Numbered from the stretch's first letter, positions 1 to 64,000 are shown. The stretch is DNA of 64,000 nt from Thermoproteota archaeon (GCA_030550585.1 JAUQPB010000003.1:68333-132332); one strand, 5' to 3'. Made by a program: numbers and translations. Notes: generated by a model from the letters alone, not told the origin.

Positions 1-237
1 TATATTGAAGATCTTTGCCAAGTGCTCCACATATATGAGGTCTCTTGGCAAGCCGTTGCTGTATATTGCTATGTAGCCCCTTGGCTTAACACCAGCTGAA
101 AGAGCTGCTATAAGCACTACTGTTGTGTCTATCCCGCCGCTTAGAGCAATGCAATCACACTTCCTCTTCTCGATTACATCCCTAATCACATTGAATAGAA
201 TTTTGCTGTATATTGTACAAGGCATTGAGAATCTCAT
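1..237 (-). CDS. Asparagine-synthetase-like PP-loop enzyme, N-terminal part only (runs off the window edge; not in ORF track)
   Basis: Hand translation gives MRFSMPCTIYSKILFNVIRDVIEKRKCDCIALSGGIDTTVVLIAALS..., with PP-loop motif LSGGIDT. The ATG overlaps the upstream stop (TGATG coupling). No N-terminal glutaminase domain. Confidence 0.7.
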   Translation of the reverse strand, partial: MRFSMPCTIYSKILFNVIRDVIEKRKCDCIALSGGIDTTVVLIAALSAGVKPRGYIAIYSNGLPRDLIYVEHLAKIFNI

Positions 238-860
238 CAAATCAGCCTCAATATCTTGTATCCGTCGTAGTTCTCTACATCAACAATCTTATAGCTCAAA
301 CTAGCTTTGTGCAGAGGACCCGACAAAACGATTGTGTGGTACTCCCCCTTTTCACCTAGAGGGTCAACACCAATACTCTTAGCATTCTCGGCAAATGCAT
401 AAACATTGTCACGATCCAATACCACGCCAAGCCACTTGCCCAAACCATTTACACACCCTATAACCATAGGCTTTAGCCCATCTTCGATCTCCTTATAAAG
501 AAGATCCTCTGGATCCATACCCCAAAGAGGCTCAACAAGAGCGGCACCAACCTCTTTAGCGATATTTTCCATATACCTGAGATGATCCTCAATATAAACA
601 TCGCCGGCTATAAGAGTATCTACACCCAAACTCCTAAGAAACCCCACAGTCTCAACAAACTCCCTGCCCTTACCAAGCTTAACAACAGCCACCGGTATCC
701 CCATCAAAAGAATTGTCTCAACAGTCTTCCCCAAATTAACTAGGTGGGGACTTGGCCTAGGAAAGTCGTATACCAGTACAAGCCCTATGTCAACTTGGAT
801 TCCAGAACGATATATTGCATAGTAAGAGTCTTTACCACCCGAAAGAAAGGCTACATGCAA
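237..860 (-). CDS. DUF71/COG2102 (diphthine-ammonia ligase-like) PP-loop ATPase
   Basis: SGGKDS, AGDVYIEDH, EPLWG and DPLGEKGEYHT motifs. Confidence 0.85.
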   Translation of the reverse strand: MHVAFLSGGKDSYYAIYRSGIQVDIGLVLVYDFPRPSPHLVNLGKTVETILLMGIPVAVVKLGKGREFVETVGFLRSLGVDTLIAGDVYIEDHLRYMENIAKEVGAALVEPLWGMDPEDLLYKEIEDGLKPMVIGCVNGLGKWLGVVLDRDNVYAFAENAKSIGVDPLGEKGEYHTIVLSGPLHKASLSYKIVDVENYDGYKILRLI

Positions 861-862
861 TG

Positions 863-1516
863 CTAGTCACCTGATTTCTGGAAATGCTTCAATTTGAACT
901 CCATGGTAACATTCTTAAGGACAGTCTTATGACATGTTGTTCTCGGGGGTAGCAATAGATTCTTTGATACAATTCTGTATATGTCATCTACTACAAGCTT
1001 TGGAGGTGCCAAACAAATATCGTGAGCTAGGCAGGTTTCAGGGTCAACGGGGGTCTTAGTTAAAGAGTTAAGTATTTTGTGAAACCCTAATTCTTTAATG
1101 GCGAGATAGAAGTCTATTCTGTCAATCCTTGCCTCAACCACTTCATAACCCATTTTAAAAATCAGCAAACCATCTCCTCTCTTAGCAGAAAACTCAGCTT
1201 CGCTAACTATTTTCTTCAAAAGTCTTTGATCCTTGTACCACCTAGAAGCTGTATACATCCAACCACCAACATCAGAAATGTCAGAGCTGTAGTCAGCTAA
1301 TACCACGGGTATGTGTCTTGCCCCAAGAATTTTCAGGGCACTGACTCTATGATGCCCATCGATAACTATATACCTTTTTTCATCAACTATAACAGGCTTT
1401 CTAAGGATCCCTGCCATCGAGAGTTCTCCCAAAATGTTTAGAAGCCTCTGTTTCTCCACATCTTCATGGGAAATAAGCATGTCTATGGGAACCATTTCGA
1501 TCCTTAGGCGACTCAA
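863..1516 (-). CDS. ParB/sulfiredoxin-fold protein, SerK/SbnI-like free amino-acid kinase
   Basis: N-terminal HE, PVIVD...VIDGHHR and C-terminal LLPPRTTCH; no HTH or dimerisation region of a partitioning ParB. Confidence 0.65.
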   Translation of the reverse strand: MSRLRIEMVPIDMLISHEDVEKQRLLNILGELSMAGILRKPVIVDEKRYIVIDGHHRVSALKILGARHIPVVLADYSSDISDVGGWMYTASRWYKDQRLLKKIVSEAEFSAKRGDGLLIFKMGYEVVEARIDRIDFYLAIKELGFHKILNSLTKTPVDPETCLAHDICLAPPKLVVDDIYRIVSKNLLLPPRTTCHKTVLKNVTMEFKLKHFQKSGD

Positions 1517-1548
1517 TACTTTTCACCATGTGCTACACAATATGTGGA

Positions 1549-2508
1549 CTACCTAGCCAGATATATAGTTATCGATAATACATTTATAATCAATATATAT
1601 GTAGCCACATTTAAAATGGCAAGCCCAAGAGCCCTCTTAATATCTCCCCCTGTTGGAAGAGGAAAACCCTCTCCTATTACATATGATCCTATCTTCTCGA
1701 GCCTCACAGATAGACAGCCAGAGGCTGCTGCCATTGGATGACCTGCATTAACACTTTCAGTAGCTCTTCTATATCTTTTGTATGTATCCCAGCTTCTTCT
1801 TATAGACCCTTTTACGATTGGGGATAGCAGTATTATGAGCAGGGCCTCTAGTCTTGCGGGAACGAAGTTTATGATTGTGTCTGCTTTTGCTGAGAACCAG
1901 CCCACATCTCTAAATTCCTCTTCTTTGTATCCGAGTGCAGAGTCGAGGGTGTTGGCTATTCTCTGTGTGAGTGCTCCTATAGGTCCGAGTATGAGGTAGT
2001 ATAGGAGTGGGGATATAAAGCCATCGACAAGACTCTCAAAAAGCGATTCTATTGCTGCTGATGCTATGTGTCCTTCGCCAAGGTTTTTGACCTCTCTTCT
2101 AACAATGTTTGAGACTTCTGTTCTTGCACATGTTAGATCTCCTTTGGCTAGACATATGTAGACGTTTTTGACGTGGTTGTATAGCAGTTTGAACGATGTG
2201 GAGACCTTGAGTATGTATGCTGAGAGAATGATCCAGGCAATTCTGCTAAACATATCCGCTATGTATAGCGCCAAAGAGTATAGAGCTACGTGGCTTGCAA
2301 CAACAGCAAACCATATAGCAATGCCCCAAAGCCTTGTTCTGGGAAGTGATCTATGTAACTTTAAAGCCATTGCATATGATGTGTGGACAGGGTGTATATA
2401 GTATAGAGCTCCCTCGTGCCTCGGATATGCAAGGTCTAGGGCCAGGGCTAGAAACAGTATGACTACAAATTCTGGGTAGCTCTGGGGAAGGAGAAAGTCT
2501 AGAGCCAT
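1549..2508 (-). CDS. cbiB: Adenosylcobinamide-phosphate synthase
   Basis: Membrane protein with HPV, AAIESLFESLVDG, NTLDSALGY and SVNAGHPMAA motifs. Start moved to MALDFLL (2508), which overlaps the cobS stop. Confidence 0.9.
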   Translation of the reverse strand: MALDFLLPQSYPEFVVILFLALALDLAYPRHEGALYYIHPVHTSYAMALKLHRSLPRTRLWGIAIWFAVVASHVALYSLALYIADMFSRIAWIILSAYILKVSTSFKLLYNHVKNVYICLAKGDLTCARTEVSNIVRREVKNLGEGHIASAAIESLFESLVDGFISPLLYYLILGPIGALTQRIANTLDSALGYKEEEFRDVGWFSAKADTIINFVPARLEALLIILLSPIVKGSIRRSWDTYKRYRRATESVNAGHPMAAASGCLSVRLEKIGSYVIGEGFPLPTGGDIKRALGLAILNVATYILIINVLSITIYLAR

Positions 2509-3287
2509 AGACTGGCACCCAGAACAAGAGCTGTTAGTATAGCTGCATAGCTCAGCTCGTTTGCAAATCCAAGGACATCTCCATTGGCATAGCCAAGGGT
2601 TTTCATACATAAAACAATTGTTGTATATGCAGAGATTGTTAGTGCTGCTAGCACTAGAATAGAGGTTGTAGCTCCTATGTAAATAGACAAGAAGGTTGCA
2701 TATGTTATCGAAAGCGATGCAAGTAAAGCGCCAACTATATCAACAGTCCTCAACCCTTTTCTAAAGAGTCTTCCCAACCCATCTGGAGGCTCCCTGCAAG
2801 CATATGCCACAACAGCCATTGTTATGGGAGACCACGTCTCGGCAACTAGAACAATTCTTGTCGCCTTCCATAGATCTGAAAGGTGAATGGCTTGTAGCGT
2901 TATTGAGTAGAGCCATAGTGCAAACAATGCAAATACTGCTATGGCGTAGGATCCTCTGAATCTATCCTTAACAACTTTGCTGGCATCAGCACCAAATCTG
3001 TGGGCTAGTACAGCCTCGGAGAAGTCTATGAATCCATCTGCGTGGATAAACCCTTGTATAATGTAGTGCATTGCCACTACGGAAAACGCTTGGATATACG
3101 GTGCATCAATGTGGAGCAAGGCTGAGAGTATTATTGGTGTAGCAGTGAAAACACCTCTGACAAAGCCTATAATGGGTAACATATAGAGGGATTCGAATGA
3201 GATCTCTGCCCCCAGATATCTTCGTGGAATTGGCAGCGAGGTTAGAAAAGCTAGTAGGGATAGAAAGTCTCTTAGCTTTTTAGCCAA
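2499..3287 (-). CDS. cobS: Adenosylcobinamide-GDP ribazoletransferase (cobalamin synthase)
   Basis: FLTSLP, GFIHADGFIDFSEA, KDRFRGSY and NGDVLG motifs; polytopic membrane protein. Confidence 0.9.
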   Translation of the reverse strand: MAKKLRDFLSLLAFLTSLPIPRRYLGAEISFESLYMLPIIGFVRGVFTATPIILSALLHIDAPYIQAFSVVAMHYIIQGFIHADGFIDFSEAVLAHRFGADASKVVKDRFRGSYAIAVFALFALWLYSITLQAIHLSDLWKATRIVLVAETWSPITMAVVAYACREPPDGLGRLFRKGLRTVDIVGALLASLSITYATFLSIYIGATTSILVLAALTISAYTTIVLCMKTLGYANGDVLGFANELSYAAILTALVLGASLWL

Positions 3288-4338
3288 CGCCCATCACAAT
3301 CTTTAGTGCTTCGACAAGCTCATTGTTTTCTCTAGGGCTTCTAATAGCTATTCTAATGTAGTTTGAGTCCAATCCCCTGAAGCTACTACAGTCCCTCAGA
3401 GCCAGGCCCATCTCCCTAAGCTTCTCAACTATTTGTCTACCACCATCTATCTTGATTAGGAGAAAATTTGTGACGCTTTCAAAAACCTTTGCACCAAGTG
3501 ATTCAAGTATTTTTCTAACCCTCTCCCTCTCACTATCTATATACTCTCTAGATCTTTGAATAAAGCTCTTCAGCTCCTGCTCATACACAGAAATGTTTTT
3601 ACCCAAGCACTCAGCCAAGCTATTCACATTCCATGGCTGTCTCAAAGCCTCTACCCTCTCCAATAAATCTATGTCATTTGTGTATAGAAAGCCTAGTCTC
3701 AGGCCTGGAAGCGAAAGCCATTTCGTTAGCGATCTCACAACAACAATGTTTTTTGGTATTTCACCCCCAACTTCAATTGGGCATCTACTGCAAAGCTCTA
3801 TATAGGCCTCATCGACAAGGCTCCTAGCACTACAGTTGGATAGGTAGCTAAATAGTCTTTCTCTATCAATGTATAGCCCAAGGGGGTTACTAGGATTTGT
3901 TATCACTATCAACCCATCTCTATCGCTACAAGGCTTCTGCAAGTCTGAGAGGTCTATGTGGAACCCATCTGATGTTCTTCTATAGAATATAGGTCTATAT
4001 TCTAGGCCGAGAGCCTTTGAAAGATCTTCGTATTCGCCGTAGGAAGGCTCTAAAACGTATACCCTCCTCGCTTTTGAAGCGATTACAGCAAGGTTTATAG
4101 CCTCGCCAGCTCCTGCAGTTGGAACTATATACTCTTCTTTGCAACGATAGAACCTTGCTAGAGACCTCTTCAAATCTCTGTATGTGTAGTCGGGGTACTT
4201 CTCCAAAACCCTTTGGCTAAAGCATGTGGCAAGAATCTCTAAAACTGTTTTTGGTGGGCCAAGCGGATTTAGATTGGAGCTGAAGTCTATTCTAGCTTCT
4301 CTGTCCCCTCCATGGATCCGCATTGGCTTTTCGCCCAC
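3280..4338 (-). CDS. cobD: L-threonine-O-3-phosphate decarboxylase (PLP)
   Basis: HGG, DFSSNLNPLGPP, NPSNPLG, DEAY and RSLTKWLSLPGLRLG motifs; operon context. Confidence 0.85.
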   Translation of the reverse strand: MGEKPMRIHGGDREARIDFSSNLNPLGPPKTVLEILATCFSQRVLEKYPDYTYRDLKRSLARFYRCKEEYIVPTAGAGEAINLAVIASKARRVYVLEPSYGEYEDLSKALGLEYRPIFYRRTSDGFHIDLSDLQKPCSDRDGLIVITNPSNPLGLYIDRERLFSYLSNCSARSLVDEAYIELCSRCPIEVGGEIPKNIVVVRSLTKWLSLPGLRLGFLYTNDIDLLERVEALRQPWNVNSLAECLGKNISVYEQELKSFIQRSREYIDSERERVRKILESLGAKVFESVTNFLLIKIDGGRQIVEKLREMGLALRDCSSFRGLDSNYIRIAIRSPRENNELVEALKIVMGVG

Positions 4339-4832
4339 AGCAAATCCTCTACAGTGTCTATATCTCTAAGCTCTTTCGATTCCTCAAAATATATGTTTTC
4401 CCAAGTGCCTTTAGATCTCCTGAAGAGGGATATTCCAGACTCTCTACACACACCATCTTTGCAGATAGCCAGCGTCACCACATCAGCTTTGGAGTTGGTT
4501 ACTTTGTCCAGAAAGCTTTTGACTGCATCAACTGTTAGGAAGGGTATGTCAGCTGGCAGAACCAGTACCGGGAACCTGGCTTTCTCTAGTATGTAAGCCA
4601 AGTCAGTGACATAGTCTATCCCTGGACACTCAACAACATCGACCTTTTTCAGAGATTTGATTAAGGGTACATCCTCGCTTCTGGCACACACAACAATCCT
4701 TCCATCGATGCCAAGGCTTAGGGCAACCTCTAACGAGACCTCGATTAGCTTTCTATTGCAAATCTCAAGAAAATATTTTTTAACACCTCCAAGCCTCGAG
4801 CCCTTGCCGCCAGCCATGATTATAACATCCAT
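4287..4832 (-). CDS. cobY: Adenosylcobinamide-phosphate guanylyltransferase
   Basis: IIMAGGKGSRLG NTP-transferase motif, PADIP and DIDT; operon context. Confidence 0.85.
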   Translation of the reverse strand: MDVIIMAGGKGSRLGGVKKYFLEICNRKLIEVSLEVALSLGIDGRIVVCARSEDVPLIKSLKKVDVVECPGIDYVTDLAYILEKARFPVLVLPADIPFLTVDAVKSFLDKVTNSKADVVTLAICKDGVCRESGISLFRRSKGTWENIYFEESKELRDIDTVEDLLWAKSQCGSMEGTEKLE

Positions 4833-4858
4833 TGGAATCCCGCAAAAGCTTGCCTATA

Positions 4859-5947
4859 TCAATGGCTATTCAGATACTTGTCATATACCCTGCTAAGAAC
4901 ACTTCCAACGACTGCAGCAACAATGTCGTCTGTCATAGGTGGAAGATTTTCCAGCTCCTCGAAAACCCCTTCCTCTTTCAGTCTTTCTATCCAGTAGTAT
5001 GCTAAAAGCCCTTTGAACCCATTTACATACTCTGCAATTGCTTTGCCTATAAGCTCGTCAGCTATGATCTTGGGCGTGTCAACTCTATACTCCTCCTCGC
5101 TAATTCCCGGAAATAGGTTTAGTGCCATCAGCATCTCAGCCAACCTAGCACCCCTCACAACTATGCAGATATTCGGATCCTTGAAAACATCCTCAAACTC
5201 TCTTCTAAGAATCTTCTCCACCTCTCCACTACTGAGCATGGGTATTGGAGCCTTGTTGTAGGCCTTTACCGCAATCTTCAATATATCATCGATGGATCTG
5301 AGCCCAACACTATTCACAAAATACTCTATGCAGTTCGTACCCACTACAAATTTTGACAAAGCCTTTAGAGTGGCTACAGCAGCTGTGAAACCAACATCAG
5401 TTGCTATACCACCAAACCTTTCGCCACCCTGAGGAGCTGCAACCATTGTTGCATCAGATGCTGTTCCTATTGAAGGGGCTGTTAAACACATTGGGCCTGC
5501 CAAACCCATTGCCAACCCCTTTACCTCAGACACCAACCTGTAGAGATCGAGTAAACCAACCTCATCAAGAGGTTTATTGACAATAACGGCAACATTTATG
5601 GTTCCAACAGCCATCGCATTGCTCGGAATGTTAGCATCTATGCACGAAGGCTTATCAACTCCAAAGGTTACATAGACCTCTGCTATAACATCTCTAAAAA
5701 TGTGTGTTGCATGCCCATACTCCCTTACATCAACTGCTGTAAGAAATATTGTAGATTTTTCATAGTCTATGCCAACAGATTTTGCAGTGTCTTTGCAGTA
5801 CCCATCTAGATCAACATATTCGAAATCTTTTGGAACCCTTCTAAACACTATGTACCTAACATCCTTGTATATCTTTGGGCATCCAGCAGTCGACAAAACC
5901 TTGTATTCCTTCTCCAAATCGATGACCAGAGTGTCGCTGTTTCTCAT
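4859..5947 (-). CDS. cbiZ: Adenosylcobinamide amidohydrolase / alpha-ribazole phosphatase fusion (CbiZ-CobZ, CbiS-like)
   Basis: N-terminal LTAVD, GTINV and GTASDA (CbiZ); C-terminal DPN, IADELIGKAIAEY and LPPMTDD (CobZ). Confidence 0.8.
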   Translation of the reverse strand: MRNSDTLVIDLEKEYKVLSTAGCPKIYKDVRYIVFRRVPKDFEYVDLDGYCKDTAKSVGIDYEKSTIFLTAVDVREYGHATHIFRDVIAEVYVTFGVDKPSCIDANIPSNAMAVGTINVAVIVNKPLDEVGLLDLYRLVSEVKGLAMGLAGPMCLTAPSIGTASDATMVAAPQGGERFGGIATDVGFTAAVATLKALSKFVVGTNCIEYFVNSVGLRSIDDILKIAVKAYNKAPIPMLSSGEVEKILRREFEDVFKDPNICIVVRGARLAEMLMALNLFPGISEEEYRVDTPKIIADELIGKAIAEYVNGFKGLLAYYWIERLKEEGVFEELENLPPMTDDIVAAVVGSVLSRVYDKYLNSH

Positions 5948-5964
5948 AAAGGCCTTAGCCGTAG

Positions 5965-7074
5965 CTATACCACCTTCACAATCCTCTCATACTCTCTATA
6001 CACAGCATGCTTAAGCTCATTAACATCAACACCTTTTAAAATGGCTAGAAGCGATGTACCTCCAGCCCCCACACCCTCTTTAACAAACCCGTCTTCATAT
6101 GCTCTAAGCCCATTGAATGGAGCGTCGCTAAAGTCTAGCTCGACATAGGCAAAGGTTATGTTAGGCACCACCATCTTTATGAACCTAGTTATCTCCGCCC
6201 CCCTGTCGCTGTATATCCATTTTGTGGTGGCTAAAACGAGTCTTTGCTCATCGAATCTAGGATCTATGGCTTTCATCAAGGCGAGTGCTGCGAGCATTTG
6301 GGTTCCACCAGCAAGAATAACAGTTGCTCTTGATTTCAGTGCTCCAAGGGCTAGACCAGCAATAGCTATGTGGACAGGGTCTCCAATAACATCATTTATT
6401 TTGAAGGGGTCTTCAGATTGTCCGAGCCTCTTCAGAGCCTCTTCAACAACAGCTTTTTTAATGTTTAGCGGATTTTCTTTTGCAGAGCTACTGATAATGT
6501 TATAGGCGTTGTATCCAAGTCCTTGTAGAATGGATAGAGCTGTTGTTGTTCCACCTGGAATGCTCTCCCCAATTAGCACGACACTGGCTATAGAGCCCAT
6601 TGCTCTGCCAACTAGAGTTGCCTCATCGAAAATTTTTCTCGATGTTCCATGGGACAACGCATCCTCTCTATCTATTCTACCCCCAACACAGCTACTTGAG
6701 AGGCTTATCAAAGGTATTCTAGGCTTTATGTAAGAGCCTGCATCAATAACCATGAAAGGTGTTTGAGAAAGCTGTAAGGCTGTTCTCGTTATTATAGCAG
6801 GTGTTGGTATGCCCGTTGGGGTTGTCGGTATGATGTCTATAGATACAGGCTTCCCAAAATAGAGATACTCCACATCGAGAGCAGGCGTAAACAGCGTTGC
6901 GATACTCATAGAGCCTGCTAGTGATATATTTGGAATTGTAGAGGTCATAGTGGATCCTATAACGTATAGCGCAATTGAAGAGCTTTGGAAAGCAGAGATG
7001 CTGTCTAGAGACCCTTGCAGAACCCTAATCCCCTTAACCATATGCGTCACACAAAAGGGTCTGGCTATAAACAT
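5965..7074 (-). CDS. cobT: Archaeal nicotinate-mononucleotide:base phosphoribosyltransferase
   Basis: TPALDVE, PTPAIIT, GESIPGGTTTAL, LAGGTQM and VKEGVGAGG motifs. Start may be MVKGI (about 7044). Confidence 0.88.
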   Translation of the reverse strand: MFIARPFCVTHMVKGIRVLQGSLDSISAFQSSSIALYVIGSTMTSTIPNISLAGSMSIATLFTPALDVEYLYFGKPVSIDIIPTTPTGIPTPAIITRTALQLSQTPFMVIDAGSYIKPRIPLISLSSSCVGGRIDREDALSHGTSRKIFDEATLVGRAMGSIASVVLIGESIPGGTTTALSILQGLGYNAYNIISSSAKENPLNIKKAVVEEALKRLGQSEDPFKINDVIGDPVHIAIAGLALGALKSRATVILAGGTQMLAALALMKAIDPRFDEQRLVLATTKWIYSDRGAEITRFIKMVVPNITFAYVELDFSDAPFNGLRAYEDGFVKEGVGAGGTSLLAILKGVDVNELKHAVYREYERIVKVV

Positions 7075-7097
7075 TTCATTAGTTGTCGCCTATAGTC

Positions 7098-7892
7098 TCA
7101 TATCTGAACCCCCTTTTCGAGGGGCTCCAATGGAATGACAATCTTCCTGCCATCAACATTTGCAATAGCTATTTTAACACCATAGACCTTCTCAAGAATA
7201 TCCTTCTTTAGAACCTCTTCAGGAGCTCCACAGGCAACCACCGACCCGCCATTCATCACTATTATCTTGTCTGCGTATAGAGAGGCCAGATAAATGTCGT
7301 GTATAGCTACAATAGCCACAATGTTATCTCTCTTTACAACAGATTTGATATAGTCTAGAACCTCTAGCCTATACCTCAAATCTAAGAAAGCTGAGGGCTC
7401 GTCTAAAAGCATAACCTTGGGCTCTTGGATAAGAGCCCTCGCAATTAAGACTCTCTGCAACTCGCCACTACTAAGCTGATCTAGTCTCCTATCGAGGAAC
7501 TGCTTTATGTTTAGCTGCCTTGAAACCTTTTCAACTATCTCAAGATCTTTTGTTGATATGGAGAAGCTTAGCATGTTTTGGTGGGGGTATCTAGCTGTTA
7601 GGAGAAACTCTAGAACTGTTGAGGGTATGGATCTAGATATGTGTGGGTCTACATAGGAGAGAAGCCTGCTTATATCTTTGGGCGACAAACTCGAAACAGC
7701 TTTTCCATCGATATAAACAACACCTTTTCTAGGCTTTACAACAGATGCTATTGTCTTTAGAAGAGTTGTTTTACCCGCTCCGTTAGGACCTATAACAAAT
7801 GCTAGTTCGCCAGAGGATATGGACAAGGTTACTCTATCCAGAGCCTTCACAGAGTTGTACCAAACTTCAACATCTTCAACAACTATCTTCAT
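7098..7892 (-). CDS. btuD: Corrinoid ABC transporter ATPase
   Basis: GPNGAGKT, LSSGE and LLDEP; FepC/BtuD type in a cob operon. Confidence 0.85.
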   Translation of the reverse strand: MKIVVEDVEVWYNSVKALDRVTLSISSGELAFVIGPNGAGKTTLLKTIASVVKPRKGVVYIDGKAVSSLSPKDISRLLSYVDPHISRSIPSTVLEFLLTARYPHQNMLSFSISTKDLEIVEKVSRQLNIKQFLDRRLDQLSSGELQRVLIARALIQEPKVMLLDEPSAFLDLRYRLEVLDYIKSVVKRDNIVAIVAIHDIYLASLYADKIIVMNGGSVVACGAPEEVLKKDILEKVYGVKIAIANVDGRKIVIPLEPLEKGVQI

Positions 7893-8932
7893 TGTCTCAT
7901 CCTCTTGGCTATTAGATAGGCGAGAAAAGGTGCTCCTATAATCGATGTTACAACGCCTAGGGGGAGCTCCCCAACAGCACCACTATACATAGAAACCAAT
8001 CTGACAACAATATCTGCAAATGTTGTTAGAATCCCCCCGACAAGAGCTGTTATTGGTATGGAGAATCTGTGGTCAGAGCCCACAAAGAACCTTGCTATGT
8101 GGGGTGCTGCAAGACCAACAAAACCTACGATGCCTATGAAGGCTATTGTAATGGCTGTTAAGAGAGATGCTATACCTGTTGATATTAGGGATATGAGTTT
8201 TGGGTTAAAGCCAAGCTGCTTCGCATAGTCATCGCCGTATAGATATGCGTTCAATGGTTTGAATAGAGCTATCGAGAATATTAGCAATGCTATGGTCGGA
8301 TAAGCTATGAACGCTATATCTCTGTACAACACAGTGTTTGTAGAGCCCATCAAGAAGTACACAATTGGTGTTCCAATAACCCTTTGAACTATGTACAGAA
8401 GAACATGTGAAACACCTGAGAATAGAGATGCCACAGCTATGCCTGCTAGAACCAGCGCCAGGCTACCCCCTCCAGCCAGTTTTGCAAGCATCATTGTCAT
8501 GAAATAGCCTAGTAGAGCCCCTATAAACGCCACCACCACAAGGTTATATCTGTAAACAGCTGTTGATGGAGATAATATAATTGTTAGCGAGATAGCTGTG
8601 AGTGCAGTTGATGAAAGGCCAAATATGTATGGGTCTGCCAAGGGGTTTCTAGTGGTGGTCTGCATAAGAATGCCTGCTATGGATAGGGCAACACCGCAGA
8701 AGAAAGAGGCTACAGTTCTAGAAACTCTTAGCATAGCCACTAAACGAACGCTGCTATCGCTAGTTGCCATGCCAAAGGGGCTTAGAAAAACTGTTTTGAA
8801 AATCTCCTTGGGATCCAGCATCGAAGGGCCTATAGATAGAGATGCGATTGTTATGGCCATGGATAGAACTATGAGTGTAAAAAGCGAAATTAAAAAATGT
8901 TTTACCTTTCTTTTGTAGAGCTCTAAAGCCAT
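7889..8932 (-). CDS. btuC: Corrinoid ABC transporter permease (FecCD family)
   Basis: RNPLADPYIFG, GIVGFVGLAAPHIAR and ELPLGVVTSIIGAP motifs. Confidence 0.88.
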   Translation of the reverse strand: MALELYKRKVKHFLISLFTLIVLSMAITIASLSIGPSMLDPKEIFKTVFLSPFGMATSDSSVRLVAMLRVSRTVASFFCGVALSIAGILMQTTTRNPLADPYIFGLSSTALTAISLTIILSPSTAVYRYNLVVVAFIGALLGYFMTMMLAKLAGGGSLALVLAGIAVASLFSGVSHVLLYIVQRVIGTPIVYFLMGSTNTVLYRDIAFIAYPTIALLIFSIALFKPLNAYLYGDDYAKQLGFNPKLISLISTGIASLLTAITIAFIGIVGFVGLAAPHIARFFVGSDHRFSIPITALVGGILTTFADIVVRLVSMYSGAVGELPLGVVTSIIGAPFLAYLIAKRMRQ

Positions 8933-8935
8933 GTT

Positions 8936-10204
8936 CTATGCAACCTCTATAGGTGGTGTTGAAACAGCTTCCCCTATTTCTAGCACCTCAAGATTTGCCA
9001 CAGCGATGTTAACTACATCAGCTCTCTGTACCTCTCCGAAAATCTCTGGGTGGATAACCTTGGAGAGTATATCCAAAGCCTCAACAATCCTTGGGCCGGG
9101 TCTGCTAACAACATCGTCTGCTTCTCCCATCAACAGATAAACCCTTCCATTCTTCCAAGCGGTTGTATTAACAAGAGGTGTTGCAACAAGCTCTTGATAG
9201 ACAGACTTTGGATCCACATCGTGTACTGTGACAATTATTATCTCAGGATCCTTAGACAAGATAAATTCGTAGCTTAGCGTAGGCCATTTGCTATAGCCAG
9301 ACGCTATATTGTTTCCACCAGCTGTTGTTATAACCCAATTGATAAATGTGTCTCCACCAGTGCTGTACAAGCCCCATGATGGTGGCCCTACAAGCCACAA
9401 AACCCTTGGCTTGGATGCATTGACCAACTTGCTGCTTATCTCATCTATCTTTCTCTGCATAGACTCTACAATCTCTTTAGCCTTATCCTCAACACCGAAG
9501 ATCTGGCCCAGCGTCATGAGATCTGCATAGATATCATACTGGTTTCTAGCTGCATCACATATGAGGAAGAATGTCTTTATCCCAGCCTCTTCAAGCTTTG
9601 CTCTAAACCCTGTCTCCTGAGGTGATACATCCCTGCACATAAAGACCACATCGGGCTTTAAACTAATTATCTTCTCCACATCCAGTGTCCACGGACCACC
9701 AACAACAGTTATCTTACCTTGTTTAACAAGGTCTAGAACCTCTGGTGGATAATTGGAGTAGGAGTCCACTCCAACAACTCTATCCCCAACTCCTATAGCA
9801 AATAGATCCTCTGTTATGCTAGGAATTGTGGATACAACTCTTTTTGGAGGTTCATTAAATGTTATTTCTCTTCCCAATGCATCAACAATTGTTCTTGGCC
9901 ATGTTACTTGTACTGTTTCAACAATTGTTGTTGGGATAGATGTTGAGACAGTTTTAATCGTAATGATTGTTGTTGGTAGTGTAGCTGAGGTGGTAAACGT
10001 TAGAGTTGTTAACGAAGCAGATGCAATTGTTGTATATAGTGTTGTGTACATCGTTGTAGTTTGTACTATAGAAGTGTAGATAGGAGATGTTGAGGTTATT
10101 GTGATGGTTGTTGTTGGCTTTGGAGCTATGATGTTTGGTGTATACCCTATTGCAATACCTATTATCAATGCTATTGCAATCAAGGCTATGTGTTTTGCCT
10201 GCAT
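8936..10204 (-). CDS. btuF: Corrinoid ABC transporter substrate-binding protein with N-terminal anchor and Thr-rich stalk
   Basis: Hydrophobic N-terminus, about 70-residue Thr-rich linker, then RVVSTIPSITE, VGVDSYSNYP and RPGPR. Confidence 0.88.
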   Translation of the reverse strand: MQAKHIALIAIALIIGIAIGYTPNIIAPKPTTTITITSTSPIYTSIVQTTTMYTTLYTTIASASLTTLTFTTSATLPTTIITIKTVSTSIPTTIVETVQVTWPRTIVDALGREITFNEPPKRVVSTIPSITEDLFAIGVGDRVVGVDSYSNYPPEVLDLVKQGKITVVGGPWTLDVEKIISLKPDVVFMCRDVSPQETGFRAKLEEAGIKTFFLICDAARNQYDIYADLMTLGQIFGVEDKAKEIVESMQRKIDEISSKLVNASKPRVLWLVGPPSWGLYSTGGDTFINWVITTAGGNNIASGYSKWPTLSYEFILSKDPEIIIVTVHDVDPKSVYQELVATPLVNTTAWKNGRVYLLMGEADDVVSRPGPRIVEALDILSKVIHPEIFGEVQRADVVNIAVANLEVLEIGEAVSTPPIEVA

Positions 10205-10344
10205 ATGGTTACCCTAGCCATATAGAGTTCATACATATAGTTAAAAAGCTTTGTTGAAAGCCTTACAAAAATTGGATAACCATTGTGTGCTTCGTTTTAG
10301 CTAAAGACAAAAGACTTATAAATTTATGTGGCTAGCCTAACCAT

Positions 10345-11145
10345 TTGGTGTTACAACTGAGAATTGTTAGCCTGTCTCCAGCTGTTACCGAAACCCTTGT
10401 CCTCTTGGGACTTGAAGATGAGATTGTTGGTATAACACCATGGTGCAGAATGTACTTGAATAATCCAGCAGAAAAAGAGATTGCAGGAACATATCTTCAC
10501 GTGCCCATCAAAAAGCTCAAGGATCTCAGCCCTGATATAGTCTTTCTTCAGTCGAGGGTGCACGACAAGATCTTCAGCGATGTCAGGTCTGCTGGGTTTA
10601 ATGCATATTTAATGCCTTTGCCAACCAATGTCAATGCCATAATATCGCATATAGTCCTTGATGTGGGTGCAATCACTGGTAGATATTATGAGTCTAGGAG
10701 GTTAGCTGAAGAGCTTCTAGACAAGGTTATGGATATATATAGGAGGTCTAGAGGTGGGAAGAGGCTAAGGATATATGTTGAGTATCTGTGGCCCGACAAA
10801 ACATATTCGACAAGCGGTGCTCTTACATACATAGACGATGGTATTTGGATAGCTGGTGGAGAGAACATCTTTCATAGTGTGCCAAAGGAATTCTTTAATC
10901 CTAGAGATGAAGATATTGTAGCAGGGGATCCAGATTTGATACTTGTGAATATAGAGCCGCCATGGGAATCCCTGACAGTGGATAAGTATAAAGAGATTAG
11001 AGAGCCTCTATCAGAGTTGAAGGCGTTCAAGTATAACAGGATTCTGTTGGTTAAAGAGACTAGAGATGTTAATCTAGCGCACTTTGGGCCTTCGTTCATA
11101 TCGACAGTAGACTGGTTGTCGAAGACATTAAGGCAATACCTATAG
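10345..11145 (+). CDS. BtuF-like helical-backbone binding protein without a signal peptide
   Basis: Starts directly at RIVSLSPAVTE; AGGENIF and HFGP motifs; no hydrophobic leader. Confidence 0.75.
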   Translation: MVLQLRIVSLSPAVTETLVLLGLEDEIVGITPWCRMYLNNPAEKEIAGTYLHVPIKKLKDLSPDIVFLQSRVHDKIFSDVRSAGFNAYLMPLPTNVNAIISHIVLDVGAITGRYYESRRLAEELLDKVMDIYRRSRGGKRLRIYVEYLWPDKTYSTSGALTYIDDGIWIAGGENIFHSVPKEFFNPRDEDIVAGDPDLILVNIEPPWESLTVDKYKEIREPLSELKAFKYNRILLVKETRDVNLAHFGPSFISTVDWLSKTLRQYL

Positions 11146-11157
11146 CAGAAACAGAAT

Positions 11158-12003
11158 GTGCATAGCAGGTGCGCGAAACTGGGTATAGACATGGATTCGA
11201 CAAGTAGAGATAAAGGCGTTAGGACAAGAGTCTATCACATAACATTCTATGACCACGACAACTCTGCGTACATCCAATTCCTCGGATGTAATCTCAGCTG
11301 TCTGGGTTGCATAAGAAAGAGGTATCTGTGGGACCACCACATCGAGAACATAGACCAGGCAATAGATGCGAAAACAGCGATCAGAACCCTAACGCTTGGC
11401 GAACTAGAAGATATTTTGAGAAAAGCTGTGGATGTGCTTGGCCTCAGAAGAGCTGTTCTTGGAGGGGGAGAGCCAACTTCAGATCCAAGCTTCTGCCAAA
11501 TCATCGAGATCCTTGGTGAACTGGGCCTCAGCATTTCAATTCTTACAAACGGCTATGAACTAGATAGGGTATTAGGCTGCATACCTCCAAAGACTTTGAT
11601 AGAGCTCAGCATCAAAAGCATAGACAGCACAAAATACAGTTTATATACAGGTGGCGGGGATCTAAATAAGGTTTTGAAAAACTTTGAAATGTTGCTCAAC
11701 ACACAACTAAATGTTGTGGTAGAGACAATACTCATTCCACAATTCAACGATGTTGACGATATCGAGAAACTGGCTATGTACATAGCTGGCAAAGACCCTG
11801 GAATACCCCTCATAATAGATGAATATATACCTGTGCCCCAGACGCCCTGGGGTAGGCCAAGCAGAGAAAGTCTGTTGGATGCATATAGAAGAGCTAGGAA
11901 GTATCTACACATAGTTATAGTCAGATCATCGTATCCAGAGTTTCACACATCCAAGAAGTTGGGAAACACCTTGATACTCTACCCTTCTAGTCAAATCCGC
12001 TAG
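11158..12003 (+). CDS. Radical SAM protein (activating-enzyme-like)
   Basis: GCNLSCLGC (CxxxCxxC), GGGEPT, TNG and ETILIP motifs. Confidence 0.85.
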   Translation: MHSRCAKLGIDMDSTSRDKGVRTRVYHITFYDHDNSAYIQFLGCNLSCLGCIRKRYLWDHHIENIDQAIDAKTAIRTLTLGELEDILRKAVDVLGLRRAVLGGGEPTSDPSFCQIIEILGELGLSISILTNGYELDRVLGCIPPKTLIELSIKSIDSTKYSLYTGGGDLNKVLKNFEMLLNTQLNVVVETILIPQFNDVDDIEKLAMYIAGKDPGIPLIIDEYIPVPQTPWGRPSRESLLDAYRRARKYLHIVIVRSSYPEFHTSKKLGNTLILYPSSQIR

Positions 12004-12059
12004 AAAAACGTTCTCCCCCAGCCCAATGTTCCAAACCTCCTTATCATAATGCTGACCAT

Positions 12060-13109
12060 CTAACTTTGGTCTATGTGTAGTCTTAGTGATGCTTCTCGGT
12101 ATATGGGGTCTAGGAACTGGTAGTTGTGGATTATACTCATATCTTCGAGGTTTTTCAGTATATTGTAGAGTATGCTTGGTGATATGGTTGTCCCCTCTTT
12201 TTCTTCGATGTATCTCTTCAAGCCGCTCCATGTTTTGACTCCCTCGGCTATTCCTCTGAGAGCATATGCGTATCTCTTCCCCCTTTCTCTCACAATGTTC
12301 TGCAGCTCCCCTAGGGCTATGTCTATGGCCAGCTTCTTTATTCTGTCTATATCCCTATTCCCCCTAGCATACTCGTTGCCAAAGAATGTCAGCCAGCCTG
12401 GTATGCCATCGAATTCCTCGACGGCCTTCTCCAGAACCTCTGCCTCCACATCTATTCCCAGCTCTCTGAAACCAGCTTTCAGAAACTCTTGCGAGGTGTC
12501 TCTGTCGAATCTCTCTAGCTTAAGATTAAAGCAGTACCTTCCATAGAGAGGTGAATCGAGTCTGTCGATTCCTAGAAACCCGTAAAGCAAACCAACTTCT
12601 GAACCGGTTAATACAAAGGTTATGTTTCTATCGTAGTCGTATGCATGGGCCAAAGCATTTAAAAACTCCTGCGAGCGGGGGCCTCTAAGCTTTTGAGCCT
12701 CATCAAAAGCTATTATGATTCTCCTCCTGTTAAGAGCATCAAAAAGCGATGAAAGCGTGAGAGAGCCCCTGCCCCTCCACTTAATCTCTACCTCAACACC
12801 CCTAATACTTATACCCGATATCGACTTGAGAACATCATACAGCTTATCAAGCTTTGACGAAAACGCCTTCGAAAGCAAGTTATACAAATCCCGCAAGCCA
12901 TAGTTGGTATGCAAATCCCTCAAATCAATTATAACACTAGGAATGCTAACCTCATTGAGAAAAACAGTCAAGAGAGAGGTCTTGCCAATCCTCCTAATAC
13001 CAGAAATAATTATAATAGGTACATCAACATTAGCATGAAGCAACTCAAGCTCGCGATCCCTCCCAAAAAGCTCACTTCTACTAGCCTTAGGCCTGGGATC
13101 AAACAGCAC
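12060..13109 (-). CDS. Archaeal ATPase (AAA-like) with C-terminal winged helix
   Basis: MLFDPRPK start, GIRRIGKTS, FDEAQ, LTGSEVG, PLYGR and DGIPGWL motifs. Confidence 0.88.
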   Translation of the reverse strand: MLFDPRPKASRSELFGRDRELELLHANVDVPIIIISGIRRIGKTSLLTVFLNEVSIPSVIIDLRDLHTNYGLRDLYNLLSKAFSSKLDKLYDVLKSISGISIRGVEVEIKWRGRGSLTLSSLFDALNRRRIIIAFDEAQKLRGPRSQEFLNALAHAYDYDRNITFVLTGSEVGLLYGFLGIDRLDSPLYGRYCFNLKLERFDRDTSQEFLKAGFRELGIDVEAEVLEKAVEEFDGIPGWLTFFGNEYARGNRDIDRIKKLAIDIALGELQNIVRERGKRYAYALRGIAEGVKTWSGLKRYIEEKEGTTISPSILYNILKNLEDMSIIHNYQFLDPIYREASLRLHIDQS

Positions 13110-13110
13110 G

Positions 13111-13144
13111 GTTCTACCCCAGAAGTTATATTCTGGGGTAGAAC
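13111..13144. promoter_or_regulatory. Perfect 14-bp inverted repeat (candidate operator) between TATA box and ATPase start
   Basis: GTTCTACCCCAGAA-gttata-TTCTGGGGTAGAAC; the minus-strand TTTATAAG TATA-like box abuts it and the GTG start is at 13109. Confidence 0.7.
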
Positions 13145-13482
13145 TTATAAACTTTAAATACCAGTCATAATAGCATCATCTAGACAAATTCGAAAACCAA
13201 AACGAGTAGAAAGCAAATCAAAAACAAAACAACAACATGCCCCAGCTTATCAATAAACATGGAATACCAACCCCTTAGTTCTAGGCACTGTACAAGAGCA
13301 TGCAGAACCTACTGTATAGCATGTGATAGCAACAGGGATACTATCAGCAGATCTCTTGTGAAAGAAAACTGTGCAGAGAGCTACAATATCAGTGTAATAC
13401 CACAGGAAAAATAGCAACACATGCAAGCTATCCTCGCTTGATTATAAAACACGACAGCCCGAAAGAGGCTTTTTGAAGCGGG

Positions 13483-13559
13483 GCGGCGCCCAATGATGGA
13501 TCAAGCTATCACTGAACGTGATGAAAGGCTTAGATGAAAGGCTTAGCAACTGACGCCGC
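13483..13559 (+). ncRNA. C/D-box guide sRNA with a 13-bp internal tandem duplication
   Basis: Terminal stem GCGGCG/CGCCGC; C ATGATGG 13493, D' CTGA 13512, C' GTGATGA 13518, D CTGA 13550. Confidence 0.7.
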
Positions 13560-13943
13560 TCAACAATTTCTGTATCTATAACTAAACCTAGATATAAATT
13601 TTTTCTACATATAAAACAATAGACAAGGACTACACAAAACTGGAAGAAGGCATGTACAAGTAGACAGCAGAAAAATATTGTATTTAGCCAGGCACATTAT
13701 TCTCTGCTATTTCTCAAGCTAACAATGCAAATCCTAACCACATCTTCTAGATCATTATAACTGGGAATAACATTAACGCTTGTATGCTTCAAAAATGGGG
13801 GCAGCAATATTGATAACCTTGTCAGAGGAGGACTAGAAGAGAATGTGTCTTTATAGATGCCTCTATCAGATGCGTCGATTTTTGTAGAGAAAGATCTTGC
13901 TACCTGTGTTTGGAGGTCTGGCTATGGGGTCTCACACCCTAGA

Positions 13944-14744
13944 TTATTTCTGTTGACTGGGATTTGCGTTAGGGGTTGCCACGTTTTTGCGTATCATTTC
14001 AAGTAGTTTTTCTTGTAGTGTGATAAACTTCTTTATTCTGATTGGTTTGATAAGTTTGTTTAGGTCTTCTAGGCTTAGCATGCGTTCTTCGCCAGAGACG
14101 TCTATAACTACTTCTACAGAGGCTTTGCCAACGCCTCCATGGTATATCAGCTGTCCCTGGTCTATTATTGTTACTGTCGATGGTTCGAGGTTGTAGAGCT
14201 GGTGTGAGGTTACAATTACTATTCTATCTCTTAACTGTGTTAGTATCTTCTCGAGGGGCTCAATCATAAGGATATCCAAGTTTGCAAAAGGCTCGTCGAG
14301 AAGAACTATCTTAGCATCTTTGCCTAGTGCTATAGCCAACTGCACCCTCTTTCTATAGCCTGCTGATAGTTCAAGATACTTTTTGTGGAGATAGCCCTCA
14401 AGCCCTAGCTCAAGGCTCATCTCCCTCGCTTTCTCATCACCAAGAAAATCTGCGAGTATATCCCCAACCCTCATATTCGGCAAAACAACATCTTCACCAA
14501 CATAGCCCATAAGCTTAACAATAGAGACTGTTGAAATCTTCTCACCTTTTTCTGTAACCGTGTAGATCTCCCCTCGATCAGGCCTTATGAACCCAGCTAT
14601 AGATTTGAGCAACGTACTTTTGCCACTACCGTTAGGCCCTAGAATCAGGTTGACACCCTTTCTGAATACAAGTCTCGGAATTTTCAAGGTGAAGTACTTG
14701 TACCTCTTCTCCAGACCTTCGACAACCACCTGCTCTATCTCCAT
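13944..14744 (-). CDS. ABC transporter ATPase (exporter type)
   Basis: GPNGSGKS, LSAGY, LLDEPF and TSH motifs. Confidence 0.9.
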   Translation of the reverse strand: MEIEQVVVEGLEKRYKYFTLKIPRLVFRKGVNLILGPNGSGKSTLLKSIAGFIRPDRGEIYTVTEKGEKISTVSIVKLMGYVGEDVVLPNMRVGDILADFLGDEKAREMSLELGLEGYLHKKYLELSAGYRKRVQLAIALGKDAKIVLLDEPFANLDILMIEPLEKILTQLRDRIVIVTSHQLYNLEPSTVTIIDQGQLIYHGGVGKASVEVVIDVSGEERMLSLEDLNKLIKPIRIKKFITLQEKLLEMIRKNVATPNANPSQQK

Positions 14745-15139
14745 TTCCTCACCACCGTCAAATCGCCAGCACTTGTTGTATATGGCTCTACATAGGCCTT
14801 AACAAAAATGTTTAGATTTCCAGAGTCGCAGTATAGTGTAGCTGTCTTGGTCTCGCCACCCAAGGCTTTTATCTGCACGGCCTGCTCATCGCAAGATATG
14901 CATGCCTCGATTTGAGTCCTTGGATTAATGGAGACGAGGTAGGTTCCGCGCCCAAGAAAGGCATTGATTGTGAAGATATATGTGTAGTTGTAGGGGTACA
15001 GAGGGGTCTCAAGATCTATATTCGCCGTAGCCCAGGGCACAAAACCTTCTAGAACCAGCAGCATTCCGGCAACGCCTATGCCAAGGAGTGTAGAGACTAG
15101 GACTACAATTTGAGTGGCTTTGCTTCTTCTAATAGCCAA
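14735..15139 (-). CDS. Small membrane-anchored hypothetical protein
   Basis: One N-terminal TM segment; overlaps both neighbouring genes. Confidence 0.7.
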   Translation of the reverse strand: MAIRRSKATQIVVLVSTLLGIGVAGMLLVLEGFVPWATANIDLETPLYPYNYTYIFTINAFLGRGTYLVSINPRTQIEACISCDEQAVQIKALGGETKTATLYCDSGNLNIFVKAYVEPYTTSAGDLTVVRKWR

Positions 15140-15917
15140 CCCTCCCAGCCTCTATAACATCTATAGTGAACAGAATGAATTGAACAGGTGCGACAACAAA
15201 TATAGTCCCGGGCTCCTCCACAATATTCTCTATGCTTATGAGCGCCTTTGCCACATCGAATTTCTGGCTAACTACAAGACATAGGGCAACGAATCCCAGA
15301 AGCCCGAAGATAGATAAGGTAGTGTTTTTGGAGCTCAACGAGAGGAGTGTGGCTATAGGGATTGAGAGCAGTGCCGAGCCTATTGATATCAGCAGAGAAA
15401 GCCCCAATGCTGTGTAGAGCCCCCCAGGGATAATTGCCGTGTATAGTATTGCTGAAAGAGCTAAAGCACTGGAAGCCGCTGAGACAAGCAGCAAAAGGGT
15501 TACACTGGCTAATCTACTTAGAAGTAGCTTAACCCTGCTACCAGCGAATGTCAGCTCTATGAAGAAGTACTTCATTTCGAGGGGCCTTGCAACAGCTATG
15601 GCAACAATCATGCCAGATAACATGAAGTAGAGTATGGATAGGTGGTTCAGGAACCAGCCATAGCCACGCAAGAACATGGTCATATTGATATTGAGCCTGT
15701 TAGCACCCATAGCATTGCAAACAAATTCGCCGACACTTGTAGGGGTAGCCCCTACTACTACCCCAACAGACATGTTCGTCGACATCCCCCATACAGAGTA
15801 CCTATTCGGAACAACATCCTCGTTGATAGCCAGGATAATGGGTAGCAACACAATAGCTATAGCAAGCGCTATGGAAGAGTGCTGAAGCCACACATCCCTG
15901 ATGAACAAGCCCTTCAC
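15129..15917 (-). CDS. Polytopic membrane protein, probable ABC-2-type permease
   Basis: About 6 TM helices with an external loop after TM1; co-transcribed with the ABC ATPase. Confidence 0.65.
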   Translation of the reverse strand: MKGLFIRDVWLQHSSIALAIAIVLLPIILAINEDVVPNRYSVWGMSTNMSVGVVVGATPTSVGEFVCNAMGANRLNINMTMFLRGYGWFLNHLSILYFMLSGMIVAIAVARPLEMKYFFIELTFAGSRVKLLLSRLASVTLLLLVSAASSALALSAILYTAIIPGGLYTALGLSLLISIGSALLSIPIATLLSLSSKNTTLSIFGLLGFVALCLVVSQKFDVAKALISIENIVEEPGTIFVVAPVQFILFTIDVIEAGRVGY

Positions 15918-15922
15918 ATGGT

Positions 15923-16792
15923 TTACCTCTTTTTGGTTATGCGGCGGACGAGCATGAATATGCCTATGGCTATTGCTGCGAATACTGTGATTATTATGCC
16001 GAGTCTCGTGTAATCGATGTAGCTGACGGACTCTGGATAATCGTTTACAGCTATTAAACGCTCTAACATCTCACCAGCTGGACTTAAATAAACGGTTATG
16101 TATCTATCGCCTCCTATGGGCAGGGCACCATCAACAAGTACGGGATAGTGGTGGAGGATATTTAACTCTATGAAGTCGTTGTAATAGCGCACAGATTTTA
16201 AACGTACTGTGCGACCACCATACTCTACAGGCATGACATTTGGTACGGGCTTACCTTGAACAGTATCTATCTCAAGCTCTTTACCAAGATATACAAACTT
16301 GTACTTTGTGGCATTACCATAGCTTATATCGGGTACGACATAGAACGGGAAAAACCCGATGAAACTCCCATTAAGCCACGCATAGTTATTCGACGGATCA
16401 ACGTCGTAGACCAATGCAAGTGTGTAAGAGTAGTTCAAAAGCCTTACATTAATTAGTTTTAGGGCCACATTGCAGTAGATCCGGGGGCTAGAACCCGTAC
16501 AATTCAAATAATCACTATTGTAATAGAGTGGGCCACGAATCTCCACAAGTATCCTATAACGACTATCCACCTTACCACACATCTTCACAGTCACAGTAGC
16601 ATCAGGTATGTACAAACCATTACGCATATAGACAGAGCCATTTCTAACAACGAAATATATGTCTCCTCTAAGCATATAGAGGACATCACAATCCGAAAAA
16701 GCATTGAGAACAGGTTCAAACAGCGCAAAAGAGAAGCAGAGATAGGAAAACACAAAGACAAGCAAAGCCTTAAAAAATGAAACTTTCTTCAA
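15923..16792 (-). CDS. Surface protein with N-terminal signal and C-terminal TM anchor
   Basis: Hydrophobic N-terminus, several NxS/T sequons, C-terminal TM followed by RRITKKR. Confidence 0.75.
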   Translation of the reverse strand: MKKVSFFKALLVFVFSYLCFSFALFEPVLNAFSDCDVLYMLRGDIYFVVRNGSVYMRNGLYIPDATVTVKMCGKVDSRYRILVEIRGPLYYNSDYLNCTGSSPRIYCNVALKLINVRLLNYSYTLALVYDVDPSNNYAWLNGSFIGFFPFYVVPDISYGNATKYKFVYLGKELEIDTVQGKPVPNVMPVEYGGRTVRLKSVRYYNDFIELNILHHYPVLVDGALPIGGDRYITVYLSPAGEMLERLIAVNDYPESVSYIDYTRLGIIITVFAAIAIGIFMLVRRITKKR

Positions 16793-16826
16793 ACCTAGCT
16801 CACCACTTTCTTCAAACTTACCTCAT

Positions 16827-17447
16827 TCACTTGTAGCTCATTTGGTAGCTCATTGATTGTAGAATACTGCATGGTACCAGAGCTGATAGATATAGAGTTG
16901 GATATTCATCCCGCGTTGATGATAGTGCTCCCCACCAAGTGGAGTATGTGATCTTGAAATGAAATATGCCGCTGGTGTAAATTTGTGCATATCCTGTGGA
17001 GGCGCAAGTGCTCCTATTTATCTTAGGATCAGGCAGATAGCCAGAGATATAGCTTATATCATACCGATCCCATCCTCCAGCTCCTCCTACCCAACTCTTC
17101 ATAGCCACACTATATGGTGCCGCAAATGATACGTACCTGCCATGATAGTCTTCATAAATTATTTCTACTAAGGCTCCTGCTACAGCATAATAAGCATCTG
17201 CGCCAGAGACTGTTACAGATACAGTAAAAGTTATGCCTTGATATGTTATACCTAACTTTATTGTTGTGGTTGGACCTACAAATCCGTGTGATACTGAGGC
17301 CGTGGATAGAACTTGATATGCCATTAATGCACTAGCTTTTGGTAGAGTTGGCATTAAGGTGGCTAGGGAGATAGACATGATAATTACGATTCCTGCTATT
17401 ATCTTGTTTTTCGTTTGCATCTTATACATCGATTGCATATACCGCAC
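16827..17447 (-). CDS. Secreted hypothetical protein
   Basis: KNK plus hydrophobic core plus ASA cleavage site; mature part is S/T/Y/G/A-rich with two Cys. Start is 17447 or 17420. Confidence 0.75.
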   Translation of the reverse strand: MRYMQSMYKMQTKNKIIAGIVIIMSISLATLMPTLPKASALMAYQVLSTASVSHGFVGPTTTIKLGITYQGITFTVSVTVSGADAYYAVAGALVEIIYEDYHGRYVSFAAPYSVAMKSWVGGAGGWDRYDISYISGYLPDPKINRSTCASTGYAQIYTSGIFHFKITYSTWWGALSSTRDEYPTLYLSALVPCSILQSMSYQMSYK

Positions 17448-18393
17448 TTGATCTACACTACGTGAATGTTAGGGGTATTAAAATTTTTTGTTCTTGAGGT
17501 TGGGCGGAGAATGCTTGTGCCATGGTGTGGGTTGTGCTTGAGTTGTTTATAGGTCTGGTGTAGTACTGGTATGGGTGTGGGGTTTTCCAAGGGTTTTTCG
17601 GTAGGGGTCTGCAAGTGGGTTTTCATGTACATGTTGCTGTGTGGTGTAGACTAGGAATAGGCTTTGACTTATAGCAAAACGCTCTTTTTGGACGCAGATT
17701 TAAAGACAGCTATGAGAGGTTTCATCGCTATACTGTATCGCAGCTTGTTGAGAGGTGTACGGCTTCGTAAATTCGTTTGTTTTCCGATTTCCAAGGTTTT
17801 TATTGGCTAGTCTATCCCGGGACGCTTCTAATGTTGTTACATGCTATAGGGTCTTCTGGTCTTTTTGCCTACAGCTCGTCTCTGAAACGCTGAAGACCTT
17901 CGGCAAGGTCTAGTGCAGACTGTGCCAGCGTTGTGTTTGAGGCTGTGGCTGTTCATCTTAATCATAGTTGTAGCTGTTTGCACCTCTATTGCTCTCGGCA
18001 TCTATGCTTATACACCGAGCCACAGAAAATGTTCGTTAAATGCATTGCTATTGTGAGGCTTGAGGACGCGATAAGCTATGGGAAGACAGGGCCTTTCGGG
18101 GGAGCTGTTATTACGCCTAACAATGCCAGGTACCACATAGACTCTGTTCCAGTTGATCCACAGTCAAAAAGCTGAAGAGATGCTGTGGAAGAAAGATCAA
18201 AGTATAGAAAGTATAGATAGTGATAGAGCCAAAGTAACCACATATAGCCATAGTGGCTAAGATAGCCAAAAGGCAAACTCTGAGGGGCACGAGAAGACAA
18301 ACTTTTTCTGCCCATACATTCTTTCATCGTGGCCTAGAACAATTGGGCAGGCATAAACTTATCGGAAATGCCGTCAATTCTATAAATATTTTG

Positions 18394-18471
18394 TGGCGGG
18401 CCCGCGGGGATTTGAACCCCGGACCACCGGCTTAGAAGGCCGGCGCTCTCTCCTGGCTGAGCTACGGGCCC
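18394..18471 (-). tRNA. tRNA-Arg(UCU), intronless, CCA encoded
   Basis: GGGCCCG acceptor stem, CCGGC-CTTCTAA-GCCGG anticodon arm, GTTCAAATC T-loop. Confidence 0.97.
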
Positions 18472-18544
18472 TTTGTGTTTTTGTGGTGGCTGTTGATACT
18501 CTTTTGTTTTTGGAGGGTTTTTTAGTTTTGCTTCTCCAATTTTG

Positions 18545-19651
18545 CTATTCGTTGTGTTGCCATGCTATTTTTCCGTTGACTATCGTGTATTTTGCTATGT
18601 GTATAGAGTTCAGTATGGTGTTTGCCATGTCTTTTTGAACCTCGTGTTTGTTTATCTTGAATATTGCTATGTCTGCCTGTTTACCGATTTCTATGGTGCC
18701 TGCATCGATGTTTAGTGCTTGGGCTCCGCCTTTTGTGGAGTAGTGTAGCACATCCTCTGTATGTGGGTAGAGCCCCCATGTCTTTGCTGAGTAGACTGTT
18801 TGCAGTGCTATAATGTCGTACAGTATCGATGTTCCTATTCTTTTCCAGATGTCGTCTATCCCTATACTAATCCACTTTAACCTGAATAGCTGTGGGTGTA
18901 CAGAGCCTAGGATGCCGGCCATAGAGTCTGCATATGGCGCTATAGAGATGCTTGCCTCGCTTTGCACAAGCTCTTCTATCTCCCATGTCGTGGCCCATGA
19001 GAAGTGGGCTAGACATGTCCGCCTTGTTAGAAGCCCTGTTTTGGCTAGGTGCTTGACTATCCACTCACCTTTCTTCCTGTAGTACGCCAGCACATCCGAG
19101 ATTTTCTGCGGCATTATAACCTGTATGTTTATGTTGTTTCTAGAGGCAAAGTCGCTAACGAAGCTCAGAACATCGGTGTTTGTATCCCCAGTTAACTTGA
19201 TGTTTATTGCCGGTATGCACAACCCTCTCCTCAGGTTCTTGGCCATATCAAGCTTTTTCAGATCGTCTTCAGAGCTGATTAGAGGCCCTATGGAAATCCT
19301 CAAACCAATTTCATTTGCTTTATCACAAAGCAGATCAGCATATTGCTCATCGACTATGTGAACTGCTGTAAAGCCGTGTTTGAGTAGCGTGGCCAAAGCC
19401 TCTCTAACCACATCATCGACGCCGCCAACGATATTGTTTGACAATAGGTGGGTGTGGCTACTCACAAAACCTGGCATTGCTATAGAATCTCCACACTCTA
19501 GAATTTCATAGCCGTGAATATCCTTGCATTCGCCCACACAAGAAATGGTATCTCCATCGATGACTATACTGCTGTTCTCAACGATATGGAGAGGCTTAAA
19601 AGACTTCACAACATATCTACATCTCTTCACAACTATGCCCATATCCACCAA
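18545..19651 (-). CDS. Amidohydrolase family protein (MTA/SAH-deaminase-like, divergent)
   Basis: MPGFVSSHTHL, GIDD, TKGGAQAL and GTIEIGKQADI motifs. Confidence 0.8.
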   Translation of the reverse strand: MVDMGIVVKRCRYVVKSFKPLHIVENSSIVIDGDTISCVGECKDIHGYEILECGDSIAMPGFVSSHTHLLSNNIVGGVDDVVREALATLLKHGFTAVHIVDEQYADLLCDKANEIGLRISIGPLISSEDDLKKLDMAKNLRRGLCIPAINIKLTGDTNTDVLSFVSDFASRNNINIQVIMPQKISDVLAYYRKKGEWIVKHLAKTGLLTRRTCLAHFSWATTWEIEELVQSEASISIAPYADSMAGILGSVHPQLFRLKWISIGIDDIWKRIGTSILYDIIALQTVYSAKTWGLYPHTEDVLHYSTKGGAQALNIDAGTIEIGKQADIAIFKINKHEVQKDMANTILNSIHIAKYTIVNGKIAWQHNE

Positions 19652-19712
19652 CTACAACAATTTATAAATCACATACAGCAATCTGTAGAAAAGGTAAAAA
19701 AGGTGCTGATAG

Positions 19713-20255
19713 GTGCTGAGAGCACAGTTCATATCAAAGAAAGAGATTAGAAATATTTTAGAGGAGCTTCAAAAAAGAGCTGAGATAGACCCCCAGTTCA
19801 TAGACTATCTAAAAGAGTTTGAAGACGATGTTAAAAAGGTTGTGGAAGAGAAGTTCGAGATTGTTGTTTTTGGAGCCACACCAGCTCTGTTCAAGACCCA
19901 GAAAACATCGTTCTACATGCCAACGCTTTATGCAATAAACGTAATGTACAATACGAAAAAAGTTGCTATAGTCCCTGCAGTTGTTGTTGACGAAGGTGCT
20001 GTGAACCACCTTAAAAATGGGGCCGACGTTATGATGCCAGGCATCAGAAAAGTTTTGAAGGGATTCACACAAAACTCTATCGTAGGCGTCTTAGAGCCTT
20101 CAGAAAAATATTTCTTGGTTGTTGGCTACGCATTGACAGACTCAACACAGATTGTGCCAGGGGCCAAGGGCAAGGCAATCAAGAATGTGAGCCACATAGA
20201 CGATGATATATGGAGAGCCTCTCTGCAAATAGCAAAGACCTTGTCTAGCAGATGA
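19713..20255 (+). CDS. PUA-domain RNA-binding protein (MCT-1/Tma20-like)
   Basis: PTL, VVVDEGAV..L.NGADVM.PGI and KGKAIKNVSHIDD motifs. Confidence 0.88.
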   Translation: MLRAQFISKKEIRNILEELQKRAEIDPQFIDYLKEFEDDVKKVVEEKFEIVVFGATPALFKTQKTSFYMPTLYAINVMYNTKKVAIVPAVVVDEGAVNHLKNGADVMMPGIRKVLKGFTQNSIVGVLEPSEKYFLVVGYALTDSTQIVPGAKGKAIKNVSHIDDDIWRASLQIAKTLSSR

Positions 20256-20328
20256 CCAACATATTTGGCGTCTATCAGTCTCAGCTTCCCAGCGCCATGC
20301 TGTAGATCTCCTCCAATCTCTATGTAGC

Positions 20329-20862
20329 CTATCTAGCAACTCTAAACTCCTTTTCGAACTCGATGCTGTAGAAGCTTATCCCCGTCAGCTCACCCAATAT
20401 CTCAATACGTACAACATGCTCCGGCTTCCTGAACTCGATTTCAGCTATACCCAAAGCCTCGATTAACTGTCCCAAATACCTTGATAGTTTTGAGCAGGAG
20501 TCTATAGACCAACCCCTCTTTCTACATTTAAAAACAAGCTTGATGGGCTTGGAGACATTGGATAGCAGAAGAAGCTCTAGTACACATTTCGATATGTCCT
20601 CATATGAGGTTTTACATGTGGCATGTATGGGGATGACCCAATAGCATCTAATATTATTTCTAACCAAGGTTTTGACAATCTGAAGAGGGTCATAGTCTTT
20701 CTCAGCATAGACTAGAACAACTCCACCTCTTTCAATGGGTTCACACCTAACGCCAGCAAAGGAGAACGCCAATGCGTTTTCTATATCCTCACATGCTTCG
20801 TGCTCTACATCGATATCTGTTGTTGCAATAGCTTTTAGATCAGCACTCTTGACACCAATCAC
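20329..20862 (-). CDS. Stand-alone THUMP-domain protein
   Basis: WVIPI, CRKRG and PEHVVRIEILG motifs. Confidence 0.7.
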   Translation of the reverse strand: MIGVKSADLKAIATTDIDVEHEACEDIENALAFSFAGVRCEPIERGGVVLVYAEKDYDPLQIVKTLVRNNIRCYWVIPIHATCKTSYEDISKCVLELLLLSNVSKPIKLVFKCRKRGWSIDSCSKLSRYLGQLIEALGIAEIEFRKPEHVVRIEILGELTGISFYSIEFEKEFRVAR

Positions 20863-20976
20863 AGGATGTCATCACGCTCGTGTATCATCATCATAGAATC
20901 TGTGTTGATTAGCCACTATAAAAGTTAATAACCTAAACACTAATAAAAATAGTGTAGTTGAAGCCGGGCTTTGTGC

Positions 20977-21061
20977 GCGGGGGTGCCCGAGCTAGGTCAA
21001 AGGGGGCGGGCTTAAGACCCGCTGGCGTAGGCCTGCGTGGGTTCGAATCCCACCCCCCGCA
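20977..21061 (+). tRNA. tRNA-Leu(UAA), intronless, CCA not encoded
   Basis: GCGGG-CTTAAGA-CCCGC anticodon arm, long variable arm, GTTCGAATC. Confidence 0.97.
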
Positions 21062-21092
21062 CTAAACCCTCTCCAATTTTTGGTGGTGTTAA

Positions 21093-22046
21093 ATGTCGTT
21101 GCATGAGATTTCAGCTAAGCTAAGAGATGGCTATAGGGTTGTTAGAACCGTCTTGATATTGTCACTTGTTGGTATGGTAGCAGAGTTTCTATTTGCTTAC
21201 CTCACTGGCTCTATGATACTCTACACAGATTTTGTTCACTGGGCTATAGACGCGTCGCTCGAGTTCATGACTATGATCGCTCTATACCTTGTTAGCAAAA
21301 CTTTGAAGAGGTTTTCGTGGGGTATTCTATATCTAGAGTCCTTCCTTATCCTATTAACATCTATATCCATAATATCTGTGTATATCATAAGCTTCGTGGA
21401 ATATGTCAACAACATTGTTTTGAATGGTGGCAATACAAAAGTTACGACAGTAAACCCATTTCTATCTCTTGTCACTTTGGCAGGAGGATTCCTAACTTTC
21501 TATGCCTTTCTAATCCTCAGAAAAGAGTATGCAAAGACAAGATTAGAGATCCTCAAGTCTGAGTATATCCATGCCCTAATAGATATCGCAGCATCTGCCA
21601 TAGCATCTATAGGCGTTGTCGTTACAGCATTGACTAGAAGCCCGTCGGTAGAGCTACTAACAATTGTCGCAGGTCTTTTCTTCGCTTTGCACAGCATAGC
21701 CAATGTAATTGAAGACTCTGTAAAGTCTATTATTGGTGTGGAAGGGGATAAGGAGCTTAAATATGATATCATGTCTGAGATATCCGGTTTAGAGAATGTG
21801 AGAATAAAGAACGTCGATGTTAGAAAAATAGGCTCGTTCTACATAGTTACAGTAGATCTTTATGTGGATCCCAGTGCAACGCTGTTAGAGCTCAATAAGC
21901 TCAGAACAAGGATAATAAAGCTTTGCAGAGGTATTAGCGAAATGATATACCATGTCGATGTGGTGTTCCGCCCAGATCCAGAAAAGTACAAAAGCATCAA
22001 AAAAGCTAAATCTAGAAAAGGTAGAAAGAGGGAGCAGATAAGCTAG
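21093..22046 (+). CDS. Cation diffusion facilitator (CDF) transporter
   Basis: DFVHWAID and HALID metal sites, 6 TM helices, C-terminal dimerisation domain. Confidence 0.88.
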   Translation: MSLHEISAKLRDGYRVVRTVLILSLVGMVAEFLFAYLTGSMILYTDFVHWAIDASLEFMTMIALYLVSKTLKRFSWGILYLESFLILLTSISIISVYIISFVEYVNNIVLNGGNTKVTTVNPFLSLVTLAGGFLTFYAFLILRKEYAKTRLEILKSEYIHALIDIAASAIASIGVVVTALTRSPSVELLTIVAGLFFALHSIANVIEDSVKSIIGVEGDKELKYDIMSEISGLENVRIKNVDVRKIGSFYIVTVDLYVDPSATLLELNKLRTRIIKLCRGISEMIYHVDVVFRPDPEKYKSIKKAKSRKGRKREQIS

Positions 22047-22061
22047 TGAAAGTGTAATACT

Positions 22062-22487
22062 ATGGAGCATACAGAGACTAGTGGTAGTAGAAAAACAAAG
22101 TTCGGTGTATATGTACCACCGGAGCTGGTACAAGAGCTAGAGGAATTGATGAGCGCTCTCAGCATAGATAACAGGTCTAAGCTTCTCCAAGAAGCTCTAA
22201 GACTCTTTATCATAGAGAATAGGTGGAACATAGCCAAAGAGGTTGTTGGATCAATCAACGTCTTGTACAATCATGAGATAGGGGATAGCGACAAGGAACT
22301 TACCGAAATCCAGCATAGATTCCTAGACATAATAGTCTCGGCAATGCATGTCCACCTAGACAAGGAGAGGTGCCTGCTCATAATAGCTATAAGAGGCTCT
22401 AGCGAAAGGGTGAAAGAGTTGCTGGGCAGCATACACAGTGTAAAAGGTGTTCTACTAGTTAGACCAGTGCTCATGTCAATGCAATAA
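22062..22487 (+). CDS. nikR: NikR-family ribbon-helix-helix regulator
   Basis: RHH N-terminus (NRSKL), YNHE, IQH and MHVHLD..RC motifs. Confidence 0.8.
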   Translation: MEHTETSGSRKTKFGVYVPPELVQELEELMSALSIDNRSKLLQEALRLFIIENRWNIAKEVVGSINVLYNHEIGDSDKELTEIQHRFLDIIVSAMHVHLDKERCLLIIAIRGSSERVKELLGSIHSVKGVLLVRPVLMSMQ

Positions 22488-23427
22488 CATCTCTATATGC
22501 AAATGTTGATCCATCGCATGCAAATCCGGGGGTGTGAAGCGTGTTAAAGCCTTCTCTACATGTTGCAAAAACAAGTCCACTGTCGTAGGAGACCTCCCTT
22601 ACAATTTTCATATATGAGAACCTAAGCCTTTCATCTAGATATCTATAGCCTTGCACAACAGTTGAAGAAGCCTCGAAATACATGTGTCTAAACTCATCTG
22701 CAGCCCTATCGCCATGTAGCATTCTAACAGCATTCAAAACTTTCTTAAAGTCTATTGGCTTGGCCTTGTATGTAGAGGAGGTTATCTGAACAGCCCCCGC
22801 AGATGCAACAGCATCAACAACATGTTTTATATTCTCATAAGAGTCGTTTACAAACGGTATTATAGGATCTAGTCTAACAGCTACGCTAATGCCATTGGCA
22901 GCTAGAATCCTTATAGCCTCTAACCTTTCGGAGGGTGCCGGAGCCCCGGGCTCTATAATCCTCGCTATTCTATCATCTAACGTTGTTATCGTCATAGCCA
23001 CAGCAACTCTATCCCTATAGCGTTGCAGAATATCGATGTCGCGAACAATAAGACTGCTCTTAGTTGTTATCAGAATCCTCATACCGGCCTCCAAAAGCTT
23101 TTGCAAAGCCCTGCGAGTAAGCCCCAACTCCCTTTCAGGCCAGGTATATGGATCGCTACTGCTTGACAGCTCCACTAGAGCATCTTTTGGCATTCTGCTC
23201 AAATCCTTTTCTAGGAGAGTTAAAAGATCTTTCTTGGGTCTTGGACTAAAATGCCTAGGTATGTAGTTTGCTGCATAGCAGTATAAACAAGCATGGGAAC
23301 ACCCCGTATACGGGTGAAGAACATACTTCAGTGGGCATGTGCACAGTGGCGATATCCAGGGGTCAAAAGGCTTTAACACCTTAAGCGTTGACTGTCTTGG
23401 AAAAATCCTCGGCACATCTAGAGCCAA
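22471..23427 (-). CDS. Radical SAM protein, spore-photoproduct-lyase-like family
   Basis: PYTGCSHACLYCYA, SSSDPY, ITTKS and IEPGAP motifs. Confidence 0.88.
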   Translation of the reverse strand: MALDVPRIFPRQSTLKVLKPFDPWISPLCTCPLKYVLHPYTGCSHACLYCYAANYIPRHFSPRPKKDLLTLLEKDLSRMPKDALVELSSSSDPYTWPERELGLTRRALQKLLEAGMRILITTKSSLIVRDIDILQRYRDRVAVAMTITTLDDRIARIIEPGAPAPSERLEAIRILAANGISVAVRLDPIIPFVNDSYENIKHVVDAVASAGAVQITSSTYKAKPIDFKKVLNAVRMLHGDRAADEFRHMYFEASSTVVQGYRYLDERLRFSYMKIVREVSYDSGLVFATCREGFNTLHTPGFACDGSTFAYRDVIALT

Positions 23428-23526
23428 GGTCTAGCCCACCTAGTCTCTGCAATCTATGGCCTCTCTTCATCTAGTCTATGAATACTTTTATACCTTACCC
23501 ATTATACAGCTACTATGTGATTAATC

Positions 23527-23937
23527 ATGAAGAAAAAGACGCTACTGTTATTAACACTAGCATTTATAGTGGTTCTCACAGCAATAGCCCAGGGCAAAAT
23601 ACATGCAGAGCCAATAGAACAGGTAACAACAACCACTACTACACAAGCTATAACAAACACAACAACCACAAGAAACACAAATGTGACAACAATAACAATT
23701 ACAGAAACAAGTCCGACAACAATATTTGCAACAACCACAATCCCTGTATTCTTTTCCTATACTACCACACGCCTTGCAACAGTGGTCATGGGGCTAGAAC
23801 CACATCTAGCAATATTATTGACAATGATATTCATAATCATAGCGCTTCTAGTTGGCTATGCAATAGGTCTGAAGACACGTAGAGAAACTGCACCACCTCC
23901 AGTACAGCCCAAGCCTGCTAAGAAGGCAAGAATATAA
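23527..23937 (+). CDS. Small Thr-rich surface protein with C-terminal TM
   Basis: Signal peptide, poly-Thr tract, TM segment and basic tail. Confidence 0.75.
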   Translation: MKKKTLLLLTLAFIVVLTAIAQGKIHAEPIEQVTTTTTTQAITNTTTTRNTNVTTITITETSPTTIFATTTIPVFFSYTTTRLATVVMGLEPHLAILLTMIFIIIALLVGYAIGLKTRRETAPPPVQPKPAKKARI

Positions 23938-24063
23938 AGTTTTTGCGACCATCTTACACCGTCTGTATATAGATTGTGGTGTAGAAAGGGTGTTTCTAGG
24001 CTTGACAGAAATGTGAACCAAGAAACATTACACATATTTTGTATTATAAACCCAAAAACGCTG

Positions 24064-24687
24064 TTAGACCTGCCCGCGGTTGCGGAGATATTGTAGTAGC
24101 TCTTGTGGTGTTGGCTCTCTACCATATTCATTCTTAAAGTCTTGTATGGCAGATTCTATGTGCTGCCATGCCCTCTTTCCAGCAAGGCAAAAGTCTGGTA
24201 TGAATGGTTTTGGTGGGTTTGGCGGAGACCAAGATGCTATGATGTCTTTCTGAATGTCTTCTACAGCAAATGGATAGGATAAACATGAATATGGTTTGCT
24301 CCTGTGTATAGTGCATTTCCAGCCATTCTGAAAAGGGCAAGGCCTTGGAATATAATGTTTGTTATTTGATTTCACCAACTTGCTTATGTCTACACCACTT
24401 TCAATTAATTCGCTTATATCAAAGTCCATTAGTTCTATTGCCGACCCCATTTTACAGCACATACCGCCACATTTTCTGCATTCCTCCCCCAAATCTAGAA
24501 GCACATTCATAGCAATTTGATAAACTATTAGATATGCTATTGCAGTAGCCTCCTTTATCTCCAAGCCAGATAGAAACTCTATTACAATCTCAGCTGCCTT
24601 CATATCACCCTTCAAGGCCTTTTTTGTAATGAAATGTATTTGATTTGCGTCAAAGCCTATCTGCATTGTCATCACGAATGTAGGCAC
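24064..24687 (-). CDS. YkgJ (CxxCxxCC) cysteine-cluster protein
   Basis: CRKCGGMCC, CPF, CTIH..KP..C..YPF motifs. Confidence 0.85.
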   Translation of the reverse strand: MPTFVMTMQIGFDANQIHFITKKALKGDMKAAEIVIEFLSGLEIKEATAIAYLIVYQIAMNVLLDLGEECRKCGGMCCKMGSAIELMDFDISELIESGVDISKLVKSNNKHYIPRPCPFQNGWKCTIHRSKPYSCLSYPFAVEDIQKDIIASWSPPNPPKPFIPDFCLAGKRAWQHIESAIQDFKNEYGREPTPQELLQYLRNRGQV

Positions 24688-25259
24688 TCGTCTATAGCCT
24701 GCGCCACCTGCTTATCCATGTCTAAAAGGGTTGCTAGAACACTTGATGCCATAGCCGCTGAAAACGGGCCTATAAGCTCTTTGCTCCATCTAATCTTTGT
24801 TGAAAGAGAGAGAAACACTATAACAAGTTTTATGGCTATGGAGTTAACATTGCTAAGCAGATTTGACAGCCCAGCCAAGATCCTCTCGTCACCGCCAATA
24901 TATTCAAAGTGGTCTCTCAGCATATTCAACTTGTTCCTCAATTCAACAAGTCTATTGAGAATGTTTGTTGCTGTGTGGACCAGCGATTCTTTATTGCTAT
25001 CATCAACAGCTATTCTATGAACGTTTTTCGTGAATGAGTCTAGGGATGTGCGGATGTTTAACGCTATATTTCTTATTGTTTTCAGCTCTTGGGCCATCCG
25101 ATCATCTTCTGGTCTAGGCGATTTAATTGTGTAGACCATTCTCGTAATCGCATCAATGATTCTAGAAACATCGTCTAGTGTAACACAACATAAGCCCTGT
25201 TTTAAGCATAGAACATCAGATTGAGCATATGGGCTCTTCATCCCATTCACACAAGTCAT
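24672..25259 (-). CDS. Hypothetical helical protein
   Basis: 195-aa ORF overlapping the YkgJ start. Confidence 0.65.
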   Translation of the reverse strand: MTCVNGMKSPYAQSDVLCLKQGLCCVTLDDVSRIIDAITRMVYTIKSPRPEDDRMAQELKTIRNIALNIRTSLDSFTKNVHRIAVDDSNKESLVHTATNILNRLVELRNKLNMLRDHFEYIGGDERILAGLSNLLSNVNSIAIKLVIVFLSLSTKIRWSKELIGPFSAAMASSVLATLLDMDKQVAQAIDECLHS

Positions 25260-25343
25260 TGGCTGCCCACGTCATCATCGAATAACAGTAGTGTTTCGAA
25301 ACTTTATTTGCTTTTAAGTCGATATGGTAGATGTGTGAGGTCT

Positions 25344-26909
25344 ATGCATATAATTACCGCTTTATTTATGTCTATTTTGATGTTAATGTCACCTATTTCT
25401 CTACACCTTAACACTAATGATGAGAGTGAAACAAGGTGCGTATACGTGTATTTTCTTGCAATTTCTGAGCAGACAAACAGTGGAGAGGCCATACCTGTAA
25501 AGATATGTTTAACGCCCTCAACACTGTTTAGCATATCCATAGCTGGTACAGAATACGATGACAGTTTGTTCAATTCATTTATTGTTGCAGGCTATGTGCT
25601 CAATAAACTCTGTGGGGCTAGTCTAGGCAGGGTTGAGGTGCATATGCAGAATGTTGCAAAAGCTAAAGGCTCTAGCGCTTCTCTTGCATTTGCAATAGCT
25701 ATCCACAGCATTCTTAAAAACTATGCAAACACATCTGTAGGTGCAACTGGGGTTGTATCAATAGACGGCTTTATAGATGCTGTGGCAGGCTTAGACAAGA
25801 AAATAGGTGCTGCAATTAGTGCTGGGGTAGAGAGAGTTTATGTACCTTTGATAAACGGTGTCAATGCCAATGATACTATAGTGCCAATCGCATCAATTCT
25901 TGATGTATGTAATATTAGTGCCAGCAACACCACACCTTATGTCAATGAGAAGCTTCTTAACATTGTGAACAGCTATTTCAAGAACGTTACAAGCTATTTC
26001 ATTAACGAATCTATTAGAATTGCTAACAACCTCGACGACACATCCGTATACAGATATGTGAAAACCATGGAAAACAATACGTTGAAAGCCATTGGTAAAG
26101 GTCATTGGTATACTGCTGCAAGTGTTGCATACTCAACTTTTATAACAGTATTAGAAAAGTATTTAGCTAGAGAAAAAGAAGAGACTCTAAATAGATTTAT
26201 CTCGCTTTGTGAAAACGGTTTGTATAACATCACCAAGATGTTAAATGAAGTGAAGAGTGTCAGAGCTGAAGCCATTCCATTTCTTATAATGACAATTGAT
26301 AGAGCTGCTCTAGCCAAGTACTATCTCGATACAGCTAATAAGAGCCCACACCCGAACCCGACTGCCATTGCAAATGCCTATGGGAGGGTGGTAACAGCGT
26401 TGCAGTGGCTAATCTTAGCAAAACTAGTTAACTCATCATCGTCTGGAAGGATCTATAGTTTTAGAAGCGTTGAGAATGCATTGACAAGGGTTCTAAATAT
26501 CGTTAGCAGTATTGTGGAATTCGATGGGAATTACACTATTCTGTCACTTGATGGTATAGCGAACATGAGGTCATTTCAATACACTAGACTTTCAAATGCA
26601 TCGAAACAGCATGTCAAAAACTCTTTAAATAATTTGCTTAAGGTATATATGGGTATCCTTGGCGAAAATCTTAGCATTGTGCCATACCTATATTACCAGT
26701 ATTCCACGGATATAGATGATATTAGCAGCGTGTATCTGTTGTCGATTGCTACGCTAACTGCAGGTGTTACAAGCATGGTTTTAGATGTGGCAAGCAACAC
26801 ATCTGGTACACTTTCAGGGAGCCTTCTCGACATAGTTCTCTATGAAAGCATATTCCTGTTTATTGTATTGGCTATAATCATTAGAGAGCTATTTAAGGTA
26901 ATCGAGTAG
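25344..26909 (+). CDS. Exported S16 (Lon C-terminal-like) serine protease domain protein with C-terminal TM
   Basis: GSSAS (Ser), ATGVVSIDGFIDAVAGLDKKIGAA (Lys of the dyad); no AAA domain. Start moved to MHIITALF. Confidence 0.75.
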   Translation: MHIITALFMSILMLMSPISLHLNTNDESETRCVYVYFLAISEQTNSGEAIPVKICLTPSTLFSISIAGTEYDDSLFNSFIVAGYVLNKLCGASLGRVEVHMQNVAKAKGSSASLAFAIAIHSILKNYANTSVGATGVVSIDGFIDAVAGLDKKIGAAISAGVERVYVPLINGVNANDTIVPIASILDVCNISASNTTPYVNEKLLNIVNSYFKNVTSYFINESIRIANNLDDTSVYRYVKTMENNTLKAIGKGHWYTAASVAYSTFITVLEKYLAREKEETLNRFISLCENGLYNITKMLNEVKSVRAEAIPFLIMTIDRAALAKYYLDTANKSPHPNPTAIANAYGRVVTALQWLILAKLVNSSSSGRIYSFRSVENALTRVLNIVSSIVEFDGNYTILSLDGIANMRSFQYTRLSNASKQHVKNSLNNLLKVYMGILGENLSIVPYLYYQYSTDIDDISSVYLLSIATLTAGVTSMVLDVASNTSGTLSGSLLDIVLYESIFLFIVLAIIIRELFKVIE

Positions 26910-27563
26910 GGTCTTCGACTTTGATTTCTCCTTTCTAATCTCCTCTGCACCACTAACAATCTCATCAATGACACTTTTTATGAGTTTCATATCATTTTCG
27001 AATATAGATCTCAATTGCGGGTTGTACAATGCTGCAGCAGGATGTATAGTGGGTATCGCATGTAGTTGCATACCCAGAATCTGTAGCGTGTACTTCTTAC
27101 CCCTCATCTTCATTACCCCACCCCATTCACGATTAGCCATAGAAAAAATTGTTTTTCCGGCCACATTACCCAATGTGACAATTATCCTTGGTTTCAATAG
27201 TAGTATCTGAGATTTTAGAAATATGTTACAAGCATTTATTTCCTCGTCTTTAGGCTCTCTATTCCCAGGGGGCCTGCATTTAACAACATTAGTTATGTAC
27301 ACATCTTCTCTTCTCATACCATAGCTCTCCATAACCATAGTCAAAAGCTTTCCCGCTGCTCCAACAAATGGTCTCCCCATCTCATCTTCTGTTGCGCCAG
27401 GAGCCTCACCAACAAACATTATGCTAGAATTCTTGTTTCCCTCTCCTGGAACTGGATTGCGTCTACTCTTGTACAGGGGACATCTGGTACATCTTCTAAT
27501 TTCATCCTCCAGCAATTCCCAAGTTGAATACAGTTGGTCACTATCCGTTGTTAGCACCCCCAA
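26889..27563 (-). CDS. udg: Family 4 uracil-DNA glycosylase
   Basis: CxxCxL, GEAPG, RPFVG.AG, NVVKCRPP.NR and HPAA motifs. Confidence 0.95.
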   Translation of the reverse strand: MGVLTTDSDQLYSTWELLEDEIRRCTRCPLYKSRRNPVPGEGNKNSSIMFVGEAPGATEDEMGRPFVGAAGKLLTMVMESYGMRREDVYITNVVKCRPPGNREPKDEEINACNIFLKSQILLLKPRIIVTLGNVAGKTIFSMANREWGGVMKMRGKKYTLQILGMQLHAIPTIHPAAALYNPQLRSIFENDMKLIKSVIDEIVSGAEEIRKEKSKSKTLLDYLK

Positions 27564-27678
27564 ACACTTAATTATGTATGCTTAGCAACAGCTTATTATC
27601 TCTCCCACCTCATATCTAATTAAAGCTAATAAAGCTTTACAATGATAGATCATGTATTCAGATAATGGTGATAATGGT

Positions 27679-27882
27679 ATGGGGCTGAAGCACAAAAAGT
27701 ATGTATATGTAGAGAGAAGCGATGGAGCCTATGTGAAGGTGAGGGTTTTAAAGAGTAGACAGGAAGATGAAACAAAATATATTGTTGTTGGCCCCAAGGT
27801 TAATAAACCGCCAAGCAATGCAACCATTATTAGTGAGAGCCAGCTACCAGACGCTGTAAAAACAAAACTGTATGAGGTTTAG
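27679..27882 (+). CDS. Small conserved crenarchaeal protein (DUF5622-like)
   Basis: MGLKHKKYVYVE...YVKVRVLK pattern. Confidence 0.7.
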   Translation: MGLKHKKYVYVERSDGAYVKVRVLKSRQEDETKYIVVGPKVNKPPSNATIISESQLPDAVKTKLYEV

Positions 27883-27892
27883 ATAGTAAAGC

Positions 27893-27945
27893 TGATGATG
27901 AGGTCGACGTTGTCGGAATAGTGACGAGGGGTCGATAAACTGAAG
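27893..27945 (+). ncRNA. C/D-box guide sRNA
   Basis: C ATGATGA 27895, 12-nt guide, D' CGGA 27914, C' GTGACGA 27921, 12-nt guide GGGGTCGATAAA, D CTGA 27940; intergenic. Confidence 0.85.
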
Positions 27946-27967
27946 TTGTTTTGAGAACTTGTAATAG

Positions 27968-28543
27968 CTACAACAAAAACAACTTTCTTCGGCAAGTGCA
28001 GTAATTAGGTAAATCTGCTAAACCTACCATTCCAGATTCTGTGAGCTGTCTTGCCTTGGGATTCGAAAACCCGTTGACATATATCCACACAGTTCTGCTA
28101 TGGTCATTCTCATCAATTATATGTTTGACGAATACTGGGCTCCAGCCCCTTATGGGAAAATCGAGTGTTGCTATAATGGTACAAGTGTCTAACTCATTTT
28201 CTAGTTTATTTGAAAGTGCTTCCAAGGTCGATGGATATAGATATGCATATACTATTGTTGGCTTCGGCTTTATGTTTGCCAGATCCACAGAGAAAAAGTC
28301 TTTGCATATAACATCAATTTTGTTCTCCATTCCATGCACCCTAAATGCTAGTTGCGCCACGTTACACAGAATCCTGTTGATCTCAATACATATTGTGTGG
28401 GCACCTGCCTTGGCAAACTCTAGAAGTACTCTTCCATCTCCGCAGCCAAGATCTAAGACAACGTCGCTGCTATTTACACCTAGCCCATACTTCAAATACT
28501 CTATTGGGGTTTTGGGAGATGGAATCCATGGAACTGTAGACAT
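27968..28543 (-). CDS. Class I SAM methyltransferase, aKMT/FAM173-like paralogue
   Basis: VPWIPSP, LDLGCGDGR, VYAYL and LDFPIRGW motifs. Confidence 0.8.
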   Translation of the reverse strand: MSTVPWIPSPKTPIEYLKYGLGVNSSDVVLDLGCGDGRVLLEFAKAGAHTICIEINRILCNVAQLAFRVHGMENKIDVICKDFFSVDLANIKPKPTIVYAYLYPSTLEALSNKLENELDTCTIIATLDFPIRGWSPVFVKHIIDENDHSRTVWIYVNGFSNPKARQLTESGMVGLADLPNYCTCRRKLFLL

Positions 28544-28580
28544 ATTAGCCTTTCCTTCGATTTTATTGACTGGATTTTAC

Positions 28581-28633
28581 ATGTGCTGAAAGCGCTCTTC
28601 GCTGAGTTATGATGAAGAGCAATCCAGCTGAGT
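28581..28633 (+). ncRNA. C/D-box-like (k-turn) sRNA
   Basis: C GTGCTGA 28583, 12 nt, D' CTGA 28602, C' ATGATGA 28609, 12 nt, D CTGA 28628. Confidence 0.72.
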
Positions 28634-28689
28634 TTTTAACTTCTACACCTAATTCTGGGCTGTGCAGAAGCTGGTTTGAGGCGTTGACG

Positions 28690-30240
28690 ATGTCTACTAC
28701 GCACAGGTTTTGGCGTTTTGTTGAGATTGGGGTAGATCCGTATCTCACAGAATATCGATATGATGTGACAACAACGCTTAGCGATATAAGAGCCAAGTAT
28801 AGCTATCTAGAGAAAGGAGGGGAGGCAAAAGAGAGATTTTCTGTTGCTGGAAGAATTATGGGGATTAGAAGGCATGGCAAGATAGTTTTTGCTGTACTAG
28901 ACGATGGTACAGCACAGCTACAGATAGTTTTTAGACATGATGTTCTAGGTGATGCAATGTGGAGGCTAGTTGAATTGCTTAACGTTGGTGACATAGTAGG
29001 TGTTAGAGGGAGACCTATTAAAACTCTTCGCGGAGAACTATCACTACTTGTCGAAGAGTTCAAGGTATTAGCTATTACATGGAGAGACTTCCCCGAGAAA
29101 TGGCATGGACTAGCAGATTCTGAGAAAAGATATAGAATGAGATACCTTGACATGATGCTAAACGAAGACGTTAGAAAGGCTATAATATCCATGTACAAAA
29201 TAGAGAAGGCATTTAGAGACTTCCTCGATTCAAGAGGTTTTATAGAGATTCATACACCAAAGCTACAAGCGGTGTATGGAGGGGCTCTAGCAAGACCATT
29301 TGTAACAAGAATGTATGCCCTTGATAGGGATGTTTATCTAAGTATAGCGCCAGAGACATATCTGAAGAGAGCTGTTGTAGCCAACCTCTTTAAGGTGTAT
29401 GAGATTGCCGTTTGCTTTAGAAATGAGGATATAGATGCCCAGCACTACCCAGAATTCGTACAAATAGAGATATACCAAGCCTTCTCAGATTGGCTAGACA
29501 TGATGAAGCTTGTAGAGGAAATGATTTCCAGTGCTATAAAGACTGTTTATGGCGACTATAAAATTGAGGTGAGTAGAGGAGAGGAAAAAGTAGTCCTCGA
29601 TTTTAACCCGCCATGGACTAGAATAACTATAGAGGATGCCATAGAAAAATTTGGCAACATAAAGATAAAGGGGAAGGACTACAACGAATTGATAGAAATC
29701 GCTAAGAGCCTAGATATAAAAATTGATGATCCGAGGAGAGGAAAGATCATAGAAAAGATCTTCGAGAAAGTTGCAGAACCAAAAATAGTCCAACCAACAT
29801 TCATAACAATGTTCCCTAGGGATGTATCCCCTCTTGCAAGGCCATCGAGAGAGGATCCAGAGTATGCTGAAAGATTCGAGATCTTCATAAACGGTCTTGA
29901 AGTAGGAAATGGCTACAGCGAGCTCAACAACCCCATTGTACAATACTATTTCTTCAAGAAGGAAGAGGAGCTGAGAATAAAGAGCAAGGAAAAATTTGGG
30001 GAGGTAGAACATCACCCAATGGACAAAGACTATGTTAGAGCTCTAGAATATGGCATGCCACCAACCGCAGGGGTTGGAATAGGCATTTACAGACTTGTTA
30101 TGATTCTCCATGGTCTTCCATCGATAAAGGATGTCATACCCTTCACCATAGTCGAACAAGACGATTTCAAGACCATTGCAGAGCAGTATAACGATATTTT
30201 GAACTACTATGTGGATAGACTCAAACTTGATAAGATATAG
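28690..30240 (+). CDS. lysS: Lysine--tRNA ligase, class II
   Basis: OB fold, YGGALARPF, YLSIAPE, FRNED, GNGYSELN and ALEYGMPPTAGVGIG motifs. Start moved to MSTTHRF because the longer ATG is the sRNA C' box. Confidence 0.95.
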   Translation: MSTTHRFWRFVEIGVDPYLTEYRYDVTTTLSDIRAKYSYLEKGGEAKERFSVAGRIMGIRRHGKIVFAVLDDGTAQLQIVFRHDVLGDAMWRLVELLNVGDIVGVRGRPIKTLRGELSLLVEEFKVLAITWRDFPEKWHGLADSEKRYRMRYLDMMLNEDVRKAIISMYKIEKAFRDFLDSRGFIEIHTPKLQAVYGGALARPFVTRMYALDRDVYLSIAPETYLKRAVVANLFKVYEIAVCFRNEDIDAQHYPEFVQIEIYQAFSDWLDMMKLVEEMISSAIKTVYGDYKIEVSRGEEKVVLDFNPPWTRITIEDAIEKFGNIKIKGKDYNELIEIAKSLDIKIDDPRRGKIIEKIFEKVAEPKIVQPTFITMFPRDVSPLARPSREDPEYAERFEIFINGLEVGNGYSELNNPIVQYYFFKKEEELRIKSKEKFGEVEHHPMDKDYVRALEYGMPPTAGVGIGIYRLVMILHGLPSIKDVIPFTIVEQDDFKTIAEQYNDILNYYVDRLKLDKI

Positions 30241-30302
30241 CCACGGCATTGAAATTAATATACCGAGTAAAATAGTTATTTTAAGTTTAGAAGGCGACTA
30301 GA

Positions 30303-31112
30303 ATGCCAATAGGACCTGCTGAAATTTTTGGAATATTCCTTCTAATCATGATAATAGCTATAATACTCTCGAAATCCATTAGGATTGTTAGAGAATGGGA
30401 GAGAATGATTGTTCTAAGACTAGGGAAATATGTTGGGATTAGAGGACCTGGTCTAGTTTTCTTAGTGCCATTCATAGATAGAGGGATAATTGTTGATACA
30501 AGGATAAACACTGTTGATGTTCCTAAACAGGATGTTATAACAAGAGATAATGTAACCGTTAGAATAGATGCTGTGGTCTATTACAGAGTTCTAGACCCTG
30601 AAAAAGCTGTAATGAAAGTGAGGGACTATAACTATGCCATTGCAATGCTTGCACAAACAACTATAAGAGATGTGGTGGGGCAACTAGAATTAGATGATAT
30701 ACTGGCTCGCCGTGAGGAGATCAATAAGAGGGTTCAAAGCATAATTGATGAGATTACCGAGCCTTGGGGAGTCAAAGTTTCTATGGTCACCTTGAGAGCA
30801 GTTGAATTGCCGGAGGGTATGATAAGGGCTATGGCCTATCAGGCAGAAGCTGAGAGGATTAGGAGGGCGAGGATCATCGAAGCCGAGGCTGAAAGGTCTG
30901 CAGCAAAGATATTGCTAGAGGCTGCTTTGACCTATGAGCAGCATCCTGTGGCGCTTAGGCTTAGAGAGCTTCAGACATATGTTGATATTGCAAAAGAGAA
31001 GAACGTGATAATAATCACTGAGAGCGGTATCTCTAAAACAGTTGCAGAAGCTGTTGCATCGTCGCTGGCCATAGGAAAGATGAAACCTAGTGAAACAACA
31101 GGTAAAGAGTAG
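30303..31112 (+). CDS. Stomatin/slipin SPFH protein
   Basis: GPGL..L.P.ID, QDVITRDNV, WGVKV and QAEAER motifs. Confidence 0.93.
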   Translation: MPIGPAEIFGIFLLIMIIAIILSKSIRIVREWERMIVLRLGKYVGIRGPGLVFLVPFIDRGIIVDTRINTVDVPKQDVITRDNVTVRIDAVVYYRVLDPEKAVMKVRDYNYAIAMLAQTTIRDVVGQLELDDILARREEINKRVQSIIDEITEPWGVKVSMVTLRAVELPEGMIRAMAYQAEAERIRRARIIEAEAERSAAKILLEAALTYEQHPVALRLRELQTYVDIAKEKNVIIITESGISKTVAEAVASSLAIGKMKPSETTGKE

Positions 31113-31118
31113 AACGCC

Positions 31119-32459
31119 ATGAAATTTGCAGACATATCTAAAGCAACTGTTTTTGTGCTTTTGGCGTTCTCATTCACAATAACACTTGTACAAAGCAGCA
31201 TAGCGAACTCTCAGACGGGATCAAATGCTGTTCTAATAAGAATACAAGGGTCGATGGAAACAATAGATGTTCCAACAGAGCTTTACATCAAAGAGGCTTT
31301 GTCGCTTGCCGAGCAACGAAACGTGCCACTAGTAGTTGTGGTAGACAGTTATGGTGGCTACATGGACTCTATGATCAACATCGCTAATGCCTTTCTGAAT
31401 GCGAGAATCCCCGTACTGGGTTATATAGCCGACAAGGCGATGAGCGCTGCAAGCATAATTGTACAGCCAATGCACATCGTGGGTATATCGCCATATGGTG
31501 TTATAGGTGCTGCTCAACCAATATCAGTAAACCCTGTTACAGGCCAGTATGAGTTTATCAATGAGAGTAAGATAATAAATAGTGTTGTGGCTATGGCCAC
31601 AAGATATGCGGAGGCTAGGGGCAGAAACTCGACAGCTGTTGTAATGTTTATTACAAAGAACCTAGTTTTAAAGGGTGAAGAAGCTGTTAGAGAAAAGGTT
31701 GTTGATGTTGTTGCAAACGATTTAAACGATTTCATAGCAAAGGTTAATGGTAGGATAGTGACGGTCGAGCATGATGGGACTAAAGTAAATTATACAATAG
31801 ATATAGCAGGATTGGACGAGTTTTCCCCACCTATATACATACAGATATATGGCTATCTAAGAGACCCTACAGTAAATTCGATTCTATGGTTTATAGGGTT
31901 CTTCGGAACGTTCATAGCTCTTCTCTCTGGCAGAATAGATATTTTGCCAATCACAATAGTGTTTCTATTACTAGCATTGCTCGGAGGCTCAATAAACATA
32001 AACATTGTTGCAGTAATGCTTATAGCTCTTGGCTCTCTGCTCATTGCACTAGAGTTTATGTTTCCAACCCATGGTCTGCTAGGAGTTGGAGGAATAATAT
32101 CACTTCTATTTGGGGTCTTACTCATGCCCATCTCTCCAGCTACACAAATAGCACCTAGTTTTATAGAGAGCGTCAGAACATTTGCAATAATACTTGGCGG
32201 TGGTCTCACAGGCTTCTTCTCCTTCATATTATACAAGGCTATAGAGGCAAATAGGAAAAGAAGAAGAGCTGTGTCTAAGATATCGAATAACGTAGCCAAG
32301 GTTGTTGAGCGTATAGAGCCAGGTAAAAGAGGTAGGGTGGTGTTTGAGGGTGAGTACTGGTTTGCTGAAAGTGATGATGTTCTAGAGCCAGGCGAAGAGG
32401 TTGTTGTAGTTGATAGGAAGGGCTTTGTTTTGATAGTTAAGAAAAAGAAGCAGGTTTAG
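31119..32459 (+). CDS. nfeD: NfeD/STOPP membrane serine protease (stomatin partner)
   Basis: DSYGG, AMSAA, GAAQP, TM bundle and C-terminal OB domain GEYW.A. Confidence 0.9.
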   Translation: MKFADISKATVFVLLAFSFTITLVQSSIANSQTGSNAVLIRIQGSMETIDVPTELYIKEALSLAEQRNVPLVVVVDSYGGYMDSMINIANAFLNARIPVLGYIADKAMSAASIIVQPMHIVGISPYGVIGAAQPISVNPVTGQYEFINESKIINSVVAMATRYAEARGRNSTAVVMFITKNLVLKGEEAVREKVVDVVANDLNDFIAKVNGRIVTVEHDGTKVNYTIDIAGLDEFSPPIYIQIYGYLRDPTVNSILWFIGFFGTFIALLSGRIDILPITIVFLLLALLGGSININIVAVMLIALGSLLIALEFMFPTHGLLGVGGIISLLFGVLLMPISPATQIAPSFIESVRTFAIILGGGLTGFFSFILYKAIEANRKRRRAVSKISNNVAKVVERIEPGKRGRVVFEGEYWFAESDDVLEPGEEVVVVDRKGFVLIVKKKKQV

Positions 32460-32479
32460 TTGAAGAGAGTTATACTGCT

Positions 32480-33190
32480 TCACTCCTCCTCTTCTTCCTC
32501 AACCTTGGGCATTGGTACAGCAGCAACCCTTTCTCTAATCGCATTCATTATTTTTAGCGCTTCATCATAGCTTACATGCTTAGCTGTCTGCATGACTGCC
32601 GACAATGTCGTTTTTAGGGATTCCTCAACTGTTTTGCCGGGCTGTATCTCAAGCCTTATCTTCTCAAATATTGCGGGGGTCGGCTCTATCACAGCCCCTC
32701 TCTTCAAAATCGCAAGAGTGTCGTTAACCGGTGTTAGAATTGCTGCGCCCACCTCCCTCTCGCCAAGCTTTATTGCGAAAACCACATCGCCATCAAATGT
32801 CTCGCCAAGTTTCGTTACATCGTATGCCACAGCAGCTAAAGCAACTTCAGATGCCTTTGACACCAGCTGTTTTACAATAGAGTCTACCTGTTCTTGGGGA
32901 ACCCTTCTGAAAACCTCTACAGATAGGGTATCCCACTTCCACACAATATTCTTATTCGCCTCATCCACTTCATATTCAATTCTAATTCTGACAACATCGC
33001 CTTTATCGATCTTGAGTTGCTCAACAAACACAGAATATAGTAATCTGTTTAGCTGGGCCACTGCAAACGCTATCTTCTGCCCCCACTCCTTGTCCCTTCT
33101 TATATAGTCCCTAAGCTGAGCAAACATTGTCCTCCTGATCTTATCAGCATATGCACCAGCTATTACAAACCCAGAGCTTAGCCTAGCCAC
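32480..33190 (-). CDS. ThermoDBP-related ssDNA/RNA-binding protein (DUF2258, long form)
   Basis: LSSGFVIAGAYADKIRR and KGDVVRIRIEYEV motifs; acidic tail. Confidence 0.85.
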   Translation of the reverse strand: MARLSSGFVIAGAYADKIRRTMFAQLRDYIRRDKEWGQKIAFAVAQLNRLLYSVFVEQLKIDKGDVVRIRIEYEVDEANKNIVWKWDTLSVEVFRRVPQEQVDSIVKQLVSKASEVALAAVAYDVTKLGETFDGDVVFAIKLGEREVGAAILTPVNDTLAILKRGAVIEPTPAIFEKIRLEIQPGKTVEESLKTTLSAVMQTAKHVSYDEALKIMNAIRERVAAVPMPKVEEEEEE

Positions 33191-33269
33191 AGTCTCACCC
33201 GATAATACGTTTTCTGGTAAAAACTCAAAAACTTATCTGATTTATGAACATAGAGAGTGACCTAAATAA

Positions 33270-34631
<1,362 letters not shown>

Positions 34632-34635
34632 TTTT

Positions 34636-34848
34636 ATGAAGATAGAGGTTGAACTAGTTGAAACATATAGATATGAAGGTATTCCTGGAACAAGATTCAG
34701 GTTTAGAATCAAGGGAACGAATATATACTTTAATGTCACAGCAGACAATTTAGAAGAGGCGGCAGCAAAAGTTGAGCAAATGATTAGAAATCTAGAGCTT
34801 GACAAATATTTAGAGAAGGTGATGAAAGATGACGACAAAAAAACTTAG
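34636..34848 (+). CDS. Small hypothetical protein
   Basis: MKIEVEL... directly after the aminotransferase stop. Confidence 0.7.
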   Translation: MKIEVELVETYRYEGIPGTRFRFRIKGTNIYFNVTADNLEEAAAKVEQMIRNLELDKYLEKVMKDDDKKT

Positions 34849-35083
34849 ATGTATGGTATGTGGAAGGCTATTTCATGATGGACAAGGAGTAAAAATTGTT
34901 GCAGGTGGGAAAGAGCTTTATTTCCATTCAAAAACATGTGCACTAAAATTCTTTAAAAGTATGGTTCTATATATAGATCGAGAAGAGCTCGAGAAATCCG
35001 TTTCAGCAACACTAAAAGAGTTTGAGAATAGACTTAAAGAAGTTGAAGAGAGGAGTAGAAAAAGGATAGAGGACATGCTATAA
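34829..35083 (+). CDS. Small TRASH/YHS-like metal-binding protein
   Basis: CMVCG...YFHSKTCA pattern. Confidence 0.7.
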   Translation: MTTKKLRCMVCGRLFHDGQGVKIVAGGKELYFHSKTCALKFFKSMVLYIDREELEKSVSATLKEFENRLKEVEERSRKRIEDML

Positions 35084-35086
35084 AAT

Positions 35087-35449
35087 CTATGTTCTCGGCG
35101 AATAAATGGGGCACAATGCACAGACATAAAATGCAGAATTAACGTTGAATCTTGTTATCCCATCTCTATCAATTACCGCACTATCACCAAGATTCTTCTT
35201 AACCTCATCAGCAACTTCTTTTGGCATTTTCCAACCCATACAAACACCATTTGAATTCATCTTACATGTCAACATCTTCCAACGACCAATCAAATTACTA
35301 ATATATGCAAAATTCTTTGCTTGTTGCACTACACTACTTAGACTATCTATGTTACGTATTAATTCCTCGATCTTCTGCCTAAGTTCAACAACATTTTGAT
35401 GCGGCATAAACTCTGCCAAGAGATTTGCCTCCGAAACATTTTGTGACAT
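35087..35449 (-). CDS. Hypothetical protein with four Cys
   Basis: C...C..W and C-terminal CALCP; GGTG RBS upstream. Confidence 0.7.
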   Translation of the reverse strand: MSQNVSEANLLAEFMPHQNVVELRQKIEELIRNIDSLSSVVQQAKNFAYISNLIGRWKMLTCKMNSNGVCMGWKMPKEVADEVKKNLGDSAVIDRDGITRFNVNSAFYVCALCPIYSPRT

Positions 35450-35724
35450 CTAACACACCATCATAAAATTAACCAGTGAATAGATTAAAAATCGAGAGAC
35501 TCATTAATACAAAAATTTTAGAATACACCTATAGGCCAGGATGTGGAGACAATTCTATATTATTTAAATCCAACTGCTACAAAATGAAGATCTGCCGATG
35601 GAAACATTGAAATCTTCGAGAGGTAAAGGCCACCTCTAATTTCAAATCAAGCCTACCTAAAACCACACTAAAGGTGTTATCATTATAGTTAGAGATGGAA
35701 AAACAAAAACTTTTCTACACCAAG

Positions 35725-36213
35725 CTACTTTCTCTGTGCCAGCATATTGTCTAGCGCAAGTAGCGCTGCAGGAGAATCTTTAACTAGCTTTACTTTTGCT
35801 AGTAAATCAGCTGCGTTTTTCTCCTCCTCAACTTGTTCGTCTATAAACCACTTCAGAAATGACTCTGTTGCTTTATCTCCCTTGCTCCTTGCTAGCTCCA
35901 CCAAGTTCCATATCTTCTTGGTGTTCTCTGTTTCTGCTCTATAGAACTCCTCAATAGCTTCTAAAATGCTGCCCCAACCAGATTTTGGTTTTGGCACCTC
36001 AAATAGTTCTACTCTGCCACCCCTATCAATGATATAGCTGTAGATCTTCATAGCATGTTCAAGCTCTTCTCGAGCCTGAACCTTAAAGTAGTGAGCAAAA
36101 CCACTAAGACTTAGTTCATCAAAGTAGCTGGCTATAGAGAGATAGAGATACGCATTCTGAAGCTCCTGATTGAGTTGCCTATTAAGTGCTTCTAAAACCT
36201 CTCCACTAAGCAT
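35725..36213 (-). CDS. ftn: Non-haem ferritin
   Basis: QLNQE, YLSIA, EELEHA and FLKWFIDEQVEEE ferroxidase motifs. Confidence 0.95.
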   Translation of the reverse strand: MLSGEVLEALNRQLNQELQNAYLYLSIASYFDELSLSGFAHYFKVQAREELEHAMKIYSYIIDRGGRVELFEVPKPKSGWGSILEAIEEFYRAETENTKKIWNLVELARSKGDKATESFLKWFIDEQVEEEKNAADLLAKVKLVKDSPAALLALDNMLAQRK

Positions 36214-36497
36214 ATCATTTCACCAGCTGTAACCATTATGTCATAAATTATATTTAAATATAACTTTCTTGACCAAACTAAAGTCAAAAGGTATTGAACA
36301 TTGCATTTTTTCTAACTAGCTTATCCTTCAATCTTCTGTTTACCAGTCTTCGCAACTCTTATGAAAGGTCTTGAAGTAGAGACTAATGTTCTTTAGGAAC
36401 GTATTCAATGTTATCAAGACAACAAAAATTCATTAGTTATCAATTCATTGGTGTTAAAAAAGCGAAGGCTTTAGTTGTTATATAGAGCATTCTTTGG

Positions 36498-36585
36498 TGG
36501 TGCGGGGGGTGGGATTTGAACCCACGCAGGCCTACGCCATCGGGTCCTGAGCCCGACCCCTTTGACCTGGCTCGGGCACCCCCGC
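36498..36585 (-). tRNA. tRNA-Leu(CAG), intronless, CCA encoded
   Basis: TCGGG-CTCAGGA-CCCGA anticodon arm; long variable arm. Confidence 0.97.
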
Positions 36586-36673
36586 ACTATTTCCATGTCT
36601 AGCATTCATACCGTGTTGTAAACTTTAATTTTGTGGTTTGATAAACTTATCTGTTGTTGCATTTATTATTTGA

Positions 36674-36910
36674 TTAAGCAATACCGTTTTTCGAATTTTG
36701 GAGTAGTTTCTCTAACTTGTTTTTATCATCGACTTGTTTAAGAATGCTAATGTATAACTTTATTGCATCTCTAATGAAATCAGATCTGCTTTTATAATGA
36801 TGTTTCCTGCACAAGTCTTCTATTTCGCTTAGTGTTTCAATATCGATTTTTACAGAAACGACCTTGGTTGCCATAATATCTAGTTCAATTTCAGCATTTC
36901 TATATCTCAT
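36674..36910 (-). CDS. Ribbon-helix-helix (CopG) regulator
   Basis: VVSVKID...SRSDFIRDAI; start may be 36874. Confidence 0.85.
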   Translation of the reverse strand: MRYRNAEIELDIMATKVVSVKIDIETLSEIEDLCRKHHYKSRSDFIRDAIKLYISILKQVDDKNKLEKLLQNSKNGIA

Positions 36911-37212
36911 TTATATCTACCTCCACTTTGCTACAGACAATAATTTTATGTGGCGAGCTATTTATCTATATCTATCAATGATGCCACATACCAGAAATCT
37001 ATGTAGCTTCATAGTATTGCTGCAACAGCTGTGCAAAGTTTGTACCATAATAAAATTGTATAATAATGCCAGGTATTACTTTAGAAATGCTTAAAATATA
37101 TTTATAAACTGCTTAAGTTAGCCTCTTATTAAGGCTCTGTTATTAAGCTTGATGCTAATTGGGTAGCCAGCTTATATATTTTTATGAAAATTAGTTATTC
37201 TTATGGGAATTT

Positions 37213-37638
37213 TTGATGAGATCCTCAGCTGAAGATGTTTTAGAATATCTGATCATAAAGGTGCTTGCAGGCAAGGATAATGTTGTCAATGCGCTATCTG
37301 ATTACTTTATTGTTGGTGAGAGCCCTAGTGTTGTGGCATTAAAATATGGTTTGAGCAAGCATCAGGTAAGGGGATATGCGCAAAGAATCATCGAAAAAAT
37401 GGGTTCTGCCACAAAGGCGAGGGTGCTTTTAAAATATGCTGTACCAGTTGTAATTAAGATTAAGCCCATTGTGAAGAAGCTCAATGGCGCATTTGTTAAG
37501 TGTATGGTCTGTGGTGAGGAGCTTCCAATACAGATTATAGAAGACCATATAAGGAAAAAGCATGCTGCTATCGTTGAAGAATACATGTATTCTACAATAG
37601 AGTTGATCAGAAGAAACATCGCTGTTGAAAGTCGTTGA
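37213..37638 (+). CDS. HTH plus C2H2-type zinc-finger protein
   Basis: SPSVVALKYGLSKHQVRG helix-turn-helix; CMVC-x11-HIRKKH. Confidence 0.7.
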   Translation: MMRSSAEDVLEYLIIKVLAGKDNVVNALSDYFIVGESPSVVALKYGLSKHQVRGYAQRIIEKMGSATKARVLLKYAVPVVIKIKPIVKKLNGAFVKCMVCGEELPIQIIEDHIRKKHAAIVEEYMYSTIELIRRNIAVESR

Positions 37639-37688
37639 GGATACAAAAGGGTTTTAAGTTCTAAGCCTGATAATACTCAGTCAAAATT

Positions 37689-38132
37689 ATGATCAGGATT
37701 TGGACAAAGAATGAATTTCTAACTCACATCCCTAGAGGAAAGCATATTGCCATAGCTATTATGTTGATATATAGAGACTTGGCATGTGGTGGAAAGCCCT
37801 GTTTATTTGCTTCGCTTCCTTATGGTAAACATGACGATGTTGAATTCATTCAAAATATTGTCGACTCTCTTGCAAAATTGAATGAGATCTCATGTATAAT
37901 AAGTTTCTGTAGCAATATCCCAATAGTTAGTAAGAGTGTCGTTGGCTTATGTAACGGCAATCACTCTGTGGCTAAGCATAGATATGATGAAGCTTTGAAA
38001 TGTTTAACATTTTCAGACTTGCTGCTTGTAATATCAAATAGTGCCTTCATTCCAAGGATGCTTGCAAATCTTCTCTGCATAGCTCAGATGGAAAGCGTTG
38101 AAATCAATATTATAAATCTTAACAATACCTAG
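37689..38132 (+). CDS. Hypothetical protein
   Basis: 147-aa ORF filling the gap; no motif recognised. Confidence 0.45.
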   Translation: MIRIWTKNEFLTHIPRGKHIAIAIMLIYRDLACGGKPCLFASLPYGKHDDVEFIQNIVDSLAKLNEISCIISFCSNIPIVSKSVVGLCNGNHSVAKHRYDEALKCLTFSDLLLVISNSAFIPRMLANLLCIAQMESVEINIINLNNT

Positions 38133-38136
38133 ACAC

Positions 38137-38661
38137 TTACTTTAGTTTTTTGGCCATCAGATACGCGTCTTCGCCATCGAGATAATATTCCTCAAGCCTT
38201 TTTATTATTACGAATCCCAGCTTCTCATAAAGCTTTATTGCAGGTGCATTACTAACCCTAACCTCGAGATATGCTTCTGATGCGTCATATGAATATCCTA
38301 GAGCCCCTAGAACAGCTGATAAGAGATATGTTGCTATGCCCCTCCTTCTAAAGCCTTCTCTAACAGCAATGCTTACAATGTGACCCTTCTTAACCTTTTT
38401 ATTTGGATCGAAAAACGATTCTCCTTCCTCAATACGGGTTAGCACATAGCCAACAATACTATCATCAACTTCAGCAACGTAGAAAACATCGCCATACTTA
38501 TTCAGATGCTCCAACCAAAATGAAAGGGGGTAGTGCTCAGGTAAACACTCAATGTTTATAGCAATAACATAGTCTATATCCTTCTCAGAGGCCGGCCTTA
38601 TCCTGATATGCATAGCGCTATTCATTTCATTTACCCTTAACAACAAGATTGCATTCCACAA
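38137..38661 (-). CDS. N-terminal acetyltransferase (Ard1/RimI family)
   Basis: LPEHY, GHIVSIAV...RRRGIA, LEVRVSN and YYLDGEDAYLM motifs. Confidence 0.93.
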   Translation of the reverse strand: MWNAILLLRVNEMNSAMHIRIRPASEKDIDYVIAINIECLPEHYPLSFWLEHLNKYGDVFYVAEVDDSIVGYVLTRIEEGESFFDPNKKVKKGHIVSIAVREGFRRRGIATYLLSAVLGALGYSYDASEAYLEVRVSNAPAIKLYEKLGFVIIKRLEEYYLDGEDAYLMAKKLK

Positions 38662-38698
38662 TATTCAAAGGGATTCAGAAAAATTAAAATACTTTGTT

Positions 38699-39055
38699 TC
38701 AGCCTATTTTCTCATCGATTTTTATCAAATTCAATGCCTCGGCTATTTCTAAAGTCCATGCAGAAAACTCTTTTGCCAATAAATACGTTGCTGTTGCTTC
38801 ATCCACATCTTCATTTAACACCTCTTTAAACACCTCTCTAGCTATACCTGGATCTATTCTCTTCATAAACCTTTGTATCAGATCCTCCATTATTTTAAGC
38901 ATATCAAGAGCGTGCATCGAAACATTTCTAACTAAATCAATATCTTCTTCGTTTGGCAATACCTTTGACAAATCTATACCTCTCTTCCTGGCCTCATCAA
39001 CGTATCTCCTGATTAGCTGGGGATTTTTAACAAGCTTTCCACTACTAAGAAACAT
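38699..39055 (-). CDS. Hypothetical protein
   Basis: 118-aa ORF in tandem with its neighbours. Confidence 0.65.
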   Translation of the reverse strand: MFLSSGKLVKNPQLIRRYVDEARKRGIDLSKVLPNEEDIDLVRNVSMHALDMLKIMEDLIQRFMKRIDPGIAREVFKEVLNEDVDEATATYLLAKEFSAWTLEIAEALNLIKIDEKIG

Positions 39056-39061
39056 ATGGGT

Positions 39062-40264
39062 CTATAGCACCTCGCGTAATACATCAGCTAGTATGTGTAT
39101 ACCAATTCTTATGTCATTTTCAGATGGGTTAGAGTAGCTCAATCTCATAGCATCTAGACACTTGTCTTCATTTATGCAAAATCTTTTTCCTGGGGTGAAT
39201 ATTACACCTCTTTTTCTACTCAACTCCAAAATTTTTTCGGTATCAACATCTCTATTGAGTTTTAACCATGTGTAGAAGCCGCCCTTTGGGCTGGTTCTCG
39301 ATACTCCATCTGAAAGCTCTTCATCTATAAGCTCTATCATTATGTCTCTTTTGAGTCTGTACAAACTCTTCGCATATTCGATTGCCTTATCAACAACACC
39401 CTTCTTAAGAGCTGTCTCAACTATTAGTTGGCTTAGAGTAGATGTTCCTAGATCCATGAATTGTTTCATTATATGCATTTTCTTTGCTGTTTCATCATCA
39501 CCGACTATGATATATCCCATGCGCAGACCCGGCGCCAAAATTTTGCTAAAGGAGGATAGATAGACAACACTACCCGATTTATCTATGGATGCTATGGGTT
39601 TTGGTGCTTCCTCTTCAAAAGTTAAGAGGCCGTAGGCATCATCTTCAACTATGACAAAGTTATATCTTTCTGCAAGCTCTAAGAGATATTTTCGCCTCTC
39701 TTCACACATTGTTGTTCCTGTAGGGTTCTGAGCTATTGGCATTGTATAAACAAGTTTAATTCTCTTACCTTCTCTACCATATCTCTTGATAGCATCCTCC
39801 AACATCTCCACTTTCATTCCCTTATCATCAACCGGTATAGCAACAAATCTAACCCTCCTTAACCTAAACACGTTCAAGGCAAGCACATACGAGGGCTCTT
39901 CAACAACAACAATATCGCCAGGATCTATGAAAATCCTTGATATGAGGTCTAAGCCTTGTTGGGAGCCTGAAACAACTATTGTGTTATCTGAATTAGTTTT
40001 TAGACCTCTAGTTCTGTAGACGAACCTCGAAATCTCGTCTATGAGCGATGCAAACCCTGTTGATGGTGCATATTGCAAAGAGTTGTAGCCGTATCTCTTG
40101 AAAACCTCTATAGTAACAGCCTCAATATCTTTTACAGGAATTGTGCGTGGGTCTGGCACCCCACTTGCAAAATTGATTATCTTATCACTTGCTGCCGGTA
40201 TTTCAAGAGAGACAAAGTTCTCTTCTAATACCTTTGCTTCCTGTGAATACAGATCTTTGAACAT
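39062..40264 (-). CDS. Class I PLP aminotransferase (2-aminoadipate/aromatic type)
   Basis: GSQQGLD, QNPTG, EDDAY and SFSKILAPGLRMG motifs. Confidence 0.92.
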   Translation of the reverse strand: MFKDLYSQEAKVLEENFVSLEIPAASDKIINFASGVPDPRTIPVKDIEAVTIEVFKRYGYNSLQYAPSTGFASLIDEISRFVYRTRGLKTNSDNTIVVSGSQQGLDLISRIFIDPGDIVVVEEPSYVLALNVFRLRRVRFVAIPVDDKGMKVEMLEDAIKRYGREGKRIKLVYTMPIAQNPTGTTMCEERRKYLLELAERYNFVIVEDDAYGLLTFEEEAPKPIASIDKSGSVVYLSSFSKILAPGLRMGYIIVGDDETAKKMHIMKQFMDLGTSTLSQLIVETALKKGVVDKAIEYAKSLYRLKRDIMIELIDEELSDGVSRTSPKGGFYTWLKLNRDVDTEKILELSRKRGVIFTPGKRFCINEDKCLDAMRLSYSNPSENDIRIGIHILADVLREVL

Positions 40265-40376
40265 GTTTTTATGTGTTATGCCAAAAACTATTCACCTAAT
40301 GCATTAAAAATAGCGCTAGGATCCAAAAATATAAGTTTTTATGTTACATCAAATTATTTGAATGGTGTTTTAGACT

Positions 40377-41234
40377 TTGTATCAAAGGGTAGTTGTACCC
40401 TATTGTGGAAAGCCTGCTACAAAAAAATATAGTGGGTTTATCATTGGAAGAAACGAAGTGGCTGTTGATATAAGCTATGTATATATGTCAGTAGCTGACG
40501 AGGCTCTCATAAACTGTATGCTTGTTGCGCAAACTAGCGAATCTGTCTTGGGTTTTGCTGGTGTTGGGAAGGTTATTGGTGTTGGTCTAAATGTTTCTGA
40601 TGTTAGAGAAGGTGATAGGGTGATTGTTTATGCTGACAATAGCGGTGTAGCACAATCTATTCATATAGCAGATAGAAGAGTTCTTATACCATTCAATGCC
40701 AAGGGTTTCAACGATTTAGAGGCGCTGATCATAGCAGTTTTTTCGGTATCTAAAGATCTAGTTGAAAGTGTGAAAGGCACTAATGTATTGATTGTGGGCA
40801 AGGACCTATCTATAATGCCGTTTGCCCTAGAATCCCAGTTAAATTCATCTAAGATGTATACTGTGCCCAGCCATACACTATGGCCTGATATCGTAAAAGG
40901 CGAACATATCTCAGTATATGATACAAGCCCTTTGTATGATGTAGCTGTTGTAGCCACATACGACCCTCTGGTACTGTCGCTAATACTTAGAATGGCTAAA
41001 GAAGGGGCAACCATAATATTACATCCACTGCTAATGCCACTAGCAAAATTTATGGAATTCAAACCGTCTAGCAACATATCGTTAAAGTCTATGAAATTTG
41101 GAGATATAAGCAATGGCATTCAAGTCTATGAGAAGCTCAAAGAGATTGCAAACTCTAGAATAAAACCCTTAGATATATCAACTTATCTTGAAAAGCTCAC
41201 ACACCCCGCAGCAGTAGCTTTACAAAGCTCTTAG
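40377..41234 (+). CDS. Degenerate MDR/alcohol-dehydrogenase-fold protein
   Basis: VLGFAGVGKV..VG.NV..V..GDRV GroES-like motif; GHE and GxGxxG absent. Confidence 0.6.
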   Translation: MYQRVVVPYCGKPATKKYSGFIIGRNEVAVDISYVYMSVADEALINCMLVAQTSESVLGFAGVGKVIGVGLNVSDVREGDRVIVYADNSGVAQSIHIADRRVLIPFNAKGFNDLEALIIAVFSVSKDLVESVKGTNVLIVGKDLSIMPFALESQLNSSKMYTVPSHTLWPDIVKGEHISVYDTSPLYDVAVVATYDPLVLSLILRMAKEGATIILHPLLMPLAKFMEFKPSSNISLKSMKFGDISNGIQVYEKLKEIANSRIKPLDISTYLEKLTHPAAVALQSS

Positions 41235-42779
41235 AAATCTCGCTCTCAGTTCCAGATATTTCACCGGTATACCCATATCAACTGCATCATACCAGGGAGG
41301 TGCTTCCCAGCCATGTCTTATATACCTCTTGCATTCTTGATTCAAAGATGAGAGAGCTTTTTTAAATCCTCCCAGCCCCAATCCATGCAATGCCCATTCG
41401 ATTATAAGCTTCGATGTTTCCCTACTACCCAGCGCAATAACAGCTTGTGCAAAAGCCCAATTAGGATCTAGAATTGAAATGTCTGCAACGCTACTTTTAA
41501 AAGACTTGTAAATGCTGATGTTTTTGCTTGTCTTTAGAACATGCTCTGGTGGGAGATATTGGTATGGAGTCCACGGTTTTGGAACTAGAGGGTTCATGGA
41601 TATTTCAATAAACTTTCTTTTCTTTATAAAGCTTAGTCTATGCATAAAATCCTTAAATGCCTGTATCTCGTCGTCTATGTTTAAATCTGGAAAGCCAGTT
41701 ATTAGATATAGCTTTACGTGATCGAACCCCAATCTATAGGAGGTCTCTAAAACTTCGATGAGATGATCGATGCTATAGCATTTTCCTATTCGACAACTAT
41801 GGCTAGTTACAAGCGATTCTGGCGCCAATGTAATGGTCTTCTGACCTAGAAGTTTTATGAGTTCCAACCTATTCGAATTTGCATGCTCCACTCTTATCGA
41901 TGGAATTGAAGCTTTTATGCCATTGCTGATAAGTTTGCCTAGCAAATGGTCTATACCAGGTACACTAAATAAGGATAGGGAATAGAAAATCGCTCTTGGA
42001 ATCTTAAGAAACTCAATTCCTCTCAATACAATTTTTTCTATCATTGAGACATCTCTATATCTAAATGGGTATAGAACATGAGATTCCATGCAAAATGCAC
42101 ATAAATACGGACATCCTCTAGAAACCTCAACCCTAATTCCATAGCCATAGATCGGCTCTTCATCAGGCGAGTAAAATTGTTGCAGAGGGTGATAGCTGTT
42201 GTCTAAGTCTTCGACAAAACATCTTCTTTTAACATCGGAAAAAGGTGTTGCACTAACACATGGCATATCTTCAAGCATTTTTACAGGATTTTGCTCTGCT
42301 AGAGAATAAACAATTTTGTCTATAATATTCTCCGCTTCGCCAATCACAACAAAATCAACTATTTCCGCTAATGGTAGTGGATTCGATGTAGGTGCTAGCC
42401 CCCCAGCTATAATCAAAGGTTTTGACCACCCCTTATCTTTATGTATTATACCAAGTCTATGAAGAATGAAAGCAGCTGTAACATAGTCTAGTTCAAAGGG
42501 TAATGAAATTAGAATGGCATCAAGCTTTTTAATGCTCATCTCAGTATCTAAAGCCTCGATCCTTTTGCTATCAATATCAAATACATATCTGTAGGCATGA
42601 ACACCCTCTAAGCTATTCAAATATGTATAAGCCATTTGAAAGAATAGCGATGATACAGCTGCTCTGTATGGTATAGTCATCATTATGCCTATCTTAATAT
42701 CGCTAGGCCTACCCCTTTTCGCTATAGTATAGTTTTCTTTTCTTGGTTTAAACACTAAAAAATCACTATTTATAGCCAT
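41220..42779 (-). CDS. Radical SAM protein with B12-binding-like N-terminal domain
   Basis: AGG..PTSNP.P, IGEAE, EVSRGCPYLCAFC and KLYLITGFP motifs. Confidence 0.85.
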   Translation of the reverse strand: MAINSDFLVFKPRKENYTIAKRGRPSDIKIGIMMTIPYRAAVSSLFFQMAYTYLNSLEGVHAYRYVFDIDSKRIEALDTEMSIKKLDAILISLPFELDYVTAAFILHRLGIIHKDKGWSKPLIIAGGLAPTSNPLPLAEIVDFVVIGEAENIIDKIVYSLAEQNPVKMLEDMPCVSATPFSDVKRRCFVEDLDNSYHPLQQFYSPDEEPIYGYGIRVEVSRGCPYLCAFCMESHVLYPFRYRDVSMIEKIVLRGIEFLKIPRAIFYSLSLFSVPGIDHLLGKLISNGIKASIPSIRVEHANSNRLELIKLLGQKTITLAPESLVTSHSCRIGKCYSIDHLIEVLETSYRLGFDHVKLYLITGFPDLNIDDEIQAFKDFMHRLSFIKKRKFIEISMNPLVPKPWTPYQYLPPEHVLKTSKNISIYKSFKSSVADISILDPNWAFAQAVIALGSRETSKLIIEWALHGLGLGGFKKALSSLNQECKRYIRHGWEAPPWYDAVDMGIPVKYLELRARFLRAL

Positions 42780-42782
42780 AAG

Positions 42783-43388
42783 CTATTCTCCTAACACTGA
42801 TATATTAAGATCTTGCACATCGACTAGCAATGAAGTGAACTGTTTATTGGTAGAGACTAAGACGTTACTAGGGTCTAGGACATCTATACATAAATCGCTT
42901 TGAAAACTCTTGTTACATGATATGAATAAAAGCTTTGTAGGTTTATTCACATCCCCAAATACATTCTTTATTCCAATATTCAAATCCTTTCCAACTAACT
43001 TGACTTTAGAACATGAGGATGTTTTTAGAGGGTAGCGAGAGAGTATTATTGTGAGAAAACAGTTAGACAATATTTTTTCTCTAAGCCTTTCAATGTTTTG
43101 AATAGGGTTCTTTGCATCAATTCCGCTGATGCATATCCCATCATCTATGAAGTGCAAAGAGCCTGCTATGTATGCCCCCACATTTTTCATAGTCTTCACA
43201 ATATGTATATCGTCATCTACATCCACTATACCATAGATGCTCTTACCAACTCTTAAAACATCTAGACATTGTCCCAGACCACCGCATAGCATTACCAAGT
43301 CGAAATGCTCTGCCTTCAGTTTATCTACAACCTCTCTACATTTCCTATAATCGATTGCTTGTATAATTGCTATTCTCAATCTCTTCAT
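42783..43388 (-). CDS. Hypothetical protein, degenerate metallophosphoesterase-like
   Basis: DLVMLCGG and IILSRYP resemble GD and SH.PP motifs with the ligands lost. Confidence 0.5.
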   Translation of the reverse strand: MKRLRIAIIQAIDYRKCREVVDKLKAEHFDLVMLCGGLGQCLDVLRVGKSIYGIVDVDDDIHIVKTMKNVGAYIAGSLHFIDDGICISGIDAKNPIQNIERLREKILSNCFLTIILSRYPLKTSSCSKVKLVGKDLNIGIKNVFGDVNKPTKLLFISCNKSFQSDLCIDVLDPSNVLVSTNKQFTSLLVDVQDLNISVLGE

Positions 43389-44122
43389 AGTAGATCTCTA
43401 TTCTTGTCCATGTACACATGGAAAAGCACTCTATAGTTATTCCCAACATATCTCTCTATAACTGGTCTCCACTGATCCCCTATAGCCACAAGAGCATAGA
43501 AACCCGCTGGCCTGGCACCAGCTTTCTTTATCAACTCAAACACAGCTGCGCTAGTCCTTCCACTTCTCACAAGATCATCGACCACAAGAACCTTGTCGCC
43601 ATATTCTAAAACAGCTTCAGGAAGATACAAAGAGATTACCTCCGGTGGTGCTCTTGTAACATAGCTTACCTCAATGAACTTGCTATAGCCAACCTCCTTT
43701 CTCTTTTTAATTACAACTATTTTTGCATTCAATCTTTTAGATATTAATGTAGCCAGAGCTATTCCATCGGTTTCAACAGTTGTAACAACATTAAATCCCA
43801 TGTTCTGGGCCCACAACAACGCATCTATCGAGGCATAGTTAAGCAAATCTATATTGTAAACGATGTCATATGTCCTTATAACACCTTCATCATCCAGTTG
43901 AATTATCCTCTCCTTCAATTTATTCACTATATCCTGATCCAATAGCTTTGATAGCATCTGCCGCGCTCTCTCAACCGAAGGCCTTATATCGCCATGTACA
44001 TAACGCCAAAGGGTTGGCACTGTAACATTCAATATTTCTTCCAGCTCCTTAAACTTGAAAAATCTCTTAAGACTTGAAAGTACCTCGACGATAAGCTCCC
44101 TCTCGTCTATCTCCATTACCAC
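43385..44122 (-). CDS. HTH-phosphoribosyltransferase (PurR-like/APRT family)
   Basis: N-terminal HTH (TLWRY..G...PS); VLVVDDLVRSGRT PRPP motif. Confidence 0.88.
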   Translation of the reverse strand: MVMEIDERELIVEVLSSLKRFFKFKELEEILNVTVPTLWRYVHGDIRPSVERARQMLSKLLDQDIVNKLKERIIQLDDEGVIRTYDIVYNIDLLNYASIDALLWAQNMGFNVVTTVETDGIALATLISKRLNAKIVVIKKRKEVGYSKFIEVSYVTRAPPEVISLYLPEAVLEYGDKVLVVDDLVRSGRTSAAVFELIKKAGARPAGFYALVAIGDQWRPVIERYVGNNYRVLFHVYMDKNRDLL

Positions 44123-44342
44123 ACCCTACACTATCTCTAATCCTTAATAAACATTTTAAAAGAGAATATAAGCTGTATAGTTACGGATCTTCATATCTAA
44201 TATTTAATCAGCTATCAGATAAAGAATTGTCGCTGAGGCAGTTGACCTTCTTATTACCTACTTTAAACCATTGTAATACACCTATACACGATTGTTTTAA
44301 AACCATTGTAGATAGAGCATTTACATACAGTCAAAATTTCTT

Positions 44343-44627
44343 TTACTCAAACACTGCTGCTGCCATTACAATACCTCTGATAGACATGTTATTATTACTA
44401 GATAGTGCGATTTTAGATATTATGTACTCAATTGTCTCGTCTTCTTCGTCACATGAAACAACTTCCTCACCATTTAACAATATGCCTGGGGGAAGAGAGA
44501 CATTTGCAAAAAGAACCTCAACATTTGTGTACCTCGCCAAGGTTTTTTTCACCATTGTTGCCACCCTACCGCATTTTTCCATATCCTCTATTTTCGATCC
44601 CATTACAATTAATTTAACCTTATTCAT
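44343..44627 (-). CDS. Small hypothetical protein (thioredoxin-like fold possible)
   Basis: 94-aa ORF with PGILLNGE. Confidence 0.5.
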   Translation of the reverse strand: MNKVKLIVMGSKIEDMEKCGRVATMVKKTLARYTNVEVLFANVSLPPGILLNGEEVVSCDEEDETIEYIISKIALSSNNNMSIRGIVMAAAVFE

Positions 44628-44754
44628 ACTAGATCAAGATAAATATGTGTTTGGTGTTACCATATAAAATTGGAGTTAAGGATCGCTATTCAAGATAGAA
44701 AAGCTTAAAAACTTTAATGATCCTATACTCTTACTGGAGTAAAAAGTATATAGG

Positions 44755-45216
44755 GTGAGAAGCATGATAAGACTTAAAAAGCTTTATGAGGATATCGATA
44801 TTGAGGTCTTCAAAGCGCCTACAGAAGAAGAGCTAGAGAATCTCATCAAAGAGACCATCAAAAACAACGGAAGGCCAATGACATGGAAAGAGCTTAGAGA
44901 ACTGTTTGCAGGTGTTGCTGGAGAGGATAGGTTAAGAAAGGTTCTAGTCAAACTCATTGAAAGAGATGAGCTTATAGAGCTACCTGATGGAGCGCTAGCA
45001 TTGCCCGGTATGGAGCAGAACTACATACCTAGAAAGAATACTAAGAGAGTAAGACCATTGGTTCCAACAAAATTTAGAGAAAGATGGGGCAATCTAGCTG
45101 CAAAACTAAGGAAAACTGGGTTACCATTAGGAGAGGCCATAAAACAGTTTGGAACTTCTGCTCCATTTGAAGAAGAGTTTGAAGAAGAGTCTGAGGAAGA
45201 ATACATAGAGGAGTAG
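44755..45216 (+). CDS. Winged-helix-like protein with acidic tail
   Basis: MTWKELRELF...EDRLRKVL..LIE.D.L...DG pattern; Glu-rich C-terminus. Confidence 0.65.
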   Translation: MRSMIRLKKLYEDIDIEVFKAPTEEELENLIKETIKNNGRPMTWKELRELFAGVAGEDRLRKVLVKLIERDELIELPDGALALPGMEQNYIPRKNTKRVRPLVPTKFRERWGNLAAKLRKTGLPLGEAIKQFGTSAPFEEEFEEESEEEYIEE

Positions 45217-45263
45217 AGCAAAACAATTTCTTGAGTGGAGCACAATCATTTACTTATGGTTAA

Positions 45264-45452
45264 TTGTTAAATATTACAATATGTGTAGAAGGTATGAGTT
45301 CTCGAAGATGTGAAAAAGCAAGTGTTAAAATAATGGGTAAGGTAGCTATAATAAGAACTGAGAGAGGGTCAAAGGCGTTAGTTGGAGCCGATGATCTATG
45401 CGATTTAGCTAAAAAACTTGGTTTATGTCTCGAGAACTATAACTGCTTTTAA
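45264..45452 (+). CDS. Small Cys-containing hypothetical protein
   Basis: Short ORF downstream of the wHTH gene; start uncertain. Confidence 0.5.
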   Translation: MLNITICVEGMSSRRCEKASVKIMGKVAIIRTERGSKALVGADDLCDLAKKLGLCLENYNCF

Positions 45453-46540
45453 AGCTTGTATCTTTTTATCAGTCCTCGCATTTTTGCGTACATCCCATAG
45501 TCAACATATTCCTTTCTATTAATGAATTGATCTACTGTTGGCGCCTTATTGACTACATCTAATAGTTTGTCGGTAACAATTATACTAAACGCATCGCTTC
45601 CCGCACCACTACCAAACGACACTGCCAAAATTCGTTGGCCTGGCTTTGAGTTTTCTAAAATTCTTGCCAATCCTATTAATAGCGAGCCGTTGTAGGTATT
45701 GCCGATATAGGGGGTTACAATACCTGGAATAACTTTTTCCTTTGGTATTCCAAGCATGGAAGCAACTCTTAGTGGAAATTTACCGTTTGGTTGATGGAAA
45801 ACAGCGTAATCGAAATCTGATGGTCTTAGACCCAATTCCTCCATTAAAAGTTTTGCTGCTGAAACCACATGACTAAAATATGCTGGTTCACCTGTAAACC
45901 CCTCACCATGTAGAGGGTATGGGGCTCCCTCTCTACGCCAGAAATCGGGTGTATCGGTAGAGTATGATGCAAATCCCTCAAAATATGCTATGGACTCATT
46001 CTTAGACCCTATAATATATGCTGCACCACCACTGCTTGCAGTGAACTCTAGAACATCGCCTGGGCTACTTTGAGATGTGTCTGCACCTATTGCAAGAACA
46101 TATCTCGCCAATCCACTTTCTATGTGAACTATCCCCAACCTTATACCCTCTGCACCAACCCTGCAAGCAAATTCCAAATCAGCAACGGCTTTTTTGGATT
46201 TGATGCCAAGAGCTTCAGCAATAATGGTTGCACCTGGTTTAACAGCATAAGGCTTACTCTCAGTACCGAGATACACTACATCTATTTCGTTAGGGTCTAT
46301 GCCCGCCCTTTTCAAAGCGTACATCGATGCCATATAGCCTATTGTAACTGAATCCTCATCTACATTACCTATAGCCTTCTCCTCAATCCAAATTCCTTTT
46401 GCAGACTCGTCATCAAATCCCCACATGTCAACAATATTACCCGCTTTTATTCTGTATTTGGGTATGTAAACCCCCCAGCCAACTATCCCACTCCTCAAGC
46501 ATCTTGGCAAATATAACACCATCTCAACAAATATTTGCAA
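45449..46540 (-). CDS. mvaS: Hydroxymethylglutaryl-CoA synthase (archaeal)
   Basis: GTESKPYAVKP, DLEFAC, DTPDFWRR, FHQPNGKFP, IGNTY and SFGSGAGSD motifs. Confidence 0.93.
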   Translation of the reverse strand: MQIFVEMVLYLPRCLRSGIVGWGVYIPKYRIKAGNIVDMWGFDDESAKGIWIEEKAIGNVDEDSVTIGYMASMYALKRAGIDPNEIDVVYLGTESKPYAVKPGATIIAEALGIKSKKAVADLEFACRVGAEGIRLGIVHIESGLARYVLAIGADTSQSSPGDVLEFTASSGGAAYIIGSKNESIAYFEGFASYSTDTPDFWRREGAPYPLHGEGFTGEPAYFSHVVSAAKLLMEELGLRPSDFDYAVFHQPNGKFPLRVASMLGIPKEKVIPGIVTPYIGNTYNGSLLIGLARILENSKPGQRILAVSFGSGAGSDAFSIIVTDKLLDVVNKAPTVDQFINRKEYVDYGMYAKMRGLIKRYKL

Positions 46541-46741
46541 TGATATAAGGGCTATTTAAGAGTTCGCCTACAATTACAACCATAAAAATTTGAATATGTC
46601 CATGTTTCTCAATACTCTATTAGAGCTTCTGAACTCTAATGACTATCTCAAGAATTTATCAGAGCCCTTAGAATAGATAATAGGAATTATTTTCATAACC
46701 ATAGACAGACCAAGAACATCAACAAATGCTTAAAATATCCT

Positions 46742-47245
46742 CTATCGCTCATTTTCAAGAATTTCCCTAACCTTTTTAAACACAAATCTAATAAGCTTCA
46801 AGAAGACGCTTGCAAACTCTTCTACCTGAGACAAAATTTTTTGTTCTCCATCATCAGATATGTAAAGCCATGCTTTTGAGACGTTTGGCACAGTTTGAGC
46901 AGACCTTGTGCTTGCATACCCATATCTTATCCACCCACTGCTGCATCTAGTCATCAACATTATTACATTGTCCATGAGATTTGATCCAACATTGCCAATA
47001 TTTGTAACTGAATCTATTGTAGTCACCAACTCCAAGAAAATATCTCCAACAAGCTCTTCTAGAGCTGGTGGCATGCTATCGCATGGCACTATATAACCAT
47101 ATATGGAAAGCACTGGATAACGAATTTCATTGTAATCTAGGTATAGGGCTATGCACCCACAGTCTTTTTCAATACATTCCAGGACAGCGTTTATCACACT
47201 GTCATTTGTAGGGATGCACATCGATTTCTCCTTACTTTTTGGCAT
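46742..47245 (-). CDS. Hypothetical protein
   Basis: 167-aa ORF with GAGG RBS upstream. Confidence 0.6.
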   Translation of the reverse strand: MPKSKEKSMCIPTNDSVINAVLECIEKDCGCIALYLDYNEIRYPVLSIYGYIVPCDSMPPALEELVGDIFLELVTTIDSVTNIGNVGSNLMDNVIMLMTRCSSGWIRYGYASTRSAQTVPNVSKAWLYISDDGEQKILSQVEEFASVFLKLIRFVFKKVREILENER

Positions 47246-47321
47246 AACCTAATAAAACCTCTAAAAACTACTAGCATAGTACTGATAATCAGTGTAAGTA
47301 AAAATATTTTGTAGATAAACG

Positions 47322-48044
47322 ATGATGAAGGCAACCCCCTTAACAATAGTTATTGCAGAGGCGGGGCTAGAGCTTATCCCTAAGGAGATAGAGAATCATC
47401 CTCTAATAAAAGCTCATGCAAGAAAGCGTGGAAAGAAACCCAATGAGATTATACTGGATATCTCATTGCACTATAAAGCTATGAAGAGCCTCAGCAATTG
47501 GTTCAAGAGAGGAAGACCAGATATTGTACACACCTCACTGTTAATAGCATTATCGAGCGTTCTTAACAGAGCTGGATTGCTGAGGATATATATTCACACA
47601 ATTAACAATCTAATAGTGTATGTAGATCCTAGGGTTAGGATACCTAGAAACTACAACAGGTTTGTGGGACTGATGGAACAGCTTCTCATAGAAAAGAAGG
47701 TTCCTCCAAATACCCAAAAGCCTCTATTATTGGCTGAGGAGAAGAAGCTGGACGAATTTATTAAGGAAAACCACTTTGACCATATTGTTTTGCTGTACGA
47801 AAAAGGAGAATTCATTAAGCCAAATACCTTTGGCGAGATGATTAGCAGTAAAATGGTTAGAGGGGAGAGGGTATGTGTGATTATTGGCGGTTTTCAACAT
47901 GGAGATTTTGAGCCAAGCACACTTAGTCTTTCTGAAAATAGGATTGCTATATACAAACAACCTTTGGAAACCTGGACAGTGCTATCCATGGTTATTCACA
48001 GCATCGAAAATTCAAAAGAATTTGACGAAGTACTTTGGCGCTAG
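47322..48044 (+). CDS. nep1: 16S rRNA pseudouridine N1-methyltransferase Nep1
   Basis: RGRPDIVH, RIPRNYNRF.GLMEQL and IGGFQHGDF motifs. Confidence 0.95.
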   Translation: MMKATPLTIVIAEAGLELIPKEIENHPLIKAHARKRGKKPNEIILDISLHYKAMKSLSNWFKRGRPDIVHTSLLIALSSVLNRAGLLRIYIHTINNLIVYVDPRVRIPRNYNRFVGLMEQLLIEKKVPPNTQKPLLLAEEKKLDEFIKENHFDHIVLLYEKGEFIKPNTFGEMISSKMVRGERVCVIIGGFQHGDFEPSTLSLSENRIAIYKQPLETWTVLSMVIHSIENSKEFDEVLWR

Positions 48045-49045
48045 TAGTACTGGAGATATCTAAGCATTTTAACTAGGTTTGGTGGAGGCTTCATAGCCAA
48101 TGCTATGGCTCCCATGAGAACAACGTCATCCCCAAATTTCGTTGGTGTTATCATAGGCTGGGCTGTCACTATACCTGGAGCCCTCTTCAAACCCTCTACA
48201 ATTCTATCTATAACTAGTTCTTTGTTCTTTAATGCAACAGAGCCTCCTACAGTTATTATTTCGGGATCGTACAAGTTAATTATATTTATAAATCCTACAA
48301 TATTATATTTGTTCACCTCTTCTACTATCCTAAGAGCCAGCTTATCGCCTTCTTTTGCCTTTGAATATATGAGTTCGGATGTTAGGAAGCCGTCTTTGTA
48401 TGCTTTGTATATCTGGGACTCTTTTTCTTCTTGACTTAAACTCAATTCTTCGATAAGCCTAGAAGCAAATTTTGGTATGTTAGCACCACTTGCATAAGCT
48501 TCCCAATGTCCATATCCTCCACAACCGCACTTCATTTTGCCATTAACATCGACAACTATATGCCCTATTTCATGAGCGTTACCCATTTTGCCTAGTAGAA
48601 GCGTGTCATTAACTATCATACCCCCTCCAATACCAGTGCTGATTGTTACATAGACAACATTTTCATATCCTCTGCCAAATCCTAGTACCTTCTCCCCCCA
48701 GACACCAGCAATACAGTCATTTGCCATGATAACAGGTTTTCCAAACCTTTCCTGCAATGGTCGTGCAAGTTCAAATGTGTGAATAGATATGTTAGGGGCG
48801 TTTAGTACAACACCTGTAGCAAGATCCATTGGCCCTGCGCTTCCAATCCCTATTGCTCTTACATCCATTAAAACATCTCTAAAACTTTCCTCGATTTTAT
48901 CAGATATGACATTGGCTATTGTATATCTATCCCCCTCCTGAGGCGTCCTCATAACAATCTTCTTAACTATTTCTCCATCTTGCGATGCGAGAGCTATTCT
49001 TGTCCAAGTTGCACCAACGTCAATTCCTATATAATACACAACCAT
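48041..49045 (-). CDS. glk: ROK-family sugar kinase (glucokinase)
   Basis: GIDVGAT, ND, STGIGGG, HEIGH and CGCG..GHWE motifs. Confidence 0.9.
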   Translation of the reverse strand: MVVYYIGIDVGATWTRIALASQDGEIVKKIVMRTPQEGDRYTIANVISDKIEESFRDVLMDVRAIGIGSAGPMDLATGVVLNAPNISIHTFELARPLQERFGKPVIMANDCIAGVWGEKVLGFGRGYENVVYVTISTGIGGGMIVNDTLLLGKMGNAHEIGHIVVDVNGKMKCGCGGYGHWEAYASGANIPKFASRLIEELSLSQEEKESQIYKAYKDGFLTSELIYSKAKEGDKLALRIVEEVNKYNIVGFINIINLYDPEIITVGGSVALKNKELVIDRIVEGLKRAPGIVTAQPMITPTKFGDDVVLMGAIALAMKPPPNLVKMLRYLQYY

Positions 49046-49069
49046 ATACCCCCTCCCACAAGTTTGTTT

Positions 49070-49125
49070 TGTCAGCCTTCTTACCGCACATCATTTATCA
49101 GGTAGGAGGTGCATACATCATCAAA
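49070..49125 (-). ncRNA. C/D-box guide sRNA
   Basis: Minus strand reads TGATGATGT-atgcacctcctac-CTGA-taa-ATGATGT-gcggtaagaagg-CTGA; intergenic. Confidence 0.85.
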
Positions 49126-49132
49126 AAATGTT

Positions 49133-50422
49133 TTATTGATTCAACAGCTCAAAAACTTTTTTGAGAACTAGATAGCCATGTGGTATTATTCCAAGAGAAC
49201 CTTTCGTACAGCACTCATATTCTGTAAACCTTTCGAGGCCATCAAATCTCTTGAGGTTCTTCGATGCTACCATTAGTGGAACTGGATCACTTGTATGTGC
49301 TTTAAGCTCTGGTGGTGTTGCATGGTCAGCTGTCACAACGATCGCCACATCGCTTAGATCTACAGACTTTAGAAGAGGTGATATGTAGAACTTGTCTATG
49401 TTTTCTATTGAAAGCACCTTTCTCTTCTTATCCCCATCATGACCGGGTTCGTCAGGTCCTTTTAGATGTACATAAACAACATCTACCTCATTTAGTAGCT
49501 TGAGTGTTGCCTCAAGTCTTTCTTTCAGATCCTTCTCAGCTACTCCAGAGGGCGGCGATACCTCTACCGCTTTCATTCCTAGTAACCTCCCTATACCTTT
49601 CTCAACAGGCATCTCCGCAACAATGCCAAAGGTCTTTCCATAGAGCTTGTTAATCGGTCTAATATTTGGATATCTGTCTTCGGCATCTCGAAGGAGAATT
49701 GCATTAGCTTTTGGAAGCCCCCTCTCAGCCCTCTTGATATTCACTTGATGAGAGTCCAATATCTCGATGGCTCTACGTGTAAACTCATCTACAAGTTCAC
49801 ATGTTATCTTAGCCTCTTCGCTATCATCAAGAGGTTTGCATTTAGCTACAAAAGGCTCGAATTTATCAAGAGCTATAGACACTCTGCCCACTCTACCATA
49901 AGCTGGATCAGTATTTGAAACATTTGCCGACAACCTCTTTTCCCTACTGCCTATAATTACCACAGCACGATGACCCACAGTAGAGTAGACTTTTGCATAA
50001 CCGCCATACTTACCTAAATCAATATTTAGAGATTTTGCCAGCTCTCTTGCCTCATCTGATCCCAGACTTCGCCCCACCCTCCTATCAACTATCTTCATAT
50101 TTCTAATATCAATTGTAGCAAAGTTAGCTCTGAACGCAACCTCAAAACCCTCTGATATGTTAACACCAATGCCGAGAGCCTCTAACAGACCCCTCCCAAT
50201 ATTGATCTCCTTGGGGTTGTAACCCAAAATCGAAAAAACAGCTGCATCGCTTTCAGGTGCTGTCTCGCTGTCTATAGGATGGAAGCAACCAGCAATTGAG
50301 ACCTTGGCCAATTCTTCAAGGCCTTGTGTCTTTGCAAGCTCTAATGATGTTGGTCTGTATTTAATTGTGTCAGCTACACCATCTAATACTATTATAACGG
50401 TTTTCTTCATAAACAACCACAC
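49133..50422 (-). CDS. apgM: 2,3-BPG-independent phosphoglycerate mutase
   Basis: LDGVAD, PESD, AFRANFAT, HLKGPDEPGHDG and TADHATP motifs. Confidence 0.95.
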   Translation of the reverse strand: MWLFMKKTVIIVLDGVADTIKYRPTSLELAKTQGLEELAKVSIAGCFHPIDSETAPESDAAVFSILGYNPKEINIGRGLLEALGIGVNISEGFEVAFRANFATIDIRNMKIVDRRVGRSLGSDEARELAKSLNIDLGKYGGYAKVYSTVGHRAVVIIGSREKRLSANVSNTDPAYGRVGRVSIALDKFEPFVAKCKPLDDSEEAKITCELVDEFTRRAIEILDSHQVNIKRAERGLPKANAILLRDAEDRYPNIRPINKLYGKTFGIVAEMPVEKGIGRLLGMKAVEVSPPSGVAEKDLKERLEATLKLLNEVDVVYVHLKGPDEPGHDGDKKRKVLSIENIDKFYISPLLKSVDLSDVAIVVTADHATPPELKAHTSDPVPLMVASKNLKRFDGLERFTEYECCTKGSLGIIPHGYLVLKKVFELLNQ

Positions 50423-50556
50423 ACCTCTTAGATGCTGCTAAGTGCAATTACACGCATTAAATAATTAAGTCTAACCTATATAAAAGTTTATAAAGTAAGT
50501 AAGGATATAAGTTGGGATGATATAACATTAAGTCTGATAAAAATAGGTGTTATAAT

Positions 50557-51570
50557 ATGGAAGCGGTATTAACAAGCGTTAGAAAGGTAATTAGAATTGG
50601 AGAAAGAAGTATTGGTGTTACAATACCAAAGGAGTGGCTATCTGTATTGGGAATATCTGTTGGAGCAAGTGTTGAGGTGACTCTAGGCCCTGGATATCTC
50701 TTGGTAAAACCTCTTTCAACAATACATCCAAAGATAACACAAAGTATAAGGATTAAGCATGAGGATGAGGAAACTTTATCAAGGCTCATTATAGCAAGTT
50801 ATATTGAGGGATTCGATGTAATATCGGTCGATGAGTCGAAAGATCTTGCAAGAAAAGCCTTCCAAAAAATCTCTATGAGGTTGCCAGGAGCTATTGCAAT
50901 GGAGGGGCCAACATTCAAATTGAAGATTTCTGTAGATGAGTTTAACACAGATCTCGATGAAGTGATAGGGGCTATGAAGACCACTTTATCGATGATGTTT
51001 GATCTTATAACAGATTACTTTATGACTGGAGATAAGTCGAAGCTTCAAGAAATTATTAGACTAGATGATGATCTTGATAGACTGCACTTCCTTGGAATGA
51101 GAACAATAAAGAGAACAGCGTTTAGAGACCCCTCGCAAGCAATAAACAACTCTATTATAATTAAGAGCCTGGAACATATTGGCGATACATTAGACAGAGC
51201 ATCAAACACTATACTGAATCTTGGATTCGATGAATTCCATAAGAATGGTAAATGTAAGGATGTGTTTAGAGATATCTTCTCAAAGGTATCATCATATGTT
51301 TCAAAAGCTGTAAATGCTTTGACATCGTCTAACCTATCGCTAGCAATGAAGGTTTTAATTGGCAGAGAAGAGTTGACAAGAGAAATTTTAAATAATGTTG
51401 CAGAGTGTTCTGATATTCCAGGAGTCTTGGCGATAGCACATGAGGCTATTGTTGGTGTTTATGAGGCTGCTGAGATAGCTGAGGTTGCAACGATTAGGGC
51501 GCTTATGACTGTTGGAAAGCCAGAAACTGTTTTACCAAAGATTGAGATGCCTCAAGAGCCTTCTGAATAG
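50557..51570 (+). CDS. AbrB-PhoU phosphate uptake regulator family protein
   Basis: RKVIRIG..S.GVTIPKEW AbrB domain; DDDLDRL and LEHIGD PhoU motifs. Confidence 0.88.
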   Translation: MEAVLTSVRKVIRIGERSIGVTIPKEWLSVLGISVGASVEVTLGPGYLLVKPLSTIHPKITQSIRIKHEDEETLSRLIIASYIEGFDVISVDESKDLARKAFQKISMRLPGAIAMEGPTFKLKISVDEFNTDLDEVIGAMKTTLSMMFDLITDYFMTGDKSKLQEIIRLDDDLDRLHFLGMRTIKRTAFRDPSQAINNSIIIKSLEHIGDTLDRASNTILNLGFDEFHKNGKCKDVFRDIFSKVSSYVSKAVNALTSSNLSLAMKVLIGREELTREILNNVAECSDIPGVLAIAHEAIVGVYEAAEIAEVATIRALMTVGKPETVLPKIEMPQEPSE

Positions 51571-52999
51571 CTTCTATCAATCCAATAACCTTTTTTACGG
51601 TCTCATTAGCCATATAGACAAGGTCCTCACTTAACAAGCCACTTTTTTCAGCGTTTTCAAGCTCTTCAACATCTATTACCCTCAGATTATTTTTAACTAT
51701 GCCAATATCTATTATTAGATCAAGGTACTTAACCACATTATCCAATGGACAGTATTCTGGCGGTGTATTAATATTTATGTAGATTCCTTTTTCATTTCCA
51801 TATTGATCCATGTACTTGTGTACAACAAACCATTCATCAAATGGTATCAGAGTTAGCGCAATGTCTCCTGCCTTTCTTTCCACACCTATGCCGTCATAGG
51901 TACCACTTTTCTGAATAATTCTTATACCCACCATCGCTAATCCAATATCTGTGTTGATAACATTCATGATTTTTATGGGCCCTATCTCTATATGTCCATT
52001 GCCTGGCTTCTCATGTATGATCGTTACCTCCCTACCTATGCTTCTACTAAGCAAAAACTCTTTTATTGCGCCATCCAAGACCTTTTCACCCACATTATTC
52101 GCCACATAATCTAGCATGTCAACACAGACGTCAATGGGTTTTCTACATGTTCTTAGCATGTGATGGTTTGGAGTAGTTGGTGCAACGGTTCTCCTCACAA
52201 TATCCAAAAATTCCTTGGAAGCTCTATTCAGTTTTATAAATGCTATTGTTTCCCCTTGGTATAAGATCGTTGGAACATCCTTTAAACTGATATTCCGAAG
52301 CTTTATGGCTTCATTTACCGCAGACTCAAGGTCTTTTCCAATTGCCTCTAGGGAAGCGTTTTTAGCTGAGCTTCTCCATCTTATGCTGAAACCTTGTCTA
52401 GTTATTTGCATTGCAAGGCTGTTTAATGTTGCTCTTCTATCGAAGTCTCTAATATGCTCGCTAAAGTATACTCTGCCACCTCTGTCATCCAATAACACTA
52501 GAGTATCTTTCAATATTGCTACACCTGGTAAAGCAACGGCTCTTCCAATCTTCGGATTTTGACTTGGTTTGACAATGTGAGCAACTGTTATAGCCCCCTC
52601 TACACACTCCTTTATATTTTGAAGTACAACCTCTTTACCGTTAACAGTTTCGCCAATACATCTGCCCATTCTATCAATACCCTTTATCTTAACAGATATG
52701 GTTGTGTATGGTCCAAGCTCTTCGTAAACATATGTTGCAAAAGGAATCCTTGCAATCATCTCATACAGCAACGTCTCAACAGCATCAGGATACCCAACTA
52801 TTATCAAGGTGTTGGGATCCTCATCGCTCTCCTTCAAAGTTGCGTGTGGCGCCACATTGCTTTTTTCATCCATTCCCAACCTAGATGACAAACTCTTTGA
52901 CAGATCAACAAGTTCAAATCCGGCGTCAATTATAATCTTTGCTAAAGCGGTTGCATATGGGCCTCTAACTCTATATCGATACATCTTAAACCTCTCCAC
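51503..52999 (-). CDS. FAU-1/AubA RNA-binding protein (DUF402)
   Basis: RVRGPYATAL, RWRSSA, GTYDG, YININTPPE and YLDL.ID motifs. Confidence 0.88.
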   Translation of the reverse strand: MERFKMYRYRVRGPYATALAKIIIDAGFELVDLSKSLSSRLGMDEKSNVAPHATLKESDEDPNTLIIVGYPDAVETLLYEMIARIPFATYVYEELGPYTTISVKIKGIDRMGRCIGETVNGKEVVLQNIKECVEGAITVAHIVKPSQNPKIGRAVALPGVAILKDTLVLLDDRGGRVYFSEHIRDFDRRATLNSLAMQITRQGFSIRWRSSAKNASLEAIGKDLESAVNEAIKLRNISLKDVPTILYQGETIAFIKLNRASKEFLDIVRRTVAPTTPNHHMLRTCRKPIDVCVDMLDYVANNVGEKVLDGAIKEFLLSRSIGREVTIIHEKPGNGHIEIGPIKIMNVINTDIGLAMVGIRIIQKSGTYDGIGVERKAGDIALTLIPFDEWFVVHKYMDQYGNEKGIYININTPPEYCPLDNVVKYLDLIIDIGIVKNNLRVIDVEELENAEKSGLLSEDLVYMANETVKKVIGLIEAIQKALEASQSLVKQFLAFQQS

Positions 53000-53015
53000 A
53001 AGTTCTTATACTTGG

Positions 53016-53366
53016 CTAATCCTTGACCGTCTCAAGAATTGATATTGCTTGCCATAGAAGGGTTCTTGCATGTAGAGGCATGTTAGGGTCTTGACTAACC
53101 TCATCAAGTACACCAACAGCGTTTGCAGCTCTCACACCTGCTGTGAGGTTTTTCTCATTTAGAGCTCTTATTGCATACATAGCTGCTCTTCTAATATTCC
53201 TAGGTATCGATGGATCATTCATCACTCTATTCAATATCATTAGGGCTTGTCTAATCTTTGCTTCATTGTCATATTGTGGTATTCTTGATTCGAATCTTTT
53301 TTGAATATCTGAACCGCTACTACCACCCCCTTTTTGCTGACTACCTTCAGCAACCATTGTTTTCAC
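53016..53366 (-). CDS. UPF0147 family protein
   Basis: [12 protein letters not shown] and DPNMP.HART..W motifs. Confidence 0.9.
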
Positions 53367-53467
53367 CCCAATCTCCGTTATACCATTTAGCGAGCTTATA
53401 GGTTTTTAAAGCAAGAAACTTTAAAACTAGAGAAACTCACATAATTTCTCTTTAAGGGTTTATAAAA

Positions 53468-54127
53468 ATGGTTGTAGTTAGATGGCATGGTCATGCATGC
53501 TTCGAAATAGTCACCTCTAAGGGCACTGTTATAGTGTTGGATCCTCATGATGGCTATAGCATTGGTTTAAAGCCTCCAAGGGTGCAAGCAGACATAGTAT
53601 TGATAACCCATGAGCACTTTGATCACAATGCTTATGCAGTTGTAGCTAAGCCAAGCGCAACTGTTTTGTCTATGTTTGTGGGAGAGAAGGCTGTCAACGA
53701 TGTGATGATTAAAGGCTTTGAGGCATATCACGATAGAGAAAAAGGGAAAAGAAGAGGAAGGGTATCGATATACAAAGTATATGCAGACAACATATCGTTT
53801 GTTCATTTAGGCGATCTTGGACATGAGCTTGACAACACATATAAAAATGTTCTTGGAGACATAGATGTTCTTATGATCCCCGTTGGGGGAACCTATACAA
53901 TAGACCCCAAATCAGCTTGGAATGTAATAGAGCTACTAACACCAAAGGTTGTCATACCAATGCATTACTGGGTAAAGGGCTTAAATCTCCCATTAAAGGC
54001 CGTAGATGAATTCCTGTCTCTAAAGCCAGATGACTGGAGTGTTAATATGATAGAGTCTAACCAGATAGTTATAGAGAGGAGTAGCATACCAAATAAGGTC
54101 ATATATGTAATGTCCCCGCCGACATAA
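53468..54127 (+). CDS. Metallo-beta-lactamase-fold hydrolase
   Basis: GHACF, THEHFDHN, HLGDLG and IPMHY motifs. Confidence 0.9.
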   Translation: MVVVRWHGHACFEIVTSKGTVIVLDPHDGYSIGLKPPRVQADIVLITHEHFDHNAYAVVAKPSATVLSMFVGEKAVNDVMIKGFEAYHDREKGKRRGRVSIYKVYADNISFVHLGDLGHELDNTYKNVLGDIDVLMIPVGGTYTIDPKSAWNVIELLTPKVVIPMHYWVKGLNLPLKAVDEFLSLKPDDWSVNMIESNQIVIERSSIPNKVIYVMSPPT

Positions 54128-54191
54128 TTAAACGCAATATTTTTCTAAGCAATACAACAACCTAGCACATTATCAAAGAGGTTTAGAAAAA

Positions 54192-54794
54192 TTGGTAATA
54201 TTTAGATGTCTTCTCAAAGGCCACTGCTGCAAAAAGTATTGGATTCCAGTAACACATCTAGATCTGCTAAGGCTTCACATATACGCTGGGATAGAAATAA
54301 AACCAAGTATAATAAATCTATATGAGTCATCACTTTACGAGGATCTGACATATCCACGTGTGATTTTCAAGAATGAAAGCTATTTCCTAGCATTGAATTC
54401 AAAAGATGATAGTTCATGTATATTCCTCTCAAAAGAGGGTAAATGCAACATTCATCCATATAAACCACTTGTGTGCAGATTTTACCCATTTGTTTATATA
54501 GAGAAAGAGAGTGAAATTGATATAGAAATCAATGAGAATGCTCTAGGAGAGTGCCCAGGTCTAATCATAGATAAAAAGCCTATACCAGATTCTATAAAAA
54601 GAGATCTTATTAGACTAGCCCAAGTAAGAATATTAGAGCTTAAAATGTGGGGTAGAGTAGCTGAAGAATGGAACAGTAGCGAATATAGCAAAAAGGAGTT
54701 TGATGAAGTAGCCGAAAAGTTTTTGGGGTTTATAATGAGTCGTGCGGAGGAAGATAGAAAGAAGCTTGTAGAAAGTGGCTTGTGGATACCTTAA
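54192..54794 (+). CDS. YkgJ (CxxCxxCC) cysteine-cluster protein
   Basis: C...GHCC, CIFL, CNIH..KP.VCR.YPF and CPG motifs. Confidence 0.85.
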   Translation: MVIFRCLLKGHCCKKYWIPVTHLDLLRLHIYAGIEIKPSIINLYESSLYEDLTYPRVIFKNESYFLALNSKDDSSCIFLSKEGKCNIHPYKPLVCRFYPFVYIEKESEIDIEINENALGECPGLIIDKKPIPDSIKRDLIRLAQVRILELKMWGRVAEEWNSSEYSKKEFDEVAEKFLGFIMSRAEEDRKKLVESGLWIP

Positions 54795-54870
54795 ATATTT
54801 ACCTTAAATATTGAAACTTTATAAGTCTTGAAAACTATGGTTGTACAAAATGTGGAGTTTCGAAGAGGTG

Positions 54871-55374
54871 ATGGGTCTGGTATCCGCATACTACGAAGGC
54901 GCAAGAGTGCCGTGGGTTCCAACAAGAGAAGAGTTGCTAGACATGGTGATGAGGCTAGCAAATGTAAGTCCTAACGATATCTTCTATGATCTTGGCTGTG
55001 GGGATGGCAGAGTAGTATTAAGGGCTGTGAAAGAGGGTGTAAAAAAAGCTGTATGCGTTGAGATAAACCCAACACTTATTGAAAGAGCTAAGGAAAATGC
55101 CAAAGCAATTAATGCATTGGACAAGATAGAATTTGTAAATGAGGATTTTTTCAAAGCTAATCTAAGCGAAGCAAGTGTTGTGTACATGTATTTGCTGACG
55201 TCGGTAAACAAGGCGCTGAGACCAAAGCTTGAGGCAGAGCTTAAAGATGGGACAAGAGTCGTTACACTTGATTTTGAGATCCCTGGGTGGAGACCTGTTC
55301 AAGTAGTTGAAGTGGCATTGCCTATGAGAACAGCTAGACTTTATCTCTATGTTAAGGGTGTAAGTGATAAATAG
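54871..55374 (+). CDS. Crenarchaeal protein-lysine methyltransferase (aKMT-like)
   Basis: VPWVPT, YDLGCGDGR, VYMYLLTSVN..L.PKLE.EL..GTRVV and FEIPGW motifs. Confidence 0.88.
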   Translation: MGLVSAYYEGARVPWVPTREELLDMVMRLANVSPNDIFYDLGCGDGRVVLRAVKEGVKKAVCVEINPTLIERAKENAKAINALDKIEFVNEDFFKANLSEASVVYMYLLTSVNKALRPKLEAELKDGTRVVTLDFEIPGWRPVQVVEVALPMRTARLYLYVKGVSDK

Positions 55375-55395
55375 ACTTATTTACCACGTTTTTCA

Positions 55396-55881
55396 CTAAG
55401 TCATTCCAGCAACTTTTTTCGCTTCTTCAATTATTTTTTTAGCCTCTTGATTGGCGTACAAGGATGTTTTCGGATCTGACTTCATATCAATGCTTGCAAT
55501 ACTCATAAGCTCATTAGACAGTCTATTGAGCCTATCAAGATAGACTTCTATTATTGGTATAGAAACCCCCATCATCTTTTTCAACTCCTTTACAGTTTCT
55601 CTGACAACAATAATCGATGAAATAGCTTGGTTTAAAGCCGTAAGGGTTTCAAGTCTCAGAATAACTGTTTCTAGGAACAGATCAACACTATTCAACCTCT
55701 TTTTCAATGACTCCAAATTTTGCTTCTCTTTTTCAACACTCTTTCCATTTATATTGGTATGCTTTGAAAATTCTTCAATCCTTTTAATATTGTTGTCGAC
55801 AACACTTTTGTAATATTCAATCTTGTTGTGAAGCTCTCTCAAAAGCGCTACACTTAATAATAGCTTTGGCTTGGCACTCAT
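55396..55881 (-). CDS. ESCRT-III (Snf7/CdvB-like) paralogue
   Basis: Helical hairpin, LETVILRLET and C-terminal EAKKIIEEAK. Confidence 0.65.
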   Translation of the reverse strand: MSAKPKLLLSVALLRELHNKIEYYKSVVDNNIKRIEEFSKHTNINGKSVEKEKQNLESLKKRLNSVDLFLETVILRLETLTALNQAISSIIVVRETVKELKKMMGVSIPIIEVYLDRLNRLSNELMSIASIDMKSDPKTSLYANQEAKKIIEEAKKVAGMT

Positions 55882-55938
55882 AAAATCTCAAAATATATTT
55901 TTGTTATCAATTATGTTATAAGAAGTAAAGCACATTGC

Positions 55939-57528
55939 TTAGTCATAACATTTGGCTTTTCTAATAATATCCTCAACATTTTGTTTAGAGGCTTTTAGTG
56001 AGAGCTCCTTACCTGTAAACGATGGCAAGATTCTCTCCTCTATATCCTTCATTTTTCTCTTTGCGAACCATAGGAACGCTTTTATAATCAGCTTTAGCGG
56101 TTCATATTTAACTCCCTTCATGTAGAAGTTTGTTACTATATCCTCTGCCCAGTAGACAGTATGCCAAAATGCTACCCTCATAGCTTCAGCATGCTCTGGT
56201 GTTATATTCATACCTGTTACACCCCCCTCCTCAGTCTTTAGTGCGCCCATGGGCACAAAAAGCATTGGCACAATCAAACTTCTGTACTTCTTTAATCTCT
56301 CAATTAGCTCAATTGTTTTAACAACATCGTCAGGTTCTTCACCAGGAAAGCCCAGTATAAATGTTGCCGCAGGTATTATTCTATGGTCGTGCATTATAGC
56401 GAATGCCTCCTCAACCACATCAGGCCACTCCTCTGCTTTAAAAGGCATTGCTTTTGCTGGCATAATTATCTTTGCCAATCGCGGCGACCCCGTTTCTATA
56501 CCTACCTCAACACCCAGATAGTTTTGCTCAAGTCTCGAATATATTATGTCTGTTAGCTTTGATATTAATCTGTACTTTCTTTGTGCATATACCACTGCTG
56601 CTAGCGATGCGTGTGCCCATGCCAAACTCTCAGCAATTTTTGTAACACTATCATGAAGCTTTATCAAGGCCTCTTCATTTATCTCCAAACCCTTGGCTCC
56701 ATACAGCAGAACGTCTTCGCTATGCAAAACAGCGCCTTTAACACCATGCTTCTTATTAACCTCTATTTCTGCAATTATTTTCTCAATAGGAATATGTCTA
56801 AGAGGTCTCAAAGTCACACTACAGAATTTGCAACCCCTTGGACAGCCCCTCATAATTTCCACCAAACCATTGACACTTGCCCCCTTAATCAAAGGTATTT
56901 TGTCTATCGAAGGCGATTCATGGGCGCCAACAGATATGTACCTCGGTATTTTCTCTCCATTCAAAATCTTCTTAGCAATGTCGACAATGATCTCATCAGC
57001 CTCTCCCTCAACAATAACATCTATCCCCCATTTATCTACATACTCTGGCACCCAAAGCCATTGCCAAGCAGCAGGCCCCCCAACTACAATCTTCACATTC
57101 CTGCTTTTCATCTTCCGCACAGCCTCACTATTCATGAGTTTGAAAAAGCTTTTTCTATTGACAGGCTCCTTACCCGTTATAAGCCACCACTCAGAACTTG
57201 GAGGGCCAAAAGCGAAAAAGTCGTGGTGTCCTACCATCAGAATCTTGGCTGTATCCACGTATCTGTCTAGATAATCTGGGTCTATTATGTAGGCTTCTAA
57301 CCCAGCATCTTGTAGAGCAGCCTCTATTTTTCGCAGTCCGTAGGGAGCTTCATGTGGTCTACCAAATTCGTCTACCTTTGGTTTGGGACAGCAGAGATAC
57401 ATCCATATTGATTCTGGAATGCCGATGGCAGGACCTGTGGCTAGGAAACCTATGAACTCTCTCCCATGATGATTCGTCATCATGCTTCTATCTGTGGTTA
57501 TAACTATCTCAGCGTTGAGTTTACGCAT
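55939..57528 (-). CDS. B12-binding-domain radical SAM protein
   Basis: APYGLRKIEAAL, VVGGP, EGEAD, EIMRGCPRGCKFC and GIETGS motifs. Confidence 0.9.
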   Translation of the reverse strand: MRKLNAEIVITTDRSMMTNHHGREFIGFLATGPAIGIPESIWMYLCCPKPKVDEFGRPHEAPYGLRKIEAALQDAGLEAYIIDPDYLDRYVDTAKILMVGHHDFFAFGPPSSEWWLITGKEPVNRKSFFKLMNSEAVRKMKSRNVKIVVGGPAAWQWLWVPEYVDKWGIDVIVEGEADEIIVDIAKKILNGEKIPRYISVGAHESPSIDKIPLIKGASVNGLVEIMRGCPRGCKFCSVTLRPLRHIPIEKIIAEIEVNKKHGVKGAVLHSEDVLLYGAKGLEINEEALIKLHDSVTKIAESLAWAHASLAAVVYAQRKYRLISKLTDIIYSRLEQNYLGVEVGIETGSPRLAKIIMPAKAMPFKAEEWPDVVEEAFAIMHDHRIIPAATFILGFPGEEPDDVVKTIELIERLKKYRSLIVPMLFVPMGALKTEEGGVTGMNITPEHAEAMRVAFWHTVYWAEDIVTNFYMKGVKYEPLKLIIKAFLWFAKRKMKDIEERILPSFTGKELSLKASKQNVEDIIRKAKCYD

Positions 57529-57653
57529 ATTGTCAAAACCTTGTAGCTAGGATAACCTATACCATATGTATCAACATAGGAAGGTATATATACCTAGTCA
57601 CCATTAGAAAATTTGAGTGCTTTTAGAAATTCCATGGATCATCCATTGCTAGG

Positions 57654-58400
57654 GTGCTGAGATTGAATTTGAGAAGAAAGAGGATAGAGGCCATAACAAC
57701 CACATGGAGCATCATAGTGTCTAAGCCTGTTAAAAAAAGGGAAGAGGCGATAGATATACTAAAGAGTGTTTATAGCAATATGGGTGTGGAGCCTATAAGA
57801 GGCTCTAGCAGCCCTCCTGATCTATATGATAAGGAAATGGCATCGCTCTACATAATTGGCAAATGGGGTCTTGGGATAGATAAAGAATTGGATGAAGAGA
57901 CCTTGAAATCTCTGTTCTCAACGGAGATAACGTTTGAGACAATGATGAAGGCTCTTGCATCATCAACATCTAAAGAAGATTTTTGTAAAGCCATTGGAGA
58001 TCTGTGTTCGAGGTTAAGCGATTCGTTTATCGCAAGGTTTCTTAGATTTGTCTTCACACTATATTATTTCGGTTTTGCAAAATTCGAAGATCTAGCGATG
58101 ATCATGAGAAAGCTATACAACTTTTTCGAGCCATTACAGGAAACTGTAAGAAGATTTGCCAAATTTGTTATAGCATATGAGGTTGGCTCTCGAATAGCCT
58201 CTGGACAGGTAAAAAACCAGTTGGATATCAATATGGCAAAGAATGTTGTAGCACTTGAAATTGGCATACCAAAGGCAGTGCCATCGACAGGTTACATAAT
58301 TGAGGTGAGCAAACACTTTTTTACCCTACCAGAAAACATAGTTAAGAACATCTCTGTGTCAAATAATAAAAAAGAACAGAGAAGTGATGATAATGTATAG
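57654..58400 (+). CDS. Conserved crenarchaeal protein (DUF2192-like)
   Basis: I.PIRG...PPDLYDKEMASLY.IGKWGLG motif. Confidence 0.75.
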   Translation: MLRLNLRRKRIEAITTTWSIIVSKPVKKREEAIDILKSVYSNMGVEPIRGSSSPPDLYDKEMASLYIIGKWGLGIDKELDEETLKSLFSTEITFETMMKALASSTSKEDFCKAIGDLCSRLSDSFIARFLRFVFTLYYFGFAKFEDLAMIMRKLYNFFEPLQETVRRFAKFVIAYEVGSRIASGQVKNQLDINMAKNVVALEIGIPKAVPSTGYIIEVSKHFFTLPENIVKNISVSNNKKEQRSDDNV

Positions 58401-58638
58401 AGTAAGTGTTGAAAAGAGATATATCGTGAAAAAAGGTGATAAAAGAATAGTTGTAGAGCTTTGCAGATCCCAAGACGGTAAACTATTTGCTGTTCCAATA
58501 CTCATCACAAAACATGTTTATACCACACCTGATGGAACTGAGAAAGAGTGGGAGTATCCGGAAAGAGAGGCCGAAGAAATAGATTATATGTCTTTGCCTA
58601 AAAACGTGAGAGAAGCCCTGTCAAAGATAAACATATAG
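58393..58638 (+). CDS. Small hypothetical protein
   Basis: MYRVSVEK... overlapping the upstream stop. Confidence 0.65.
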   Translation: MYRVSVEKRYIVKKGDKRIVVELCRSQDGKLFAVPILITKHVYTTPDGTEKEWEYPEREAEEIDYMSLPKNVREALSKINI

Positions 58639-58721
58639 CATTTTCACGAAGCTGATGCTTAATAAAGCTTCTAGGTATTGAAATTTCCTATCAGAAAAGC
58701 TAGTTTTAAGGTGTAGGGTAT

Positions 58722-61439
58722 TTGAATTTGGACATAGTTTTTTCAGGTGATGGCTTTGCATATGCTCGCGAATTTGATGAAGAAGCTGTATATAGTCTTC
58801 TCATTTCTCCTATTGTGAATTGGTTTAAGAGTAGATATGGTTCTCTTACACCCCCACAGAAAATGGCTATTCCATATATTAAAAGTGGGTATAACATACT
58901 TGTGTCGAGCCCCACAGGTACAGGTAAGACTCTTGCTGTTTTTCTTCCAATAATAGACGATTTGTATAGACTGGCTCTAAATAATGAATTGAAGGATCAG
59001 ATATATGTGATATATGTTTCGCCTCTCAGGGCTCTCAACAACGATATGCAGAAAAATCTTATACAGCCTCTAGCAGAGATCAGAGAGTATGTAAGAAACG
59101 AGCTTGGGGTAGAGGTAGATATAAGAGTTGCCGTCAGAACCAGTGATACATTGCCAAGCGAGAAATCAAGAATGCTTAGAAGCCCCCCACACATACTTAT
59201 CACAACCCCTGAGAGCTTGGCATTAGCTCTAAATGCTCCGAAGTTTAGAGAAAAACTTGCTACAGTTAGATGGGTTGTTGTTGATGAAGTCCACGAAATG
59301 GCTTCAAGCAAGAGAGGGTCACACCTAGTTCTATCACTTGAAAGATTAGTTGATCTCGTTGGCAAAGATTTTCAGAGAATTGGGTTAAGCGCTACTATAT
59401 CACCTCTAGAGGATGTGGCAAGATTCTTAGCGGGATTCAGTAGCGATGGTTCTCCAAGACCTATTGTGATAGCCGACGCCCGATTTTCCAAGCCTATCGA
59501 TATAAGGGTTGTGACACCCCGTCTCGATCTTGTTTACACACCTGCCAGCGTATTGAATGAAGCAATATACGAAGAGCTTACAAAGTTGGTTCTACAGCAC
59601 AGAACAACACTTGTTTTCACGAACACCCGTAGCGCCACAGAAAGTGTGGTCTATAAGTTGAAGAAGAGCCTCAGCTCCAATGGCGTTGTTGACGCTGATG
59701 AGATTGAAGCCCACCACAGTAGTTTGAGCAGAGATGTTAGACTCGAGGTAGAGGATAAACTTAAGAAGGGGTTGCTAAGAGTTGTTGTATCTTCCACCAG
59801 TCTCGAGCTCGGCATAGACATTGGCTATATAGACCTCGTTGCTCTGCTTAGCAGCCCAAAAAGTGTTACAAGACTTTTGCAAAGAGTTGGAAGAGCGGGT
59901 CATAATGCATACGAGGTTAGCAAAGGTGTTATCATAGTTGTTGATAGAGATGATCTAATTGAATGCGCTGTTCTTTCAAAACTTGCTCTAGAGAGAAAGA
60001 TAGACAGGGTTAAGATACCTAGAAAACCGCTTGACATTCTAGCGCAACACATAGTTGGGATGGCTATTGAGAAACCTCGAACAGTTGACGAGATTCTAGC
60101 CATAGTTAGAAGGAGCTACACATACCACGATTTATCAGAAGATGAGTTAATGACTGTGATAAACTATTTGGCTGGTAGATACCCTAGCTTAGAGGACTAC
60201 AATGTTTATGCCAAGATAAGATACGATGAAGAGACGAAGACTGTTAGTAGAAGAAAAGGAGCGAGAATGATATACCAGCTCAATGTGGGTGCAATTCCCG
60301 ACGAGGTTAAGGTCGCTGTTTTTGCTGTTATCGATAACAAGAAGAAGTATATTGGCGATTTAGAAGAAGGTTTTGTTGAAATACTCACACCGGGCGACAT
60401 ATTTGTACTAGGTGGTAAAACATACAAGGTTTTAGCCATACACCCAACGCATGTAGTCGTAGAGCCGGCCAAAGGCGAGAGGCCCACTGTCCCCTCCTGG
60501 TTCTCTGAAATGCTTCCACTAGCCTACGACTCAGCTATAGAGGTTGGCAAATTTAGAAGGGTTATAGCTGAAATGATCAAAACCATGCCGAAGAATTATG
60601 TTATTGAATGGCTGATTAGAGAATATAGGATTGAACCTCATGCAGCGGAGTACATCTATGACTATATATATCAACAGCTGTTGTTCACAAAAGGCAAAAT
60701 CCCGTCGGATAAACTTATATTGGTTGAGATATGGCCTGATAGAGAGAAGATGGCTACAAATATCATATTCCATAGCTTATTCGGTAGAAGAGTCAATGAT
60801 GTGCTTTCAAGAGCGTACGCCTACGTGCTTGCAGATATCATGAGAGAAAACGTTAAAATATCTGTGACTGACAACGGGTTCATGCTAACAATACCCGGGC
60901 ATGTATCTGTTCATCAAATCAGGAAAGCTATTAATAGTGTATCTAGCCAAAATGTTGAGGATATTGCTAGAAGAGCTGTTAGAAAAACAGAGCTATTTAA
61001 GAAGAGGTTCAGACATTGTGCTGAAAGAGCATTTATGTTGCTAAGGCGCTACAAAGGTGTTGATGTATCGATTGCTAGGAGGCAGGTCAATGCAGAGAAG
61101 ATTATTCAAGTTGTTGAGAAATACGAAAAGTTTCCAATAATTGAAGAAACATATAGAGAGATTTTGGAAGATTTTATGGATTTGACACATGCGAAAGAAG
61201 TTTTGAGAAAAATTGAAAGTGGCGAGATAAAGATAGAAATTATTGAGAGCTTCTATGCTCCAAGCCCATTTGCGCACAACATTGTTGCTTATGGATACAG
61301 CGACGTTGTTTTGATGGAGGACAAGAGAAAACTCATTGCAAGACTCCAAGATATGGTTAAAAAAGTTTTAGAAGGTGAGATAGGACAAAGTTTAAGGAGT
61401 TCAGCAAAACAGGAAATGGGTGTGTCCATAAACTCATGA
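58722..61439 (+). CDS. lhr: Lhr-family SF2 helicase
   Basis: SPTGTGKT, SPLRALNND, TTPESL, DEVH, LSAT, HHSSLS, LELGIDIG and QRVGRAGH motifs. Confidence 0.95.
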   Translation: MNLDIVFSGDGFAYAREFDEEAVYSLLISPIVNWFKSRYGSLTPPQKMAIPYIKSGYNILVSSPTGTGKTLAVFLPIIDDLYRLALNNELKDQIYVIYVSPLRALNNDMQKNLIQPLAEIREYVRNELGVEVDIRVAVRTSDTLPSEKSRMLRSPPHILITTPESLALALNAPKFREKLATVRWVVVDEVHEMASSKRGSHLVLSLERLVDLVGKDFQRIGLSATISPLEDVARFLAGFSSDGSPRPIVIADARFSKPIDIRVVTPRLDLVYTPASVLNEAIYEELTKLVLQHRTTLVFTNTRSATESVVYKLKKSLSSNGVVDADEIEAHHSSLSRDVRLEVEDKLKKGLLRVVVSSTSLELGIDIGYIDLVALLSSPKSVTRLLQRVGRAGHNAYEVSKGVIIVVDRDDLIECAVLSKLALERKIDRVKIPRKPLDILAQHIVGMAIEKPRTVDEILAIVRRSYTYHDLSEDELMTVINYLAGRYPSLEDYNVYAKIRYDEETKTVSRRKGARMIYQLNVGAIPDEVKVAVFAVIDNKKKYIGDLEEGFVEILTPGDIFVLGGKTYKVLAIHPTHVVVEPAKGERPTVPSWFSEMLPLAYDSAIEVGKFRRVIAEMIKTMPKNYVIEWLIREYRIEPHAAEYIYDYIYQQLLFTKGKIPSDKLILVEIWPDREKMATNIIFHSLFGRRVNDVLSRAYAYVLADIMRENVKISVTDNGFMLTIPGHVSVHQIRKAINSVSSQNVEDIARRAVRKTELFKKRFRHCAERAFMLLRRYKGVDVSIARRQVNAEKIIQVVEKYEKFPIIEETYREILEDFMDLTHAKEVLRKIESGEIKIEIIESFYAPSPFAHNIVAYGYSDVVLMEDKRKLIARLQDMVKKVLEGEIGQSLRSSAKQEMGVSINS

Positions 61440-61490
61440 TGACTGTTTTAGTCCGCTCTGAGGGTGTGATGATGTCGGCACCCACTGACA
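61434..61490 (+). ncRNA. C/D-box guide sRNA overlapping the lhr stop and antisense to the ferredoxin 3' end
   Basis: All four boxes are perfect: C ATGATGA 61436, D' CTGA 61458, C' GTGATGA 61466, D CTGA 61485. Confidence 0.88.
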
Positions 61491-61670
61491 GTCTATAGCA
61501 CCATATGGACACACTGTTGTACAGACTCCACAACCCTTGCACTTGGCATAGTCTATCTTTACGAAGTTGTCAGGGCCAACATAGAACACATTATAAGGGC
61601 ACTTAGAAATGCATGATAAGCACTGATTGCATATCGCATTGTCTATAACGGGTTTGCAATGCCATCCCAT
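61434..61670 (-). CDS. 2x[4Fe-4S] ferredoxin (PorD-like)
   Basis: CNQCLSC...CP and CKGCGVC...CP motifs; start MGWHCKP. Confidence 0.88.
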   Translation of the reverse strand: MGWHCKPVIDNAICNQCLSCISKCPYNVFYVGPDNFVKIDYAKCKGCGVCTTVCPYGAIDCQWVPTSSHPQSGLKQSS

Positions 61671-61785
61671 TCGAAGATTGTATAAAACATATGATAACAA
61701 GACTCTTACACCTTATCCACATGGAATATGCATAGCATGATACATATACAGCTCATAAAGGTTTATATTATTTTAATTATTACCT

Positions 61786-63177
61786 ATGGTAGGAGGCTTT
61801 ATGAAGATTAATGAAAATGATGTAGATAAAGCCATATCTTCTTTAACATCGGCATACATGGCTAAGACAAAAAGAAGTAGAGAGCTGTTCGAATATGCGC
61901 AAAGGGTGTTGCCTGGAGGTGCAACATATCATATCAGATACTTTTCTCCTTACCCCCTTTATATGTCGAAGGCTAAGGGCTCGAAGATCTGGGATGTTGA
62001 TGGCAATGAATATGATGATTATTGGATGGGACATGGAGCACATATACTGGGTCACGCCCCCGATTTTGTTGTTGAAGCTGTTAATGAGGTCTCAAGAAGT
62101 GGCACTCACCTGGGTTTTGAAAATGAGTATGCCGTTAGATATGCAGAGCTTCTGACGAGGGTTATACCCAATGCTGAGATGGTGCGTTTTTGCAATAGTG
62201 GCACCGAGGCCAACATGTATGCTGTTAGACTTGCTCGTGCATATACCAAGAGGAGATACATTGTCAAGATAGAAGGTGGATGGCACGGATCTCTTGACCA
62301 GTTACACGTGGCCCTTACACCTCCATTCCATGGTGCAGAGTCTCTAGGTATTCTTGAAGAGTTTATCAAATACACCATTGCCGTTCCATACAATGACTTG
62401 GACAAGCTTGAAAATACACTTAGAAATTTTGATGTGGCTGCAATTCTAATTGAGCCAGTTCCAGGCTCTGGCGGATGCATAGAGCCCGAGCCAAACTATT
62501 TGAAGGAGGTTAGAAGACTTGCAGATGCCTATGGAGCGTTACTAATATTTGATGAAGTTATAACCGGTTTTAGACTTGCTTTGGGAGGAGCCCAAGAGTA
62601 TTTCAATGTAAAAGCTGATTTAGTTGTTTTGGGAAAGATCGTCGGCGGTGGATACCCTGGGGCAGGCGCTTTTGCAGGGCCTAGCGAATATATGGAGCTA
62701 TTGAATCATCTGAAATATCCAAATCCCCGTCAGAGGGTTTTCCATGGAGGTACATTCACAGGTAATACAATCTCTATGGTCGCAGGCTATACAACCATTA
62801 AATACCTATACGAGAACAGGCACCTATATGATGAATTCAATTATAGATGGAGTTCAACAGCCAAAAAACTCGACGAAGTTTGTCAAGAGTTCAACAGAAT
62901 TTGTTGGATAACTTCCGTAGGAAGCATGATTGGCATACACTTCACATCGAGTAAACCACGAAACATTGCTGAGGCATATATGAATAGATTAAGTGAAAAA
63001 ATATACAAAGCGCTGCATATGTACATGATAGTCAATGGCATTGTGTATATGACTGCTAACATGCCTCATTTAATGCCATCAATTGTCCACACAGAAGAAC
63101 AGGCTAAAAGACTTGTAGCAACATTTACACAATTTCTATCATATATAACGAATTATGTAAAGATGTCAACTTCATAA
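61786..63177 (+). CDS. Glutamate-1-semialdehyde aminomutase-like class III aminotransferase
   Basis: ILGHA, NSGTEA, FDEVITGFR, GKIVGGG.P and HGGTF.GN motifs; not in a hem cluster. Confidence 0.85.
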   Translation: MVGGFMKINENDVDKAISSLTSAYMAKTKRSRELFEYAQRVLPGGATYHIRYFSPYPLYMSKAKGSKIWDVDGNEYDDYWMGHGAHILGHAPDFVVEAVNEVSRSGTHLGFENEYAVRYAELLTRVIPNAEMVRFCNSGTEANMYAVRLARAYTKRRYIVKIEGGWHGSLDQLHVALTPPFHGAESLGILEEFIKYTIAVPYNDLDKLENTLRNFDVAAILIEPVPGSGGCIEPEPNYLKEVRRLADAYGALLIFDEVITGFRLALGGAQEYFNVKADLVVLGKIVGGGYPGAGAFAGPSEYMELLNHLKYPNPRQRVFHGGTFTGNTISMVAGYTTIKYLYENRHLYDEFNYRWSSTAKKLDEVCQEFNRICWITSVGSMIGIHFTSSKPRNIAEAYMNRLSEKIYKALHMYMIVNGIVYMTANMPHLMPSIVHTEEQAKRLVATFTQFLSYITNYVKMSTS

Positions 63178-63219
63178 ACATATTTGATCATTTGCTATAA
63201 TATTGCCACAACATTTAGG

Positions 63220-63307
63220 TGGTGCGGGGGGTGGGATTTGAACCCACGCAGGCCTACGCCATCGGGGCCTAAGCCCGACCCCTTTGACCTGGCTCGGGCA
63301 CCCCCGC
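63220..63307 (-). tRNA. tRNA-Leu(UAG), intronless, CCA encoded
   Basis: TCGGG-CTTAGGC-CCCGA anticodon arm. Confidence 0.97.
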
Positions 63308-63374
63308 ACAAATCTCAGTATACTTTCTAAACAGTGTTTGAGGTTAATAATTTTTGTTGTGTATCACACAAATG

Positions 63375-63692
63375 CTATGATTCCATCAATTGAAATTCTA
63401 TGATATATACTACCGGATCTGAATAAACTCTTTTACTGCCATATATTTTTGCAAGAGCCTTCAACAGCTCTTCTCTGGTGTTGAATCCATCAGCCTTTAT
63501 TTCGTCATCTGAAAGCTCGCTCAATTTTTTCTTCTGAACCTTCTTAACAATAGCCTTTCCTATTCTCACATGACCAACATAAACCTCTACAATTTCATTT
63601 TCTCTCAAATCGGTTGACAATCTTATTGTTGTTCTCTTTTCACCTGAAAGTATCTTTCCAGCATAATCAAGTTTGAATACAAGTTTCTTCAT
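63375..63692 (-). CDS. ASCH-domain protein
   Basis: ILSGEKRTTIR, ADGF and VYIIEF motifs. Confidence 0.9.
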   Translation of the reverse strand: MKKLVFKLDYAGKILSGEKRTTIRLSTDLRENEIVEVYVGHVRIGKAIVKKVQKKKLSELSDDEIKADGFNTREELLKALAKIYGSKRVYSDPVVYIIEFQLMES

Positions 63693-63720
63693 CTCTATTC
63701 ACATTGCTGCACTTCAAAAA

Positions 63721-63999
63721 CTATTCTTCAGAAACCTCTTCACCTATTTCCTCAGGCAATTTGACTATCAAAAAGCCTTCTCGAAGTATTTTAACAAGAT
63801 CTCTCCTTGTTATTTCCTCAACCACTTCTCTAAACCCATCGAGTGGATTCTCAGATCTTATCTTCACATCAAGCTTCTTAGCAAGGTTCTTAACAGCCGT
63901 TAAACATCTTTCTCTTGCAATGCATACATCACATCTGCAGTACTCTCCTTTGACAAATGCAAACCCTATGGTTTCATCAACAAATCCCCCCTTATTAGG
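63721..63999 (-). CDS. C-terminal part of a Cys-motif protein (start lies beyond the window)
   Basis: Hand translation gives ...FVKGEYCRCDVCIARERCLTAVKNLAKKLDVKIRSENP...EEVSEE*. Confidence 0.7.
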   Translation of the reverse strand, partial: PNKGGFVDETIGFAFVKGEYCRCDVCIARERCLTAVKNLAKKLDVKIRSENPLDGFREVVEEITRRDLVKILREGFLIVKLPEEIGEEVSEE

Positions 64000-64000
64000 A

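Follow-up and report, generated by a model that had tools for sequence, protein, structure and literature searches.

This locus raises the question of which enzyme supplies the phosphorylated amino acid from which the linker of archaeal cobamides is made. Of the steps in B12 nucleotide-loop assembly, the one catalysed by L-threonine kinase is conserved least, and we know of no enzyme for the phospho-amino-acid step of the linker in most archaea. A 2020 review gives PduX and BluE as the only L-threonine kinases of B12 synthesis (PMC7242693), a pduX annotation is missing from most of the experimentally verified cobamide-producing bacteria (PMC6461909), and a 2021 study counts EC 2.7.1.177 among the pathway gaps of haloarchaea (PMC8305020). 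The window analysed here, that is, the whole stretch of 64,000 nucleotides, holds at 863..1516 a candidate that makes this old pathway gap directly testable. Its predicted product may be the L-threonine kinase that feeds CobD, a reading to which we assign a probability of about one half.

The interval contains a single ORF, which lies on the minus strand, begins with a TTG start and encodes 217 aa. It takes the tenth place in a minus-strand operon of 12 genes with the order btuF-btuC-btuD-cobT-cbiS-cobY-cobD-cobS-cbiB-candidate kinase-PP-loop ATPase-AsnB-like, annotated by Pfam and NCBIfam scans together with ORF reading. From the first gene of the operon to the last, the features are as follows.

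8936..10204, minus strand: putative BtuF-like substrate-binding protein, a 422-aa ORF assigned from sequence and position only; probably the first gene of the operon.
7889..8932, minus strand: btuC-like permease of the FecCD family (Pfam and NCBIfam scans).
7098..7892, minus strand: btuD-like ABC ATPase (Pfam and NCBIfam scans).
5965..7074, minus strand: cobT, archaeal type (TIGR00303, 324.9 bits, above the 240-bit cut-off).
4859..5947, minus strand: cbiS-like fusion of a CbiZ amidohydrolase and a CobZ alpha-ribazole phosphatase (PF01955, 1.6e-36; NF038002, 210 bits, under the 250-bit cut-off).
4287..4832, minus strand: cobY-like adenosylcobinamide-phosphate guanylyltransferase (PF12804, 1.9e-18; NF045495, 55 bits, below cut-off).
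3280..4338, minus strand: cobD, 352 aa, PLP-dependent threonine-phosphate decarboxylase type (TIGR01140, 242 bits, below the 290.6-bit cut-off; hisC score in the NCBIfam scan, 190 bits).
2499..3287, minus strand: cobS, cobamide synthase (PF02654, 5.8e-29).
1549..2610, minus strand: cbiB, adenosylcobinamide-phosphate synthase (PF03186, 1.3e-75; NF002281, 336.7 bits, above the 273-bit cut-off); its true start is probably downstream of 2610, since the family match begins near residue 49.
863..1516, minus strand: type-1 cob-linked SerK/SbnI-like ParB-fold candidate kinase, 217 aa, made up of a ParB-N domain and a C-terminal domain of SerK type; its key residues are E18 (E30 in Tk-SerK), D53-G-H-H-R57, P191, T194 and H196.
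237..860, minus strand: PP-loop ATP pyrophosphatase of the TTX_0299 family (PF01902; NF052347, 277 bits, above the 250-bit cut-off), a Dph6 paralogue that accompanies cob clusters.
1..240, minus strand: 5' part of a stand-alone asparagine-synthetase-domain (AsnB-like) protein (PF00733, 5.4e-15), which in full has 257 aa (genome C3:67799-68572); the last gene of the operon, extending past the window edge.

The order cobD, cobS, cbiB ahead of the candidate gene and on its strand is the one described in the first-pass annotation. The candidate starts 32 nt after the cbiB stop and is followed after 2 nt by the PP-loop gene, which in turn overlaps the AsnB-like gene by 4 nt; it is translationally coupled to these two genes, both of ATP-pyrophosphatase type. 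The 838-aa ORF after the AsnB-like gene is unrelated. An Rfam scan of window positions 1-14000 returned no family, the cobalamin riboswitch included, and a promoter and terminator scan, with bacterial-type models ill-suited to an archaeon, gave sites not above those of shuffled sequences. The genome to which the window belongs comprises 1.76 Mb in 7 contigs and is 99.9 % complete. The closest named relatives are Ignisphaera MAGs, and near-identical DNA is contained in hot-spring metagenomes.

The translation of 863..1516 carries the motifs S-H17-E18-D, D53-G-H-H-R57 and P190-P-R-T-T-C-H196, so all three patterns previously read from the DNA (HE, DGHHR and PPxTTxH) are present. In the NCBIfam scan the protein matches the SerK model (E 1.2e-14) and the SbnI model (E 5.8e-11), both matches being confined to the N-terminal ~80 residues (residues 8-87 for the SerK model). 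The scores fall well short of the equivalog cut-offs, with 54.1 bits against a cut-off of 380 for SerK (NF053625) and 42.2 bits against a cut-off of 350 for SbnI (NF033589), and the genetic context is cob, not the sbn siderophore operon. A sequence search of the PDB recovered SerK, SbnI and 1vk1, a protein of P. furiosus, at 1e-7 to 1e-9 (E 6.8e-9 for SerK 5x0b). The sole Pfam match is a sub-threshold hit of 17 bits to ParBc_2, the ParB-like nuclease family; neither the SerK_C family nor an HTH or any other DNA-binding family was detected at E <= 0.01, and no parA-like gene was found among the operon genes or the flanking ORFs that were annotated or read. The first-pass annotation, which had noted the lack of both a ParB HTH and a parA gene, is borne out within this scope.

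A single-sequence AlphaFold model of the protein was unusable (pLDDT 36) and was replaced by an AlphaFold2 model built from an alignment of 77 sequences, which reached a pLDDT of 96.3 and a pTM of 0.90. Compared with the PDB by Foldseek, this model aligns over ~228 columns with SerK, SbnI and 1vk1 at E 1e-10 to 1e-12 and TMq 0.67-0.76. Full-length matches are limited to 1vk1, five SerK entries (5x0b/e/g/j/k) and three SbnI entries (5uje, 5ujd and 6nr6), with identities of 18-20 %, while classical ParB, Noc and sulfiredoxin align to the N-domain only, over ~80 columns. In both the PDB sequence search and Foldseek, E18 is aligned with the residue mutated in the SerK entries of the PDB labelled 'E30A' and 'E30Q'. 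Across 77 homologues E18, D53, G54, H56, R57 and P191 are invariant, and H17, P41, T194 and H196 are conserved in at least 90 %. The protein thus combines the two-domain architecture of the SerK/SbnI-like superfamily, ParB-N plus a SerK-type C-domain, with the catalytic Glu and the DGxHR nucleotide loop, and has none of the HTH, C-terminal dimerisation domain and parA partner of a partition ParB. Given the full-length fold matches and the conserved catalytic residues, we take it to be a SerK/SbnI-type two-domain putative kinase with an intact catalytic core, as the first-pass annotation had suggested from motifs, and not a DNA-partition ParB. With a score far under the 380-bit cut-off, it is not a SerK orthologue either. 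The strict SerK C-terminal motif is PKTTRH, with an Arg before the His, and that of the window's protein is PPRTTCH.

In an exhaustive profile search with the protein, 810 cluster representatives came up at E <= 1e-10, 20 of them at E <= 1e-30. A scan of 79 selected full-length representatives covered 77, the two left out being near-copies of the query, and none of the 77 reached the SerK cut-off (best, 146 bits). Two mutually agreeing trees were built, one with FastTree from 107 rows and another with IQ-TREE under a mixture model from a chosen subset of 70 rows. The protein falls in a clade, here called type 1, formed by 14 cob-linked proteins and 8 unlabelled representatives with an SH-aLRT of 96 in IQ-TREE, in agreement with FastTree; true SerK (SH-aLRT 100) and a second SerK-like type described below, type 2 (SH-aLRT 98), form separate sets. 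A tree against SerK and SbnI had been proposed as a check, and its outcome is a well-supported clade apart from true SerK. When the clade profile was run on 401 genomes of the phylum, members scored 266-307 bits and the next best protein 121 bits, and every member belonged to the order of the window. Fixed differences between the clade and five true SerK proteins are A74 (I/V in SerK), Y88 (P), R192 (K), Y/C/L195 (R) and T198 (L), all positioned close to the motifs that both share, and K112, G114, D132, D135, Y137, K154 and P172 are invariant and the clade's own. The alanine at position 74, an Ile or Val in SerK, may be taken as a lead towards a roomier pocket, and as a lead only.

The linkage to cobamide genes is a property of the clade. 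Within the order, sampled by 251 genomes, some ParB-N/SerK-like match is present in 201, and 14 besides the window's own genome hold a full-length match at E <= 1e-30. For all 14, and for the six weaker full-length matches that rank next, neighbourhoods of up to 20 kb were queried with the proteins of the window operon. Cob genes lie near the gene in 13 of the 14 neighbourhoods, and these 13 are the other type-1 clade members in the sampled genomes, so that the suggestion of a conserved neighbourhood with cob genes holds for 13 of 13 in or beside cob clusters. In ten of them the gene directly follows an intact cbiB. Of the rest, one has the gene beside cbiB fragments (G011), another has 3 kb between gene and cbiB (G004), and in G063 the gene sits between btuD and the PP-loop gene, having moved with btuCD, with cobT..cbiB convergent. 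The 13 genomes are spread over four families of the order, with several arrangements of the genes; they are close kin, so the cob-linked counts overstate their independence. For the fourteenth protein (G007, 36 % identity) and the six weaker homologues, the fetched stretches hold no cob gene, and the trees place these proteins outside the clade. Strong matches in scans of genome contigs and metagenomes are also cob-linked, several of them being apparently records of genomes already counted, which adds little independent support. Among related cob clusters, no SerK-like gene was found within 10 kb of those of G058 and G077, nor in the fetched cob-cluster stretches, several of them short contigs, of seven genomes of one family (f6), and linkage of SerK-like genes to cob genes is thus not universal among them.

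Within the genus of the window, a second type of SerK-like protein appears in the place of the first. Type 2 has ~180 aa and the motifs PHE..DGHHR..PPKT[ST][RK]H, lacks the middle of the C-domain and is only distantly related to type 1. Among 16 genus genomes plus the window's own, type 1 occurs in 8, an intact type 2 alone in another 8, and neither in G086, a genome 93 % complete in which no SerK-like gene, no CobD-like match and no CbiB match was found. Each of the 16 genus genomes with a cob cluster thus holds exactly one intact type. Two type-1 genomes also carry an incomplete copy of the other, a type 2 broken in two pieces in G048 and a partial one of 142 aa in G004. Type 2 follows cbiB directly in G164, G158 and G038; in G027 it lies beside a btuF-like gene and cobT, and an opposite-strand membrane ORF fills the slot between cbiB and the PP-loop gene. 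Type 2 and the cob cluster are on different contigs in G058, G077 and G128, and type 2 is at a contig edge in G100. Either type can accompany either sequence variant of the cluster, the divergent variant being found with type 1 in G004 and G175 and the window-like variant with type 2 in G027. CobD and HisC paralogues share 33-40 % identity and overlap in score, so the presence of CobD was read from clusters and not from E-values alone.

This pattern fits two interchangeable providers of one cob-related activity: the types exclude each other and their presence tracks the cluster, which supports a role tied to it. The genomes of the genus are closely related, however, and the tally does not consist of independent events. 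FastTree places type 2 on the SerK side of the tree, and type 2 keeps SerK-like residues, namely I/V at position 74, K192 and R/K195. Forcing both types into one clade costs 28 log-likelihood units with a p-AU of 0.044, a borderline value for a group that was named after seeing the tree, which leaves independent recruitment of types 1 and 2 likely.

The genome also points to a need for the activity. No cobyric acid synthase (CobQ/CbiP) reaches the cut-off anywhere in it, the best score being 41 bits, and B12-binding-domain proteins are encoded. In such a salvage-only genome the linker has to be rebuilt on salvaged corrinoids, and the cell seems to take up corrinoids, cleave them with CbiZ and assemble the loop anew. 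Assembly requires aminopropanol phosphate, and hence a phospho-amino acid for CobD, for which no source besides the candidate kinase is evident. The absence of a visible PduX or BluE, noted before for the window, extends to the near-complete genome: no PduX- or BluE-like kinase was found in its 1.76 Mb, and so neither turned up elsewhere, the case that would have spoken against the earlier proposal. The name PduX does not occur among the NCBIfam matches at E <= 1e-5, a database that may hold no PduX model. Six GHMP-family genes are present, with best matches to galactokinase, shikimate kinase, homoserine kinase, mevalonate kinase, pantoate kinase and beta-RFAP synthase (those to galactokinase and pantoate kinase below cut-off), and the APH-fold matches are Bud32 and two Rio kinases. 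The homoserine kinase could moonlight as a threonine kinase. With cobD and cbiB beside the gene and no other threonine kinase found in the genome, the genetic context is the one expected of an L-threonine kinase.

The window's genome holds no second SerK-like gene and no gene above the 380-bit cut-off of true SerK. Across the order, SerK-like genes at E <= 1e-40 occur in 36 of the 251 genomes, 8 of them above the cut-off, in two families only and in 0 of the 25 genomes of the window's own family. In one genome, G175, a SerK-like gene of 311 bits is present in addition to the cob-linked gene, and two such genes in one genome are best read as paralogues with different jobs. The CobD of the window aligns with S. 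enterica CobD 1lc5 at 1.2e-40 (residues 5-349 on 15-357 of 364) and has neither an N-terminal extension nor an extra domain. It scores 143 bits against the S. enterica Thr-P decarboxylase and 84 bits against 6oux, a difference that lends weak support to threonine.

In the preferred reading, a soluble two-domain kinase of the SerK/SbnI (ParB/Srx-fold) type would have been recruited to an operon for cobamide salvage and nucleotide-loop assembly. CbiZ, as part of CbiS, would trim imported corrinoids back to adenosylcobyric acid. The protein of 863..1516 would convert free L-threonine into L-threonine-O-3-phosphate, E18 serving as the catalytic base and the DGHHR loop binding the phosphates of the nucleotide. 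CobD, encoded two genes upstream, would decarboxylate the product to (R)-1-amino-2-propanol phosphate, and CbiB, encoded directly upstream, would attach this linker to cobyric acid. We infer the amino-acid substrate from the setting in the operon and from the nearest enzymes, whose substrate is serine; the phosphate donor and the transfer of the product to CobD are likewise predictions. In favour of threonine, these nearest characterised enzymes act on a free hydroxy-amino acid that is smaller by a single methyl group (Makino 2016, PMC5120207); against it, Tk-SerK rejects Thr and homoserine (PMC5120207). The earlier proposal that the protein supplies the phospho-amino acid for the linker is supported in part, each computational check suggested with it having come out in its favour.

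Instead of threonine, the kinase of the cob operon might phosphorylate free L-serine, CobD would then turn L-Ser-P into ethanolamine phosphate, and the corrinoid would be rebuilt as a norcobamide. The characterised relatives are all serine kinases, with Tk-SerK refusing threonine (PMC5120207), and the genome is without a true SerK; its three SerA-like 2-hydroxyacid dehydrogenases are all below the SerA cut-off, so that another source of Ser-P is not established. The interchangeability of type 2, its PPKT[ST][RK]H motif, its I/V at the position of A74 and its grouping on the SerK side would fit a serine kinase equally well. The type-1 clade, however, swaps residues that are invariant in SerK (R195 to Y/C/L, K192 to R, L198 to T, I74 to A and P88 to Y), the protein reaches 54 of the 380 bits required for SerK, and G175 has a SerK-like gene besides the cob-linked one. 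The Thr-P enzyme of S. enterica is a nearer match to the window's CobD than 6oux, which we take to be a norcobamide enzyme, and norcobamides are to our knowledge known from a few bacteria only, all of which makes a serine kinase unlikely. The hydroxyl to be phosphorylated could also be another one of the salvage pathway: that of (R)-1-amino-2-propanol released by CbiZ, to give AP-P, that of cobinamide, as in the kinase half of CobU, or that of alpha-ribazole, in a CblS-like manner. The operon suits these roles as well as it does a threonine kinase, and the secondary alcohol of aminopropanol resembles the threonine side chain. The kinase half of bacterial CobU has no counterpart in archaeal CobY, and we know of no archaea with a CobU kinase. 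Yet CobD, which would be redundant with a simple re-phosphorylation of AP, is kept in every cluster whose contig reaches that far, and this counts against an aminopropanol kinase; a cobinamide kinase would be unneeded, since CbiZ is encoded and the archaeal route bypasses that step. As a free amino acid is what the closest enzymes bind, and the protein retains both domains of the SerK type, we hold a kinase for these other hydroxyls to be distinctly improbable.

The tight coupling of the gene to the PP-loop and AsnB-like genes, with its 2-nt gap and the 4-nt overlap after it, and the presence of all three genes alongside cob clusters point to one more alternative. The coupling to these two ATP-pyrophosphatase-type genes could mean a different chemistry, in which the three proteins would form a module acting on the corrinoid itself, for instance by phosphorylating a side-chain carboxylate as sulfiredoxin, of the same fold, does with a sulfinate. 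The protein might otherwise be an operon regulator, a role that SbnI also has according to its NCBIfam description. A fixed module is hard to reconcile with G004 and G175, where the PP-loop and AsnB-like genes come after cobT and apart from the kinase, with G017 and G115, where cbiB is followed by the AsnB-like gene without any kinase, and with G244, where the PP-loop gene was not found. No DNA-binding domain was detected by Pfam at E <= 0.01, which argues against a regulator, and the catalytic residues invariant in 77 homologues argue against both proposals, each of which seems very unlikely. A wider conjecture is that two distantly related SerK-like branches would have been recruited to the same slot as the archaeal linker kinase, and, in its bolder version, that these would be serine kinases leading to norcobamides. 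We consider it rather doubtful; if the bolder version is true, norcobamides would be new to archaea, and their synthesis would for the first time have a kinase of its own.

The threonine kinase reading seems to be new to the literature searched. Among the best 15 of 214 and the best 25 of 987 full-text matches, in searches whose scope left subscription journals and supplements outside, there was no proposal of a threonine kinase of the ParB/SerK fold, and a term search found neither cobalamin nor threonine in a 2025 survey of the ParB-CTPase fold (PMC12704722). If correct, this reading would make the ParB/Srx-fold enzyme a further independent invention of L-threonine kinase activity and add to the substrates known for SerK/SbnI kinases. 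A family labelled "ParB-like" or "hypothetical", present in 201/251 sampled genomes of the order, would also become easier to annotate.

Several known systems share part of these features. With ParB, Noc and sulfiredoxin the protein has in common the N-terminal ParB/Srx nucleotide-binding domain (~80 aligned columns), but it has no HTH, no dimerisation domain and no nearby parA, and carries an additional SerK-type C-terminal domain. PduX, of the GHMP fold, and BluE would be its counterparts in reaction and pathway position, the supply of L-Thr-P to CobD; their folds, however, are unrelated to that of the 863..1516 protein, and neither is detectable in the window's genome. The CobD of M. mazei carries a kinase domain, whereas the CobD of the window has no extra domain.

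The likeness is greatest with the two kinases of the same fold. SerK, from Thermococcales and Desulfurococcales, phosphorylates free L-serine with ADP or ATP, and the protein shares with it the two-domain fold (TMq 0.67-0.74 over ~228 columns), a similar size, the lack of an HTH, the catalytic Glu (E30, here E18), the DGHHR loop, P191, T194 and H196. It differs from SerK in its identity of 18-20 %, its 54 of 380 bits, its separate clade, a C-terminal motif PPRTT[Y/C/L]H throughout type 1 in place of PKTTRH, and the coexistence of the cob-linked gene with a SerK-like gene in G175. Its context is a cob operon, whereas serK stands alone or with serA and aminotransferase genes (PMC5120207). SbnI, which phosphorylates free serine and regulates staphyloferrin B synthesis (NF033589), is bacterial and belongs to another pathway, and the 863..1516 protein reaches 42 of its 350 bits. 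The fold is nonetheless the same (TMq 0.72-0.76), and SbnI offers the closest parallel in organisation, that of a pathway-dedicated kinase encoded within the operon that consumes its product.

Downstream of the kinase gene, which encodes the 217-aa SerK/SbnI-like candidate threonine kinase (type 1), the cob salvage operon ends with two genes:

Window 237-860, minus strand: PP-loop ATP pyrophosphatase of the TTX_0299 family, a paralogue of Dph6
Window 1-240, continuing to genome position C3:67799, minus strand: stand-alone asparagine-synthetase domain without a glutaminase domain (AsnB-like)

Both are ATP pyrophosphatases of the ammonia-ligase type that accompany archaeal cob salvage clusters, as seen in the compared genome stretches L055-L067, L083, L084, L086, L090, and L094, and their association with these clusters persists where the kinase is absent or located elsewhere. 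Among the sampled genomes of the order, the two genes are placed after cobT in G004 and G175, and cbiB is followed by the AsnB-like gene in G017 and G115. A second PF01902 gene in the window's genome, at C4:576398, is probably the real Dph6, and no CbiP was found in this genome. One idea is that the PP-loop/AsnB-like pair would re-amidate corrinoid side chains deamidated by heat, or else activate the f-carboxylate for CbiB.

The cob region of another relative, G011, is a partial duplication (L094, G011:C1:10500-30499; L061, G011:C1:23000-42999). The last gene of its main cob cluster is AsnB-like, preceded by a PP-loop gene whose match is broken into three parts; about 9 kb away two short cbiB fragments precede intact kinase, PP-loop, and AsnB-like genes. 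In the operon under study, cbiB read as its longest ORF shares 112 nt with the end of cobS (window 2499-2610), and the match to the cbiB family begins only near residue 49 of this ORF; the true start is probably the internal methionine at residue 36, which would leave a short overlap. Two ORFs diverge from the operon start, with tentative assignments:

Window 10345-11145, plus strand: 266-aa ORF, read as a second BtuF-like binding protein
Window 11158-12003, plus strand: 281-aa ORF with a Cys-rich N-terminus, possibly a radical-SAM-like protein

The 266-aa ORF is similar to one adjoining, in G027, the gene for a second, distantly related SerK-like protein of the same genus (type 2), which was located as follows:

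L084:10937-11488, plus strand: type-2 SerK-like protein
L085:7065-7607, plus strand: type-2 SerK-like protein
L083:14630-15172, minus strand: type-2 SerK-like protein

Type 2 (~180 aa) lacks most of the C-domain and retains the PHE, DGHHR, and PPKT[ST][RK]H motifs. Outside the archaea, a Photorhabdus kayaii contig (L012) gave a weak ParB-N match (33% over 57 residues); a gene of the aminotransferase fold resembling CobD/HisC (27% identity) lies 2.5 kb away, a proximity that may reflect chance or a natural-product cluster.

In sister species, type 2 sits in the cob cluster, and within the genus the two types are mutually exclusive. In G027, the site that type 1 occupies in other genomes, flanked by cbiB and the PP-loop gene, holds a 175-aa hydrophobic ORF on the opposite strand (L083:7435-7962, plus strand). 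The type-1 carrier G048 has a type-2 homologue (G048:C7:81439-81910) whose two fragments lie in different frames and which contains an in-frame TAG; it looks like a redundant copy in decay.
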